NCBI GenBank assembly: GCA_016839805.1
Contig: JAEOTO010000007.1
Location: 21,171 to 85,170, forward strand
DNA length: 64,000 bases
Direction: 5' to 3'
Source: Candidatus Hermodarchaeota archaeon
GTDB taxonomy: Archaea > Asgardarchaeota > Hermodarchaeia > Hermodarchaeales > Hermodarchaeaceae
Position 1 is the stretch's first letter, and each line of letters opens with the position of its first letter. Both the position numbers and the translations under genes were made by a program. This document shows positions 1 through 64,000 of this stretch, one piece after another. The notes under the pieces are model-generated. The model made no database searches, was not told the DNA's origin, and was given only the letters and a program-made list of their open reading frames with translations.

Positions 1-680
1 ATATTTTCTTCAGGAACTTCAACATCATTGAGGGCTAGCCTGCCTACATGTGCGCCATGCATTCCCAGGAGGTCATATTCTTCGACGACCTCAAATCCTT
101 TAGATTTTGTTTCTACGATAAACGCTGTCATACCTTGCTTAGCCTTTACCTTGGGATCAGTAACAGTATAACAGAGAAGATAATCTGCAATTGGACCATT
201 CGTGATGAAGCGTTTCTCACCATTGATGATGTAGCTGTCATCTTGTTTCTCAGCACGAGTTTCGGTTCCTGCAACATCACTTCCAACGTTGGGCTCAGTG
301 ATTCCCAGGGCTCCAATTCTTTCTCCTTTTGCAACAGGTTTTAGGTATTTCTTTTTTTGGGCCACGGTGCCAAATTCGAAGACTGGATGAGCGAATAAAA
401 TGCAGGAGGCAACACGGGCCATATCAAAACCGGCATGAACTGCACAAATCTCTTCGGTGACTAATACTTCATACATCAAGCCCTTGCCGATACCACCATA
501 CTCAGAAGGATAGCGAGAGCCAAGGTAACCTGCTTTCCCAAATTTCCGTATAACATCCCAGGCTTCGAGTTTTCCTTGCTCGATATCTTCGGCAACAGGG
601 ACTAAGTTCCGTTGAACGAAATCCCGAACTTTTTGCTGGAACTTTATTTCATCTTCGGTTAAAAATGATAAAATCGTCAT
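1..680 (-). CDS. Acyl-CoA dehydrogenase (N-terminal part; runs off the window edge)
   Basis: Not in the ORF track. Manual translation from the ATG at 680 gives MTILSFLTEDEIKFQQKVRDFVQRNL...GERIGALGITEPNVGSDV...YIINGEKRFITNG, which includes the ACAD TEPxxGSD and NGxKxFITNG motifs. Confidence 0.9.
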   Translation of the reverse strand, partial: MTILSFLTEDEIKFQQKVRDFVQRNLVPVAEDIEQGKLEAWDVIRKFGKAGYLGSRYPSEYGGIGKGLMYEVLVTEEICAVHAGFDMARVASCILFAHPVFEFGTVAQKKKYLKPVAKGERIGALGITEPNVGSDVAGTETRAEKQDDSYIINGEKRFITNGPIADYLLCYTVTDPKVKAKQGMTAFIVETKSKGFEVVEEYDLLGMHGAHVGRLALNDVEVPEEN

Positions 681-790
681 TGTTCTCACATCAACCCGAA
701 ATGAAATCGTGAATCGAATCACAATAGTATGTGACGTTTAAAGTGCTTCGCAACACACCAAAAACAAACAAACGCTGGTTGCTTAGTTTA

Positions 791-1183
791 CTATTTTCGC
801 TTAGACTTATGCAAGGCGGAAACAGCTTGTTGTCGAGTTTGCCTTTTGATTTCTTCGATCTGCTCGATAGCAGGAAGAATTGTATCTACCAGTTCACTTT
901 TTGCCTGAATTCCCTCATGGGTTAAGAAAGCCACCGCCTCGCTTCGACTTTTGAATATATCCAAGGCAATTAACGCGTCAACTATGCGAAGATCACTATC
1001 CCATAATCGAGTCATAACGATGTTGTCACGGCTTTTCGCTTCAGGTAAATCCCCTTTCATGAAGAGTTGCTTCAACTCTTCCATTACTTCTTGCTTCAAC
1101 GCAGGGGCTACAGGTGAATCCTTAGCTTCAGTTGAGTTTTCTGCAGCTTTGCGTTTAGATTTTGATTTAACTGATCGTGACAT
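791..1183 (-). CDS. Putative ribbon-helix-helix (CopG/MetJ-like) DNA-binding protein
   Basis: VMTRLWDSDLRIVDALIALDIFKSRSEAVAFL fits the RHH strand-helix-SRSE-helix pattern. Confidence 0.6.
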   Translation of the reverse strand: MSRSVKSKSKRKAAENSTEAKDSPVAPALKQEVMEELKQLFMKGDLPEAKSRDNIVMTRLWDSDLRIVDALIALDIFKSRSEAVAFLTHEGIQAKSELVDTILPAIEQIEEIKRQTRQQAVSALHKSKRK

Positions 1184-1210
1184 CTGACTTCCCTACTAGT
1201 TAAGGTGATT

Positions 1211-1326
1211 GTAACATTGCATTTTAGCGTTACGCCTCACTATCTTTTTGCGTTACGTGCTTGCATCTAACATTAGGGATTCGTGAGGGCGACAAGCTTA
1301 TATAAGAGGTTAAGATACCACGTAAC
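1211..1326. promoter_or_regulatory. Divergent promoter region with a TATA box and repeated GTTACG boxes
   Basis: TTATATAA at 1298-1305; GCGTTACG at 1227-1234 and 1250-1257; inverted copies GTAAC (1211) and CACGTAAC (1319-1326). Confidence 0.45.
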
Positions 1327-1369
1327 TAGGCTTAACACTGTTAAGGAAACTAAATGGAGGAACAAAGGG

Positions 1370-1639
1370 TTGCCAGTAAAACAGAATAAAACTAAGACTA
1401 GTGAAGTCGAAATCCATCAAAGTATTGACGCCAGAGGGCTATATTGTCCAATCCCCGTCTATAAAACCCGACAAGCGGTCCTAGAAGCAAAATCACAAGA
1501 AGTAATTGAAATTCTAGCCGATGACCCTGCAGCTGAAGAAGACATTTCTCGCTGGGCCAAGCGTACGGGGAATACCATTCTCTCCCTCGAGCACTGTGAT
1601 GATTACATTCGGTTTCTAATTCAGAAAACAGATAGGTGA
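1370..1639 (+). CDS. tusA: TusA/SirA family sulfur carrier protein
   Basis: IDARGLYCPIPV (CPxP) and LADDP motifs. TTG start chosen downstream of a GGAGG RBS; the ORF track starts at 1283. Confidence 0.9.
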   Translation: MPVKQNKTKTSEVEIHQSIDARGLYCPIPVYKTRQAVLEAKSQEVIEILADDPAAEEDISRWAKRTGNTILSLEHCDDYIRFLIQKTDR

Positions 1640-2007
1640 AAGACATGACAAAGAAAATATTATATGTCGTAACCAGCGGGACCGATACTCCTGACAGATT
1701 ATATGCTCCCTTTGTTTTGGGTACAACTGCGAAGACCATGGGAATTGATGCAACGATTTATTTTATGATGAGGGGTGTTACAGTGATCAAAAAGGGAGAA
1801 GCAGAAAAAATCCAGATGGGAGCCTTCCCACCATTAAAAGAGGTTATTGATCAAGCTATCGACGCTGGTGTCGAGCTGATGGCTTGTGATCAAAGTACAC
1901 AAGTGCTGGGAATCGAACGGGGTGGTTACGTTGATGCGTGTGGGATAGTTGGCAGCGCGACTTTAAATGATCTTGCGCTGGAAGCTGATGCAATTCTTAC
2001 ATTCTAG
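1636..2007 (+). CDS. DsrE/DsrF-like sulfur relay protein
   Basis: KILYVVTSG...ATIYFMMRGV...ELMACDQS pattern with conserved Cys; overlaps the tusA stop codon. Confidence 0.85.
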   Translation: MKDMTKKILYVVTSGTDTPDRLYAPFVLGTTAKTMGIDATIYFMMRGVTVIKKGEAEKIQMGAFPPLKEVIDQAIDAGVELMACDQSTQVLGIERGGYVDACGIVGSATLNDLALEADAILTF

Positions 2008-2039
2008 AGAGAAACGGAGAAAGATGGGAGGGACCTGGA

Positions 2040-3266
2040 ATGGTGGACCAAATAAATTTCAACCACAGTGCTGGAGTACCCATTGATGAACGTGTGCTCC
2101 AAGTTATGGAACCCTATTTCCGTCAATTCTATGGTAATCCCTCATCAGTCCATAGTGCTGGGCAACAATCTGCAAAGGCTATTGAAAACGCGCGAGTTCA
2201 AGTAAGTCGGCTAATTGGAGCAGAAAGTAAAGACCGAATTATTTTCACTAATGGAGCCACCGAAGCTAATAATCTCGCTCTACAGGGGTTCGCCTACCGT
2301 CATCGTCGAAAAGGTAACCACATAATTATCTCCCAAATGGAGCACCTAAGTATCATTAACACCGCAAAATTTCTTAGCAAACAAGGATTCGAATACAGTC
2401 AAGTGAAAGTTGACGAATATGGAGTAGTCGATGCTCAAGCATTACAAGACGCGATTACTGATCAGACCATCTTGATTTCAATACAACATGGCAACAATGA
2501 AGTAGGAACTCTTCAACCAATCGCTGAAATCGCGAAAATCGCTAATGATGCCACAATTCCACTCCATGTTGATGCAGTAGCCAGTGCAGGTCAAGTGCCC
2601 ATAGAAGTCACTGATATGGGAATTTCAATGCTATCACTCTCCTCTAATGATATATATGGTCCAAAAGGTGTTGGTGCCCTATTTGTAAAACGAGGAATCT
2701 CAATTCAACCAATCTTGCTCGGTGGTGGTCAAGAATATGGGATTCGCTCTGGATCCGAAAATGTGGCAGGTATTGTTGGTATGGGAGCTGCCGCAGAAAT
2801 TGCTAAACAACAGCTCGAAAAAAATGCCACACACCTAAGACGCCTTCGCGATAGTCTGATTAAAGGTGTTTTAAATAAAGTGGATGAAGCCTACTTAAAC
2901 GGGCATCCTAAAAATCGGCTTCCCAATAATGCGAATATACGATTTGCGTTTGTTGAAGGTGAAGCTATCACTCTTCATCTTAGCTTCCAAGGATTCCTTG
3001 TAGCAACCAGCTCAGCTTGTACTTCAAAGACTCTAGCCCCCTCTCACTGTCTTCTCAGTATGGGCGTCTCTGAAGCTGAAGCTCATGGTGCCTTACAACT
3101 CACACTCGGTCGGGAAAATACCCTAAAACAAGTCGATCGATTCGTAGAGGTCCTTCCCCCAATCATTAAAAAACTGCGGGCTATGTCACCCCTATCAAAA
3201 GAGGTCCCCTACGATTTATATGAAGATGAGGAACATGACCATGAACATGGTCAGGAACACGATTAA
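2040..3266 (+). CDS. iscS: IscS/NifS-family cysteine desulfurase homolog (PLP lysine replaced by Asp)
   Basis: GNPSSVH, FTNGATEANN, NNEVGTLQP, HVDA and SSACTS (catalytic Cys) motifs. SSNDIYGPKG stands where SxHKxYGPKG is canonical. Confidence 0.92.
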   Translation: MVDQINFNHSAGVPIDERVLQVMEPYFRQFYGNPSSVHSAGQQSAKAIENARVQVSRLIGAESKDRIIFTNGATEANNLALQGFAYRHRRKGNHIIISQMEHLSIINTAKFLSKQGFEYSQVKVDEYGVVDAQALQDAITDQTILISIQHGNNEVGTLQPIAEIAKIANDATIPLHVDAVASAGQVPIEVTDMGISMLSLSSNDIYGPKGVGALFVKRGISIQPILLGGGQEYGIRSGSENVAGIVGMGAAAEIAKQQLEKNATHLRRLRDSLIKGVLNKVDEAYLNGHPKNRLPNNANIRFAFVEGEAITLHLSFQGFLVATSSACTSKTLAPSHCLLSMGVSEAEAHGALQLTLGRENTLKQVDRFVEVLPPIIKKLRAMSPLSKEVPYDLYEDEEHDHEHGQEHD

Positions 3267-3275
3267 GAAATACAA

Positions 3276-3683
3276 ATGGAGATGAATACAAACATGTACA
3301 CTCAAAAAGTCATTGAACACTTCACTAATCCCCGAAACATGGGTGAAATGGAAGACGCCGATGCCATAGGTAAAGTCGGTAATCCAACCTGTGGAGATCT
3401 TATCTGGATTTATATCAAAGTCAAAGATGACATTATAACTGATATAACCTTCAAGACCTTTGGCTGTGCAGCGGCCATAGCAACTAGTAGCATGATCACA
3501 GAACTAACCAAGGGGAAAACTCTGAAAGAAGCCTATCAAATAACGCGAAATGATGTGGCTGAAAATTTAGAAGGGTTACCGCCAATTAAGATGCATTGCT
3601 CAAATCTATCTGCTGATGGATTACATAAAGCCATTGAAGAATATCTTGAAAAAAATGGTCGCACAATTGATGATCTAAAGTAA
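3276..3683 (+). CDS. iscU: IscU/NifU-N Fe-S cluster scaffold
   Basis: HFTNPRN, NPTCGD, FGCAAAIA and LPPIKMHCS motifs, including three conserved Cys and the LPPxK motif. Confidence 0.95.
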   Translation: MEMNTNMYTQKVIEHFTNPRNMGEMEDADAIGKVGNPTCGDLIWIYIKVKDDIITDITFKTFGCAAAIATSSMITELTKGKTLKEAYQITRNDVAENLEGLPPIKMHCSNLSADGLHKAIEEYLEKNGRTIDDLK

Positions 3684-3695
3684 TAATCGAAAGGT

Positions 3696-4073
3696 TCAAT
3701 CAGAGGAATCGATGAACCTGTCGATGATCGTCTTGAAGGTCTCAGATGAGAGAGCACCTTTTATTAGGTAATCTTTTGCTCCCATCTGCATTACCTCTTG
3801 AACAGTTTCATCATCATCAATAGCAGTCAATGCTACGATAACGATATCTGGGTACTCACGGGTTACTTGGGAGATGAGGTCAGTCCCACTTATTTTAGGT
3901 AAAACGAGATCAACAAAGAAAATATCAGGAGGATTAGCCTTGATTTTTTCCAGTGCTTCTTCGCCATCAACCGCTGTTTCTATTTCATAATCGCGGAGTA
4001 AAAACTTGGCAGCACGAAGAAAAGTTTCTGAGTCATCTGCTAGTAGAATTCTAGGCAATTTCTTGGAACCCAA
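3696..4073 (-). CDS. Stand-alone response regulator (CheY-like receiver)
   Basis: ILLADD acidic pocket, phospho-acceptor VDL, LTA and DYLIK motifs; no output domain. Confidence 0.92.
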   Translation of the reverse strand: MGSKKLPRILLADDSETFLRAAKFLLRDYEIETAVDGEEALEKIKANPPDIFFVDLVLPKISGTDLISQVTREYPDIVIVALTAIDDDETVQEVMQMGAKDYLIKGALSSETFKTIIDRFIDSSD

Positions 4074-5505
4074 CTTGGGGTTTACCCTCCTTAAGCTGAG
4101 TGTAGATACAATATTGCGGAGTCGACGGATTAATCCCTCGCAAGATAGTGACCCCTTCTTTCACCTCTAACTCGACATGAATATCGGCTAAATCAGCAAG
4201 GTATCGGTTAATCTCGGGTGTACTACTGTACCCAATTGTTACAGCTAAATTACTTTCAGTTGCAGTATCGTTTGTGATGCGTGTAGCCCATCTCGGAAGT
4301 TCGCTAGGTCCGACCCATGAGTGTAACCATCCAAAGCCTATAACACTTAACAGATCTTGACAACCTTGGTTCCGTAGCTCTTCGAGAACCATACTCCAGG
4401 CATTTTCGAGGTCAGAGCTCTCTCGGAATGCGACGGTTTTGTAATATGGTTCACCAAGTTCGCCAGCAGCACTGGATACTCCCAGACTAGTAGCTGCACT
4501 AGTGAACAGGCGGAGATGTGTGTTGAGTTGGTCGACGAAGCCATATCGAAGTGCTGCCGCTTTCAATCTTCGGAAGCTAAGTTTGTTTGGTGGGACAATT
4601 ATGACTCCACTTTGTTGACGGAGGAAGTTAGCGATCATACTCAGAACTAGGGTGTTGACGACTTCGTTGGAAACGCCTTCTAAAACGTCTATGAAAAACG
4701 TGCTTCCACGGCGGAAACCTCCGAAAATGGTGTCCATTTCTTGGATGCCTGAAGAGAACCGCCCAGCTGCATGAGGAATGACTTGGAAGTTTGATATGCG
4801 ATGGGCTAGCTCTGCATCATAGGAATAAAGTATAGAAAAGTGACTGTTTCTTAATGAAAATCCCCGCTTACCTCTATCAATTGATGTTCCCCGTAATTTT
4901 AGCAATTGCATACTGCGCCACATACGGCCTTCCGTTTGTGTTTTTGTAACACAAATGATCCCGTCAACAATATGATCTAAAGGTGATTCCTCAATACCTT
5001 CTTGAACTAGAATAATTTTAGCGTAGAGGCTACGACCTAAATTCGTGAGAGCACTGGTTAGTCGTTGGGGATCAGCTTGGGCTGCTTCAATGATTGCATC
5101 AAAGGAGTCGATTACACATACAGGTGATGAAAGATCCCGGAGTTGATCATTGACAGCACTAATGAAAGTAAGTTCATCAGAGTATACAATTCGCTGCTCA
5201 ATTGCATCATCAGATCTTATCTGGCTTTCTGGCATTCCCATTAGTAGTGGTGTTGCATCAATGATATTGTTAGCTGGAAATTTTTCGAACGCCCAGGGGA
5301 ACTGTGTTCGTAAATTTTCACTCGCTACTCGTGAAGAGAGATAGATGAAGTTGTTCACTTTGAATAATTTCGGTAAGTGTTGTGAAAGTTCATCTAGAAG
5401 CGATAAAACAAAGGTACTTTTTCCGGTTCCCGCCCTTCCCTTAACTAATAGGGTTTGTCCTTGTTCCTGTTTGAGGAATTCAAGTAATTCCGGAGGGAGT
5501 GCCAC
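4051..5505 (-). CDS. GvpD-like two-domain KaiC/RAD55-superfamily ATPase
   Basis: Walker A GRAGTGKS, YLSSRV...FPW, VIDS and KLRG in the first domain. The second RecA-like domain (SSGIQEMDTIFGG) has a degenerate P-loop. Confidence 0.8.
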   Translation of the reverse strand: MALPPELLEFLKQEQGQTLLVKGRAGTGKSTFVLSLLDELSQHLPKLFKVNNFIYLSSRVASENLRTQFPWAFEKFPANNIIDATPLLMGMPESQIRSDDAIEQRIVYSDELTFISAVNDQLRDLSSPVCVIDSFDAIIEAAQADPQRLTSALTNLGRSLYAKIILVQEGIEESPLDHIVDGIICVTKTQTEGRMWRSMQLLKLRGTSIDRGKRGFSLRNSHFSILYSYDAELAHRISNFQVIPHAAGRFSSGIQEMDTIFGGFRRGSTFFIDVLEGVSNEVVNTLVLSMIANFLRQQSGVIIVPPNKLSFRRLKAAALRYGFVDQLNTHLRLFTSAATSLGVSSAAGELGEPYYKTVAFRESSDLENAWSMVLEELRNQGCQDLLSVIGFGWLHSWVGPSELPRWATRITNDTATESNLAVTIGYSSTPEINRYLADLADIHVELEVKEGVTILRGINPSTPQYCIYTQLKEGKPQVGFQEIA

Positions 5506-5519
5506 GTGCTTCTACACCT

Positions 5520-6068
5520 TCAGCCTTTCTTAGGAGGGGGATTTGTAGTGTGTTCCAAGAGAAACTTGGAGATTGTCTGAAAGAGCTCCTTGACATTTGT
5601 CCCATCTTTCGCGGATGTCTCCATATATCCAAGCATCTTGAGGTCCTTCGCCAGCTTCTCAGCCTCTGCAGGCTTAACAACCCGTGAATCGGCTAAATCA
5701 ACTTTATTACCCACCAAGAAGAGGAGAACCTCTGGTGCACCTTGTCTAACATCGTCAACCCACTCTTTAACGCAATCCAAAGTATCCTTACGAGTTACAT
5801 CATAAACGACAATAGCAAAATCTGTACCAAAGAGATATTGTACACGAACTCTTCGAAAGGATGTCTGTCCAGCTAGATCCCAGACCTGTAAGGAGACGAG
5901 TGAATCGGCGACTGATGTCTTAAATGAGGATATTGCCGCTCCAAGTGTCGCTTTGTAACCTTCATCAAAAGAATTCGTCATATACCGTTTTATAATAGAT
6001 GTTTTACCAACAGCATAATCGCCAATCAAAGAGACTTTGAACATGAATTGGCTACCTTTCGCTTCCAT
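5520..6068 (-). CDS. Rab-like small GTPase
   Basis: G1 GDYAVGKTS, G2 T, G3 WDLAGQ, G4 NKVD, G5 ETSAK; no C-terminal Cys. Confidence 0.93.
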   Translation of the reverse strand: MEAKGSQFMFKVSLIGDYAVGKTSIIKRYMTNSFDEGYKATLGAAISSFKTSVADSLVSLQVWDLAGQTSFRRVRVQYLFGTDFAIVVYDVTRKDTLDCVKEWVDDVRQGAPEVLLFLVGNKVDLADSRVVKPAEAEKLAKDLKMLGYMETSAKDGTNVKELFQTISKFLLEHTTNPPPKKG

Positions 6069-6168
6069 TTTTTTCTATCACCAACCCCTATCTGTTTACT
6101 CCCTGGGTACAATGGATTCGTTTAATGAAATTTAAGCCCTTGGTTTTCAATAAGATTACTCCTTGATG

Positions 6169-6909
6169 TTATTGGATAGGTGGTAAATCTGAAATCTGTA
6201 ATCCCTTGTCACCAATGATGAGCAGGAGAGGATTCATTTGGTGACTCGTTCCGCGCATCTTTCCAATTTCAATTGTTCGTATTCGAACATTTCCCTGGCT
6301 CATTAGCTTCATCATTAGAACTCCATCCATAAGAAATCCTTCCACATCGAAGCGTCCTATACTTGTTTCAGTGGGACTCTCTACAGCGACTAAGCAAGTG
6401 GCTTCGCTCATCCGTAGGGAACGGACTAAATTCAATAGGTCATGTCGAATACGAAATAGGTCCTTGTGTTGGAGGGTTAGTGTGGAAATGGAATCAATTG
6501 CTACACGTTTAGCTTTAATTCGTCGGATTTCACGATGAATTAATGATAGTAACGATTCCATCGTAAATTCTTCACGACCAAGCACAGGATGTTCAGGTTT
6601 CAACACTACTCGCTCGTTTTGAATCATAGGCGATGCATCGACTAGCGCTAATTTGCCGGTTTCCATCAATTCCTCAAGCTTCCATCCAAACTGGTCCATA
6701 TTACGGAAAGTCGAAGCAAGAGATTCTTCCATGGAAACTAAAACCCCGGGTTCATCGAACTCAGTTGCACCCATGTAGAGAAACTGGTTCATCAAGATCG
6801 ATTTTCCGGTTCCGGGGCCACCACTAATGAGGATCACTGAACCCTTGGGAAAGCCACCGTGCAATGCTTCATCTAACCCTGGAATGCCTGATTTGGTCTT
6901 TTCAGTCAC
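6169..6909 (-). CDS. Single-domain KaiC-family ATPase
   Basis: SGIPGLDEALHGGFP, Walker A GGPGTGKS, SMEE, VAIDS and KMRG motifs. GTG start at 6909 follows a GGGGG RBS; the ORF track starts at 6987. Confidence 0.9.
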   Translation of the reverse strand: MTEKTKSGIPGLDEALHGGFPKGSVILISGGPGTGKSILMNQFLYMGATEFDEPGVLVSMEESLASTFRNMDQFGWKLEELMETGKLALVDASPMIQNERVVLKPEHPVLGREEFTMESLLSLIHREIRRIKAKRVAIDSISTLTLQHKDLFRIRHDLLNLVRSLRMSEATCLVAVESPTETSIGRFDVEGFLMDGVLMMKLMSQGNVRIRTIEIGKMRGTSHQMNPLLLIIGDKGLQISDLPPIQ

Positions 6910-7109
6910 ACTAATCCCCCGATTAGGTGGTCTCCTTACAAAGAAGTAACCTTTATTGTAGTTTAATAGGTTTGTGTCTCTTCTCAATATAATGGTAAAC
7001 GACTACAGACTTCCCAAAACCTTTTTTCGTGTACAATGAGACTAGAGTATAGTTCGGGCTCCAGATTGGGTGATGAATGAAAGCACGTTAATTCTCAGAA
7101 GGGGCTATT

Positions 7110-7817
7110 ATGCTTCTCGATCCTATACTTCATGGAGGACTCCCACACGGTGCTAGTATTGTACTGGTAGGTTCTCCTGGTTCGGGAAAAACCTCTTTTT
7201 GCCTCCAACTAGCTCTTGAAGCAACTCATAATGGGCAAGATGCTCTTTACTTATCAACTGAGAATACACCGTCCAATATCATCCAACACTCTCGGAGCTT
7301 TGGCATTCCACTTGGATCGAATGTTAAAGAAAATAAAATTCAATTCGTCGATGCTTATAGCTGGCGCCTTGGCATGCGAAAAGATCCTTTTGCAATCAGT
7401 CGAATTAGTAATCCAGGTAACCTAAATGAGGTTAATTTGATTATTACTGATCAAGCAAAACTATTAGCGCCAGGTTCTTTGATTGTAATAGATTCTGTTT
7501 CTGGCCTAAGTCTTTCTGCTCCAGATGAACAGCGAATTCGTACTTTTGTTCATAGCTTGGCTCAACGGATATCTACAATGGATAAGATACTGATGTTCAT
7601 CCTGGAAGATCAAGCTCATGATATCAGACTGATAACAAACCTCCGATCACTTGTACATGGCTCAATACAAACTAAAACCGTTGATGGTGCCGATGGTTGT
7701 CTATACTGGAAGATTCGGATGTACAGTCTTATCGGGGCAAATCACGCTACACGCTGGTTTAATAATTTACTCGGGGCAAAGGGCTTAACACTAAATGGAG
7801 GGACGACCGATAAGTGA
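7110..7817 (+). CDS. KaiC/RAD55-family ATPase
   Basis: LDPILHGGLP, Walker A GSPGSGKT, YLSTE and VIDS motifs. Confidence 0.85.
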   Translation: MLLDPILHGGLPHGASIVLVGSPGSGKTSFCLQLALEATHNGQDALYLSTENTPSNIIQHSRSFGIPLGSNVKENKIQFVDAYSWRLGMRKDPFAISRISNPGNLNEVNLIITDQAKLLAPGSLIVIDSVSGLSLSAPDEQRIRTFVHSLAQRISTMDKILMFILEDQAHDIRLITNLRSLVHGSIQTKTVDGADGCLYWKIRMYSLIGANHATRWFNNLLGAKGLTLNGGTTDK

Positions 7818-8490
7818 GTTAATCACAGTGACCTTTGCACCCAAAGGGGCATTAGAAATCCCCCGAGGGTCTCAAATCCTAATCGTCGGTCCTCCAGGCG
7901 TCGTAAAAACTACTTTTGCACTTAGATATCTAGCAGACAGATTGAAGGGAAATGAACAAGCGGTATTTGCCACGACTCTTTGGTCCCCTGAGCAAGTACG
8001 TGAAACCATCAGTCAGTTCGGTAGTAAGAAACTCGCAACACAACTTCGTATAGCAGATGGAGTATCTTGCGTAACAGCTCGCCCTTCATCAGAACCGTTT
8101 GCTTTTCAAAATCTTTACGATTTAAACACTATCAGTCTCGTGATGATTCAAGCCATTTCTGATATCAAAAATGGACATCTCTGTATAGATAATCTAACAA
8201 CCCTCATGACTTACTCAGCCCCTCTGTTGGTAATTAAGTTTTTACAAGTACTTTGCGCCAGAGTCAAGGATCGAGGGTTAACAGGGCTTTACTTACTCGA
8301 AGATGGCGTCCACTCAAAAGAAGTCGTAGCTACTTTACGCTTTTCTGTCGATGGAGTTATCGAAATCCACGATGAAGAAGAATCCGATGAACTCATTCAC
8401 AAAATCCGATTAGTACATCTTCGTGGAACCCAAGTTGATACACGATGGCTATTATATAACGAAAAACGACCTCTCCGACGAGTATCATAA
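7795..8490 (+). CDS. KaiC/RAD55-family ATPase-like protein (degenerate P-loop)
   Basis: GPPGVVKT, CIDNL, VDGVIE and HLRG motifs; lacks the catalytic Glu (TTLW). Confidence 0.8.
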   Translation: MEGRPISELITVTFAPKGALEIPRGSQILIVGPPGVVKTTFALRYLADRLKGNEQAVFATTLWSPEQVRETISQFGSKKLATQLRIADGVSCVTARPSSEPFAFQNLYDLNTISLVMIQAISDIKNGHLCIDNLTTLMTYSAPLLVIKFLQVLCARVKDRGLTGLYLLEDGVHSKEVVATLRFSVDGVIEIHDEEESDELIHKIRLVHLRGTQVDTRWLLYNEKRPLRRVS

Positions 8491-8564
8491 TTGATACTCT
8501 GATGACTACTAAATATTGGCCTATTATTGCAAAGAAGTATATTTCGAGTGATTAAGAGTGGAAT

Positions 8565-9182
8565 CTAAGCTTCTTGAATACTTTGAACGTTTGTTGGTCT
8601 CAATCTTTGATTTACTTCTTCTGAATTCGGAGTTTCTTTTGATTTCGGTGGAAAAAGATAGTAGATCATGTCCTCAAAAGTCTCGATAAAACCGGGGACC
8701 AGTACGATAGCTACAATACAGAGAATAAAAACACCTACTACTCCAAGGACAAAACTCATGGGGTAGTGAGCAAGTTCCCAAGGGAGTATTCCCAAATACA
8801 CTAACCAGATTTCATATACGACTCGAAGAACGTTTGCCACAAAAAGCATGATAGTGACAACTATTACTGCAAGAATTTTTCTGGGCCATGTCCCCCGTGG
8901 CAATGGCAAAATCAATCCAGCAAATACGGCGATGACTTGAATACCAGTACATTCACGTACGATTTGGAATTGTTGAAATCCTATGACGGCAACGTAAACG
9001 GCTCCATGCAACCAATCGACAGTGATGACTGAAGGAACCCCTATCCACGTGAGTAAAATTGCTGAAACGTAAGCGGTTGGAATAGCAAGAATGAATGGTT
9101 GGGGTAAGAAGTATACTAAAAGCGTTACAATCACAGCAATACATAGGTACAAAACAAGCGCTCTAGGAGTCGGCCTTTCCAT
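8565..9182 (-). CDS. Archaeosortase/exosortase-family membrane protease
   Basis: Multi-TM protein with IVRECTG (Cys), NVLRV (Arg) and AHY (His). Start placed at ATG 9182 because the upstream extension reads as the antisense of another gene. Confidence 0.8.
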   Translation of the reverse strand: MERPTPRALVLYLCIAVIVTLLVYFLPQPFILAIPTAYVSAILLTWIGVPSVITVDWLHGAVYVAVIGFQQFQIVRECTGIQVIAVFAGLILPLPRGTWPRKILAVIVVTIMLFVANVLRVVYEIWLVYLGILPWELAHYPMSFVLGVVGVFILCIVAIVLVPGFIETFEDMIYYLFPPKSKETPNSEEVNQRLRPTNVQSIQEA

Positions 9183-9396
9183 GTCTTCAGAATCCTCTTC
9201 AGCTTCTCTTGTTTCCTCGTCACGGGCTATTGTTGTTTTGTCCGTGGTTATTGGGTTCACCGTCCTGGTCGCTGGTGGAGTTGCTTTCATTTTAGGATTA
9301 AATCTTCTGGGAGAAGCTCTCGTTCTTGCGGGCGTGTTTCTCTTTGCGTTCACAATGCTGTGTTATTTGGCTGCACGCCGCAACCGGAACCAATAA
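9181..9396 (+). CDS. Small two-TM membrane protein
   Basis: MSSESS..AIVVLSVVIGFTVLVAGGVAFILG..ALVLAGVFLFAFTMLCYLAARR: two hydrophobic helices and a basic tail. Confidence 0.5.
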   Translation: MSSESSSASLVSSSRAIVVLSVVIGFTVLVAGGVAFILGLNLLGEALVLAGVFLFAFTMLCYLAARRNRNQ

Positions 9397-9479
9397 GCAT
9401 GTACTCGTGTTTTCCCATTATTAGACTTATCCCTTCTCTGGGCGAAGGATTGCTTGCATTAACAGTTTCAAAGGATGAT

Positions 9480-12155
9480 TTATTTCCAAAGTGGCAGAAG
9501 GAACACAAATTTTGCTCCTTTAGAATAATCATTTTCTACCCGATTTTCAACCCAGATCTGGCCACCATATCTTCCAATTATTCTTTGAACGAGTGTTAAT
9601 CCAATTCCAGACCCTTGGGCTTTCTCACCTATCCGACGGGTAAACCTAGCGAAAATTAATTTCTTCAATTCATCTGAGATTCCAGGACCTTGGTCGGTTA
9701 ATTCAATTCTTAAAAACCGTTTGTTATCATCCGGGCTCACATTGACTTCAATCTCAACCTTTTCTCGGCGATCGAATTTGGTTGCATTGTGTAATAGGTT
9801 ATAGAAGAGATCAAGTAACAATTCATCAGCTAAGATCATGTATTTTCCAGGATGTATGTTGGTATCAACCCGAATGGTCTTCTTTGGAAATGCTTGTTTA
9901 ACTGCATTTAACGCACTCTGGAAGTCGGGTTCTATATCCCGCACCCCTAAATGTGGTCGTGTTGCATCAATTCGCGAAAACTTTCTAACACGACCAATTA
10001 GAGCGGAACTCCTCTCCACTTGCTCTAATGCAACCTGAAGCTGTTCACGAAGCGGTTCAGGAACATCAGGATCATAGAGTTGAATTTCTAATGCTGATAA
10101 TATCGCTTGGTTGATGTTATTTAGATCATGCGCCATTAAATCAGTGAAAAATTCAGCTCGAGCTTTCGCCTCCTCGAGTTCTTTTTCTGCTTCTTTACGC
10201 TCTGTTATGTCACGGGCAACTAGAATGTAGCCTAATGGTACACTTTCTGCTCCATAAAGAATTGCGGCACTGATATCCGCTGGAAAAGTAGAACCATCTT
10301 TATGGATAAGTGTAAATTGTTCGGGTTTAGCAATACCTGTTTCTTTTGTAGATTCCAGGTTTTTGATGGCTCTCTTCCGATCCTCCGGTATTACCAATTC
10401 AAAACAACTTTTTCCAATTAATTCATCGATTGCATCATATCCAAGTAATTTGATTGCTCGATCATTCACTAATGTGATATTTCCCTCTGCATCCGTAACC
10501 ATGATGGCATCAGGTGAGGTTTCAACAAGTGCACGATAACGAGATTCAGATTGTTTGAGGATATCGTCTGCAATCATACGTTGAGTAATATCGCGACATA
10601 CACCACGAAATCCAATAACCTGATTTGATTCATCGAAAATAGGTCGTGAACTCGTTTCCAGAATCAAAGTGTTTCCATCACGATGGAAAAAGTGATTGAC
10701 TAAACTTCGAAATGAGCGATTTTGGTTCCCACGTTCAGAAAAAGTGGTTCTTACTTCTTCGATTTCTGAAGGTTCCATTAAATCCCATAGTTCTCTTCCA
10801 ATGATTTGTCCAGCTGTATAGCCCAATATATCTTCAACTGAACAATTAGAATAGGTGAATTTGAACTCTTGGTCTACTTCCCAAACCCAATCAGCAGTGT
10901 CTTCAACAAGTAAACGGAATTTCTCTTCAGATTCTTTGAGCGCCTCTTCAGCGATTTTTCGTTCCGTTACATCCTCTCCAGAACTAAGTATTCCCGTCAT
11001 AGTTCCATCATCTTCACGAAGAACTGTCGTATGCCACTGAATGATGCGCTCGGATCCATCCTTTCTGATGATAGGGTTTTCCACAAACTCTTTTAATTCA
11101 CATTGTCCAGTCAAGGCTTTTTCATAAAATTCCTTCATTGCTGTGCGGTTAGGTTCAGTGATGCAGGTATCAAAATAATTCTGACCTATCAGTTCGTTTT
11201 CCGTATACCCGAAAATTTCACAGGCTTTCCTATTAACTAGGAAAATACGCTGTTGTACATCAATCCCTATAAATGCTGCACCAGCGATTTCTAAATATTG
11301 CTGCCCTCGATCGCGTTCGTGGAATAGCGCCTCTTGCGACACTTTGCGTTCAGTAATATCTCTTGTAACTTCAACACATCCAATGACATTTCCTTCTTCA
11401 TCCTTGAGTGGATAACCACGAATGAACCAATACCGACCATCAGGTGTGCTCATTTCATTCTCTTTGACCTCACCGGTTTTTCGGGCTTCGACTATCGGGC
11501 ATCCTTCACAAGGAGTTTCCCTTCCAGGCCAAACTTCGTAGCAAAATCGGCCAGTTATCTCATCAAGGGTAAGGTTCACTGAATCTGCGGCAGCTCGGTT
11601 CGCCCATATAATCCGGTTTTCCATATCCTGATAGATTACATGTTCAGAAATGCTATCCAAAATGAGGGACTTTTCTTCAACTATTTTTTTCAGAGCCAAC
11701 TCACTCTCTTGTAATACTCGCTCAATTTCCTTACGTTCACTGATGTCCTTTTGAATTGAAATCGAATAAAGAACTTGACCATCATCATCCATAATCATGT
11801 TGGCATTCAGTAAGACCGTACGCTGGTGCCCTTCCCTATTTTGAATGATAAGTTCCTCATCGGAAATCGAGGCATTTTCCTTCCACCTTTTGAAAATCTC
11901 CATAACCTTGTCCTGGCATTCATCGGCATAAATGGTCCGAATGTGTTTACCAATTAATTCTACACGGCTATAACCTAAAGCCTGAAGAGCTGATTGGTTA
12001 ACATCGAGGATTATTCCTTGAGGAGAGATCATATAACAATACAAGGGTGCATTTTCGAAAAACAAGCGAAACCGATTATCCTCATCACGCTCCTTGGAAT
12101 CCTGCGCGTCTGGCCTATTCAAAGACATAATTTTGCACCATGACATTGAAGCCAA
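9480..12155 (-). CDS. Soluble multi-PAS (5 PAS/PAC) sensor histidine kinase
   Basis: Five PAS-PAC units ending in DIT/SERK-type motifs; H-box AHDLNN; N box NLLHNA; DQGPGI; GSGIGL. The true start may be 12128. Confidence 0.95.
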   Translation of the reverse strand: MASMSWCKIMSLNRPDAQDSKERDEDNRFRLFFENAPLYCYMISPQGIILDVNQSALQALGYSRVELIGKHIRTIYADECQDKVMEIFKRWKENASISDEELIIQNREGHQRTVLLNANMIMDDDGQVLYSISIQKDISERKEIERVLQESELALKKIVEEKSLILDSISEHVIYQDMENRIIWANRAAADSVNLTLDEITGRFCYEVWPGRETPCEGCPIVEARKTGEVKENEMSTPDGRYWFIRGYPLKDEEGNVIGCVEVTRDITERKVSQEALFHERDRGQQYLEIAGAAFIGIDVQQRIFLVNRKACEIFGYTENELIGQNYFDTCITEPNRTAMKEFYEKALTGQCELKEFVENPIIRKDGSERIIQWHTTVLREDDGTMTGILSSGEDVTERKIAEEALKESEEKFRLLVEDTADWVWEVDQEFKFTYSNCSVEDILGYTAGQIIGRELWDLMEPSEIEEVRTTFSERGNQNRSFRSLVNHFFHRDGNTLILETSSRPIFDESNQVIGFRGVCRDITQRMIADDILKQSESRYRALVETSPDAIMVTDAEGNITLVNDRAIKLLGYDAIDELIGKSCFELVIPEDRKRAIKNLESTKETGIAKPEQFTLIHKDGSTFPADISAAILYGAESVPLGYILVARDITERKEAEKELEEAKARAEFFTDLMAHDLNNINQAILSALEIQLYDPDVPEPLREQLQVALEQVERSSALIGRVRKFSRIDATRPHLGVRDIEPDFQSALNAVKQAFPKKTIRVDTNIHPGKYMILADELLLDLFYNLLHNATKFDRREKVEIEVNVSPDDNKRFLRIELTDQGPGISDELKKLIFARFTRRIGEKAQGSGIGLTLVQRIIGRYGGQIWVENRVENDYSKGAKFVFLLPLWK

Positions 12156-12377
12156 TGAGTTTCAAACTCTAGAGGGAGGAGTATTACTGAACCAGGTGGT
12201 TAGCCTTTCATGTTCCCCAAAGTCGATCGACTTCAAAGATTCTGTGTTGGATTACAATAAATATCTGTTTCGGGCTTTACAAAAAACAGTTCCAAAAACT
12301 GAGTTAATCACACCTAAATTTCCAGAACTTTTAACTTTTGTACTAAAAAGTACAAAAGTTAGGAAAAAAATTGAAAG

Positions 12378-12758
12378 TTAACCGACATAGGAGGGTGTAT
12401 CCGGTTTATCGGTCGGTGAACGTCGCTTCTTCTGCTGCTTCTTGATCTGTTGTTCTAGCTCCACAACCTTCTGCGTCATGTAGTTTGCTAAGTCTTTCCA
12501 CATCCACGGCGCCATTTTGACAGTAGCGACAATTTGAAAGTCAGCGTGTTCTGCTTCGAGTCTTTCTTGTTTGGTTATCTTCGGCACTTCAACATGCGAG
12601 ATGAGGTTGATGAATCCTTCGTGCTGGTTGACGCCGGCATAATACCCATTCGCGAAAATGATGCGGTGTTCTGGGCTTATAGTCACCTGAACAGGAATGC
12701 CTTTCATCCCTTCAGGTGCTGAATCTTCTTTTTTCGGTTTAGATTTATGAGTTGACAT
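12378..12758 (-). CDS. Hypothetical protein (DUF3467-like)
   Basis: IIFANG...EGFINL...VATVKMAP followed by a helix resembles DUF3467. Start placed at MSTHK. Confidence 0.5.
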   Translation of the reverse strand: MSTHKSKPKKEDSAPEGMKGIPVQVTISPEHRIIFANGYYAGVNQHEGFINLISHVEVPKITKQERLEAEHADFQIVATVKMAPWMWKDLANYMTQKVVELEQQIKKQQKKRRSPTDKPDTPSYVG

Positions 12759-12988
12759 GCTGTCGGGTGGCAGGCACCACATAAAAGGACTGCTAAGGGT
12801 TGTTGATAGCTAAAGTTTCAGACGGTTTTATGATATTGTGTGTTGTGTGACGGATAATTTTAAATATCGCCTTCAGGCACCGGAACTCGTTCCTGTCCGT
12901 AAAGACGGGTATCCCCGATTTTTGAGGGGAAGAAGAACAGTATTGATTGAAGCATCATACTTGCTATTACATACACCGGTGACAAGCC

Positions 12989-14953
12989 GTGAGTAAAATT
13001 GAGATTACGTCAACAGAATCCCGGGTGTTCCCACCTCCTAAAGCCTTCAGTAAACAGGCTCATATCAAGAACATGGAAGAATTAGGTAAACTTTACCAAG
13101 AATCCATCAAGAATCCCACTGGCTTTTGGACAAAACAAGCTGAGAAACTCGATTGGTTTGAAAAATGGTCAGAACCTGTTCACACTTGGGATCCAGCTGA
13201 AGCACGTCACACCTGGTTTAAAGGTGGTAAACTCAACGCCTGCTATAACTGTCTTGACCGTCATGTAAAGGGCGAAAATAAAGACAAAATTGCGATTATC
13301 TGGGAAGGTGACGATCCCCAAGAAAGTAAGACCTTTACTTTCCAACAACTCCATACTGAAGTCAGTAAGTTCGCTAACGCTCTCAAGAAACTCGGATATA
13401 GAAAAGGAGACCGTATGGCAATTTATCTGCCCATGATTCCGGAACTAGCTATTGCTATGTTAGCATGTGCGCGGTTGGGCATCATTCATAGCATCGTCTT
13501 TGGCGGGTTTAGTGCAGACAGTCTGAAAGATCGCATTCTGGATGCCAATTGCACAGGTCTCATTACCAGTGACGGGAGTTACCGTGGAGGGAAAACTATC
13601 CCTCTGAAGGACAATGCTGATGTAGCACTGAAAAGCTGTCCCAAGGTAAAACATAACATCGTCGTAAAACGCACTGGCATAGAAGTTGAAATGAGAAAGA
13701 AACGGGATCTCTGGTGGCACGAACTCATGAAGGATCTCGAAGTCCAAGGTGAATGCCCAGCTGAACCAATGGATGCGGAAGATTGTCTATTCATCCTCTA
13801 TACGAGCGGTTCGACTGGTAAGCCAAAGGGCGTCCTTCATACCACTGGTGGTTACCTTACATATACTATGACCACCTTCAAGTGGATTTTCGATTATCAA
13901 CCTACTGATATCTATTGGTGTACTGCTGACATTGGTTGGATTACTGGGCACAGCTATATTGTCTATGGTCCTCTAGCAGCCGGCGCAACAAGTGTAATGT
14001 TTGAAGGTGTACCAACCTATCCGGAACCAGACCGTTTCTGGGCAATTGTAGAAAAATGGAATATCAACCAATTTTACACTGCTCCAACTGCTATTCGGGC
14101 TATCATGCGTCATGGCGACGAATGGGTCAACAAACATGATCTTAGCAGTCTAAAGCTCCTTGGTACAGTTGGAGAACCTATCAATCCCGAAGCATGGATT
14201 TGGTATCATCAAGTTGTCGGAAAGGGCAAGACACCCATTGTTGATACATACTGGCAAACGGAAACTGGGGGAGTAGTCATTTCACCTATTCCTGGTGCAG
14301 TTCCACTAAAACCTGGATCGGCCACACTGCCATTCTTTGGCATAGAAGCAATGATAGTTGACGAGTCGGGCCAAGAAGTAGGTGTAAACGAAGGCGGTTA
14401 CCTTGTCATTAAGAAACCATGGCCAGGACTAATGCGCACCGTTTATGGCGACCATCAACGCTTTATTGATACCTATTTCAAGACTTTCCCACCCTACTAC
14501 ATGACCGGGGACGGGGCTCGAATAGACGAAGATGGTTATTTCTGGGTCGTTGGTCGAATTGACGACGTCGTAAATGTTAGTGGTCACCGTATGGGTACTG
14601 CTGAAATCGAATCCGCTCTGGTTAAACATCCCGCTGTGGCTGAAGCAGCTGTAGTCGGTTTTCCTCATGACATTAAGGGCCAAGCCCTCTACTGCTTTGT
14701 TACCCTCAAATTGGGTTACGAAAAAACTGATGAGCTAAGACAAGAACTTCGAAAACACGTCCGTAAAGATATTGGTCCCATTGCGACCCCAGATAAAGTC
14801 CAATTCGCAGATGCCCTTCCCAAGACCCGAAGTGGCAAGATTATGCGACGGATTTTAAAGAAAATCGCAGCAGGCGAGACCAAAGATTTGGGTGACACTA
14901 CAACGTTAGCTGATCCATCAATTGTCCAAAAGCTCATAAAAGAACGGGTTTAA
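12989..14953 (+). CDS. acs: Acetyl-CoA synthetase (AMP-forming)
   Basis: YTSGSTGKPKG, ADIGWITGH, VGEPIN, DTYWQTETG and PKTRSGKIMRR motifs. Confidence 0.98.
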   Translation: MSKIEITSTESRVFPPPKAFSKQAHIKNMEELGKLYQESIKNPTGFWTKQAEKLDWFEKWSEPVHTWDPAEARHTWFKGGKLNACYNCLDRHVKGENKDKIAIIWEGDDPQESKTFTFQQLHTEVSKFANALKKLGYRKGDRMAIYLPMIPELAIAMLACARLGIIHSIVFGGFSADSLKDRILDANCTGLITSDGSYRGGKTIPLKDNADVALKSCPKVKHNIVVKRTGIEVEMRKKRDLWWHELMKDLEVQGECPAEPMDAEDCLFILYTSGSTGKPKGVLHTTGGYLTYTMTTFKWIFDYQPTDIYWCTADIGWITGHSYIVYGPLAAGATSVMFEGVPTYPEPDRFWAIVEKWNINQFYTAPTAIRAIMRHGDEWVNKHDLSSLKLLGTVGEPINPEAWIWYHQVVGKGKTPIVDTYWQTETGGVVISPIPGAVPLKPGSATLPFFGIEAMIVDESGQEVGVNEGGYLVIKKPWPGLMRTVYGDHQRFIDTYFKTFPPYYMTGDGARIDEDGYFWVVGRIDDVVNVSGHRMGTAEIESALVKHPAVAEAAVVGFPHDIKGQALYCFVTLKLGYEKTDELRQELRKHVRKDIGPIATPDKVQFADALPKTRSGKIMRRILKKIAAGETKDLGDTTTLADPSIVQKLIKERV

Positions 14954-14962
14954 CACCGTACA

Positions 14963-15011
14963 TCCGTGGGTTCAATAAGAACTCACGGAAGTATTTCTTT
15001 TTTTCTTTCTT
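14963..15011 (+). terminator. Hairpin plus T-tract after acs
   Basis: TCCGTGGGTTC-AATAA-GAACTCACGGA followed by T-rich runs. Confidence 0.7.
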
Positions 15012-15146
15012 CACAGGTACTACCACTAATTTACTTTTTTCAAGTCTTAATCAGAATTAAGCTGAACCAAATATAATTCATATAAATAGGACCTTAACTA
15101 GACTGTTAACGAGTAGTAAAATGGTTTAAAAGGATGAGTTAGACTG

Positions 15147-15722
15147 ATGACTTTTGGATTAACAGGAATATTCAGCACAATTCGAATGGCTCAGGTTGAT
15201 ATTTCAAATCCACTTTTTTGGCTGGCAGTATTTTTCGTATCAGGGTTGGGCGTTGCACTACTCGTTGGAATAATTGCCGGATCTATATTGACTCTGCAGG
15301 GCAGAAGTATCCGTAAGAGAGCCGCAGAAGCGGGTGTCTCAGTTAAGTTACCGAGAAGCGAAGGTGGCATTGATCCTTATGACATTGAGGGATGTGGATA
15401 TTGTATTATCTTCATTGTAATCATAATTCTCGGTGCCATGGGGATTTCACTTCCTATCATATTACCCCAGCAAACAGAGGCCATAATAATGGCTGTAGTC
15501 CTAGTCATTTTTGGTGGTCTCTTTTGGGGATTGGTCATCTGGTCCATTTTCTATACTGCCCGTGAATATCCAAAACGTCGGAAATTACTAGCAGCAGCTT
15601 TACAGGGGACTCCCAAAGCCAGGATTAGAAAAGAGGGAGAAACCCTAACATGTTCAACATGTGGTTTACCTTTACGAGCCGATGACAAATTCTGTGGTAG
15701 TTGTGGGGCTGCTACTGATTAG
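15147..15722 (+). CDS. Three-TM membrane protein with C-terminal zinc ribbon
   Basis: TM segments and CSTCG..DDKFCGSCG. Confidence 0.8.
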   Translation: MTFGLTGIFSTIRMAQVDISNPLFWLAVFFVSGLGVALLVGIIAGSILTLQGRSIRKRAAEAGVSVKLPRSEGGIDPYDIEGCGYCIIFIVIIILGAMGISLPIILPQQTEAIIMAVVLVIFGGLFWGLVIWSIFYTAREYPKRRKLLAAALQGTPKARIRKEGETLTCSTCGLPLRADDKFCGSCGAATD

Positions 15723-15933
15723 ATTCACATCGATGATCGGCTATTCCTATTTGATTTTTTTTTAAAAAAAATGCTCACTATTGTACATATTTTATAAACA
15801 GTGATAGTGCATAGACGGTATCTGTGTGAGAAAGGATGGTTTCAAAAGTACAGTGGGCAAATTTACCTAATATTGCATTAATGATAGCCCGAATCTGTTT
15901 TCATAACAAACACAATGGAATGGAGGTGAATTA

Positions 15934-16464
15934 ATGAAACGAAAAATATTACCCTGTATTCTAGTGTGCTGTTTATGGTCCCTGACAATCGTTGAAGTAA
16001 GTGCCAATGGGTATTGGATGCCAACAGAATTTGGGAGCCTGCTTGGTCCTATTCCAGCTCTTGGGCATAAGCATATGCAAAAAACAACCGCTCATTCACG
16101 AGAAGAATTCGAATTTAACTGGACAACTGGTCTTGTTGCCGTTAACTTCCACATTATGAACGCAGTTAACTACCAAAACTGGTCAACAGGCCAGCCTTGG
16201 ACTGGCACCGTAAATCACCTAAACATCACCGGTGAAGCCTTTTCCTGGGAAACTTATGGAGCTAATGCCACATATCATTTCATCTGGTACAACCCATCCG
16301 TGATTGGTACAAACATAGTTGGTGATTGGCATCGTAGTCGATGGGTCGAAGTTGAAGGAAACATACCAGGTTTTCCAATTGAAACCATCGTAATTGGCCT
16401 TGCCATTGCAATAGGACTAGGTATTGTCATTAGGCACAGAATGAAAAAACAAGATTCGAAGTAA
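15934..16464 (+). CDS. Secreted surface protein with PGF/Loki-CTERM-type sorting tail
   Basis: Signal peptide, NxT sequons, and C-terminal IPGFPI + TM + basic tail. Confidence 0.8.
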   Translation: MKRKILPCILVCCLWSLTIVEVSANGYWMPTEFGSLLGPIPALGHKHMQKTTAHSREEFEFNWTTGLVAVNFHIMNAVNYQNWSTGQPWTGTVNHLNITGEAFSWETYGANATYHFIWYNPSVIGTNIVGDWHRSRWVEVEGNIPGFPIETIVIGLAIAIGLGIVIRHRMKKQDSK

Positions 16465-16492
16465 CACTATTAGAAACAATTCAACAGTCATA

Positions 16493-16987
16493 CTACTGCT
16501 CTTCAAGAAGTAGTTGTAGGATTTTCTGTTGATCGCGAACATCGAATACTAAAGCAGCGACCATAGGAATTGGAATAACTACCCATACTAAAACTAAGAC
16601 GAAATAGAACATGCCAAAGACAAAACTAGCAATGGCTGCTACAATCCCAATGATAAAGAGGATACAAAAACACCCTTCCGCTGCATTCGCGTCTTGAATT
16701 GCGAGTGACCACCCTCGAAAATAGGTCAACCTTCCCCGGGTCCATGTGATAGTCTTACCAGCTTCTTCGGCTTTTCTCCTCATTTTTCTTCGATGGAGAT
16801 TACGAAGCATTATTAAAAATCCGGGGAATAGAACATCGAAGAAGACACCAGCAAAGACAAAAATGAATGCCACGACAATCGGATCCCAAAATCTTTGTTG
16901 CATCAAAAAACCTGTTGTAATAAATGATGTCAACATCATGAAATGAAAAATCATAGTAATCACGTTACCTTCCCTCCTGATAATCAC
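16493..16987 (-). CDS. Membrane protein, paralog of 15147
   Basis: Shares the TM-RRKAEEAG-EGCFC-2TM pattern. Confidence 0.7.
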   Translation of the reverse strand: MIIRREGNVITMIFHFMMLTSFITTGFLMQQRFWDPIVVAFIFVFAGVFFDVLFPGFLIMLRNLHRRKMRRKAEEAGKTITWTRGRLTYFRGWSLAIQDANAAEGCFCILFIIGIVAAIASFVFGMFYFVLVLVWVVIPIPMVAALVFDVRDQQKILQLLLEEQ

Positions 16988-17639
16988 CTAGATGAGCTCC
17001 ACATCTGCCACAGAACTTATCCGTTTCGGTGATTGATTCTCCACATACTGGACAACTCGTAGGTTTGTCTTTCATTGGTTTCTCTCTAAGAAGTGGTGTT
17101 GATGTCTTATCCACTGCTTCGGAATACCTTCGACTACCCCGTCTTAATCCGATGATTCCACAAACGAGAATGATTGGTATGATCACCGCAAAGAGCACCG
17201 CCATAACTACGAATCCAATTAATTGACCGACTTCTTCAGGAACAAGTGGGAAAGTTGGAAGTGGGATATCAAAGAGTATCATGAAACCAGCAATTGTCAC
17301 AATTGCAAGGAAGCAGAAGAATGGATATCCGTGAGAGAGAGATTCATCTTGGTGGGGAGGTTGTGGTTTCACCACAGGAATTACTTGCTGTTCTAAGGCT
17401 TGCTTTTTTAGCTTTGCATGGCGTCTACCATAGATGCAGCATATAAGAGATAGAATAATTGTAAATCCAATTCCAAAAATGATAGCATAAACAAAAAGAT
17501 TGTCGATATTGAACCCAGGAGCCTGAGCGAGTATATTTGTATATGTCAAGAACTGATGTATCATCTTTGGGAGACTAGATTGATCAAGTATTTGTCGTGC
17601 TATTGCCATTAGAGAACACCCTAGAAATGTTTCATACAC
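16965..17639 (-). CDS. Three-TM membrane protein with C-terminal zinc ribbon
   Basis: TM segments and CPVCG..TDKFCGRCG. The true start may be about 17609. Confidence 0.78.
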   Translation of the reverse strand: MYETFLGCSLMAIARQILDQSSLPKMIHQFLTYTNILAQAPGFNIDNLFVYAIIFGIGFTIILSLICCIYGRRHAKLKKQALEQQVIPVVKPQPPHQDESLSHGYPFFCFLAIVTIAGFMILFDIPLPTFPLVPEEVGQLIGFVVMAVLFAVIIPIILVCGIIGLRRGSRRYSEAVDKTSTPLLREKPMKDKPTSCPVCGESITETDKFCGRCGAHLGDYQEGR

Positions 17640-17868
17640 TGTACTTAGTTTTTTAAATAAGTTATTTCAGTTACATATTCCACAGAAATAAACTGATTCT
17701 GTGCGCTAGAACTACATTTACTTTGTTCACTGCTTTAATATTGTTTGTAAAGGGTTTTTAATATTTTAAGGGCATATAGTATTTATTAAATATGGAAAGC
17801 TTTTTCAGTAATAGCAAATCAAAGAATTCAATTACCCAGCTTATGGGAAAAAACTGGGAGAGATCATC

Positions 17869-18465
17869 ATGGTTTCGGCTAAAATACCAAAAGTATTGGC
17901 TGTTATTGCACTGGTCGTAAATCTCATCGCAGTACTCATAACGGTCTATTGGCTCATCCAAATCTGGATACTTATCGGGTGGATCATTATCATTCCCTTT
18001 ATTGGCATCATTTTCCTTGCGATGATCCTTGGCCCCTGGCTCTTAACGTTCATCTTCGTCTTAATTTTCACACTAATCCTCCCTCTACGAACATATCGTG
18101 ACATTACTCCAGAAAATCCCCAGTCACCTGCCACTATCTTCGCGATAGGCGGAATCATTGGAATTATACTCGGCGCTTTCGGCCTATTTCCCAATCCTCT
18201 TATTGCTTTTGTATTCTTGGTTTTTGGACCTAGCGTGCTTTTTAATGCTGTTCCTCAACTCATCGGAGGAATTTTCCTGGTAATTGCAGGTGCGTTATCA
18301 TTAACAGTAGAAGAGGAATATGAAGCAACACCTCCCATAGAAGAACCAAAAGAACCACCAAGTCCTTCAGTAACTGAAAAGTCCGAAGTTAACATATGCC
18401 AATCATGTGGATCCGAGTTGTCCGAGAATGAGAAATTCTGTCGGAATTGCGGTGCAGAAGTGTAG
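17869..18465 (+). CDS. Multi-TM membrane protein with C-terminal zinc ribbon
   Basis: Hydrophobic core, Pro/Glu-rich linker and CQSCG..NEKFCRNCG. Confidence 0.8.
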   Translation: MVSAKIPKVLAVIALVVNLIAVLITVYWLIQIWILIGWIIIIPFIGIIFLAMILGPWLLTFIFVLIFTLILPLRTYRDITPENPQSPATIFAIGGIIGIILGAFGLFPNPLIAFVFLVFGPSVLFNAVPQLIGGIFLVIAGALSLTVEEEYEATPPIEEPKEPPSPSVTEKSEVNICQSCGSELSENEKFCRNCGAEV

Positions 18466-18506
18466 CAGATATTAAAAAGAACGCACAGAAAATGGAGTGA
18501 ACCTAA

Positions 18507-18974
18507 TTGGATTTCCGAAAGCCTGCTAGAATAACTATCTTGATTGGAACCATTATCGGCTTAATTCCTCTTGCACTCTCAATATTGGCAACCGTCACAC
18601 TCATTATCACTTGGTGGGAATTCATAGTGACCCCAATTCTAGGGCTTGGTATGATTATCTACTTAGGTATCGCAATAGTCCTAATCGTCGTAATTTTGAT
18701 TCTCAACATCATTATTCCACTTATTGGGTTTTTCCGAATTCACTATGAAATCAGGGAGCGCTTTTCCATTATCTTCCTATTCATTGCTATTATCACATTC
18801 TTTCTCGCATACCTTTTCTGGGAACTTTGGCTAGGACGTGCACCTGAGATATTTCCAATCTTCAGCATGGCATTCGCACCATTCTCATATTTTCTCATGA
18901 TCTTTCTAATTGCAGTTGGAATTGTCTATATTTTGGCTAGTATACTTACAATTCTCATTCGCGAACCAAGTTAA
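18507..18974 (+). CDS. Multi-TM membrane protein (loose paralog of the 17869 TM domain)
   Basis: Four hydrophobic segments in a similar layout; GGAGTGA RBS. Confidence 0.7.
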   Translation: MDFRKPARITILIGTIIGLIPLALSILATVTLIITWWEFIVTPILGLGMIIYLGIAIVLIVVILILNIIIPLIGFFRIHYEIRERFSIIFLFIAIITFFLAYLFWELWLGRAPEIFPIFSMAFAPFSYFLMIFLIAVGIVYILASILTILIREPS

Positions 18975-19095
18975 TAACCAAGCTAAATACAAGTGCAGTT
19001 GTGTGACTTAACAACAGATTATGCCATCTTCATCAAAGTGAGAAATTTTAGTTAATAGCTTTGTCCATACCGGTTAATGATGGAAGCGCCTGTAT

Positions 19096-19124
19096 TATCT
19101 GGAAAATGCTATTAAGACACTTTT
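19096..19124 (+). repeat. 29-bp dispersed direct repeat, copy 1 (dif-like site candidate)
   Basis: TATCTGGAAAATGCTATTAAGACACTTTT. Confidence 0.75.
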
Positions 19125-19244
19125 AAGTCGGTGGACCCAACCTCAAAAATAGAAGATAAATTGAGTATTGGCGGTGTTTTCCTATAAAGGTGAATTAAGT
19201 TTTGTTTAATAGTTCGCATTAGTAATTGATACTAGGGTGGTTCT

Positions 19245-20300
19245 ATGGAGTCGCTGCTAAGAAATTGGAATGGGGAAAGCGTGATTATCCGCTTTGATCG
19301 ACCTTCAGGCGCTTGGATAATCATCGCCATTCATTCGACTTTTCTAGGACCCGCAATAGGTGGCACGCGTATGAAGTCTTATCCGAATTTTAAAGCTGCC
19401 CTAGAGGATGCTCTTCAATTAGCAGCCAGCATGACTTACAAATTTGCAGCAGCTGATTTCCCTTCTGGCGGTGGTAAAGCTGTAATCGCGCTCCCTTCCT
19501 CCTTCGACATACATGAGAGACCGAGCTTATTGCGGCATTATGGGACATTGCTGAAGCAATTAGGTGGGTTGTTTCAAGCTGGACCTGATGTAGGAACCTC
19601 TCCTGCCGATATGGATATTATAGCAGAGACCGGGGCACCATTTGTTTTTTGTCGAACCCCCGAAAAAGGGGGAGCTGGAGGTTCGGGAAAATGGACCGCC
19701 CTAGGCGTCTTTCATGGCATGCAAGCTGTATGCAAACAGCTTTTTGACAATGAATCACTTAGGGAGCGAGTCGTCATGGTTCAGGGAACGGGTAGTGTTG
19801 GTCACCCATTGATTGAGTTACTATTGAAGGATGGAGCTGAGGTATTGTTTAGTGAAGTAAACCAAACGGCTATTCAACATTTCCGCGATAAACTCAAATT
19901 GCCATTTGTCCCACCTAAACGCGTTTATGATACTCCCTGTGACATATTTGCGCCCTGTGCTTTAGGTGGAATTCTTAACAAGGATACGATTCCCCGTCTG
20001 AAATGCACCGCAATTGCTGGAGCCGCCAACAACCAACTCGCTGAACCAACCGATGCTGTGAGACTAATGAAGAGAAATATCTTGTATGCACCTGATTTTA
20101 TAATTAGTATAGGTGGAGCCATGGCAATCATTGGAATTGAGAGAATGGGCTGGTCAACAGATGAAGCCCGAGCGAAAGTAAACTCAATTAAGCAAACAAT
20201 GCTGCGAGTTTTTAAACTGGCTAAAGATGACCATATTACTACTGATGCCGCGGCTAAACGTATAGTTGACTCTCGACTGTCTAGAACTGAAAGTAAATGA
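19245..20300 (+). CDS. Leu/Phe/Val (ELFV-family) amino acid dehydrogenase
   Basis: IAIHST..GPAIGGTRM, MTYK, GGGKAVI, GPDVGT, QGTGSVG, PCALG and GAANNQL motifs. Confidence 0.93.
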   Translation: MESLLRNWNGESVIIRFDRPSGAWIIIAIHSTFLGPAIGGTRMKSYPNFKAALEDALQLAASMTYKFAAADFPSGGGKAVIALPSSFDIHERPSLLRHYGTLLKQLGGLFQAGPDVGTSPADMDIIAETGAPFVFCRTPEKGGAGGSGKWTALGVFHGMQAVCKQLFDNESLRERVVMVQGTGSVGHPLIELLLKDGAEVLFSEVNQTAIQHFRDKLKLPFVPPKRVYDTPCDIFAPCALGGILNKDTIPRLKCTAIAGAANNQLAEPTDAVRLMKRNILYAPDFIISIGGAMAIIGIERMGWSTDEARAKVNSIKQTMLRVFKLAKDDHITTDAAAKRIVDSRLSRTESK

Positions 20301-20343
20301 CGAAAAAGATGTGGGCGGAAAGACTAGATAGGAATAATCAAAA

Positions 20344-20372
20344 TTTCTGGATGAGCCTATTATGACACTTTT
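20344..20372 (+). repeat. 29-bp dispersed direct repeat, copy 2
   Basis: TTTCTGGATGAGCCTATTATGACACTTTT. Confidence 0.8.
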
Positions 20373-20508
20373 CTATGGATATTTTACTTGAATCCGTCTT
20401 GTGGCGTAGGGGCTCATTTTTGCCTGATACGGAAAGCGCTATCTTTGCGTGTGTGCTGCCCCTGGCTAGTGAAATATTGTCTTGTAGCCAGCCAATGCTT
20501 GAATTGCT

Positions 20509-21180
20509 TTAGAATCCAACGGTTTCTCCGAGTAAGATAATTGTTGAATCTGTATGGACAGGTCGGCGTTCAATTATCGTCGTTACATTGCAGATCCTAT
20601 TCGGTGACTCACAATCTGAACAGATACCAGTTTTTGCACATGGCACTTGAAAATTTAAGCGTTTAGCGTTCATTGGAGCCGCGACATATCTGATTCTGTC
20701 CATGGCTTGTTCCACATTCCTGACTATCTTATTTACTCCTGCAATGATGATAACCTTCTGCGGGCCAAAGATCATAGCAGCGACACGTTGACCAGCGTGA
20801 TCAATGTTAACGAGATGGCCTTCCTCTGTGATCGCGTTAGTGCTTGTCAAAAAGATATCCGCGTGTGCCAGCATTTTTCTTGCTTTCATCACGTCTTCCG
20901 GTTTTTGTCTTTTCTTTTGTGCCTCCCAGTGACTAATAATTGTATTTCCTCGTTGTTCAAGGGAATCTACAAGACCAATTTCCCTTATAGTGACAGATCC
21001 TCCAACGCCTACTAAGGCATTAGGAGGAATAAGCTGTAAGACCCTAGCCATAACTTCATTTCTTGTAGGAAAATACATCACGTCAAAGCCATTCTTTTTC
21101 AGTGCAGTCAAGGTTCTTTGAACCTTCTTTTTCCAATACCAGTTCCTAACCTCCTGCCACACTTTTACATCATGCCACAT
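20509..21180 (-). CDS. LUD-domain (LutC/YkgG-like lactate utilization) protein
   Basis: GGSVT, ADIFLTSTNAITEEGHLVNID, GVNKIV and PCAKTGICSDC..RIC motifs. Confidence 0.88.
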   Translation of the reverse strand: MWHDVKVWQEVRNWYWKKKVQRTLTALKKNGFDVMYFPTRNEVMARVLQLIPPNALVGVGGSVTIREIGLVDSLEQRGNTIISHWEAQKKRQKPEDVMKARKMLAHADIFLTSTNAITEEGHLVNIDHAGQRVAAMIFGPQKVIIIAGVNKIVRNVEQAMDRIRYVAAPMNAKRLNFQVPCAKTGICSDCESPNRICNVTTIIERRPVHTDSTIILLGETVGF

Positions 21181-21316
21181 TTTACCACCACATTAAATGC
21201 TAAGTTAACAACCCAAAAATACCTTTCATAGTAGTACTAGCAAAATCAATAGATATTCAGCATCAATCATTGTAAGGAAAAAATCAAAAAAGGTACGAAT
21301 ACATCGATAGTTGAAA

Positions 21317-21366
21317 AATCTGTAAAGGGGCATTATGACACTTTTGCAAATTATTGTAACACTTTT
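21317..21366 (+). repeat. 29-bp dispersed direct repeat, copy 3, plus an adjacent extra right half-site
   Basis: AATCTGTAAAGGGGCATTATGACACTTTT (21317-21345), then ATTGTAACACTTTT (21353-21366). Confidence 0.8.
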
Positions 21367-21519
21367 TGGCAGAATACAATGGTTATTGCATAATCTGAAT
21401 TTGGTTCCTTAGGATTTAAGATGCAGGCGCTCCTCAGGATAAATGAACACTATTCTAGAATTATTACTATTTGATACTGTGAAATCCTGTCATGGCTTTC
21501 CGAGAAAGGGGCTAGGTCC

Positions 21520-22176
21520 TTGCGGCTTATCAGTTCTTTTTTTAATTTTTTTGAAGCAGGACCTTTTTTATTCGATGGTTCAAGCATAGCTGTTGAGGGA
21601 ATATCATTCATTCTTACATTAGTTAGTGGGGTTTTGGTCTTTGGCGTCCTTCGATGGCGAACACACCGTAAGCTTGCACCCTATCTGGTTACGCTGGGCG
21701 TTATGCTCCTTTTCGCGGTGTTGGAAACGTGGATCGTCACGATTTGGCAGCCCGACCTCGGGCGACGTGATCTAGAAGACGCCGTAGCTAAGTTTTTCGC
21801 CTTCCCTTACACCGTAACTATACGTGAAGGCGAGTTTCTATGGATATATTCCTATATCGGTGTACTCATTGAGTGTGGAAACCTTCGATTGTTTCTCTTT
21901 TTATCCCCTACAGTTATTCATGGGTCAGCTGAAATGGTGTTCTGGTTCGCCCAGATCCGGCTGCTGGCCTTCCGCATCGTCATCAGTTTTCACCTCATCG
22001 CCCTCCTCCTCTTCATGCTCATCTTAACCAGCGTCGATATCATCTACAGGCGATTCCACATCCGAGCTGTCACCAAACACTCAAAGGCAGCCCATGAGGG
22101 GTTCTCGTGCAGCTCTGAGGAAGAACGAGCGGATGGTAGTGTTACTCAAACCGCTTCAAGGAACTTAGCTTCTTAG
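21520..22176 (+). CDS. Hypothetical membrane protein
   Basis: Several hydrophobic segments; start uncertain; no recognised family. Confidence 0.5.
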   Translation: MRLISSFFNFFEAGPFLFDGSSIAVEGISFILTLVSGVLVFGVLRWRTHRKLAPYLVTLGVMLLFAVLETWIVTIWQPDLGRRDLEDAVAKFFAFPYTVTIREGEFLWIYSYIGVLIECGNLRLFLFLSPTVIHGSAEMVFWFAQIRLLAFRIVISFHLIALLLFMLILTSVDIIYRRFHIRAVTKHSKAAHEGFSCSSEEERADGSVTQTASRNLAS

Positions 22177-22266
22177 TTGAGGAGCACCGGTTAGAGTGGT
22201 AGTACTGAAGTTTTGGTGGGTACAATACACGTAGCGTGCGGTATTTCCTTTTTTAATCGGTTGCAG

Positions 22267-22295
22267 AATCTGGATAATCCCATTGTGACACTTTC
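22267..22295 (+). repeat. 29-bp dispersed direct repeat, copy 4
   Basis: AATCTGGATAATCCCATTGTGACACTTTT. Confidence 0.8.
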
Positions 22296-22549
22296 TCTTT
22301 TGATTATTCACATGAGGCAATATTGCAAAGTGGGACCATTAGGATGAATATAGAAAATTGGTTTCTCATTTTCATCCGACAAAGAAGGTTAGCTTTAACG
22401 CGTCAAATCTATCTATTAAGAGTATTGTTTCTTTTCCTTTGAATCAGAAATAAACTGTCAAGTAGTTCGACACATTTAAGACTGAACTTTGGAATCGTTC
22501 AAATGATTACTCGTAGTTGAGTAATTGTTTAAATATCGAGGTTTCAAAC

Positions 22550-23710
22550 ATGCGTATTACTCGAAATTTTCTCTTATTCTTAGCAATGTGTACTTTGCTT
22601 CTACCGTTTTTCTCAATTGGTTTTTCAGGGATTCAAATGGCGCCTTCAATGACTGTAATGGCCCTGCCTGCTCCAACACTTACACCACGAATTCTTTACT
22701 TTACTCAGTTTGCTGATAATACTCCTGCTGGCGAAGTACAGAATGTCTGGGGGGCGATTAATGATACTCATGGAACCAATTATGTTCGAACCAACCTAAC
22801 TTCCTACACGGATCTTGCTAGCGAGCTCCCGAACTGTGATATTCTTCTCATTCCCGAACAAGAGCAGATTTATTCAGAAAATATCACCGCTATTGCGCCA
22901 ACTTGGCTAACGCCACTTAACACCTTCCTGAGTCAAGGTGGAATTATAATCGGCATGACCTACTCCAGTGATAACTTCGGACCTATTGCCACTGCGCATA
23001 TACTCAATGACACGGGATTAATGGATATTCAGGGATCATCACCTATGACAGGGTCACCGGTCACTATTCTTGACGCTACAGATCCCCTTGTTGATGGGGT
23101 AAGTGCATTTACCGCTCCAGATGGCAGTGTAGATTTCATTACTACAGAAACCGGAATTGTGGCGAATACCACTTTGGGACCAATCCTTCTTCACAAACAG
23201 AGTAGTCTTGGGCACATCGTTCTGATGGGAATGGATTTCTTTGCACGAGATTCTGAAGCTGACAAAATTCTTGGCAACGCCATCCGATTATACCAACCAC
23301 CTTCAGCACCGGTTCTAAATGATCCAGGGGTTACGATTTCAGGATTTCAGGTCCCACTTACTTGGACTGCGGCAACAGACACCGATGGTATTATTGACCA
23401 TTATGAAGTGCAGGCTAGCGCTGATGCCGGCTTTTCCATTATTGGTCAAAGTGATACCACAACGATGTTGAATTACAGTTTTACCTTTTTGTCAAATGGA
23501 ACCTATTATTTCCGCGTTCTAGCTGTTGACAATAATACATTAGAAGGTCCATGGAGTACTGTGGTAAGTACCTATATTGAACTCCCACCCTTAACTTTTC
23601 CAACTGGTATTCCGGGGTTCCCGATTGAAGCGATAGCTCTGGGGCTAGTACTTTCATTGGGAATAATTTTCGTCGTACGCCATCATAAACAGCAAAAGGT
23701 ATCTTCATAG
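22550..23710 (+). CDS. Surface protein with GATase/DUF4350-like domain, fibronectin type III domain and PGF/Loki-CTERM-type tail
   Basis: Signal peptide MRITRNFLLFL; DILLIPEQE..FLSQGG; FN3 pattern LTW..YEVQ..YYFRVLAVD..GPWS; IPGFPI-TM-basic tail. Confidence 0.8.
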   Translation: MRITRNFLLFLAMCTLLLPFFSIGFSGIQMAPSMTVMALPAPTLTPRILYFTQFADNTPAGEVQNVWGAINDTHGTNYVRTNLTSYTDLASELPNCDILLIPEQEQIYSENITAIAPTWLTPLNTFLSQGGIIIGMTYSSDNFGPIATAHILNDTGLMDIQGSSPMTGSPVTILDATDPLVDGVSAFTAPDGSVDFITTETGIVANTTLGPILLHKQSSLGHIVLMGMDFFARDSEADKILGNAIRLYQPPSAPVLNDPGVTISGFQVPLTWTAATDTDGIIDHYEVQASADAGFSIIGQSDTTTMLNYSFTFLSNGTYYFRVLAVDNNTLEGPWSTVVSTYIELPPLTFPTGIPGFPIEAIALGLVLSLGIIFVVRHHKQQKVSS

Positions 23711-23737
23711 GGAGATACCTTCTATCCTTTCTTTTTT
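23696..23737 (+). terminator. Hairpin plus T-tract
   Basis: AAGGTATCTTC-ATAG-GGAGATACCTT followed by CTTTCTTTTTT. Confidence 0.6.
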
Positions 23738-23914
23738 GGTTAGATTGTTATCATTTCGCCTACTCTAATGATCATATCAAGGTGTCTATGTGAGGATTTC
23801 GAACGATGTGGGTTTTACATTTCAAAACTTGTTTTACCTGTGTCCCATTTGTCTAAGCCGACTATGAATTCTGGATGTTTCCTTAATTAGAGGAGTATCA
23901 ACACTATACAAGAG

Positions 23915-24325
23915 CTATGCTCCTGCTTCAGATCTCTTCGACACTAGACCACCAATGAGTCCGATGAGGCCAGGTAAGAATCCAATGATAAAGGGGAAAA
24001 TTCCCAGTATCAAGCTTATGATACCAGTAATAATTATGCCCATTTTGTGTTCACCAGGATGTCGGAACCAACGGAACCATAGTATCATTGTTATAAGAGA
24101 CCATACTCCCTGAGCTGCGGAGATTACCATAATTGGAACACCAGTGATAAACCAGTAAGCCATTATGTCTGGATGATAATCTGGTGAGCTGGGAACAAAC
24201 CAACCCGTCCAATAGTAATTCAGATGCAACAAATAGAACAGTGCAAAAATAGTGAATGAAGCAAGCATTCCTAGGAGGTGAAGTACTGCTCCTGCGAGGA
24301 CATAATTTGAACCTTTTTCAGACAT
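23915..24325 (-). CDS. Small multi-TM membrane protein
   Basis: Hydrophobic helices; W..HPGEHK..GFLPGL motif shared with the frameshifted gene at 32680. Confidence 0.75.
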   Translation of the reverse strand: MSEKGSNYVLAGAVLHLLGMLASFTIFALFYLLHLNYYWTGWFVPSSPDYHPDIMAYWFITGVPIMVISAAQGVWSLITMILWFRWFRHPGEHKMGIIITGIISLILGIFPFIIGFLPGLIGLIGGLVSKRSEAGA

Positions 24326-24717
24326 TACTCTGTTCCCTCCATTCCAGTTGGTAACGTAGCTTCTTTGGCTAGATGTATAAAGCTGTTTGCTATTAAGAAA
24401 AAACTGTATTTCAAAGTTTAATATCCACTTTACGAACCGCTCTTTTTCCTTTACACAATGCCAAATACATGTGTTTTTTCTCGTATGATATATAAGGTAG
24501 AACAGGCAATTCTATCTCAGTGCTGGGAAGATTGGTTTCAATGAAGTGGCTAAGTGACAACTTAAACGATGAGCGTAGTTTTACTTCTTCTAAGCACTAG
24601 TGAAGGCTTTCCGAAGGTTGTATTTAGACATGCTGTTACGGCCCTCTCTTGCATTTCATCAAGAAATGCGTACTACTACTCTTCGGAAGCGTTCCTCATA
24701 ATAAAGGAGAGATTTCA

Positions 24718-27700
24718 ATGAAACAATTTCAAAACAGAAGTAATCGACTACGATTACTCCTTTTCGTTCTCTTGTTATCCATTTCAGCTCTAAGTGTTCC
24801 TTACTATTATTCCAATGCACTCCCGATGAGCGCAAATAACGGCATTCACTCAGAACAGAATTTGGTCTCAACTGCAAGTGCTTTCTCCAAAATCCCATCT
24901 ACACGATCGACTGATAGACAAGTATCTTCCGTAATTAATTTCGTTTCACAGCAGGAGATGCCTTCTAGGGTGTTATTGGGAAAATCTAGTTCCTCTCCCT
25001 TGACATATGGCACACCACATGGCCCGATCATCATTACCAGTGATTCTAATTTCGCAACCCAGGCTGGTAATGAAATGTGGCCAGGGAATGGAAGTAGCAG
25101 TAACCCCTATATTATCGCGAGTTTTGATGTCGATGTTGCTGGAGGTAATTACGGGATTCATATCAGTGATACCACTGTGTATTTCATAATCCAGCATTGT
25201 TTCCTTCAAGACGCTATCATTGCTTGTATCTTTCTTGAACGCGTCCAAAATGGACAACTATTCAATAATACGTGCTATGATTATGACACTGGTATCCTTC
25301 TCGAAGATTCAGATGATAATCGAATAACTAATAACAACTGTACCATGAGCAAATTTGGCGGATACGGAATCGATCTTGATGATTCACACTATAACGTGAT
25401 CGCAAATAACACCTGTTCAGACAACGATAGTCGCGGTATCTATCTTTATTGGTCAGATTTTTGTCAGCTAATTAATAACACCTGCTATGCCAATGATAGG
25501 GGTATCATTACAAATGTGGCTGATCACACCACGCTCACTGACAACACCTGTTATAGTAATACCTTACGTGGTATTGTCATCTGGGGCGGGGATCAGCTCA
25601 CTGTCGCAAATAATACGGTTTACAATACAGGGGCATGGGGGTTTGAAATTGACGCTGTATATGATAGTACCTTCTCAGACAATCTCTGTTACCAAAATAG
25701 TCATGGAATGTACATTGAAGGTAATTCACAAGAAAATCAAATTAGTGATAATACTTGTTATCTTAATGATTACGGCATCTTTCTTAGTGGCTCACGCACC
25801 AACAGTATCGTCAACAATAACTGTAGCGACAATAATCTTGCTGGAATATCTTTGTCTAATTCAGATTTGAATACTTTGAGCGACAATATCTGTGAAACTA
25901 ATCTTGAAAATGGCATTAGTCTTACTAACTCGGATTCTAACACCTTAGACTACAATAACTGCTCAAGTAACACATTGAATGGCATTCACCTCATTAATTC
26001 TATTTCCAATAGACTGACTGATAACATCTGTCAGGACAGTGATATCGGAATCAATGTGGAATATTCACCGAGAAACGAGCTCATTGATAACTTATGCCAG
26101 GTCAATGACTATGGTATTTTACTCAACAATTCAAAATTCAATCAACTCAGTCACAATACCTGTGAATCTAATAACATCGTAGGCATCCGCCTCTACCAAG
26201 TCAATTCCTCAACTGTTATTTACAACGACGTGAAAACGAATAATATTGGCATTCTCCTCGAAGAATCAGATTCCAACAAGATCTACTATAACACCTTTGA
26301 AGATAACACTGGCTATGGTGTTCGAGTTATAGGATTTTCACATTTCAATCAAATCAAGTGGAACCTCTTACAGACCAACGTAAACAATGCTTTGGACAAC
26401 TGCACCAATAATTTGTTTGATTACAACTATTGGTCTAACTATACAGGTCCAGATGCCAATTCAGACGGCATTGGAGATATTCCCCATCCGATTCCAGGTT
26501 GGGGGAATAATACTGACCCTCATCCAGCATTGATTTCACCACTGCCACCAACATGGCTACAACCGCTCGTTAACCAAACCGTTGAATTAGGAACATCCTT
26601 TACCTATGATGTCGATGCTGACGCTATTGCTCCCATGGATACATATTGGATCAACAACACACTCTACTTTACGATTGATGATAGCGGTGTGATTAGCAAC
26701 AAAGGCCTCATACCAATAGGAACCTATTGGCTACTCATTATTGCCACGAACGTGTATCAAGCCCAACTAACAGGAATTTTCAATGTGACAGTGGTGGACA
26801 CCACACCTCCCATCTGGTACGAACAGCCACAAGACATGATAATTCATCATGACCAAGATGTTGCCTACCAGGTACCCTTACCCTTTGACCTTTCTGGAAT
26901 ACTGTATATCTGGCTTGAAGGATCGGGATCCTCAAGGTTTGATATCAATGCAACTGGATATCTTACCAATAATATGTCACTATTCCCTGAGGTTTACAAC
27001 ATCACAGTAGTTGCTGAAGACCCATATCACAACTATAATTCCGTAACCTTCTTCATCGATGCAAAAGAATACATTTTCACTCCTCCTGAAGTACCATGGG
27101 CAGAAATTAATTTCTGGGTGATACTACTCTGTTCAATCATTGGAGGAGTAGTCATACTATATCTCAGCGTCCTCATCATAATGAACTTCAGAAAAACTCG
27201 TGTCCCCAAGTCATCAACAAACTTACTTCGACTCCAGACCCCCATACTTCTCATTGTTCTAATACTACTATTGATTTTTGCACCCCTAATGCACGCAGTT
27301 ATTCAAGGAGGCACTCAACCCACCGGAAGAAGCGGAATCACCACCAATCAAACAACACCATTTACTAGTCTAACCGTAGACAGTAAACAAGATCCAATGG
27401 TTCCTAGTTCGCCATTTTCCAATCCCTACATGATTTGGAATCAAACCTTCTCATTTTCAGATTGGGATGATGGTCGATCACTTGTAGCATGTAGTGATGG
27501 AGGATACCTTATCGTGGGACGTACCAGTACAGCAACAAATACTGATTTCTTAACGATACGAACTGATGCTAATGGGAATCACCTATGGAATCGAACCTTT
27601 GGAGGTCCTGATCATGACTATCCTGAACAAGGGATTGAATGCAGTGATGGTGGCTTCGCCATCATTGGATATACAGATAGCTTCGGTCTTTCCACCGGCG

Positions 27701-29133
27701 CTGTAATTCTCTTACGGTATGATGCCAGCGGGAACCTCCTATGGAACCAAACATATGACGGAAGTAACTCTGATTACGGTTATTCTTTAACTGAGTATTC
27801 AGGTGGAGGCTACTTGCTAACAGGTTACACATACAGTTATGGTACAAATGGTGACATGTGGCTGATTCGTGTAGATTCCAGTGGTACCCATTTATGGAAT
27901 CAGACCTACGGCGGAGCAGCCTATGATACTGGGCAATCGATTGTCGAGTGCAGTACTGGAGGTTTTGCCATTGCAGGTAGAACTGGTAGTTTTGGTGTAG
28001 GAACCGATATCTGGCTTGTACGTACACTAGCAGATGGTACAGCGATTTGGAATGCTACTTACGGTGGCTCCAGTTATGAATATGGAAACCAACTGCTTGA
28101 AACCACCGATGGTGGCTTTGCAATATTAGGAAACACCAATTCTTTTGGCGCTGGTGGATCGGATGGTTGGGTGGTCCGTACCAATGATACAGGAATTACT
28201 TTATGGAATCAGACTTTCGGTGGTGCTGATTACGATGAGTTTTATTCAATTTCTCCATGCCCATCTGGCGGATTTATCGTAGTTGGAGAAACATATGGCT
28301 TTGGACCCGGTTTAATGGATGCGACGTTATACCGGATTAATTCAGCTGGTCACCATCTCTGGAATCAAACCTTTGGCGGCATTGAATCCGATGTTGGCTT
28401 CTCTGTAGTGAATGCTAGTTCTGGTGGTTATGTGTTTGTAGGCTATCTGCGACCAAGTCCATCAGAAACCGTTGTTTGGCTGGTTCATATGTCACCCATT
28501 GCCTGGTGGCCTATACCAGTCGATATGGTCATCGAGACAGATTCTATATATCACTTTGATGTTACAGTTCAAACTCTTTCTACAATCGATTCTTGGTTGC
28601 TCAATGATTTAACTCACTTTTCAATGCAATCGATCGAATATTCTAAAGGCGGTATTGCCCGAATAACTACTATTGGTTCACCAAGCCCGAACACCTATAA
28701 TCTCGCATTGCGAGTAAACGATACCAACGGCGATTACATACGGGTAAACTTCGCCCTGACCATAACGGCTGTCAGCCCTCCAACATGGGTTGCAGCCCCA
28801 ACTGACCATAGCATCATCTTTGGTGAGCGATTCCAAGATCAACTCAATGCAACTGATGAAAGTGGTATTGATCATTGGTGGCTTAATGATACAGAACACT
28901 TCTCGATCAATATGTTTGGTGTCATAAGGGATAATGCCATTCTTCCGATTGGTATCTACGCTGTTCAGGTTTCAGTCAACGATACCCTTGGCAATACCTT
29001 ATCAGGCGATTTCATTCTTACGGTGATAGCTGGTATACCTCCAATACCATGGCTTCCTACAGTTCTCGCAGTTACACTACTTGTCGTCATTATTGTTGTA
29101 TTATTCGTAATTTATCAGAAAGTACGCAAATAA
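24718..29133 (+). CDS. Large surface protein: NosD/right-handed beta-helix, Ig/cadherin-like domains, two internal TMs, beta-propeller-like repeats, C-terminal TM
   Basis: GxGSSSNPYII lead-in, many GIxL..S..N.I..N.C repeats, NYWSNY..D..DGIGD, and WNQTY/FGG..DGG repeats. Start placed at ATG 24718; the ORF track starts at 24649. Confidence 0.85.
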   Translation: MKQFQNRSNRLRLLLFVLLLSISALSVPYYYSNALPMSANNGIHSEQNLVSTASAFSKIPSTRSTDRQVSSVINFVSQQEMPSRVLLGKSSSSPLTYGTPHGPIIITSDSNFATQAGNEMWPGNGSSSNPYIIASFDVDVAGGNYGIHISDTTVYFIIQHCFLQDAIIACIFLERVQNGQLFNNTCYDYDTGILLEDSDDNRITNNNCTMSKFGGYGIDLDDSHYNVIANNTCSDNDSRGIYLYWSDFCQLINNTCYANDRGIITNVADHTTLTDNTCYSNTLRGIVIWGGDQLTVANNTVYNTGAWGFEIDAVYDSTFSDNLCYQNSHGMYIEGNSQENQISDNTCYLNDYGIFLSGSRTNSIVNNNCSDNNLAGISLSNSDLNTLSDNICETNLENGISLTNSDSNTLDYNNCSSNTLNGIHLINSISNRLTDNICQDSDIGINVEYSPRNELIDNLCQVNDYGILLNNSKFNQLSHNTCESNNIVGIRLYQVNSSTVIYNDVKTNNIGILLEESDSNKIYYNTFEDNTGYGVRVIGFSHFNQIKWNLLQTNVNNALDNCTNNLFDYNYWSNYTGPDANSDGIGDIPHPIPGWGNNTDPHPALISPLPPTWLQPLVNQTVELGTSFTYDVDADAIAPMDTYWINNTLYFTIDDSGVISNKGLIPIGTYWLLIIATNVYQAQLTGIFNVTVVDTTPPIWYEQPQDMIIHHDQDVAYQVPLPFDLSGILYIWLEGSGSSRFDINATGYLTNNMSLFPEVYNITVVAEDPYHNYNSVTFFIDAKEYIFTPPEVPWAEINFWVILLCSIIGGVVILYLSVLIIMNFRKTRVPKSSTNLLRLQTPILLIVLILLLIFAPLMHAVIQGGTQPTGRSGITTNQTTPFTSLTVDSKQDPMVPSSPFSNPYMIWNQTFSFSDWDDGRSLVACSDGGYLIVGRTSTATNTDFLTIRTDANGNHLWNRTFGGPDHDYPEQGIECSDGGFAIIGYTDSFGLSTGAVILLRYDASGNLLWNQTYDGSNSDYGYSLTEYSGGGYLLTGYTYSYGTNGDMWLIRVDSSGTHLWNQTYGGAAYDTGQSIVECSTGGFAIAGRTGSFGVGTDIWLVRTLADGTAIWNATYGGSSYEYGNQLLETTDGGFAILGNTNSFGAGGSDGWVVRTNDTGITLWNQTFGGADYDEFYSISPCPSGGFIVVGETYGFGPGLMDATLYRINSAGHHLWNQTFGGIESDVGFSVVNASSGGYVFVGYLRPSPSETVVWLVHMSPIAWWPIPVDMVIETDSIYHFDVTVQTLSTIDSWLLNDLTHFSMQSIEYSKGGIARITTIGSPSPNTYNLALRVNDTNGDYIRVNFALTITAVSPPTWVAAPTDHSIIFGERFQDQLNATDESGIDHWWLNDTEHFSINMFGVIRDNAILPIGIYAVQVSVNDTLGNTLSGDFILTVIAGIPPIPWLPTVLAVTLLVVIIVVLFVIYQKVRK

Positions 29134-29137
29134 TTCA

Positions 29138-29172
29138 GGGAGCCCCCTCAGGGCTCCCCTTACAACTTTTTT
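29138..29172 (+). terminator. GC hairpin plus T-tract
   Basis: GGGAGCCC-CCTCA-GGGCTCCC followed by CTTACAACTTTTTT. Confidence 0.72.
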
Positions 29173-29348
29173 GGCTGATTGAAAGAAAGCATTTTCTATG
29201 AATCAACGCCAGAACATCTGTTATCTGAATAAAACGACTGTATCGTGAAGTTAATGTTTTATAGAACATAGGAAGCAGTACACTAGGCGCATAAGGAAGG
29301 TTTCACACACTAGTTGAATCAACTAGTGATAAACACAGCACTTAGATT

Positions 29349-29885
29349 GTGTGTTCACTACTTGTCAGTGAGATGGTAACGATGTGTTGGGTCCTTCAAC
29401 CCGTGGTTCTTCCCCCCGATCTCTTACTTTTAATCATTCTTTTCGTTGGGGGTCTTGTCGCTATTATCGTAATTGGATTTATTTTATTAATCGTCTACTA
29501 TGCCTATAGGAGATCGATACGAAAAAAAGCGGAACGCGCTGGAGTCTATATAGGAGAAAATCTTCCCTCAAAGAGAGTATGGAACTTCTGTAGCAATGTA
29601 TGGGTCATCTTTCTTTGTGTGATGCTGTTAATTATCATGGTTGTTCCGCAATTATTTTTTTCCTTCTTTACCATCCCAATAAATCTAACAGCTGAGACGG
29701 TGGTGTTGATTGTGTGGGGATTAGCAATTATTTGGGCTGTAGGAATTCCCCTCTTCATGGTCATCATTACTATAGCAGATTGCCTTTGGCTTAGAAATGA
29801 ATATCTGAGTGCTATTGGTGAAAAATCGCTAGGTCAAAAATCGGCTGATTATACGGAAGCTGAACCAGAAAACAGTACAGAGTAA
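29349..29885 (+). CDS. Three-TM membrane protein, paralog of 15147
   Basis: TM-RRSIRKKAERAGV motif. The true start may be slightly downstream. Confidence 0.72.
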   Translation: MCSLLVSEMVTMCWVLQPVVLPPDLLLLIILFVGGLVAIIVIGFILLIVYYAYRRSIRKKAERAGVYIGENLPSKRVWNFCSNVWVIFLCVMLLIIMVVPQLFFSFFTIPINLTAETVVLIVWGLAIIWAVGIPLFMVIITIADCLWLRNEYLSAIGEKSLGQKSADYTEAEPENSTE

Positions 29886-29998
29886 GTAAGGATAGCTTTT
29901 CACGTGTTATGTATTTATTAATTCCAAACTCCATACAAGTCTAACATGGTGCGAGGAAGAATGGGTTCACAGGTCAGTGAATTACCAAAAAGAAATTA

Positions 29999-30706
29999 GT
30001 GAGTTATGAAGAGAATTCTCCCTCCTCCATTAATAAAACTCCAAAAAAGGTGATCCTAAAGGGAGGTTCCATTACATTGAGCGAACCAAAGAAAGGCAGC
30101 TCATGGGATTTTTCAGGAGGTGCCTGTGAAGGTTGCTTTTACGTATCCATTGCGGTAATAATTGGCTGCATCATTATAGGATTCATCGTTTGGCAACTTA
30201 TCATGTTAGGTCAAATTCTTGGAGTGATTCTCGGAATCATTACGTTTTCATCTCTCCTTGTCATTCTTATTCTCTACTTTAGAGCTACTGGTGTCGAAGG
30301 CGATCCCCAACTCGCGTTTAAGTTAAGAGTAGTTGCGACGGTCCTATTTGTAGCGTTTCTAATTGAAGCCATACATACTATTGTATTCTTTTGGACGCCA
30401 ATCTTGCACCCAGTAGTGAGTCAGCTCTTTGCCCAAGCCAATTGGACAGTCGATAGTGGTTTTGTAATGATATGCGTTATAGGATTCTTTCTTGTAATTA
30501 TCGGGGCTTTCTTCTCCATTCCTGTTTGTTTATGGACCAGCATCTGTAGAAATTCGAAAGAAGCCAAGGAAATTACTCCCAAAGTGGTTCAACCACCTGC
30601 CACGGTTGATGAAAAAATCCATCCCAAGAAATGCCCTGTTTGTGGAATGAAACTTTCAGGGATTGAGAAATTCTGTAGCTATTGTGGTGCAGCAATCTCA
30701 AAATAA
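29999..30706 (+). CDS. Four-TM membrane protein with C-terminal zinc ribbon
   Basis: ACEGCF, TM segments and CPVCG..EKFCSYCG. Confidence 0.78.
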   Translation: MSYEENSPSSINKTPKKVILKGGSITLSEPKKGSSWDFSGGACEGCFYVSIAVIIGCIIIGFIVWQLIMLGQILGVILGIITFSSLLVILILYFRATGVEGDPQLAFKLRVVATVLFVAFLIEAIHTIVFFWTPILHPVVSQLFAQANWTVDSGFVMICVIGFFLVIIGAFFSIPVCLWTSICRNSKEAKEITPKVVQPPATVDEKIHPKKCPVCGMKLSGIEKFCSYCGAAISK

Positions 30707-30774
30707 ACTACGGAATAGTGAAATCTAATTCGAAATAAAACGAGTTGAGTAAATTTCATCATAAATTATTGGGG

Positions 30775-30799
30775 GGAGACAATGACGTCTCCATTTTTT
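30775..30799 (+). terminator. Hairpin plus T-tract between convergent genes
   Basis: GGAGAC-AATGAC-GTCTCC-ATTTTTT. Confidence 0.5.
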
Positions 30800-30817
30800 G
30801 AGTTATTGTTGAGTAGC

Positions 30818-32515
30818 CTAGCGTACTTGGTCGCGTTTTCTTCGTAACACAATTAGTATGCCAATTGCAGCAATTGTACCTAGTATAATGGAAGCGATTG
30901 GGAACCCCGGAATTGGTGGGGGAATTATTTCAGTAAGAAGGAGATGAATGTAACCAGTGTAGTTGTTACCGATTAACAGGGTATTGTTCTCTCCTAGGTC
31001 CGTTTGTGAGATCGTGAGTGATATGGGTCCAGATTGAGCAGCCGCAATGGCGGGGAAGGTGTGGAGTAGGAGACCGTTAATATTCCGGAATTCAATTTCG
31101 TCGATAGTGCTAAGTCGTGGAATGAGATTGTGAATATTAATCGTAGCAGTAATAGTGTCATTATCGAAAACAGCACTGGTTAAAGCAGCTGTCAAGCGTG
31201 GTGTTAATTGGAGAAGATAATCAAACGCAGGTACAATGTCAGTCCAAAGGGCATCGATGCCTGCAGAGACGGGATTAAAATATCCATAAATGCCGGTCCA
31301 CTCTTCGATATGGTGGGTAGCATTATCTTCAATTACAGTAATTGCGTCTCCGCTTACCGATGAAGCATTGCGGAAGATTTCAAAACAAATGGGCACGATT
31401 GTATTTCGTTCTTCATACATCCAATCTTGCCATAAGCCGTAGTAACCTGCTGCTAGGTCTTCACGGATACCTCGAGTCGACGGGGCAGAGTAGCCAACAT
31501 CCTCATTCCACCAAGGTGGAAGGAGGCTTTCAAGGTCATTGTAAACAGTATTGTAGAGTAATGGTTCAATCCAGTTCTCAGATTGATCTGAGGGAAAGAA
31601 GGTCGCGTTGATACCAGAGTGAAGGGAAAAGGCCATCGCAAAGCGATGCTGGGATGTAAAATCGCGAAAGACTTGGGTTTCATGTTCGGAAAAAGCTGAG
31701 GGGCCACGATATGCGTCATGATAGGGATCCGAGGATGAACCTGGCTCATTCCCAAAGCCACTGGGATAATTACGGTTTAAATCCACGTATCCAACTGGAT
31801 CTTCGTTTTTTTCACCATCGGCATCGTTGTCGATACCTTCAAAATAGGTAAATTGGTAAACCATTGAAGAATCGTAGACGTCATAACTTGATATGGTTCC
31901 ATCGGCGTTGATGTCTTCATAACCATCTTCGTCAAATTGTCCGTCTGAGTCATGGTCAAAGGGTCGGAGGTTCTTTCGAAGCCAATAGTTTCCTTGATTA
32001 ACGACGTATTCGAGGGTATCAGGGTTCAAACTGGGGATGATGTAGATTTCTTGGGTGTTCACATACTCAGTTAGTGTTGGGTCAATCCCATAATTGTTTA
32101 TGAGCCGAATAATGAATCGCAAGGCAGCTTCTACCGTGATTTGTTCGCGACCATGATGGTGGGCTACAACAAGTGTCTTAGCTTTTTGGCGAGTGTCAGT
32201 TTCATTGGTTATTCGAAGGCAAGTGATGTTTAGTCCATTAAAGCTGTGCCCGATTACTTCGAGGTCAATGAGTTCTGGGGCCTGTGAATGGAAATAGGCA
32301 ATTTCTTCTTCCATTTCATTATAATCGTGAAACTGTCCTGGATATTGAAGAGTGACTGGATTCAGAACTCGATTAATTGATGGAATTGCTTTCACTTTAA
32401 GAGTCCTTGTATTAGAAATAAAAGAAAGGCTCATAACCGGTAATAGGGACAAGCAGAAAAGACCTAGTAAACCAATTACAAATGCTTTTTTCATGGAATA
32501 GATGAAGCCTCTCAT
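30818..32515 (-). CDS. M14 zinc carboxypeptidase with PGF/Loki-CTERM-type tail
   Basis: HHGRE (HxxE), NPD, RKN, DLNRNY, SLHS and CFEI motifs; C-terminal IPGFPI-TM-RRKR. Confidence 0.9.
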   Translation of the reverse strand: MRGFIYSMKKAFVIGLLGLFCLSLLPVMSLSFISNTRTLKVKAIPSINRVLNPVTLQYPGQFHDYNEMEEEIAYFHSQAPELIDLEVIGHSFNGLNITCLRITNETDTRQKAKTLVVAHHHGREQITVEAALRFIIRLINNYGIDPTLTEYVNTQEIYIIPSLNPDTLEYVVNQGNYWLRKNLRPFDHDSDGQFDEDGYEDINADGTISSYDVYDSSMVYQFTYFEGIDNDADGEKNEDPVGYVDLNRNYPSGFGNEPGSSSDPYHDAYRGPSAFSEHETQVFRDFTSQHRFAMAFSLHSGINATFFPSDQSENWIEPLLYNTVYNDLESLLPPWWNEDVGYSAPSTRGIREDLAAGYYGLWQDWMYEERNTIVPICFEIFRNASSVSGDAITVIEDNATHHIEEWTGIYGYFNPVSAGIDALWTDIVPAFDYLLQLTPRLTAALTSAVFDNDTITATINIHNLIPRLSTIDEIEFRNINGLLLHTFPAIAAAQSGPISLTISQTDLGENNTLLIGNNYTGYIHLLLTEIIPPPIPGFPIASIILGTIAAIGILIVLRRKRDQVR

Positions 32516-32679
32516 AAACCAAAATATCCTCTTGTTTTGCTTTTTTATTCATGGGAACCGGCAAGTTCGGAAACCAACGAGGTTATTATGAGTTCTTAGT
32601 CAAAAAAAGAGGAAAAAGCATTTTGAGCGCTTGGATATTTAAGGATAACAACTACCTGAAAAGCACAAGGCGGTTCCTT

Positions 32680-33014
32680 ATGTCGGATGAAACAGCTTCG
32701 ACACTAATACTAATTGGTGCGATTCTCCAAATTCTTCTTTCAATTGCCCTTCTCGCGCTTGGAGGACTCGGGTTCATACTACCACTCATATCGGGGCATC
32801 ATTAGATCTTTGGCTGCTTATTCCAGCCTTCTTCTTTATTGGCGGAATCATCAGCCTCATTTTCTGTATCCTCTGGCTAAACTGGCGTAACGACCCTGGA
32901 GCGAACAAAACAGCAATTATTGTTACAAGTATTCTTGGATTGATTTTCGGGGGATTCTTGCCTGGGCTTCTCGTCCTCATTGGTGGAATCACCGCAACTG
33001 AAGAATCAGCATAA
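32680..33014 (+). pseudogene. Frameshifted small membrane protein (paralog of 23915-24325)
   Basis: MSDETASTLILIGAILQ... stops at 32805. Another frame continues ASLDLWLLIPAFF..WRNDPGANKTAII..GFLPGLLVLIGG to TAA at 33014. The span is 335 bp, one base short of an intact frame. Confidence 0.65.
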
Positions 33015-33115
33015 CTGGGTCAATACATCATTTTGACCCGCTCTCCATTTTTTCCCTTACTAGTATTATTCGAAAATGTTGAGTTTATAATCGAATCTGC
33101 AAACCTACCTATGAC

Positions 33116-33196
33116 GTTGCCTGCGTCGCCCCCTGCCTGGGTGTCGCTGCGGAGTCCGGGAGCCAACTCAACGGGTGCAGAGAACCCGGGTTACTC
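33116..33196 (+). ncRNA. Candidate structured small RNA, family unknown
   Basis: GC-rich island (55 of 81 nt) with two hairpins, TTTATAA about 25 nt upstream and a T-tract downstream. Confidence 0.35.
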
Positions 33197-33266
33197 TTTC
33201 TTTTCGCCAGTTTGATTTATAGAATCTCGTGAGTAAATAATCAAGAATCTAACCGAGGCAATCTTC

Positions 33267-34034
33267 ATGGTATTACAGGATCTGTTAATCCTAGATCATT
33301 TTCTCTATTCATTTAAAATACCGATTTTTAACCGTCTAAAAAGCTTAGGCGATTCACTCAAAAACTGCGAATACAGAAAAATCACTCGACCGGATACAAG
33401 CTATGAAGGTGTCTACATCTTCGCTCAAGATGGCAGTTATCTTGAATTACTCAAGAACCCTGAACAAACTCCAAATGTTTTTGCCCTAGCTGTTAGCTCT
33501 CTATCTCCAAAACAAGAAACCGTCAAAGCACTTCCCTCACTCTATCCAAAGTTACAGTGGTCAACTCAACAGATTCAAGACACTGACAATAAACCCTGGT
33601 ATACCTATTATGGTCAATCACCCATTCAGGATACCCAACGGCAAGGTCTAGTACTATGGGCAATGCAATACCACAATTTGCGGCGTCACCGTCCCTATCA
33701 GTATCAGAAGAAACTCCCTTCAAAAAAGAAATTCACCATCAAAGAATTCATCTCAACGCGAATCAAAATTCCCCCCAGACATCTGGATTTAATCCGAGTT
33801 CAATCCCAATGGATCCCTGGCAACCACAGTATCAGTGACCAAAAAGTTGTATTACGCGTTCTTAATCCCTCTTTTAACGAGTTTGAAATTATCATGGAAA
33901 TCGATGAAGAGAAGGCGGAGAATAAACCAGTGAGTGTAACGATGCGATTAGTTGAAGGCACAAAATTAGTATCCCAAGAAGTCAAAGGCATACGCTTGAC
34001 CCGACTACAAAATGTGCTTATCATTAACTTTTGA
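33267..34034 (+). CDS. Hypothetical protein (VOC/glyoxalase-like, DUF5829-like)
   Basis: LDHF..YEGVYIF..GSYLELL pattern. Confidence 0.55.
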   Translation: MVLQDLLILDHFLYSFKIPIFNRLKSLGDSLKNCEYRKITRPDTSYEGVYIFAQDGSYLELLKNPEQTPNVFALAVSSLSPKQETVKALPSLYPKLQWSTQQIQDTDNKPWYTYYGQSPIQDTQRQGLVLWAMQYHNLRRHRPYQYQKKLPSKKKFTIKEFISTRIKIPPRHLDLIRVQSQWIPGNHSISDQKVVLRVLNPSFNEFEIIMEIDEEKAENKPVSVTMRLVEGTKLVSQEVKGIRLTRLQNVLIINF

Positions 34035-34081
34035 AGCTTCAATGATAGTGCCCAATCTGAGAAAACCGAAACAATGGGTGC

Positions 34082-34423
34082 TTAATCTCTTATCCCTTCG
34101 AACATATGCTGCATTTGTCGCTGATAGTCACGGAAAGCTTCGCGTCCCCCTTTCGTCAGTTGAATCACCGTTAAGGGTTTCCTATCTACAAACTTCTTGA
34201 TAATTTCAACATACCCTGCATTCTCAAGTTTCGTAATATGTGATGACAGATTACCATCCGATAATCCCGTTTGTCGCTTGAGAAACAAAAAGTTAGCACT
34301 ATCAAGAACATAAAGGTGAGACATAATTAACAAGCGGGCTGGCTCATGTATGACTCGATCAATGTCATCAATAATTGGAAATCCAGTATCACTGGGCTCC
34401 TCAGGCACCCGCCACCTCTCCAA
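34082..34423 (-). CDS. Winged-helix transcriptional regulator (ArsR/MarR-like)
   Basis: IHEPARLLIMSHL..FLKRQTGLSDGNLSSHITKLENAGYV..LTKGGR. Confidence 0.9.
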   Translation of the reverse strand: MERWRVPEEPSDTGFPIIDDIDRVIHEPARLLIMSHLYVLDSANFLFLKRQTGLSDGNLSSHITKLENAGYVEIIKKFVDRKPLTVIQLTKGGREAFRDYQRQMQHMFEGIRD

Positions 34424-35015
34424 CTAGTTGTTTTGGATACTTCAATAAAAACCGATATAACAAAACCAACCCATAAGAAAGGATCGTGAGGCTGATCACA
34501 ATGAGGGGTAGAATTACTACGAAGGGGAAGAAAAATGTCACAACTGATGAGGCTAAAAATACACTTCCATAAGAATAAAACCTCTTCATATCTGAGATGT
34601 ATCCAATAAAACTGAAAATGATCGCTCCGAATATTCCAATCAGGAGTATGGTATATTGGGATTCAAAAATAAAAATACCCAGGGGGGGATAGATCATGGC
34701 TAAAATACCAAGAAGATTAGCAAAAACAAGCACTATGACTCCAACTAATAAAACATTTTGAATTCTACGTTTTCGTGCAGCTGAGAATTCAACATAGCCC
34801 ATACGGGGAACTGTAATTTTCTTTTTTATTCCCGTATAGACTGACATCCAAGCAATTAATCCTCCAACCACAAAGAACCAGAACTCGGGTAACAACCAAA
34901 TAAAAATCACTAAATTTAAAATGACACTACCAATGCAGATGTCTAAAATCCCATCTTGATGATAGGAAATGAACGCCTTTCTTTCTATTTCTTTTAGCTT
35001 CACATTCTCAGTCAT
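34401..35015 (-). CDS. Six-TM membrane protein (tandem paralog 3)
   Basis: SYHQDGILDI and ITVPRMGYVEF motifs. Start at MTENVK; the ORF track starts at 35066. Confidence 0.8.
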   Translation of the reverse strand: MTENVKLKEIERKAFISYHQDGILDICIGSVILNLVIFIWLLPEFWFFVVGGLIAWMSVYTGIKKKITVPRMGYVEFSAARKRRIQNVLLVGVIVLVFANLLGILAMIYPPLGIFIFESQYTILLIGIFGAIIFSFIGYISDMKRFYSYGSVFLASSVVTFFFPFVVILPLIVISLTILSYGLVLLYRFLLKYPKQLVGEVAGA

Positions 35016-35628
35016 AAGATGCCTTCCCTCCTTCATCAATTCCGTTCTTGGGAAACCGACGAACAAATCGAATAACCAATACTACGCCAATACTCAAAGA
35101 GAGTAATCCGACAAAACCAAGTGGTAAAAATAAAACAGGAAGCCAAAAGTTGCTTAACACAAAGAGCAAAGCCAGCAAAACCCCATACAAGTAGAAACGA
35201 CGAATCCCTGAGTAATAACCAGCTGCAATAAGCGCTACTAGACCACTAGAAGCGAGTATCAACATATAATTGGCTTCAAGTAGTGGCATAACATTTGGAA
35301 CCAAGAGCAAAACTAGTAATACTCCAATTAGTGGGGTAAAAATAACGGCGAAAAGGGCAAAAATGACCATGAAATTCTTCTCTTGACGTGTATAAGAAAA
35401 TTCTACAAAACCTAATCGAGGAATTGTCACGTTTTTCTTCAACGAAATATAGGCAAATAACCAAACGATGGATGAGCCCATCATCCCACCAAGTAATGGT
35501 GGAAATAGAAAAATGATTACAGCCATTTGCGTCAAGGCACCACCCAGGCATAGGTCAAGCAAACCATCTTGGTGATAGGAGAGGAAGACCCTTTGCTCAA
35601 TAGCTTTAAGATCAGAAGACTCATTCAT
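35008..35628 (-). CDS. Six-TM membrane protein (tandem paralog 2)
   Basis: SYHQDGLLDL and VTIPRLGFVEF motifs. Confidence 0.8.
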   Translation of the reverse strand: MNESSDLKAIEQRVFLSYHQDGLLDLCLGGALTQMAVIIFLFPPLLGGMMGSSIVWLFAYISLKKNVTIPRLGFVEFSYTRQEKNFMVIFALFAVIFTPLIGVLLVLLLVPNVMPLLEANYMLILASSGLVALIAAGYYSGIRRFYLYGVLLALLFVLSNFWLPVLFLPLGFVGLLSLSIGVVLVIRFVRRFPKNGIDEGGKASYD

Positions 35629-35645
35629 TATTAATCACCTTTGGT

Positions 35646-36269
35646 TCATTCATCCTCCCAATTATCATAGGATCCTTCACTTGATTCTACCTTCGGGTAT
35701 TTCTGTACAAATTGGTATAACATAACAAAACCGGTCACAGTTATTGTCAGTCCCAACACAAAAATGGGAAAGAAGAGGTGCAATTGAAATACGTGGGTTA
35801 TTATGAACACTAAGAAGGCTAAGGCACCATAGCCAGAAAGTCGGTATACTTGGGTTACCCACCCAAAAAGGGCAAACAATCCTCCAACAACACCAGCGAC
35901 AACCAACAGTCCATACTGGTTTAAGAAAATTCGGAGTTCAGGTGTCAATAATCCAAACGCCATAATCGCAAAGATTACAAAGTTCAAAACTAACAACAAT
36001 GTGACAAGGAACATGACTCGATATCGCCGGCTCTGTTTAAACTCTACATAACCAATACGAGGTACAGTTATCGACCTTTTTGCACCAGCATAACTTACCA
36101 CCCAGACAACGAGGATACCTCCTATCAGGTAAAAGATGGTTTCAAAAAATAGAAGTATGATGCTTAATGTAACAATCGCCAGGCCCAGAAAGATGTCAAC
36201 AATTCCATCTTGATGATAGGATGTATAGGCTCTTCGTTCCAAGGCTTTCAAGTCCACATGTTCAGTCAT
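35646..36269 (-). CDS. Six-TM membrane protein (tandem paralog 1)
   Basis: SYHQDGIVDI and ITVPRIGYVEF motifs. Start at MTEHVD. Confidence 0.8.
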   Translation of the reverse strand: MTEHVDLKALERRAYTSYHQDGIVDIFLGLAIVTLSIILLFFETIFYLIGGILVVWVVSYAGAKRSITVPRIGYVEFKQSRRYRVMFLVTLLLVLNFVIFAIMAFGLLTPELRIFLNQYGLLVVAGVVGGLFALFGWVTQVYRLSGYGALAFLVFIITHVFQLHLFFPIFVLGLTITVTGFVMLYQFVQKYPKVESSEGSYDNWEDE

Positions 36270-36290
36270 TTTAATTCGCCTTGACGTAAT

Positions 36291-36346
36291 AGTGCTTTGC
36301 CACACTTAAATACTTTGTGATAGTATAGCACTTTGTATGGCAAAGT
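36291..36346. promoter_or_regulatory. Candidate operator in a divergent promoter
   Basis: Perfect palindrome ACTTTG-N5-CAAAGT (36330-36346), with extra half-sites GCTTTG and ACTTTG upstream. Confidence 0.45.
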
Positions 36347-36379
36347 TAATAAGGAGGTAATTAACAAACAATCCATAAG

Positions 36380-37156
36380 GTGAAACGCATGTACAACGGC
36401 GTTAGCATCGAAACACAAAAACTCAACAAACAATTTGGACCCGTCCACGCTGTACGAAACCTAACCTTACAAGTTCGGGAAGGTAGTCGTTTTGGCTTCC
36501 TTGGTCCGAACGGCGCTGGAAAAACTACGACAGTGCGGATTCTCTCAGGTCTAATGAAACCGTCAAGCGGTACGGCTACCGTATGTGGTCTACCACTAGC
36601 CTCAAAACGTAATGAAATCAAGGCTATAACTGGCCTATTACCAGAAACACCCGGATTATATTCGAAACTATCTGCAGTTGAATTCCTTGAATTCATCGGT
36701 GCACTCAATGGTCGTAATGGCAAAGCCTTGAATGGTCGTATCGACCGATTACTGGCTATCTTAGGTTTAGAATCTCGCCAAGATGATTTACTTGAATCCT
36801 ATTCGTCAGGAATGAAACAAAAAGTGCTCATTGCCTCAACAATATTACATGAGCCAAAACTGGTTTTTCTAGATGAACCCACAGCACGCCTTGACCCCAG
36901 TGCAAGCGCTATTGTGAAAGAATTGATCGGTATCCTTGCAGAGTCAACGGGAACAACCTTCTTCATTTGCACTCATCAAACATCTTTTGCTGAGGATGTT
37001 TGTGATCAAATTGGGATCATCAATGAAGGCCAGTTAGTGGCACTTGGACCAGTTGAAGAGCTTATTGAAACTTCAAAGGCAAAGGATTTGGAAAACGCAT
37101 ACCTGCAAATTGTTGGCGGGAAAGTCGACCGTGAAGCCCTCCTTGCTTGGAGGTGA
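36380..37156 (+). CDS. ABC transporter ATP-binding protein
   Basis: GPNGAGKTT, YSSGMKQK, FLDEPT and CTH motifs. Confidence 0.95.
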   Translation: MKRMYNGVSIETQKLNKQFGPVHAVRNLTLQVREGSRFGFLGPNGAGKTTTVRILSGLMKPSSGTATVCGLPLASKRNEIKAITGLLPETPGLYSKLSAVEFLEFIGALNGRNGKALNGRIDRLLAILGLESRQDDLLESYSSGMKQKVLIASTILHEPKLVFLDEPTARLDPSASAIVKELIGILAESTGTTFFICTHQTSFAEDVCDQIGIINEGQLVALGPVEELIETSKAKDLENAYLQIVGGKVDREALLAWR

Positions 37157-37160
37157 GCAA

Positions 37161-38855
37161 ATGGCAAGTAAATGGTATAGTATTGCGAAAGCTGAATACC
37201 AGGTTAGTACTTCATCAATGCGAAAAAGTCGTACACGAAACATGATTCTACTTCTAGCATTTGGACTAGTCTGGGCGATCTTTCTAGCACCATTCATGAT
37301 AGGAACAATCACAGGGTTGATTCTGCCCTTTGAATTCCTTCAAATCCTATTAGTCACCATTCTTCCGGGATTTATGCGAGCTGTCATGTTCTTCCTTTGG
37401 ATGATGATTCTCATCATTCCCTTGTCACGGGCCCTTCAGGAGATTAAAATTGGTCAATGGGAAATCCTACTCTCAAACGATGTGAGAACTCGGGATATTC
37501 TAATTGGTTCATTTCTGGGTAAACTCCCAATCTATGGACTCCTAGTCTTGTATCTTGCTCCACCTTTCTTTGCATTATTTTTCCTTGCTTTCGAAGTCAC
37601 CCTAATAGGACAAATCCTAATCTACTTGACACTCTTCATTGCAGTGCTATCAACAATCTGGTTATCAAATCTCATCACCGTGGCCATCCAAGCCAAACTT
37701 GGTGAATCCCCCCGTGGAAAAGACATCGCAAATGGCGTAGGAATCTTACTCGCCATAGTTAGCATTATCCCCATGTACGGTATTATGTTCTTTAGCCTTC
37801 AGTTTTCTGCCATATTAGGGTTAAACGTCTTCCTCATCTTTCCCTTCACCTGGCCTGCCGACGTCATCAGCTGGATCACCATTCTATTCAGCCAAATTGG
37901 ATTAACTTCCAACCACATCCTAATCTTCCAACAGACACTTCAATTTGACATAAACATAAGCACAACGCTGCTCAGTCTCTTTGCTGCAGTTTGCATTATT
38001 ATTGGACTAGCATCCGCAGACCGTATCTTCACATACAATATCGGCGCCCGTACCGAACAGATCACCACCATCAAGGGCGAAAACGTCATACTTCGTGGAA
38101 TACGAAAAGTCGCATCAGGTTCATTTGGTACGCTCTTAGTGACATGCCTTAAGGACTTCTTCCGCAAAGCATCAAATCTCTCCCGAATCGCCTATGGTAT
38201 CATACTCGCAATAGTTCTACCATTCATTATGACTCAAATGATCCTCATTGTCGGCCGTGACTCCGGAGGCGTCGATATGATGATGGTCGTCATGATAAGT
38301 GGTATCAGCATGGCGCTCATCGGATCATTCGCTTTTTCAGGCACAGCTTTCATGGAAAGTAAAGACCAATTATGGATTATTCAAAGCACGCCCTCTGGCA
38401 CGACTCGTTATGTTAAAGCCCGTTTGATTGCAGGTTTTCTAATAGCCTTACCGCTGTGCATCATTCCCGCACTCGCGATAACCATCATCATCACAGGAAC
38501 CCTCGCAACCCTTGGATTTCTACTCATCTATGGATACATCATCATCTGTGGAGCGATTATGTTCAGTACTGGTGTTACAGCACTCAATCCCTACTACGAA
38601 GATACTAAATCCCCTGAACACCAAATGAATGTCATGGTGACTACAATGGGTGTAGAGTTCACGATATTAGCTCCCATAATGATTTCACTTTTCGGTGACA
38701 TTCTTGGATTACCTTTCTGGGACATAATCCGCAGCATTGCTGGATCTGCAGGCATGCCTTTTGCTTTTGCAATAATCGGCATGGTCGCACTCCTCATCGT
38801 TGGAGGAGGGGCCCTTCTCATTGGAACTCGACGGTTAGCACAACCTGAAGTCTAA
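37161..38855 (+). CDS. ABC-2-type exporter permease (large, about 12-14 TM)
   Basis: Multi-TM protein directly after the ATPase; ATG at 37161 follows a GGAGGTGA RBS. Confidence 0.8.
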   Translation: MASKWYSIAKAEYQVSTSSMRKSRTRNMILLLAFGLVWAIFLAPFMIGTITGLILPFEFLQILLVTILPGFMRAVMFFLWMMILIIPLSRALQEIKIGQWEILLSNDVRTRDILIGSFLGKLPIYGLLVLYLAPPFFALFFLAFEVTLIGQILIYLTLFIAVLSTIWLSNLITVAIQAKLGESPRGKDIANGVGILLAIVSIIPMYGIMFFSLQFSAILGLNVFLIFPFTWPADVISWITILFSQIGLTSNHILIFQQTLQFDINISTTLLSLFAAVCIIIGLASADRIFTYNIGARTEQITTIKGENVILRGIRKVASGSFGTLLVTCLKDFFRKASNLSRIAYGIILAIVLPFIMTQMILIVGRDSGGVDMMMVVMISGISMALIGSFAFSGTAFMESKDQLWIIQSTPSGTTRYVKARLIAGFLIALPLCIIPALAITIIITGTLATLGFLLIYGYIIICGAIMFSTGVTALNPYYEDTKSPEHQMNVMVTTMGVEFTILAPIMISLFGDILGLPFWDIIRSIAGSAGMPFAFAIIGMVALLIVGGGALLIGTRRLAQPEV

Positions 38856-38870
38856 ACAAATCTACCAAAA

Positions 38871-38901
38871 GGCACCTTCTTAAGGTGCCCTTCTCTTTTT
38901 T
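38871..38901 (+). terminator. Hairpin plus T-tract
   Basis: GGCACCTT-CTT-AAGGTGCC followed by CTTCTCTTTTTT. Confidence 0.7.
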
Positions 38902-39004
38902 CATAATTTGATATTTTTTACAGCCGTATAGTAATGCTTAGAATTAAAATGTTCTATCAAAAAAGCGAGTCCCGGAGCTTTCAATGCTCCGGGTTAATGT
39001 CTAG

Positions 39005-40228
39005 TTATATGGTTTCACTTCTTGCAGTCTCATGGAAAAGTAATGATACAACCAAAGCGATTACATTGAGGACTATCAGCATCATCATGGCCCAGAAGAA
39101 GGTCATCATGAAGTCGCTTACGAGGCTCATTAGAAGGATAAGTACGATACCGCCAGCTTGACCAAAGATCATTAGAACACCCGCTGATGTGCCTTCAGGG
39201 ATAGGTTTAGTCATTTCAGCGCCTGCTTGTAAACCGATGGGAAGGGCTGGCATCAAGAAAAAGCCGAGTAAGAAAGAAGAAACGAGCAGCACCATGTAAT
39301 CTGAATGATAGGCAAGGAGAAAGGTGAAGGGAATTGCCATTAGAAGTGAAAGTAGTATGAAAGGTTTCCGACGTTGTATTCTGTCTGAAAGCTCCGGTAT
39401 AATGACAGCACCGATGATTCCTCCAAAAATCATGATGGCACCGACAATGCCTGCTTGTGTCAAATCAACAATTCGTCCGAGGAGTATTTGTTCGATCCAA
39501 GTCGCAATACCATTGAAGATACCTAGTCCAATGAAGAAGAGCACAATGAGAATAAAGAATTGTTTGATGCCAAAGAGGCGACGTAAACCTGCCATCATTT
39601 TCTCATCTTCAGGTTCATCAACCATTGGAGGAGTTGGGGGGTATTCCTTTGCGAGGAACACAAAAAGAATGGCGGCAACAATGGCAATAGTTGCATAGAG
39701 CAGCATCATATTGGTAAATCCAATTGCGATGGTTGCGAAGGGAGTGACTAGTAAACCGAGTAAGATTCCAAGAAAAATTGCCATGGTACCCAATCCAGTA
39801 GCAAGCCCTCGTTCTTTAACTGGAAACCAGCGACGAGCAATTTTGGTTGGGCTATTAAACACAAAGGGTTGACCAATAGCAATACCTGCTGAAAAGATTA
39901 GAAGAAACAGATAAGTTGGGGAGAAGGCTCGGAATATGGCAAAGATTGCTGTAATAAATGCACCAACGGCACAGGCATAGCGGAATCCTTTGTTGTCGAT
40001 TAAATATGCTGAGGGTATTGATACAGGAATATAGACTACCATGAAAATCAAAGAAAGAAATGCAACATCTAGTTCAGTTACCCCAAATAGTATAGCAACG
40101 AGTGATGAGATGGGCGCAAAGGTAATCCAAAGAATTTGTGTAACTGCTGCAATAAACATGAACACTAACAAGACAATCCAACGGTATCCATAGGCTTGTG
40201 ATTCTTCTGTTGATGGCAAAGAAATCAT
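39005..40228 (-). CDS. MFS transporter (FLVCR-like)
   Basis: YRWIVL, WITFAPI, IDNKGFR, RWFPVKERGLA and SDRIQRRK motifs; 12 TM. Confidence 0.9.
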   Translation of the reverse strand: MISLPSTEESQAYGYRWIVLLVFMFIAAVTQILWITFAPISSLVAILFGVTELDVAFLSLIFMVVYIPVSIPSAYLIDNKGFRYACAVGAFITAIFAIFRAFSPTYLFLLIFSAGIAIGQPFVFNSPTKIARRWFPVKERGLATGLGTMAIFLGILLGLLVTPFATIAIGFTNMMLLYATIAIVAAILFVFLAKEYPPTPPMVDEPEDEKMMAGLRRLFGIKQFFILIVLFFIGLGIFNGIATWIEQILLGRIVDLTQAGIVGAIMIFGGIIGAVIIPELSDRIQRRKPFILLSLLMAIPFTFLLAYHSDYMVLLVSSFLLGFFLMPALPIGLQAGAEMTKPIPEGTSAGVLMIFGQAGGIVLILLMSLVSDFMMTFFWAMMMLIVLNVIALVVSLLFHETARSETI

Positions 40229-40504
40229 TCCTTAGATGTATTTTTTTTCAAGGTTAATTGTGGAACCCACTAAAACCATATGATAAGTTGTGCTAGTATA
40301 AATAGCCAAACATAACAGGGCTAGGAAGTTCAAAGGAATGATAGTACAATTGCTTCAAGAACAATTTTAACAGCAGCATTCAAAATTTTGAAAAGCAGCA
40401 ATTGATTCAGGATGGAGTAACTGATGAACTTTAAGAATCTATATGAAGCCACTTGCTTCTATAAATAGTCCAACGAATGTTACAGCTAAATGGATGTATG
40501 AACA

Positions 40505-42199
40505 ATGATTTTGATGAACCCAAGAGAATACAAACACACCTTTCCCGACGAACAAACACAACAAATTATGCAAAAAACAATCGCTTATTTCGAAAAACGA
40601 GGTAAACAAAAACTCAAAGAAGACGACCACAAACGTGAATTTTACACTGATTTTATCGAGTTCCAAAAGAACGAACAAATCTTCTACAATCTACTAACTC
40701 CCCCTCAATACAGTGACAAAAAAACACGCTGGGACATGTGGCGTAACTTTGCTTTTAATGAAATTCTAGCCTTCTACGGCCTCGCCTACTGGTATACCTG
40801 GCAAGTTAGTATTCTAGGACTGGGTCCTATTTGGATGAGTAAGAACGAGAACCTCAAGAAACAAGCAGCACAGCATCTAAAAGATGGAGCAGTATTCGCT
40901 TTCGGACTCTCCGAAAAAACCCATGGTGCAGATATTTACTCCACTGAAATGACCCTAACACCACAATCTGATGGGAGCTTTCTAGCAAACGGGTCCAAAT
41001 ACTACATTGGTAACGCTAACACAGCACCCATGGTCTCCACCTTTGGAAAAATGGCAGACACAAATGACTATGTCTTCTTTGTCGCGGACTACCGCAACCA
41101 GAATTATGATCTTGTGAAAAATGTGTGTAACAGCCAAAACTTCGTTGCTGAATTCGGTCTCCGAAACTACAAGATAACAAAAAATGAAATTTTATCACAG
41201 GGGCAAGACGCTTGGGACTCAGCTCTCAATACTGTCAACGTGGGTAAATACAATCTGGGCGTAGCATCCATTGGCATCTGTACACACGCTCTTTACGAAG
41301 CCATCAACCATGCGGCAAATCGACAATTATACGGTATGATGGTTACCGATTTCCCACACGTCAAGCAAATGCTCGTCGATGCTTATACCCGTCTTGTCGC
41401 CATGAAACTCTTCGCACTTCGTGCAGTCGATTACATGCGCATCGCATCTCCTAACGATCGTCGATACATCCTCTACAATACAATGGTGAAAATGAAAGTC
41501 ACATTGCAAGGCGAAGAAGTCATCAACCTCCTCTGGAATATCATTGCAGCCAAAGGCTTCGAAAAAGACACATACTTTGAAATGGCAGCTCGTGACATCC
41601 GAGCACTCCCTAAACTCGAAGGCACTGTCCATGTCAATTTGGCGCTGGTAGCGAAGTTTATCTTCAATTACTTTTTCAATCCAGCAGAGTACCCTGAAGT
41701 TTCACGTCAAGACAACTCACAACATGATGCCTTCCTCTTTGAACAAGGGCCCACTCGAGGTCTAGGAAAGATTCAATTTCACGACTATAATACCTCATTC
41801 AAGGAATATGATTTACCTAACGTGAACATTTTCCATGAACAAATTAGTGTCTTCAAGGAATTATTGGAAAAAGCAACACCCAACGCAGACCAACAACGCG
41901 ATACCGATTTCGCCATGGCCTTTACTGAACTTTTTGCTCTCATTGTTTATGGACAGCTTATTCTAGAAAACGCGAAAATCTATGAACTTGATGAGGAAAC
42001 CATTGACCAGATTTTTGATTTCCTCATTCGCGACTTCTCAAAATATGCCCTTCAGTTATTCAGTAAGTCAAGTATCACTGAAGAACAAGCGACATTCTGT
42101 GTGGAAATGTTTCGTAAACCTACACACAATCCTACACGGTTTCAGTATGTACTTGACCGAGTCATGGCACTTAATGGCACTTACGAAATGAACAAATGA
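40505..42199 (+). CDS. Acyl-CoA dehydrogenase
   Basis: AFGLSEKTHGAD, NGSKYYIGN, RQLYG and LPKLEGT motifs. Confidence 0.9.
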   Translation: MILMNPREYKHTFPDEQTQQIMQKTIAYFEKRGKQKLKEDDHKREFYTDFIEFQKNEQIFYNLLTPPQYSDKKTRWDMWRNFAFNEILAFYGLAYWYTWQVSILGLGPIWMSKNENLKKQAAQHLKDGAVFAFGLSEKTHGADIYSTEMTLTPQSDGSFLANGSKYYIGNANTAPMVSTFGKMADTNDYVFFVADYRNQNYDLVKNVCNSQNFVAEFGLRNYKITKNEILSQGQDAWDSALNTVNVGKYNLGVASIGICTHALYEAINHAANRQLYGMMVTDFPHVKQMLVDAYTRLVAMKLFALRAVDYMRIASPNDRRYILYNTMVKMKVTLQGEEVINLLWNIIAAKGFEKDTYFEMAARDIRALPKLEGTVHVNLALVAKFIFNYFFNPAEYPEVSRQDNSQHDAFLFEQGPTRGLGKIQFHDYNTSFKEYDLPNVNIFHEQISVFKELLEKATPNADQQRDTDFAMAFTELFALIVYGQLILENAKIYELDEETIDQIFDFLIRDFSKYALQLFSKSSITEEQATFCVEMFRKPTHNPTRFQYVLDRVMALNGTYEMNK

Positions 42200-42204
42200 A
42201 CTAA

Positions 42205-42774
42205 CTATTCATTCATTATTCGGTACTCATCCACCAGCAGATCCATTATGTACAAATCATAGAATTGGCCAAATCGCTGAATAGCTTCACGTTGACGACC
42301 CGTTTCCTTGAAACCTATTTTTTCATAGACTCGTTTACCACGGTAGTTGTACTCATAGCAAGTAAGATAGATTCTATGTAAGTTCAGAACATCAAAACCA
42401 AAGGTGACTAGGAGACTTACTGCCTCGGTTCCGAGCCCTTTATTCCAATGTTTCTTATTATGAATTGAGATGCCTAATTCAGCACTTCTATGAATTGCTT
42501 TCACTTTATTCAACCCACAAATCCCTAGAAAGGATTTGGGTTTTTGGAGTTCAATCGCAAATACATAATCAGTGCCTTCACGTCGTTGTCGTGTAAGTTG
42601 CTTAATCCATTCTTTCTCTTGCTCTGCTGAGACTGGTGTGATCGAATGAAGGGCTTGCCGAACTTCAAAATCGTTGAAATACCGGAGTATATCCGGAATA
42701 TCCTCAAATTCGGGACACCGTAATGTCACTCGTTCGCCATGAAACATAGGACAAACCAGCTTCTTGGGTTGCAA
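42205..42774 (-). CDS. GNAT N-acetyltransferase (RimJ/RimL family)
   Basis: AELGISI..WNKGLGTEA..LNLHRI..YEKIGF. Confidence 0.9.
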   Translation of the reverse strand: MQPKKLVCPMFHGERVTLRCPEFEDIPDILRYFNDFEVRQALHSITPVSAEQEKEWIKQLTRQRREGTDYVFAIELQKPKSFLGICGLNKVKAIHRSAELGISIHNKKHWNKGLGTEAVSLLVTFGFDVLNLHRIYLTCYEYNYRGKRVYEKIGFKETGRQREAIQRFGQFYDLYIMDLLVDEYRIMNE

Positions 42775-42960
42775 GTTAATTCACTTTTATTCCTGAAAAG
42801 ATTTCTATAACACCTTCTTCAAGGTTAATTCTTCAATGGGTGAATCTGGTGAAGTATAGTATCGACTTAATTTGTTTTCTCAGTATTAAGCAACAATGGA
42901 ACCAGGAGTTCTATATTCACTATATCTAACTCGCCGAGGATACCGGTTGGGATGGCTTCT

Positions 42961-43149
42961 TCATTTGGGAAGCCCAACATTCTTCAAGTGTTTTAATCCG
43001 GGAATTTTGGTAAATCGAGATTTTACTTCTTTGAAGCCTTTTTTCAACCATACAATTTGTTTGGCATTTTTGTGCTTTGGATGTTTGTGGGTTTTAACCT
43101 CCCTGCGAACGTAATGGCGAAAATCATAGTCCTTCACCATATCTAACAC
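42961..43149 (-). CDS. Small basic hypothetical protein
   Basis: 62-aa ORF co-oriented between the TetR and GNAT genes; no recognised family. Confidence 0.35.
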   Translation of the reverse strand: MLDMVKDYDFRHYVRREVKTHKHPKHKNAKQIVWLKKGFKEVKSRFTKIPGLKHLKNVGLPK

Positions 43150-43177
43150 CTCATCGCAGGTTTCACGTACTCACCTT

Positions 43178-43795
43178 TTATGCTCGATTCGATCGCATGG
43201 AAGTAATTGTGGTTTCTTTGCGGAGTACGCCTTCCTTGAGAATATCAATGAAGTCATGTAATCTATCTTCAGATTCACTAAGAAAATCTTCGCCAATCAC
43301 TCGAGCAAACAAACCTGAATACATGACGAAACTGGCAAACGCAAAGGCTGCAACCCGGGGATTCGTTCCATAGATATTTCTTTCACGAATTTGTTCATCA
43401 AAATACTCCGTAAGCTGTTTAACAATCGCATCAGGAATTGAAGACAGCGTTTCTAATACCTCAGGACGTTTCCTCCCCTCAGAAATCAACATAATAATCA
43501 GATCAGCGTTCTGCTCCGTAAACCTTAACAAATTACGACCCGTCTCAACTAAGAAATCACGCTTCTTGGTAACCTTCTCAGCCTGAAGAATGTAATCAAG
43601 TTTTCTCAACGTATCTTCTTGGGCTTTCTTCACCACAGCATCCAAGATGTTCGTCTTAGATTTAAATCGACGAAACAGCGTAACCTCGTTGACCCCAGCA
43701 TCCTCCGCTATACGCCTTGTAGTGGTTGCTTTGAAGCCATTTTTCACAAAGAGCGTCGTTGCGGCGTCGAGAATCTTCTTTTCAACTTCAGTCAT
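43178..43795 (-). CDS. TetR/AcrR family regulator
   Basis: ILDAATTLF..GF..TTTRRIAEDAGVNEVTLFRRFKSK. Start at ATG 43795. Confidence 0.93.
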   Translation of the reverse strand: MTEVEKKILDAATTLFVKNGFKATTTRRIAEDAGVNEVTLFRRFKSKTNILDAVVKKAQEDTLRKLDYILQAEKVTKKRDFLVETGRNLLRFTEQNADLIIMLISEGRKRPEVLETLSSIPDAIVKQLTEYFDEQIRERNIYGTNPRVAAFAFASFVMYSGLFARVIGEDFLSESEDRLHDFIDILKEGVLRKETTITSMRSNRA

Positions 43796-43800
43796 GATGC

Positions 43801-43816
43801 AAGTAAGCACTTGCTT
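43801..43816. promoter_or_regulatory. Candidate TetR autoregulatory operator
   Basis: Imperfect palindrome AAGTAAG-CA-CTTGCTT immediately upstream of the tetR start. Confidence 0.5.
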
Positions 43817-43990
43817 CACTTAAAAGGCTTATGTAATTGACAACTCACACACCATAAAATACTAGTTAGGATTTTTCCACCATCTAATAATCTAAAAATG
43901 TAAAAGCATGCACACTACATTACATACGAAATGCAAGGACGAGACATGAACCATTCTTGCGTTGAAATATTTCAATGGAAGGGATTTGAA

Positions 43991-44962
43991 ATGAGTGAAA
44001 TGCATTTATCCGAAGATGAAGAAAGACGAATGTACGAATACAAGGGATCACCGCTCCCGTTTGCGACGTTTCTAATCTTAGGTCTGATTTTCGTAATGCT
44101 GGCTATTTTTGGATTTACGGTGTTTGGACTTTTTTTGGGCTTCTTTCTCACCCTAATGCTCATCGGGTTTTTTGGTGTCCTGGCAATATTGTGCTTTATA
44201 CTGGTGCCAATGACCATTGCTATCAACCAACAATGGCAAGAAGCTATCATACTTCGATTTGGTAAATTCAAGCGACTCGTGGGTCCAGGCATGTTCTTTA
44301 AATGGCCAGGAATTGAACGATTTGTCCGACAGGACATCCGTATTCAAACCTTAGACGTTATGAAACAAGAAGTCATGACGAGAGACAACATCAGTTTATA
44401 TGTCGATGCCGTGGTCTTCATGAAAGTCACTAATACTGCCAAGAGCCTCATCAATATACAACGTGTCAATATGAGTACTGTTCAATATTCGCAAACAACG
44501 ATGAGAGATGTTATCGGCAACGTCGAATTAGATGAATTGCTCGCTCAACGTGATCAAATCGCAGATCGAATTAAAATGATTGTGGACAAAGAAACTGAAG
44601 AATGGGGAGTTGATATCCTCAGTGTCAACTTACAGAACATCGAATTACCAGCTGATATGAAACGTGTTATCGCCCGTCAAGCTGAAGCAGAACGGGAACG
44701 ACGTGCTGTAATCATCAAGAGTGAAGGTGAACTAATCGCTGCTCAAAACCTCCAAGAAGCTGTAGAAAAAATGAGTTCTCAAGCACTATATCTGCGAACA
44801 CTTTCAAGCCTTGAGGATATCAGCTTTGATCAAAGCAACACAATTGTCTTTGCTATTCCCATGGACATTGTAAGAGGCGAGGTTATGGGACTGGCTGGGC
44901 TTGTTGGGGCAGGTGAACCAGCACCTGTTCGTCAGCTTCGTCGAAGGAGAAAGCAAGAGTAA
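43991..44962 (+). CDS. SPFH/stomatin (band 7) membrane protein
   Basis: RFGK..GPG, QEVMTRDN, QTTMRDVIG..LDELL, WGV and QAEAERERRA motifs. Start at MSEMH; the ORF track starts at 43931. Confidence 0.92.
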   Translation: MSEMHLSEDEERRMYEYKGSPLPFATFLILGLIFVMLAIFGFTVFGLFLGFFLTLMLIGFFGVLAILCFILVPMTIAINQQWQEAIILRFGKFKRLVGPGMFFKWPGIERFVRQDIRIQTLDVMKQEVMTRDNISLYVDAVVFMKVTNTAKSLINIQRVNMSTVQYSQTTMRDVIGNVELDELLAQRDQIADRIKMIVDKETEEWGVDILSVNLQNIELPADMKRVIARQAEAERERRAVIIKSEGELIAAQNLQEAVEKMSSQALYLRTLSSLEDISFDQSNTIVFAIPMDIVRGEVMGLAGLVGAGEPAPVRQLRRRRKQE

Positions 44963-44987
44963 GTGTTTTCCAACTAAACATAAATTC

Positions 44988-45032
44988 GAGAGTCGATTAG
45001 GAATTGTCCTTTTCGACTCTTTTTATTCTTTT
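44988..45032 (+). terminator. Hairpin plus T-tract
   Basis: AGAGTCGA..AGGA-ATTG-TCCT..TCGACTCT followed by TTTT. Confidence 0.6.
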
Positions 45033-45312
45033 TAGGTTCTTTTTAATCATTGACGCATTGTTGTGATATTTCTAAGTCTCTTTTTTCCTAATCTGCTGGT
45101 TTCTACGGAATAAAATAACTTCATTGATAGGATTAATTTCTGCCATCATTGCAGACTTTTTCTTCAAATTACTGGGAGTTATCCAGTTTACCACAACACT
45201 CGTTGTTCAAAATATAATTTTAGTCTTTTTCATCGTTGCCTATCTAATAACGCGTAAACTTTCCAAGCCTGCTCTTAATTCAGTTAAATCGTCGTAATAG
45301 TGCTAAACGCCC

Positions 45313-46554
45313 CTATAATCGGCGCTGAATAAAGTCAAAAAAATCGTATATCCGTCGTTTGTGTTTACCAGGTATGATGATATGATGATTCGCAAGTGAG
45401 AGATTCAAGAAGTAGCTTACGGGTTCTGTAAGGGTTGCACGAATTTGGGTACGACATTGATTTTCATTCGTTAGATTTTTGGTGATAACACCCTCAGCGA
45501 CCCAGAAGTCGGTGAGTTCTTTGCCGAACATCTTGAATACTGTGATATCACGGAAAGGGAATCGACCGCGAATCGCGACGCTTTTGTCAGTTTCATAATG
45601 TGTCATTATTTTGTAGGATTCAAGAATTGTTGTAGGTACAGTACAATGGGCAAATACAACGGAGTTGTTATCAACATTAACATCAACGACATTTGCCATG
45701 AAGGCGGATTGGTGGGTTAAGAATTTGCTCACCATCATAGTGAAAGTTGAGGGCAAATCGCCCTCACAACCAGCGACAATTCCTTCCAGGGTATTTAGGT
45801 GAGACGTGGCATAACATGCCGAGATATCGGTTTTTTCAAGTAAGTCAAAACATTCGAGAGTAACAGCGTCTAATTCATGATTCTTTACTAATGCAGCGAG
45901 CGCTTGGGCTACAATAGCTGATTGTTGAATATGTTTGTTGTCACATTCAATTCCTTGCGCTTCAGAAAGAAACTGTTGCAAGTGTGGACTGAACTCTTCC
46001 CATAGGTCATCTTTGGTCATATCAATCAGAGTTTTCATGGGGTAGTCCTTGAACTCTACACCCCATTTACGAGACACAGCAGATCGATCAAGATTGGATG
46101 CGATTAGCCAAGATGACGATTTCCCAAAAACTCCAATTCGGCTAGATTGGATCCGGGATATGACTTCAGAGAAGTCACACCACTCATTAATACGAGGGAT
46201 GAGATTTTCGAGGGAATCATGGATTATACGTGCCGGAATATTCTGTAGTTGTAGAGCGGTTCGGATTTCCATTGCCGCAGGTAAAGAATTACTTCCCTCA
46301 TGACTAAGAAGAAGAATTGGTGAATTTAACTTTGCCTTAGAAATGAATTGAGCTATGTCGTTTTCCGTCCCACCCGTCCCTACGAATAAATAGTTGTGTT
46401 GCTCTCGAATGGATTTGTCGCGTTTTACTCCTTTTTCAAAGAATGATTCAACGGTGTACAGATTGGCATTCGTGTTTTTCAGTTTCGCGGTAATCGTTGA
46501 GATGCGTTGTTTTGGGGTGACAGTTGAAAAGAAGGTTATGATGTTTACAGTCAA
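45313..46554 (-). CDS. L-fucose/L-arabinose isomerase-like protein
   Basis: TGGTE, NSLPAAME, ECF, GCEGD, AHCTVP, CRTQ and NHH motifs. Confidence 0.8.
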   Translation of the reverse strand: MTVNIITFFSTVTPKQRISTITAKLKNTNANLYTVESFFEKGVKRDKSIREQHNYLFVGTGGTENDIAQFISKAKLNSPILLLSHEGSNSLPAAMEIRTALQLQNIPARIIHDSLENLIPRINEWCDFSEVISRIQSSRIGVFGKSSSWLIASNLDRSAVSRKWGVEFKDYPMKTLIDMTKDDLWEEFSPHLQQFLSEAQGIECDNKHIQQSAIVAQALAALVKNHELDAVTLECFDLLEKTDISACYATSHLNTLEGIVAGCEGDLPSTFTMMVSKFLTHQSAFMANVVDVNVDNNSVVFAHCTVPTTILESYKIMTHYETDKSVAIRGRFPFRDITVFKMFGKELTDFWVAEGVITKNLTNENQCRTQIRATLTEPVSYFLNLSLANHHIIIPGKHKRRIYDFFDFIQRRL

Positions 46555-46920
46555 ACCTATCCCTCATTGGGAGTTTTTACATAAATGGAACGTGTTCTTA
46601 GTCTATAGTATTGCTTCTTGGTTTAAAATCAATATTGTCAGGTGTCAGAAGCTGCTCGAGATTAATATCTGAGGATATGAGTCTCAGTTTCTCGTGAGTC
46701 AACGATCAGCATTGTATGCAGTCTTGATCCAGTTGACTACTTTATCGTCTATTTGTTCTATCTTCTTAATCACTCCCAGAATGATGAACGACTTGAAGTA
46801 TCTTATAATATTCCTCGTTTTACTATGGAAGAACAAAACTGTGAATTATGAATTTATTGATAAGGAAGAAGGTCGCTTGGTTGCCACTATTATTACGGTT
46901 CTTGATTTGGAGCGACCACG

Positions 46921-48393
46921 ATGAGTATTCTCGCACGGCTCTTCGGATTAAAAGAGGCAACTCCAGAAGGACTCCGACTAGCCAAGATCATTGCAATTTT
47001 GCTCCCTGCCTTCGCAATGTCGTTCCAAATCTCGACCACATTTTATATGATCTTTATTGCTGAGAATCTCGGTGGTGGTGATTACCTAGCAGGCATCGCG
47101 TTAGTAGGGCTACTAGTTGTTGTCCAAATGGCGATACAAACTGCACTCGATTATCCCACTGCCGCATTGGGTGATTGGATTGGTCATCGCTGGATTATTG
47201 CTTCAGCTATGGTGTGTTATGGGATTGCTTTTTGGCTGACCTCTATGGTTACCCATGCAACTCCATTCACACATTTCTTGCTCATCTATATACTATTTGG
47301 CTTGGGGGCTTCTCAGGAGAGTGGTGCATTCCAAGCGTGGTTCGATAATAACTACCGTGTTGCTATGCCACAGGATGAGGATCGCAAGCAATATGGTGTC
47401 TTTTCCGGAAAATTAGGAATGTTGTGGCAAATTGCATCAGTTTCTGTACTCATTCCAGGCAGTTTCTTTGCCTTAGTATACGGGCGAGAATGGGTCTTTT
47501 GGGTGCAAGCGATTCTTAGCTTCGTATTAACAATTGTTGTATTGACTGTCGTAAAAGATCTCCCAGGTGTCCGAAAGATGAGTCAAGAACGTCCGTCCCT
47601 TCGGGATTATGGGAAAATCCTCAAGGATGGGGTTAAATTTACTTTCTCATCACGGTTCATAAGTTTCATCATTTTTGGTGAAGTTCTCATCTGGGCTACT
47701 GGCGCACTCTGGTGGAACATCATTCTCTTTCCACTTTATTTTAGCTATCTTCTTACCGATGTAATGGTCTCCTTCTTTAGGACCATTATATTTATCCCAG
47801 AAGCTGTCATACAAGAACGTAGTGGTGTATTATCCAAACGATTTGACCCAATAAAATGGGTTCCTCGCTTCCGCTTTCTTCAATTCTGTGGGTTCACCTT
47901 TTATCTTCTTCTTGCCTTCACCACGTTCTTCTTCCCTCCACCTGACGCTAGCACTCCACTGCTCTTTATTCCGATCCCTTGGATTGCCCTTTACCCTATA
48001 CCGCATTTTTCAGCAATCTTCCTCATCTTTCCCATCACATCAATTATTCCTATTGTAATCATTTTCGTCATATTCTTAATTAGCGATGTATTTGCTGCCC
48101 TTGCACAGATTCTGAATCAACGCGTCTTAATCGATGTAGTTCCCAGTCATATTCGAAATAGCCTATATTCCTTTAGACCAACCCTAGCGATGTTAGTTGC
48201 TATGCCCTTAATGATTATTTTCAGTCTTGTTTTAACCATATACCGTTTCCCTCTGACCCTAGCCTTGGTTTCATTAGTTGCACTACTTGGAGCATATCTT
48301 TCAAAAAAGGGATTCAGCTATCCTATTCCCAAAGTGAAGGATGAACCTGATGCTGTTGCTGAAGAAATCGAACCCGAACCACCTAAAATCTAA
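46921..48393 (+). CDS. MFS transporter
   Basis: DYPTAALGDWIGHRW and SGAFQAW motifs; multi-TM. Confidence 0.85.
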   Translation: MSILARLFGLKEATPEGLRLAKIIAILLPAFAMSFQISTTFYMIFIAENLGGGDYLAGIALVGLLVVVQMAIQTALDYPTAALGDWIGHRWIIASAMVCYGIAFWLTSMVTHATPFTHFLLIYILFGLGASQESGAFQAWFDNNYRVAMPQDEDRKQYGVFSGKLGMLWQIASVSVLIPGSFFALVYGREWVFWVQAILSFVLTIVVLTVVKDLPGVRKMSQERPSLRDYGKILKDGVKFTFSSRFISFIIFGEVLIWATGALWWNIILFPLYFSYLLTDVMVSFFRTIIFIPEAVIQERSGVLSKRFDPIKWVPRFRFLQFCGFTFYLLLAFTTFFFPPPDASTPLLFIPIPWIALYPIPHFSAIFLIFPITSIIPIVIIFVIFLISDVFAALAQILNQRVLIDVVPSHIRNSLYSFRPTLAMLVAMPLMIIFSLVLTIYRFPLTLALVSLVALLGAYLSKKGFSYPIPKVKDEPDAVAEEIEPEPPKI

Positions 48394-49193
48394 AGCGTGA
48401 TACGAGTACAGGGCACTGTTGAATCACCTTGAATGTACCGACGTAAAATCCCAGGCTTCGTCATCCCAATTATTGCTACATTAGCCCCCGCATCCAAAAT
48501 GGGTTTAAACCCTTTGATTTCCTCTAACTTACCCCGCATCCCCTTCGTTATATCTGGTGACACAGATTCCTCAGCTAATTTTTCCACTTCATGAATGCGG
48601 CTTAATGTAATTTTTGGGATTAGTTTCGCCTTTGAATCTAGTTTAGGATCAGCAGTGTAAATCCCCGGGACATCAGTTGCAAAAATGATATGTTTGGGAT
48701 TCAACAGTTGAGCTAGGAGATGAATCACTTTGTCACCTGAGCAGACACTAAAACCGCGCTGGTCATCAGCGCACATATCGCCTCCTAATAACAATGTCAT
48801 GCCAAGATCCAGATATTGTCTAAGTCCACCACTGAAATGACCACTGATTTCACCATTAGTCATGAAGAAAATATTACTGGGCAAGAACACAACTGGTGCT
48901 AATCCTGCTTCTTGAAGAGCCTTCGTCACTGCAATTCTGAGGTCGAAGACTTCAACCATGGTTTGAGATAATCCGGGTAATTGTTTAGCATCTTGAAACC
49001 CCGCATATAGTTTACGTTTGATAACGGGTACATGGCCAAAGCTGCCAACGCCATGGACAATAATGCAAGGACCTAGAACTTCAGCAATTTCTTGTGTGAC
49101 GCGTTTGAGAATATCCTTGCGTAATGTGTAGGGTTTGTTTTTATCGGTGATGAGTGCACCACCGAGTTTGATAATGGTCAAATCCGTTACCAT
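48390..49193 (-). CDS. ipk: Isopentenyl phosphate kinase
   Basis: IKLGGALITDK, HGVGSFGH, SGD, TDVPGIY and DITKGMRGK motifs. Confidence 0.9.
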   Translation of the reverse strand: MVTDLTIIKLGGALITDKNKPYTLRKDILKRVTQEIAEVLGPCIIVHGVGSFGHVPVIKRKLYAGFQDAKQLPGLSQTMVEVFDLRIAVTKALQEAGLAPVVFLPSNIFFMTNGEISGHFSGGLRQYLDLGMTLLLGGDMCADDQRGFSVCSGDKVIHLLAQLLNPKHIIFATDVPGIYTADPKLDSKAKLIPKITLSRIHEVEKLAEESVSPDITKGMRGKLEEIKGFKPILDAGANVAIIGMTKPGILRRYIQGDSTVPCTRITL

Positions 49194-49306
49194 TGGCGTT
49201 ACAACTCCTTCATCTAATCCTTCCTTTTCGACACTCCATTTTGGTCCATGAAGGGGTAATGGGTGTAGGTATAGGGGTAAGTCCTGAAAAGGGCTTCTAA
49301 GGGGAA

Positions 49307-49787
49307 TTAGGGTAATGGAAAGAGATGCCAGAGGTAATGGGGGTACAAACCGAACCAGGAGAGAGCGAAAATTATGATTGTCGCTGCTAGTGGTATAAGG
49401 ATATTATCTGAATGTCGTGGGCTAAGAATCTCAACAATGGTTTTAACAGCAGAAACGATGAAAACCGGACCAATCAATGCTATAATGTTGATTGATGTGT
49501 AAACCGGGTCAATGATAAACCAATAGATACCCAGCAATCCAAAGGTAAAGAGGAGGCTAAAGAAGAACATCGCTAGACTGCCTTCAGCGTTTTTTTCACC
49601 GAATATTTTGAATTTATGCTTGCCATAGCGACGTCCTATGAGATCAGCGAAGCCGTCACCTCCTGCCAGGGGATCAAAGATTAGAAAGACAGTTGGAATG
49701 AAAATAGCGAAGTTAGGTGTACTGGTGTTATCTACTGGTGCAGTTGGTTACGTTGAATCCGATTAATGGGTTTACCATAGTGGACAC
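49307..49787 (-). pseudogene. Internally deleted phytol/dolichol kinase-family gene
   Basis: The N-terminus VSTMVNPLIGFNV is joined out of frame to a C-terminal half containing GGDGFADLIGRRYG..EKNAEGS..SDNILIP. Collinear with 49932-50786. Confidence 0.75.
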
Positions 49788-49931
49788 CTTTCTTGAATAG
49801 AAAGTATCAAAATGTTTTGAGTGAGTTTCTTTGTTATAAACAGCTAATATCTAAAGCTAGCAATCAAAGATCTTTGTCATCTATTTGCTTCATTTTTCAG
49901 TTTGATATGAGTGATAAGTCGAATTCTATGG

Positions 49932-50786
49932 TTAAGGGACAAAGGGGATTCTAAAGGGAAACACCACAAAGAAGGGGTATAACCCTAACAAATGAATGAC
50001 GAAAATAGTGAAGAATGCGACCACCGGTATCAAGACAACTTGGCTGTTTCGTGGACTTAATAGTTCAACAATTGTAGTAATTCCAGTTACGATGAAAATG
50101 GGAACGATGAGTGTAATAATGTTAAACGAGTTGTAGACTTGTCCAATGAATATCCAATAGATACCAAGCAAGCCAAAGGTAAAGATGAGGCTGAAGGTGA
50201 ACATAGAAAGGCTTCCTTCTATGCTCTTTTCAGTGAACACTTTGAACTTGTGTGTTCCGTATCGGTGGTGGATGAGGCTGGCAAAGTTAGCACCACCTGT
50301 TAATGGACCAAAGATGAGAAGAGCTGTGGGAATGAACAAACTGTAAATTGGAGCAGCTACCGAATTGAGTGGAACATACCAAAGATAGAGAGCAGCAAAT
50401 CCCATTAAGATGGCATAAAAGAGAGGTACTTTCATCAATCCTCTGGAGGTGCCATCGGGGGATATGGTTTGTTTGAACTCCTCGCCTTTAATCGTATCAG
50501 CGGCAACTAGAATATAGAGTAGGATAAGCAGACCTGGTAGAGCCGCGACCATATAACGGCTATAAAATCCCCCTGCAAAAAGTAACCAGCAGATTACAAA
50601 GATGGGTCCAAAAAACATCATGAAGAGCTTACTAGGCATGTAATCGGGTAGGCTTTCGCGTTTGCGAAACAGACCTATAATTCGAATTAGTATAATGGTA
50701 AAGAGGATTGTTATGACTAAAGCTAACGTGTCCCAGATCCAGTCAGGGACGCCTAAACCAGCCAATGGGTTTACGATTATTGCCAC
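49932..50786 (-). CDS. Phytol/dolichol kinase-family (CTP-dependent) membrane protein with degenerate motifs
   Basis: KSIEGS retained. GANFASLIHHRYG replaces GDGxAxxxG and NSQ replaces the DN motif. Confidence 0.75.
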   Translation of the reverse strand: MAIIVNPLAGLGVPDWIWDTLALVITILFTIILIRIIGLFRKRESLPDYMPSKLFMMFFGPIFVICWLLFAGGFYSRYMVAALPGLLILLYILVAADTIKGEEFKQTISPDGTSRGLMKVPLFYAILMGFAALYLWYVPLNSVAAPIYSLFIPTALLIFGPLTGGANFASLIHHRYGTHKFKVFTEKSIEGSLSMFTFSLIFTFGLLGIYWIFIGQVYNSFNIITLIVPIFIVTGITTIVELLSPRNSQVVLIPVVAFFTIFVIHLLGLYPFFVVFPFRIPFVP

Positions 50787-50845
50787 CTCTCAAATCAGTA
50801 CTCGGAAGAGTGAATCGTCTTCGTTGTTCCTGTATAAAAAGGAAA

Positions 50846-51400
50846 TTAATGCGGTGAAATATCTACTAACAGTTTCTGAGCAATATCATTGAATAGCTGG
50901 TTCACATTTGAACCAGATTTAGCCGAAGTTTCGATGTAGAAGAGCATTCGAAATTCATCAATTATTCGCTTCACAGCATCAGGATCCACTTGTCGCTCAT
51001 TAACTAAATCCGCTTTATTTCCGACCAAAACTAGTGGAATATTGGGAGTCGATGCATAGATTTCATTTATCCAAGAAGAAATATTATCCAAACTATTTGG
51101 TCGCGTTAAATCGAACACGAGAATCGCGCAATCAGTACCACTCATGAATTGAGTACGCACCTGTCGAAAATCAGTTTGACCTGACATATCCCAGATTTGT
51201 AGTTGCACTTCATGGAGTTCGAAGCGTAATTGCTGAGATGTGATATCCACGCCAATACTAGCCTTGTAATCTTCTGAAAAAGAATCTGACACATATCTGC
51301 GAATAATACATGTCTTCCCAACGGCATAATCGCCCATCAATATGACTTTGAAGATGAACCGTTGCGGAGAGGAGGCAGCAGCCAAGAGAAGTAACTCCAA
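50846..51400 (-). CDS. Rab-like small GTPase
   Basis: FKVILMGDYAVGKT, WDMSGQ, NKAD and ETSAK motifs; no C-terminal Cys. Confidence 0.93.
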   Translation of the reverse strand: MELLLLAAASSPQRFIFKVILMGDYAVGKTCIIRRYVSDSFSEDYKASIGVDITSQQLRFELHEVQLQIWDMSGQTDFRQVRTQFMSGTDCAILVFDLTRPNSLDNISSWINEIYASTPNIPLVLVGNKADLVNERQVDPDAVKRIIDEFRMLFYIETSAKSGSNVNQLFNDIAQKLLVDISPH

Positions 51401-51605
51401 TGATCTATCTTGTGAGAGCTATGATTCTGGATATATAGTTGCTTAATCCGATCCAATCTCTCATCCAGGAATAGCTATAGATATTCACTCTAAAATAGAT
51501 AAGAATATTTGTGTTTCGTTGCTTAGCTATCGTATTGGCTAAGGAACCCCTAAATCTCCTTGTACGGTCACTACAGCTAAATATCAGCCATACTAAGCGA
51601 ACTAC

Positions 51606-52817
51606 ATGTCTCGCATAACTGTTCTAGGGGGATGTGGCGCAGTGGGAAGTGAGGCCGTTCGTAAGTTAACTGACCTTCCTGACTTTGATGAAATCATTAT
51701 TGCTGATATCAATACTGAAACTGCAATGAAGCTAGCTGGTGAACTTGGGAATACCTGCACAGCATGCGAAGTTGATGCGTTAAATTCAGAAAGTATTAGT
51801 CAGGTTATTGATGGATCTGATGTGGTCCTCAATTGTGTTGGACCTTTCTACCGATATGGCCCACCGATACTCAAAGCTGTGATTGACTCAGGAATCAATT
51901 ATGTTGATATTTGTGACGATGTAGAACCCACACTCGAACTCCTCAATATGCATGCTACAGCAAAAAAAGCGAAGTTATCAGCTCTCATTGGCATGGGAAG
52001 TTCTCCAGGAGTTACTAATATCCTAGCAAAATTTGCTGCAGAACAGCTTCTAGAAAGTGTTGAAGCCATTGATATTTACCATGCACACGGTGGTGAACCC
52101 ACCGAAGGTGCAGCTGTAATAGCGCATCGTATCCATGCCATGACCTCTGATATTCCCATGTATCTTGAAGGCAAATTACATACAATTCGATTCTTCGATG
52201 ATATGGGGTTAGCTTTACGTGAAGAAGTTGATTTCCATCAAATTGGAAAACATCTCGTCTACCCCTATCCCCACCCTGAAACCATAACTTTGCATAAATA
52301 CATCGATTGTAAACGTGTAACCAATAAGGGAACTGTACTTCCCAATGAATATTTTCAGTTTATCATCGACTTGGTTAAGCTGGGTATCACCGATGAAGAT
52401 GCTATAGAGGTAAAAGGGCAACCAATATCCCCACGTGATTTCATTATCGCATATATTATTAGAGAACGAGAACGCTTTCTTCAGAAAACGAATTTTGGAG
52501 TACAAAGAGGATGCCTGAAAACTGTTGTCTCAGGGACAAAGCAGGGAAAACGTCACCAATATGTGTTCTCTATGTCTTCAATTGGTCGGGCGATGGGAGA
52601 AGGAACGGGTATACCAGCAGCGATTGGAGCTACTTTGATGCAACGTGGGAAAATTAGGATGAAAGGTGTATTTCCACCCGAGGCGTCTGTTAAGCCCATG
52701 GATTTCCTAGCCGTATTTCAGGAATCAGAAAAACTTGATGCAGTAACCGGAAAGGATTCACCACTTTTAGTTGAATCCATTGATGCAAAGGGAAAAGTAA
52801 AACAACTATCATTCTAA
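51606..52817 (+). CDS. Saccharopine dehydrogenase-like oxidoreductase
   Basis: GGCGAVG, NCVGPF, NYVDI, GSSPG, HPETITL and GVFPPE motifs. Confidence 0.88.
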   Translation: MSRITVLGGCGAVGSEAVRKLTDLPDFDEIIIADINTETAMKLAGELGNTCTACEVDALNSESISQVIDGSDVVLNCVGPFYRYGPPILKAVIDSGINYVDICDDVEPTLELLNMHATAKKAKLSALIGMGSSPGVTNILAKFAAEQLLESVEAIDIYHAHGGEPTEGAAVIAHRIHAMTSDIPMYLEGKLHTIRFFDDMGLALREEVDFHQIGKHLVYPYPHPETITLHKYIDCKRVTNKGTVLPNEYFQFIIDLVKLGITDEDAIEVKGQPISPRDFIIAYIIRERERFLQKTNFGVQRGCLKTVVSGTKQGKRHQYVFSMSSIGRAMGEGTGIPAAIGATLMQRGKIRMKGVFPPEASVKPMDFLAVFQESEKLDAVTGKDSPLLVESIDAKGKVKQLSF

Positions 52818-52856
52818 CTTCTAGTATAATTCACTCCCGAAGCCTATTTCAGAACC

Positions 52857-54482
52857 ATGCAACCCAATAACAATATTTCACATCATAAGGAGGCAAGCAC
52901 GATAAGCCCAGTAAGGAGTCAAGATGAATATATTCTAGCTATAGACCATGGCACTTCCGCCATGAAACCTGCAATTGTATCAACTCATGGTGAAGTTCTT
53001 GGTTGGACCTGTGAAAAGACTCCGCTCTATCTTCATCCAGGTGGAGGAGCTGAGCAAGATCCAGATGAATGGTGGCAAGCGTTTCTAACCGCTGCGAAGA
53101 ACTTGATTGATCAAGACCTTGTTCCTGTAGAAAAAATTGTAGCTGTCTGTAATACAAGCCAATGGTCAGGTACTGTTGCCGTTGATGAGACTGGCCAACA
53201 CCTCATGAATGCTGTGATCTGGATGGATTCCCGTGGCGAACCCTATATCCGAAAAAAGCTTCAAGGACTCATTAACATCCAGGGCTATTCTTTGTTCAAC
53301 TTGTTAAGATGGTTAAGAAAAACCGCTGGAATACCTACAAAGAGCGGAAAAGACCCAATAGCACACATTCTCTACATCCAAAACGAACATCCAGACATCT
53401 ATGATCAAACTCACATGTTTCTTGAACCAACTGACTACATTAACTTCAGATTAACTGGTGAATACGCTTCTTCTCCCTCTTCGATGATGCTCCATTGGGT
53501 GACTAACATCCGTGATATCAATAATATCCGATATGATGATGATCTAATCAAACGTCTGGGGATTCATAAGGATAAACTGCCAATCCTAAAACAATCGATT
53601 GACGTATTAGGTACAATCCAGTCTGATGTCGCTTCAGCCATTGGTCTCCAAGAAGATGTGAAAGTGTTTGTAAGTACATCAGATATTCCTTCAGCGGTTA
53701 TTGGGTCAGGAGCTGTTCGAGATTTTGAAGGACACATCTATATCGGCACGAGTAGCTGGTTAACTTGTCATGTGCCTTACAAGAAAACCGATATCGATAG
53801 TAACATCGCATCTTTACCCTCGGCAATTCCTGGTCGCTATTTCATTGCGAATGAACAAGAAACAGCGGGTGCCTGCTTAACCTACCTCCGCGATCAAGTC
53901 TTTTATCCAGACGATGAAACTAAATGCGGAAACCAAGCTGTCTACCAAGAATTTGACCGTATTGCTGAAGAAGCACCCGCAGGAAGCAATAATATCATCT
54001 TTACTCCCTGGCTGTACGGAGAACGGACTCCCGTAGAAGACCATACCCTTCGAGGTGCCTTCTTTAACCTATCCTTAGATAGTGAAAAACGCCATCTTAT
54101 CCGTGCAGTCTTCGAAGGCGTAGCCTATAACAGCCGTTGGGTTCTCAATGCTATCGAAAAATTCATTAAAGGACCACTTGACAAACTCAATATCATCGGA
54201 GGGGGAGCACAATCCGACATTTGGTGTCAAATCTATGCGGATATATTAAACCGCAACATCCACCAAGTTCATGATCCCCTTCAGGCGAATGCACGAGGGG
54301 CTGCATTCATTGCCAGTGTTGGCCTGGGTCATATTACCTTTGAGGAGATTCCAAATCTGATTAAAATTTCAAAGGTCTATAAACCAAATCCTGAACATCG
54401 AGCACTCTATGACTCGCTCTTTGATGAATATATTGGCATTTACAAGACGAATAGGGCATTTTATAGACGTATCAACGACTAG
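52857..54482 (+). CDS. FGGY-family carbohydrate kinase (xylulokinase-like)
   Basis: IDHGTS, EQDPDEWW, WMDSR, GTSSW, GERTP, EGVA and GGGAQS motifs. Confidence 0.9.
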   Translation: MQPNNNISHHKEASTISPVRSQDEYILAIDHGTSAMKPAIVSTHGEVLGWTCEKTPLYLHPGGGAEQDPDEWWQAFLTAAKNLIDQDLVPVEKIVAVCNTSQWSGTVAVDETGQHLMNAVIWMDSRGEPYIRKKLQGLINIQGYSLFNLLRWLRKTAGIPTKSGKDPIAHILYIQNEHPDIYDQTHMFLEPTDYINFRLTGEYASSPSSMMLHWVTNIRDINNIRYDDDLIKRLGIHKDKLPILKQSIDVLGTIQSDVASAIGLQEDVKVFVSTSDIPSAVIGSGAVRDFEGHIYIGTSSWLTCHVPYKKTDIDSNIASLPSAIPGRYFIANEQETAGACLTYLRDQVFYPDDETKCGNQAVYQEFDRIAEEAPAGSNNIIFTPWLYGERTPVEDHTLRGAFFNLSLDSEKRHLIRAVFEGVAYNSRWVLNAIEKFIKGPLDKLNIIGGGAQSDIWCQIYADILNRNIHQVHDPLQANARGAAFIASVGLGHITFEEIPNLIKISKVYKPNPEHRALYDSLFDEYIGIYKTNRAFYRRIND

Positions 54483-54505
54483 GATTTGGAATCATTGATA
54501 GGGAC

Positions 54506-54910
54506 TCATTTTTTCTTCGGAAGTGCATCTAGCCACTTAGACCTATCAAAATATACTTCATTCCGAGTGATTTTTCCATCATCCACTTCCACGATATCCA
54601 TACCATACAAAACGATCTTCTTTTTACCAACCGGGATGACTGCCCTCCACTTCCCAGTAAACCCCCGTAAGGTTGGAAATACCTCGACAACTTCCCACAC
54701 CCAATTCGGATTGGCTGCAAGAAGCTTTGTGAAATATTCCCTCAGCTGATCATGACCCTGAATTCCTTCTGGATTAGCAGGATCGAGGTAGAAGGCATTT
54801 TCTGCATAAAACCTTAGCAATTTTTCAGGTTCATTCCCTGTCCAGGCAGGTAACCATTTACGGCAAAACTCAAGAATATAAGCCTCTTCAGACATTGCAC
54901 ATCCCTTCAT
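54506..54910 (-). CDS. SnoaL-like/NTF2-fold protein
   Basis: W..AW..FYAENAFYLDP..GHDQLREY..GKITRNEVYFD. Confidence 0.85.
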   Translation of the reverse strand: MKGCAMSEEAYILEFCRKWLPAWTGNEPEKLLRFYAENAFYLDPANPEGIQGHDQLREYFTKLLAANPNWVWEVVEVFPTLRGFTGKWRAVIPVGKKKIVLYGMDIVEVDDGKITRNEVYFDRSKWLDALPKKK

Positions 54911-55124
54911 CCATTATCAATGGGGTTTAATTATTTAATCGTTCATTCTGAATGCCCTTTGTAAAAATCAATTCGTTATAATTATAAAAAACTAACTTGC
55001 TATCAAAGCCAAAATTTTTTTCTTTACTGGGCAAAATCAGTAAATAGTGAACATTGAAAAATAGCTTCTCGAAGTCCTGAATCTAAATAATCTCATTTGT
55101 GATGCAAGACAACTGATAAATAAT

Positions 55125-57971
55125 TTGAAACGAAAACAATTACTGGGATATATTAGACGAGTTGGGGAAACATTGCAAAAAGGCTTAGTACTTTGGAGCA
55201 TTGTCTTTATTCTATTGACGGTAGGATTCATTCCAGTTACAGTCGTACAGGATATGAATCCCGCGCCATTGCAAACGACTATTCCGTCGTATTCAGGTTC
55301 AGGTACTAGCTTTGATGTATTTGAATTCACTCAAAACGAAAGTCAAACCATTACTAATGGCCGTAATGATACTTCATTTACCTATCTGTCTAATTGGTTT
55401 CCACCAAACTATTTTGGATACCGACTTCTCGCCGATATTAGTAATCTTAAGAAAACAGTAAACCCGGTAAGCAATGGTGATTTTGAAAAATATCCTGAGG
55501 TTGGAAATAATTGGACATTAACCCATCCTGATCCAGCAGTTATCAGTTCGGCAACCAATACTTCAGGGGGTAATCCAGGATCTTGTCTAGAAGTTAAGCT
55601 TCTAAACGATCGATTGCCATCTACGGGAATATCCCAAATTAATAATAACTTTGAATACACATCTGAATTGTTACCTGATTCTCTTTCAGTATCCTTTGAT
55701 ATTCGATTTTCAAGTAATATTACCAAAGCAAGTTGGCTACAAGTAAGCGTGCTTATTTTAGATGACAATGGAAATCCCAAAGGTCTGTGGGTCCAATCTA
55801 CTTCTACCTTTTTCAACACGTCATGGACCCATGTCAGTTTCTTAACATTTTTTATTAATGGATCAACAACCCTCAGGATATCTGTTGAAAAAAATGATGG
55901 ATCTAATCTTCGCGTTGATGGACTCATCTATTTTGATAATTTTGAGTATTTAATCGGTTCAGATACAACACCAAGCGAAGTTGAATTAACTCTCAATGAA
56001 ACCAGTGTAGTGAATACGTTTGGTTCGAATGGTGAAGTTAACATTTACGCGGATTCTATTCTAAAGGAAGAAATCAGCATTTCAAATGCTTGGAATGCGA
56101 CACAGGTCTTTTCATTCAATTCTACTGTATCGATTACCTTCGATTATCAATATATTATGTATATAAAATCTGTAGCTGCTGAATCTGCATCATCTTGGTT
56201 TAATGTGCAAATAAATACGGATCCAAATTGGATAATCAATTATACTGTTTCACCAGGACACATTCCACCAGGATATCAAGGTTACCAATTCGGACTCTAC
56301 CTCCCTGAAGAATGGGTTTTATCATTGATTCGCAATGAAATCGGAAATATAATTACGAGTTATCACTACAACTCTACGACCCAATTTCTTATAATAGAAG
56401 ATCCCTTGACTATACCAGGCGACACCTTTTCAATTCATTCCTCAAGTCTAAATTATGTCTCTGAAATATACATTCAGAAAAGTTCTACTACAATAGGTCC
56501 ATGGTCCAATATATCTTCAGATGACTATTTCATCATTGGAGAGTACCTCCGTGTATATGGCGTAATTACAGACCTAAGCAGTTTGGATAATAATGGAAAC
56601 GTTTCAATTATGTTACCCAACGGAACGTTGTGTCACAGTGATACATCTATTTCATTTAATTCAACGACTAATACGATGACCAGTACAGCATGGATGGTGG
56701 AATCCTTATGCGAACCCTTTGCAGGTGAATCTTGTTTCGTCCTCGTGAGCTATGATTCGACAAACCAATGTGGATTTCGATCTCATCCCTTTCTAACGAT
56801 GAACCAAGCGAAGGCGACTTTGAATTCACCTGTGCCAGACTCCATAATAGGTTGGGAAGGCCTAACAATCAATGTTACTTGGCAAAATTCACTAACAGAC
56901 AATTATATCTCGGATGCCATTGTGATATTACGCTATACTGATGAATTTAACCAAATCCAATTTATTGAAATGTCTTCAAATGGATATGGCTCATACTCTA
57001 TCCGATTATCCACACACAATTTTAATCCCGCTTCTTTGCTGACTTTTAATATTGAATTTTTAAATAGGGGTTATGTAAATGCAACCTATGCCGCAGGAAC
57101 ATCCTTAGATTTCACTATTACGGTGAATACAGGAGTTCCACCTGTGGTTTTTGGTATTCCAACAGTTTTTCTCTTACTCGCTTTACTATTGATTTTACTT
57201 ATTGGATCAATTGGATTAGCCTACCGAGTCTATGACCGAAGAATAATTATTCCACGCCAGATTGCCCATCAAAAAATGCTCCAACAAGTTCTCGATATGT
57301 TCAACGATGTAACTAATTTATCACGTATCCTTGTGCTTCATCGTGATAGTGGAATAGCAATTTTTGATCCCTTCCAAGAAAAAGGAATGGATGCATCGAT
57401 AATGGGTGGTTTTCTCTCAGCAATACAGGCATTCGCTATTGATGTAGCGAACGGAGCAGAAGATGAAGAATTAAAAATGAGAACACGCCTTTCAGAGATT
57501 ACCTATGAAGGGTTCCGCGTAATCATCCATGATGGTCAATTAGTCCGAACAGTACTTGTTTACAAGGGAACACCTAGTGAAACATTGAAAGAAAGTATTA
57601 ACACATTTACAATAAGATTTGAGGACCGATACCATGATGTTATAGAAAAGAAAGGAAATCAACCAGGATTATACAGCGAAGCTACAGATCTAGTTGAAGA
57701 CATTTTCCATGTGTCCTTGCTTTTTCCGCATACTGTCGAAGCCAAAGTTGCGAATATAAAGCTCACAGATCTAGAAAGCCGATTACACTACATTGCCCTA
57801 GACCTTACGAAGAACCGAGAATATCTATACCTCCAAGAAATTGTGCGTTCATATTTAGAAACCACACAGAAGAATCCACTTGAGCTTCTCAATGCAATCA
57901 GTCAATTACGCGAAAAACATCTCCTAGTACCAACAGATTTTTTCAATCTAGCGAATTCTTCTTCGAACTAA
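55125..57971 (+). CDS. Single-pass membrane protein: large ectodomain plus cytoplasmic longin/roadblock-like and winged-helix-like domains
   Basis: Signal region, NxS/T-rich ectodomain, TM at about 57145-57225, then ILVLHRDSGIAIF..MDASIMGGFLSAIQAF..EITYEGF. Confidence 0.75.
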   Translation: MKRKQLLGYIRRVGETLQKGLVLWSIVFILLTVGFIPVTVVQDMNPAPLQTTIPSYSGSGTSFDVFEFTQNESQTITNGRNDTSFTYLSNWFPPNYFGYRLLADISNLKKTVNPVSNGDFEKYPEVGNNWTLTHPDPAVISSATNTSGGNPGSCLEVKLLNDRLPSTGISQINNNFEYTSELLPDSLSVSFDIRFSSNITKASWLQVSVLILDDNGNPKGLWVQSTSTFFNTSWTHVSFLTFFINGSTTLRISVEKNDGSNLRVDGLIYFDNFEYLIGSDTTPSEVELTLNETSVVNTFGSNGEVNIYADSILKEEISISNAWNATQVFSFNSTVSITFDYQYIMYIKSVAAESASSWFNVQINTDPNWIINYTVSPGHIPPGYQGYQFGLYLPEEWVLSLIRNEIGNIITSYHYNSTTQFLIIEDPLTIPGDTFSIHSSSLNYVSEIYIQKSSTTIGPWSNISSDDYFIIGEYLRVYGVITDLSSLDNNGNVSIMLPNGTLCHSDTSISFNSTTNTMTSTAWMVESLCEPFAGESCFVLVSYDSTNQCGFRSHPFLTMNQAKATLNSPVPDSIIGWEGLTINVTWQNSLTDNYISDAIVILRYTDEFNQIQFIEMSSNGYGSYSIRLSTHNFNPASLLTFNIEFLNRGYVNATYAAGTSLDFTITVNTGVPPVVFGIPTVFLLLALLLILLIGSIGLAYRVYDRRIIIPRQIAHQKMLQQVLDMFNDVTNLSRILVLHRDSGIAIFDPFQEKGMDASIMGGFLSAIQAFAIDVANGAEDEELKMRTRLSEITYEGFRVIIHDGQLVRTVLVYKGTPSETLKESINTFTIRFEDRYHDVIEKKGNQPGLYSEATDLVEDIFHVSLLFPHTVEAKVANIKLTDLESRLHYIALDLTKNREYLYLQEIVRSYLETTQKNPLELLNAISQLREKHLLVPTDFFNLANSSSN

Positions 57972-58010
57972 CTTAACTCTTACAAATGACAATTAATTTG
58001 GGTTCGATGG

Positions 58011-59735
58011 TTATTCTTCTACAGGTCGTCGTAGATACCAAATAGCAAATACCATGACAAGTACGATGACGATTACTCCAATGAGTATGACAATCGGAAG
58101 AGTTGATGGAATGAAGGTAATTGAAAGCTCGAATTTACCAGAGATAGTTGCTGGAAGCTGTGAACTCCGACCAGCTGCATCGGAAGCCGTAAACCAGTAA
58201 GAGATAGTTTCACCAGTTACAAAGGTTACTGGTATGGTAAATTGATAGATGTCATCGGAGACTTTGTTCATTAAAACAACGTGTTCTGGTCCTCCTTCCA
58301 CATGAAATGTCAATTCCACCCGGTCAACGAAATCATCATCTGTAACGTTAACAGATAGAGTGATCGGAGTATCAGTCGACGCAAAACCTGGAGGAGTGTG
58401 AGAAATCAGTGGATTAGCCATATCTTGTTTGGCAAAGAAAATATCTTGATCAGTGATTTTACGTCCATCAGTCCAGACTATATAGAGCTTTCCAGTGGGT
58501 CCTGTCCGGAGAGTAAAATAATCACCAGGGCGAGTGAAGGTAAGTGGAAATCCCTCACTAGTGATTTTGACATTCTCGCTGAAAGTGGCTCCACCATCGG
58601 TCGATTGACTATAATAGATGTCCCATTCATCATTTCTTGCATCAAGCCAGGCAACATGGACAGTATCTTCAGCATCAATGTGCATTTCGACCATGCGTTG
58701 CATTCCTGTGCTAACATCGTTAACCTGTACAGGTATAGACCAACTATTTCCTCCATCAGTAGATTTTGTCACATAGACTTCCCGGTTTGCTGCAGATCCT
58801 GCTGCAAAGCAAATATACACATTGTGATTACTGTCAGTCGCACAAACTGTGATTAATGCAATGTCCTGGTATCCCCAAGTATTGACTTGTATTGGTGCTG
58901 TCCAGCTATTCCCAAAATCAACAGATTTTGTGATGTAAATCCTATCAGGAGCACTTTGAAAGTAATCCCAAGTTGTCGCGTAAAGTGTTCCGTTTGGTGT
59001 ACAAGTAATGTAGGGTATTCCTCCACGATCCTCCCATTCACCAAGAGCTAATGTTGGTTCAAATGAAGCCCCGCCATTAGTTGATTTGGTGAAAACAAGA
59101 CGTGCGTTGGAATCCGTGTAGAAATGGTCCCACATCATATAGAGATTTCCAGCAGCATCTACGCACATGGTTTCCTTGTCATCAAAACCGGTTGTGTCAC
59201 TGGCCTGGGTCGGAGATTGCCAAGTAACTCCACCATCGGTGGTTTTTGCCACTCCCATCCCTTCACCAGCTTCATATTCTAAGAAAACGAAATATGCGTT
59301 ATCTGCAGTATCTGATACAAGCCATGGATCTGATTGCGCTCCACCTGGAGCGATAGGTTCCATGAGAATGTTAGGACTGAAGGTGTGTCCTTCATCCGTA
59401 GTATAACAGAATCCAACTCGAAGTCCAGGCCCCGCATGAGTATCGGCTTCTTTCCAGCCAACTAATATGCGACCTGTACTGAGCACGGTAAGTGTTGGCT
59501 CCACTTGTTCCGGATATGGTGAACTTCCGTCTATTACATCGATATTTAATCCGAATTTTACATCATCAGCGTGGAGGGGGGCTTGAAATGACACTTTGTC
59601 TGATGAAAAATCAGATACTCTGAAATGAAAGGACATAAGGGAAATTGGAAAAATCAGACTTTGTGAACCCAGCAAAAAAACACAAAGAAGAATGAGTGAA
59701 CCTGATTTTCGCATTGTAAACACCCTAAGGTACAT
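58011..59735 (-). CDS. Membrane-anchored sialidase-like (BNR/Asp-box) beta-propeller protein
   Basis: Repeated S/T-x-D-G-G-x-T/S-W/F Asp boxes, signal peptide and C-terminal TM. Confidence 0.85.
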   Translation of the reverse strand: MYLRVFTMRKSGSLILLCVFLLGSQSLIFPISLMSFHFRVSDFSSDKVSFQAPLHADDVKFGLNIDVIDGSSPYPEQVEPTLTVLSTGRILVGWKEADTHAGPGLRVGFCYTTDEGHTFSPNILMEPIAPGGAQSDPWLVSDTADNAYFVFLEYEAGEGMGVAKTTDGGVTWQSPTQASDTTGFDDKETMCVDAAGNLYMMWDHFYTDSNARLVFTKSTNGGASFEPTLALGEWEDRGGIPYITCTPNGTLYATTWDYFQSAPDRIYITKSVDFGNSWTAPIQVNTWGYQDIALITVCATDSNHNVYICFAAGSAANREVYVTKSTDGGNSWSIPVQVNDVSTGMQRMVEMHIDAEDTVHVAWLDARNDEWDIYYSQSTDGGATFSENVKITSEGFPLTFTRPGDYFTLRTGPTGKLYIVWTDGRKITDQDIFFAKQDMANPLISHTPPGFASTDTPITLSVNVTDDDFVDRVELTFHVEGGPEHVVLMNKVSDDIYQFTIPVTFVTGETISYWFTASDAAGRSSQLPATISGKFELSITFIPSTLPIVILIGVIVIVLVMVFAIWYLRRPVEE

Positions 59736-59899
59736 TCCATGTCGGAATTTCTGGTTAAAAACGTCGTTAATACGGCACCGAGTCTAAGCTGAAATTTATT
59801 CGGGATTTTTCGCTGGTTCCTAACACTTATGTAAACTAGCTCACTGTGCAAACTCCTTCACCCGCCAATGTTCAGAAGGAACAACTAGGTGAATCCGCA

Positions 59900-61204
59900 A
59901 TGTCTGAAGAAGCAGCAGTTAGTAGTAGTCGGCGCTATTTCGTTGTCTTAGGAGCATTAATTATCCAAGTTTGTTTGGGTTCCATCTATGCTTGGTCCAT
60001 TTTCCAAACAGCACTTAGGGGTGGCATCTATAATTGGCCTTCCTTCTGGACACAACTACCCTTTGCAGCGGGCCTTGCCTCCTTTGCGGTATTCATGATT
60101 TTCGCAGGACGATGGCAAGATCGCGTTGGTCCACGAAAAGTTGCCATGCTCGGAGGAATTCTTCTCGGAGTCGGATACCTCATTGCAGGACTCGTAGACA
60201 TTGTCAGTGGAGGAAATCCTGCTATTGGTACCGCATGGTTAGTATTAACTTACGGAATCATTGGAGGAGCAGGCATCGGTTTCGCCTATGTCTGTCCTAT
60301 TGCCGCCCTAGTCAAATGGTTCCCTGACAAAAAGGGATTAATAACCGGTATCGCGGTAGCAGGTTTTGGCGCCGGAGCCCTTGTCATGGGTTATGTTGAA
60401 ACAGGGTTACTTTCCCTACCAATCATCTTTCCAATGGTTGGTGGAGCATTTTTGATCCTGGGTGTGCTCTACCTAATCCTTGTCGTTCTCGGAGCACAAA
60501 TCCTGTTTAATCCTCCTCCAGGCTGGATACCCCCAGGGTATCAACCAACTGCAGGAACCGCTGATTCCAAAGGAAAGGAGTTCATGCCGCGTGAAATGAT
60601 TAGTACAATTGTATTCTGGTTAATGTGGTTCATGTTCCTGTTCGCTGCAACAGCGGGATTAATGACACTAGGAAATGTGAAAAGTGCTGCTCAAGCTATT
60701 GATCCCATTACTGCAGCTGATCCTATAATATGGGGTTTTATTGCGGCTCTAATTGTGGGTGTCATGTCTATCTTCAACGCAGCTGGACGGATTGTTTGGG
60801 GTGCGATTTCTGATCGAATTGGTCGGGTCACCACTTTGGTGATAATGTTCGTGTTACTCACGATCGGTATGTTTAGCTTCGCTTATCTGAGTACAACCAT
60901 AGCTAGCTGGGTCATCGTGATGACTGTGGCTTCGCTTATCGGCTTCTGCTTCGGAGGAAACTTTGCCCTCTTTCCATCCTCAACCGCTGACTACTTCGGC
61001 TCGAAGAACGTGGGCTCAAATTATGGTGTCTTATTCACCTCTTATGGGGTAGCAGGAATCGTTGGGGCACTCGCCGCAGGACTAATTGTTGACATCACAG
61101 GCAGCTACTTCATGGCATTCGTTCTTACAGGGGTACTAGCCATCGTGGCTATCATTCTAGCCCTAGCTTTGTATCGTATCCGTCGACCAACTGCAAAGAA
61201 ATAA
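59900..61204 (+). CDS. OFA-family (oxalate:formate antiporter-like) MFS transporter
   Basis: GSIYAWS, GRWQDRVGPR, KWFPDKKGL, GRIVWGAISDRIGR and FGSKNVGSNYG motifs. Confidence 0.92.
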   Translation: MSEEAAVSSSRRYFVVLGALIIQVCLGSIYAWSIFQTALRGGIYNWPSFWTQLPFAAGLASFAVFMIFAGRWQDRVGPRKVAMLGGILLGVGYLIAGLVDIVSGGNPAIGTAWLVLTYGIIGGAGIGFAYVCPIAALVKWFPDKKGLITGIAVAGFGAGALVMGYVETGLLSLPIIFPMVGGAFLILGVLYLILVVLGAQILFNPPPGWIPPGYQPTAGTADSKGKEFMPREMISTIVFWLMWFMFLFAATAGLMTLGNVKSAAQAIDPITAADPIIWGFIAALIVGVMSIFNAAGRIVWGAISDRIGRVTTLVIMFVLLTIGMFSFAYLSTTIASWVIVMTVASLIGFCFGGNFALFPSSTADYFGSKNVGSNYGVLFTSYGVAGIVGALAAGLIVDITGSYFMAFVLTGVLAIVAIILALALYRIRRPTAKK

Positions 61205-61224
61205 TCTGAGGCGCTCTGGGCCGT

Positions 61225-61974
61225 TTACTTCTTCTTTTTGTGCCCAATTACACTGAGGTATATGGCACTTTCATTTTCGCCATCTATCTGTAACAAATGG
61301 TTCACTTCATCATCAAAAAATGCTGCCACTTGACAACTTCCTAGCCCTAAACCCTCAACAGCCAAGGCCAAATTTTGAGCAATATGTCCTGCATCTAAAA
61401 AGACATAACGAAAGGCCCGTTGTCGATATTTCCATTTAGATCTTTCAAAGATTGCCGTCCAAATAATCACCACATTTCCCTCAGCAAGCATTCCTTGATC
61501 CAATGCAGCCCTTGCGAGTGCTTCACCGTAGTCTCCTTTATTGATAAGCTCAAGAGTGCCCTTTTCAATGCAATAATGATACATTCCAGGCTCAATACCA
61601 GTAACATTATTGATGCCAAGATACGTTTCAACAGGGTATAATCCTCCTGCTGAGGGCGCAGTTCGCAAGCCAATAACTTCACCATATGCAGGTACTCCAG
61701 GCTCAGTGACCCCTTGAATTGCCCAAAGAATTTGTGATAGCTCTTCTTTAGACATGGCTTTGCCTGAAAACTTACGGACACTTCGTCTTTGGTTCAAGAG
61801 CTGCCAAAGACCAGGTCCTTGTTGCGTTTGCGGAGCTGGTAATCGAATTTGCTTGGAGTTCTCATAGACCTTATACGCAGGAGGTTTCGTTCTCAGGTTG
61901 AGAGGTTGTCGAGGTAACTTGTCACGTTCATACTTAGTATTCCTGCAGAACTGAGAACCTATTTCGTTTGACAT
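61225..61974 (-). CDS. SagB/ThcOx-type nitroreductase family protein
   Basis: RRSVRKF, RTAPSAGGLYP, DAGHIAQNL and FFDD motifs. Confidence 0.9.
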   Translation of the reverse strand: MSNEIGSQFCRNTKYERDKLPRQPLNLRTKPPAYKVYENSKQIRLPAPQTQQGPGLWQLLNQRRSVRKFSGKAMSKEELSQILWAIQGVTEPGVPAYGEVIGLRTAPSAGGLYPVETYLGINNVTGIEPGMYHYCIEKGTLELINKGDYGEALARAALDQGMLAEGNVVIIWTAIFERSKWKYRQRAFRYVFLDAGHIAQNLALAVEGLGLGSCQVAAFFDDEVNHLLQIDGENESAIYLSVIGHKKKK

Positions 61975-61983
61975 ATTACAACC

Positions 61984-62955
61984 TCATTTTGTTTTCAAGA
62001 ATTTAACCGCTTTAATTGCCCAATCCGGGTCGTTCTTTAATGCACGTCCTATCGCAATGAAATCTACTTTCCCTTCCCGAATAACTTGGTCTACAAATTG
62101 CGGCGTCTTAACGCCCCCTACACCAATAACAGGAATATCCACAGATTGTTTGATTGCATGGGCTTGCGGTACAAAGAAGCCTTCCTCTGCAGCCAATGAA
62201 GAGGGGGCACTACCACAGAGGCCTCCTGACACGTTAATTATATCGACACCAGCAGCCGCCAGTTGTTTAGCGAATTGTTGTGAATCTTCGATTTGTGTTC
62301 CCATCATCTGAAGATCTACGGAGCCCAAACGATAAGATAGGAACCGTGTACCAATCTGCTTACGGACCTGCCGTACTATTTCTAAGGGGAATCGAATACG
62401 GTTTTCAAAGCTCCCGCCATACATATCAGTACGATGATTAGTTAGCGGAGACGAGAATTGATTTAATAAGAACCCATGGGCACCATGAACTTCCACTCCA
62501 TCGAATCCAGCACTCACTGCACGATCAGCAGCCCGACTAAATGCATATCTCAAAGCTTCAATCTCTTCTACCATAAGTTCTCGTGCTCCTTCTTTCGCTG
62601 AGGGAGCCACCCGCTCAATGCCCAATTTTTCGTCAGCTTTCGCTCCAGCATGGGTAATCTGCAATATTATCCGTGTGTTGAAAGGTTGAATTCGTTTGAC
62701 CAGTTCCTTTAGTCCTGGCACCAAATGATCATCATAAATGCCTAATTGTCGTTTTGCTCGTTGACCGTTTAAACTCACATAGCTATGCTCAACGATAATG
62801 AGTCCTAAAGCCTCTGCTCGTTGCTCATAAAATTTAATGAGTTTCTCTGTGACACCACCTTCTACGGTAGCATGGTCTCCTTGCATGGGTGGCATGACAA
62901 AGCGGTTTTTAAAAAAAACGCCTTTCACCTTTAATGAATCTAAAACACTAGACAC
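61984..62955 (-). CDS. NADH:flavin oxidoreductase (Old Yellow Enzyme family)
   Basis: NRFVMPPM, QITHAG, GFDGVEVHGAHGFLLNQF and NHRTDMYGGS motifs. Confidence 0.93.
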   Translation of the reverse strand: MSSVLDSLKVKGVFFKNRFVMPPMQGDHATVEGGVTEKLIKFYEQRAEALGLIIVEHSYVSLNGQRAKRQLGIYDDHLVPGLKELVKRIQPFNTRIILQITHAGAKADEKLGIERVAPSAKEGARELMVEEIEALRYAFSRAADRAVSAGFDGVEVHGAHGFLLNQFSSPLTNHRTDMYGGSFENRIRFPLEIVRQVRKQIGTRFLSYRLGSVDLQMMGTQIEDSQQFAKQLAAAGVDIINVSGGLCGSAPSSLAAEEGFFVPQAHAIKQSVDIPVIGVGGVKTPQFVDQVIREGKVDFIAIGRALKNDPDWAIKAVKFLKTK

Positions 62956-63094
62956 AATCTTACCTCCGTGTTCAATATTGGCTCATGACAAGCTTCTTGA
63001 ATAAAAACCAACCGGCATTTCATCTGTGCCTGGCAATACCTATACATTTTTGTGGAAGAACAGAACGCCTCTTTGATGTTCAATATTTTGGATC

Positions 63095-63325
63095 GTGAAT
63101 TTGATGACCGAATGCGAGACAAAGAAGAAGCTTATCGTAGTTGAGAATTGTATCGAATGTCCTTATGTCCGTAATCAAGGAGAGTCAGGAAGCGGAAAAG
63201 TTGCCCTCTATTGTACGCACCCGAATCTTGTGACTGGAGCGAAATTCATTATCAGCTTTGATGACCTGATTCAGAAAGGTTTTACCATTCCCGACTGGTG
63301 TCCCCTTGAAGATTATACTGATTAA
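63095..63325 (+). CDS. Small Cys-rich hypothetical protein
   Basis: CIECP..CTHP..IPDWCPL. Confidence 0.6.
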   Translation: MNLMTECETKKKLIVVENCIECPYVRNQGESGSGKVALYCTHPNLVTGAKFIISFDDLIQKGFTIPDWCPLEDYTD

Positions 63326-63350
63326 TTAGCTTAGATTTTTTTGGATCACT

Positions 63351-63605
63351 TCAAGAATGCCTGATTAGGGTTTCATAATAATGCCTGCATTCTGGGCAGC
63401 TATACCCCTCGTCTGGTTGCACCTGCTTCCCACAAGCAGGACAATTGATTAGCGTTATGCTGAGCCCTCCAACGAGAGAATTCAAGGAAATTAACGCCGA
63501 TAAGGATTCGTTTTTTCGTGGAGTATTTTGGAAGGAGTTTCCATTAGGGTCTTTCTCCTCATTGAGGGCTTCTTTGATGACGGGAAGGTTATCCTCTGGC
63601 AACAA
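63351..63605 (-). CDS. Small zinc-finger-like protein (start uncertain)
   Basis: CPACG..CPEC. Confidence 0.4.
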   Translation of the reverse strand: MLPEDNLPVIKEALNEEKDPNGNSFQNTPRKNESLSALISLNSLVGGLSITLINCPACGKQVQPDEGYSCPECRHYYETLIRHS

Positions 63606-63809
63606 TCAATGTCTACTTAATTCTTTAGAACTGTGGCTAAAGCCATGAATTATGTGCTATTCTCTGTAACTTCGAAGACTTAATTGCTGTAATCTTGTTT
63701 TTAATCAAATCTAGAAGGAGAACCTTATCTTGCATCTTTAAAGAGTTGAACTGTTAATGAATATTATTCGATACACTAACCATCCTAATGACGGATTGAG
63801 GGCGTTACT

Positions 63810-64000
63810 GTGGTTTTGGTTGTAGTTTTTTGGTTGGTATTGGTCTCAGGCGTATTACATATTGTCGAGGAGACCCTCACCGGATGGGTTTCTTGGTTTC
63901 AGCGCTATATGCCTTCAATGACGGCTCGACAGTTTTGGATAGTGAATGCGCTCTTCCTTCTCCTGTGTATAACTGCACTCATGGTAAATGCGGCGCTTCC
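63810..64000 (+). CDS. HXXEE-domain membrane protein (runs off the window edge)
   Basis: Not in the ORF track. Manual translation from GTG 63810 gives VVLVVVFWLVLVSGVLHIVEETLTGWVSW..FWIVNAL. Confidence 0.7.
   Translation, partial: MVLVVVFWLVLVSGVLHIVEETLTGWVSWFQRYMPSMTARQFWIVNALFLLLCITALMVNAAL

What the first reader, a model, noticed from the sequence alone, without database searches (positions are those of the whole stretch)
19096..22295. Array of single-gene cassettes delimited by 29-bp dif-like direct repeats: candidate archaeal site-specific gene-capture system
Seen: four same-orientation, ungapped 29-bp copies lie in consecutive intergenic gaps: TATCTGGAAAATGCTATTAAGACACTTTT (19096), TTTCTGGATGAGCCTATTATGACACTTTT (20344), AATCTGTAAAGGGGCATTATGACACTTTT (21317) and AATCTGGATAATCCCATTGTGACACTTTT (22267). 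They are spaced 1248, 973 and 950 bp apart. Each interval holds exactly one unrelated gene (amino acid dehydrogenase on +, LUD protein on -, membrane protein on +). The motif keeps its orientation regardless of gene direction, and copy 2 sits between two convergent 3' ends, which argues against a promoter or operator. Its layout is a moderately conserved left arm, a variable centre and a highly conserved TTATG-starting right arm. Known: tyrosine-recombinase sites such as E. coli dif (GGTGCGCATAA-TGTATA-TTATGTTAAAT) have this layout, and bacterial pdif modules bracket single genes with such sites. Inference: this is a Xer-type cassette or integration array in an Asgard-like archaeon, with the recombinase acting in trans because none is encoded in the window. 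Caveat: the ATAA-to-TTAT distance is 5 bp here versus 6 bp in canonical dif.
Basis: partly seen in the sequence, partly recalled or inferred. Interest (0 to 1): 0.85.

Follow-up and report, generated by a model that had tools for sequence, protein, structure and literature searches.

The report
Gene-carrying transposon ends in Asgard archaeon
The four repeats are the stacked right ends of small transposase-less mobile elements that carry single genes between species of one Asgard archaeal genus; they descend from an element with an RNA-guided nuclease (TnpB), and the enzyme that moves them is still unidentified.

Summary
The four repeats are real, but they are not dif-like cassette borders. 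Each is a junction: a 6-bp core (TCTGGA) followed by one end (A: 7 nt plus a 13-bp box) of a mobile element. A second, different end (B: two more boxes, 28 nt, TCTGGA) closes the unit; one 75-bp A+B mini-element lies inside the finding. The motif occurs in 13 of 14 other genomes of this Hermodarchaeota genus. Cross-genome homology breaks at TCTGGA. In-silico excision restores contiguous host DNA at five loci, including a NUDIX reading frame. Cargo is 89-95% identical between genomes whose core DNA is about 70% identical. In 3 of 3 loci of one catalytically intact TnpB clade, end A is the 3' terminus of a conserved ~330-nt omega-RNA-like tail. So these are non-autonomous, cargo-carrying derivatives of a TnpB-linked transposon. 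No transposase was found in any unit. A tyrosine integrase acting in trans is my best guess; serine (IS607-like) or HUH enzymes remain open, and host XerA is unlikely. This scan had earlier noted the TnpB copy and a decapitated gene in this genome separately, without linking them to this array.

The parts
19098..19103 (+). 6-bp core TCTGGA, junction 1 (crossover/target hexamer)
   Evidence: conservation collapses left of the core in 46 junctions
19104..19141 (+). End A of the dehydrogenase unit: 7 nt, 13-bp box (19111-19123) and about 18 nt of omega-RNA-like tail remnant
   Evidence: same 7 nt as the TnpB copy on C18; tail aligns with TnpB-linked tails
19245..20300 (+). Cargo: Glu/Leu/Phe/Val dehydrogenase (351 aa)
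   Evidence: 92% DNA identity to G014:C9 against 69-74% for core DNA; homology ends exactly after the core at 20351
20346..20351 (+). 6-bp core, junction 2; in G014 the same hexamer is followed by unrelated host DNA (unoccupied target)
20352..20421 (+). End A of the LUD unit (7 nt, box 20359-20371, about 50-nt tail)
   Evidence: same end in G009 and G011
20509..21180 (-). Cargo: LUD-domain protein (223 aa)
   Evidence: the whole unit 20352-21324 recurs at 89% as a solo insertion in G011:C16 and in another array in G009:C51
21291..21324 (+). Degenerate end B of the LUD unit (28-nt segment plus core, here TCTGTA), junction 3
   Evidence: the G011 copy ends in the intact core followed by host DNA
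21325..21399 (+). 75-bp mini-element: 7 nt, box (21332-21344), 8 nt, box (21353-21365), 28 nt, core (TCTGAA); A and B ends fused, probably by deletion between boxes
   Evidence: same mini-element in L269 and G005:C316
21520..22176 (+). Membrane-protein ORF (218 aa, no Pfam hit) in an 875-bp segment between two cores; absent from G013; 79% paralog on C43 without element ends
22269..22340 (+). Junction 4: core (22269-22274) plus an end A (box 22282-22294) with a LUD-type tail; no partner end B found downstream on the contig; tail end approximate
22517..23710 (+). Downstream FN3 protein; present in relatives at 67-77% identity, so probably host flank rather than cargo

Best explanation
The array is a stack of non-autonomous mobile elements of a family confined, among the genomes searched, to one Hermodarchaeota genus. 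Each unit reads: core, end A, cargo, end B, core. The ancestral form carried tnpB, with end A forming the 3' end of its omega-RNA-like tail (right end) and end B the left end. Derivatives lost tnpB and carry unrelated genes (0.07-8 kb). SHOWN: two distinct ends, breakpoints at the 6-bp core, one extra core per insertion, no other target specificity, dispersal over many loci, and cargo far more similar between species than core DNA. INFERRED: a recombinase supplied in trans binds the directly repeated 13-bp boxes, joins B to A across the core (probably as a circle) and inserts at any TCTGGA. Element ends recreate the target, so units stack in tandem. Use of a downstream chance TCTGGA instead of B, or deletions, captures neighbouring DNA. 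GUESSED: the enzyme is a tyrosine integrase other than XerA, needing 6 bp of overlap identity. The architecture alone I rate about 0.9; the figure given includes the enzyme class.
For: Motif in 13/14 genus genomes, 0/4 in the sister genus. 53 A junctions and 25 B ends; information falls to background outside the core on the host side. Breakpoints at the core in independent pairs. In-silico excision aligns across the junction at 5 loci, one restoring an ungapped NUDIX frame. Cargo 89-95% against core 69-74% identity. Tail after tnpB ends at box + 7 nt + core in C18, L308 and L310; it folds better than shuffles (z -2.8) with 11 two-sided changes in 3 sequences; six TnpB-less units keep 100-240 nt of it. 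RuvC D/E/D intact. For a tyrosine enzyme: identical 6-bp core on both sides; decayed halves of one integrase family abut end A in G009:C51 and L269; a sister TnpB clade sits at tRNA-Thr without TnpA; no resolvase in 15 genomes; no Y1 in G000.
Against: No intact recombinase gene lies inside any unit. Six intact or frameshifted members of the candidate integrase family (C24, L272, L273, L275, L277, L278) have no A or B end nearby, and the C24 one has its own palindromic repeats. The L269 case may simply be an insertion into an integrase gene, and it was found by selecting for integrases. End B lies upstream of tnpB in only 1 of 3 loci. Published TnpB-tyrosine-recombinase pairs have inactive TnpB (PMC10691335). 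The same core on both sides leaves open how TnpB avoids cutting its own right junction. No circle or read evidence was available. The G013 deletion of the membrane segment maps to the boxes, not the core. All genomes are incomplete MAGs.
Confidence: 0.5

Rival explanations
1. Same elements, moved by an IS607-type serine transposase in trans: directly repeated end motifs, circular intermediate, crossover in a dinucleotide inside the core.
For: IS607 ends have short direct repeats, no terminal inverted repeats and a core shared by ends and target, and they carry tnpB (PMC6188088; 10.1101/2023.11.20.567912). The best sub-family score for this TnpB is IS607_TnpB, 57.7 bits against 35 for IS200, both far below cut-off.
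Against: No PF00239 in 15 genus genomes and no PF07508 in 5. The core is 6 bp and reads TCCAGA, not (T)GGG, on the tnpB strand.
Confidence: 0.18
2. Same elements, moved as single strands by an HUH enzyme (IS200/IS605 peel-and-paste or IS91-like rolling circle), with end A essential and end B a leaky stop.
For: TnpB linkage. A ends outnumber B ends 53 to 25, which fits one-ended capture. In the TnpB-proximal subfamily the box pairs into a 7+4-bp subterminal stem. One Y1 gene exists in G013.
Against: End B has no significant hairpin (z -0.5 to -0.9) and the stem is not kept in all A tails. No Y1 in G000 or four other genomes. No Y2 in five genomes, though that control was silent. Direct-repeat boxes suggest double-strand binding.
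Confidence: 0.17
3. One reading: pdif-like cassettes recombined by the host XerA.
For: The box resembles the XerD arm of dif and end B finishes in an XerC-arm-like GCATAA (resemblance from memory). A XerA above the family cut-off is conserved in the genus, which would explain trans activity everywhere.
Against: No 11-6-11 inverted arms around the crossover. Targets share only 6 bp. Insertions are dispersed and hit genes. The one dif-like look-alike is inside a gene and not conserved. The sister genus lacks the motif.
Confidence: 0.1
4. Transcription-factor site, promoter or terminator.
For: Copies are mostly intergenic. A TATA-like run lies inside the long form of end B.
Against: No fixed relation to gene starts. 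Homology breakpoints sit at the motif. Insertions interrupt genes. The bacterial-type promoter scan is at chance level.
Confidence: 0.02

Closest known systems
IS607-family transposons (IS607, IS1535, CboIStron; PMC6188088, 10.1101/2023.11.20.567912)
   Same: tnpB with an RNA tail ending at the right end; dissimilar ends with short direct repeats; core shared by ends and target; scarless empty site
   Different: 6-bp core rather than GG; no serine TnpA found; most copies are non-autonomous and carry cargo in tandem stacks
IS200/IS605 and IS1341-type solo-TnpB elements (ISDra2)
   Same: intact TnpB, right end overlapping the RNA scaffold, flank as putative guide, no TnpA in the unit
   Different: left end has no hairpin; identical hexamer at both junctions; tail about 330 nt; cargo capture
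Tyrosine-recombinase transposons: Tn554, SEs, GInts, Tn916 (PMC10214605)
   Same: cargo-bearing integrative units with a 6-bp sequence at the joints
   Different: those encode their recombinases, have imperfect inverted terminal motifs and a variable 6-bp footprint; here the 6 bp is fixed, the boxes are direct repeats and TnpB is linked
TnpB-tyrosine recombinase loci and Asgard aCas1-TnpB elements (PMC10691335)
   Same: TnpB next to attachment-like sites, sometimes without the recombinase; Asgard TnpB elements with unusual mobilisers
   Different: those TnpBs are inactive (tyrosine case); no Cas1 above cut-off here; the end motif differs from the published aCas1 motif
pdif modules and archaeal XerA/dif (PMC2958812); archaeal integrons (PMC9668308)
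   Same: single genes between short repeats, enzyme in trans
   Different: no 11-6-11 inverted arms, no attC hairpin, two different ends, dispersed low-specificity targets

Membership tests
Xer/dif (pdif) module | 11-bp inverted arms around a 6-bp crossover region | tested here: not met
   crossover maps to the conserved hexamer; flanking arms are not inverted repeats; host side unconserved
Xer/dif (pdif) module | a conserved chromosomal dif with related arms | tested here: inconclusive
   none found, but the genome is 87% complete
Xer/dif (pdif) module | XerA binds and recombines the site | not testable with these tools
   needs a binding and recombination assay
Integron / CALIN | attC with R''/R' inverted repeat and folded bottom strand; IntI gene | tested here: not met
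   no hairpin at the ends; both integrases are below the integron-integrase cut-off
TnpB (OMEGA) element | RuvC triad intact and a conserved structured tail ending at the element boundary | tested here: met
   holds for C18, L308 and L310, not for the window units, which keep only tail remnants
IS607 | serine TnpA | tested here: not met
   0 of 15 incomplete genomes
IS607 | directly repeated motifs in both ends, no terminal inverted repeats | tested here: met
IS607 | GG core on the tnpB strand | tested here: not met
   core reads TCCAGA on that strand
IS200/IS605 | Y1 TnpA available and subterminal hairpins at both ends | tested here: not met
   no Y1 in G000; left end without hairpin; right-end stem only in one subfamily
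Tyrosine-recombinase transposon | cognate tyrosine recombinase gene within or tied to the element | tested here: inconclusive
   only fragments beside end A in two loci
Tyrosine-recombinase transposon | circular intermediate joined across the core | not testable with these tools
   needs reads or PCR; chromosomal B-core-A tandems exist in at least 7 cases

The most novel reading that the evidence does not exclude
An undescribed class of Asgard transposon in which a tyrosine integrase moves elements through a fixed 6-bp core while a catalytically intact TnpB, guided by the flank beyond that core, guards or homes the insertion; its ends have been reused as a genus-wide, integron-like vehicle for single-gene exchange between species.
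Probability: 0.33. Interest if true: 0.85.

Novelty: new variant of a known kind. Interest (0 to 1): 0.66.

Why it matters
It shows a concrete, mapped route of recent gene exchange between species of Asgard archaea, the lineage closest to eukaryotes, whose mobile elements are poorly known. The ends, core and boxes are defined to the base, so the missing enzyme can be found by a direct assay. A mobiliser that needs only a 75-bp cis unit and a 6-bp target, paired with an active TnpB, would add a new enzyme pairing to the TnpB-transposon family. If the enzyme proves to be an ordinary IS607 or IS605 TnpA, the finding shrinks to an unusual cargo-carrying offshoot of a known family.

Tried and rejected
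Xer/dif reading: tested by arm symmetry, target logos and a dif search; the C23 look-alike is intragenic and unconserved. attC reading: no hairpin. Promoter/operator reading: rejected by breakpoints. Enzyme hunts that found nothing linked to the ends: PF00239, PF07508 (127), PF01797 (51, 85), PF04986 (52, control silent), IS110 PF02371 (53: two hits in other genomes, flanks not examined), Cas1 (89, below cut-off), and all PF00589 loci of the genus at +/-1.5 kb (15, 27, 50). Contigs of related integrases had no ends except L269. The 400-940-nt conserved region inside end B matched no family in six frames read through stops. No Rfam match for the tail. Viral contigs lack both ends and close TnpB relatives (107). 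One search used a mis-spaced pattern and was repeated. Motif hits inside the aRF1 gene of G001 and G012 and one in G021 were treated as chance. The Makarova 2020 aCas1 paper was not held. The C18 empty sites in distant relatives were too diverged to place the junction.

Full report
Observation. The four copies, their spacing and the single gene in each gap are as reported; only the last base of copy 4 is wrong. The motif has no chance matches in shuffles. A matrix finds two more strong copies in the genome, at C33:13039 and C18:6628. The closest relatives of the genome's XerA come from Hermodarchaeota and similarly labelled Asgard MAGs.

Distribution. A one-mismatch pattern hits 13 of 14 other genomes of the genus, 1-5 times each. 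It hits none of 4 genomes of the sister genus and 1 of 22 more distant genomes, a hit I treat as chance. All are incomplete MAGs. Copies lie at many unrelated loci, in clusters on one strand.

Anatomy. The 29-mer is a junction of a 6-bp core, TCTGGA, and an element end: 7 moderately conserved bases and a 13-bp box (consensus ATTATGACACTTT), followed by a subfamily-specific tail (end A). A second conserved end (B) has two boxes 21 bp apart, a 28-nt segment and the core, then arbitrary host DNA. Among 53 distinct A junctions and 25 B ends, conservation drops to background left of the core at A and right of the core at B, apart from a mild A/T bias. Some of these are orthologous copies, so they are not all independent. 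Wherever both occur on a contig, A lies upstream of B on the same strand. Units range from a 75-bp A+B mini-element (window 21325-21399) to about 8 kb, with unrelated cargo.

Mobility. The dehydrogenase region matches G014 at 92% up to the core at 20351 and no further. The LUD unit recurs in G011 as a solo insertion from core to core, and in G009 with different neighbours. The 7 variable bases stay with the right-hand element, so the crossover is in or at the core, not in the 'variable centre'. Further pairs break at the same point. Removing whole A-to-B units with one core copy gives sequence that aligns across the joint to other genomes at five loci. In one, a NUDIX reading frame is restored without gaps; in another the empty allele in G000 keeps the single hexamer. 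Cargo identity of 89-95% between genomes whose core loci are 69-74% identical indicates recent transfer between species; I did not build trees. One exception: G013 lacks the membrane segment by a deletion between two boxes.

Origin. The C18 unit carries only a TnpB with an intact RuvC triad. Two metagenome homologues at 65-66% identity have the same ~330-nt tail, 86% conserved, which ends at box, 7 nt, core and then unrelated DNA. The tail folds better than shuffles and shows some two-sided changes, from only three sequences. Six TnpB-less units keep 100-240 nt of it, and window copy 1 keeps about 18 nt. By analogy with known TnpB elements (PMC10691335; 10.1101/2023.08.09.552727) this is the omega-RNA scaffold and right end, and the flank would be the guide; that is inference. 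End B as the left end rests on C18 and on the general A-to-B pairing, because B was not seen upstream of the other two tnpB genes.

Mechanism. Shown: two ends, a fixed 6-bp core added once per insertion, and otherwise unselective targets. Inferred: a trans-acting enzyme binds the boxes, joins the ends across the core and inserts at any of about 1,350 such hexamers. End B recreates a target, which explains tandems (at least 7 of 53 A ends follow a B). The excess of A ends suggests that chance cores or deletions can replace B and so capture flanking genes; the window's dehydrogenase and membrane segments fit this but do not prove it.

The enzyme is not identified. No serine recombinase was found in 15 genomes, no Y1 in G000 and no Cas1 above cut-off. 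Fragments of one tyrosine-integrase family sit directly beside end A in two loci, and related TnpBs sit at tRNA-Thr without TnpA. Against this, intact members of that family lack the ends. My odds are tyrosine integrase 0.5, serine 0.18, HUH 0.17, host XerA 0.1. How TnpB would avoid its own right junction, where the core also precedes the guide-matching flank, is unexplained.

Comparison and verdict. It works most like IS607 in end design, like Tn554/SE elements in carrying cargo with 6 bp at the joints (PMC10214605), and like solo-TnpB elements in origin. It fails a defining test of each family I could test, including pdif and integrons. Ten literature-library searches were allowed and nine used; none described this element, but the library is incomplete. 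Verdict: a real, undescribed gene-carrying offshoot of the TnpB-transposon kind in Asgard archaea. New variant of a known kind; interest 0.66, up to 0.85 if the mobiliser is a tyrosine integrase partnered with an active TnpB.

Noticed in passing
G000 C24:288-4724 (L006): A second tyrosine integrase with a zinc-ribbon tail sits beside a 3.1-kb module bounded by its own palindromic 30-bp repeats; a separate system with an unrelated site.
   Followed up: partly
G000 C22:25808-27100; G006 C36; G008 C35 (L317, L281, L313): A sister TnpB clade (33-40% identity) lies next to tRNA-Thr genes with no TnpA and a different conserved tail.
   Followed up: partly
whole genome G000: 14 TnpB-domain matches but no Y1 or serine transposase detected; G006 has 32 matches and none either. 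What moves them is open.
   Followed up: partly
L071:3050-3830; L063; C18:8630-8900: A 400-940-nt region inside end B is conserved across species, has a TATA-like run pointing inward, and shows no intact ORF or family match.
   Followed up: partly
G000 C33:16720 (L003:12721): An HD-domain gene is decapitated exactly at the core of an end B; its 5' part was not seen at the other end of the unit.
   Followed up: partly
G009 C114:209-4665 (L064): A 4.4-kb unit interrupts a NUDIX gene; in-silico removal restores the frame.
   Followed up: yes
L308:2505-2560: The TnpB right end abuts an end B, so its putative guide would match the left end of a neighbouring family member.
   Followed up: no
G013 C231:1155-2250 (L205): At the locus where G000 has the TnpB unit, G013 has a different 1.08-kb insert bounded by TCTGGA and TCTAGA but with neither end.
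   Followed up: partly
window 23915-24325: A ~130-aa membrane-protein family recurs near element ends in several genomes (L204, L217, L269, C21).
   Followed up: no
G000 C21:139380-141740: A degenerate end B with an inverted box lies about 2 kb from another integrase C-terminal fragment.
   Followed up: partly
window 24649-29133: A 1494-aa surface protein with internal coding repeats (repeat families D2-D6).
   Followed up: no
G000 C28:24037-24984 (L005:8038-8985): Outside its own genus, the best genome hits of this XerA were bacterial XerC/D-like proteins at about 40% identity (word-seeded search).
   Followed up: no
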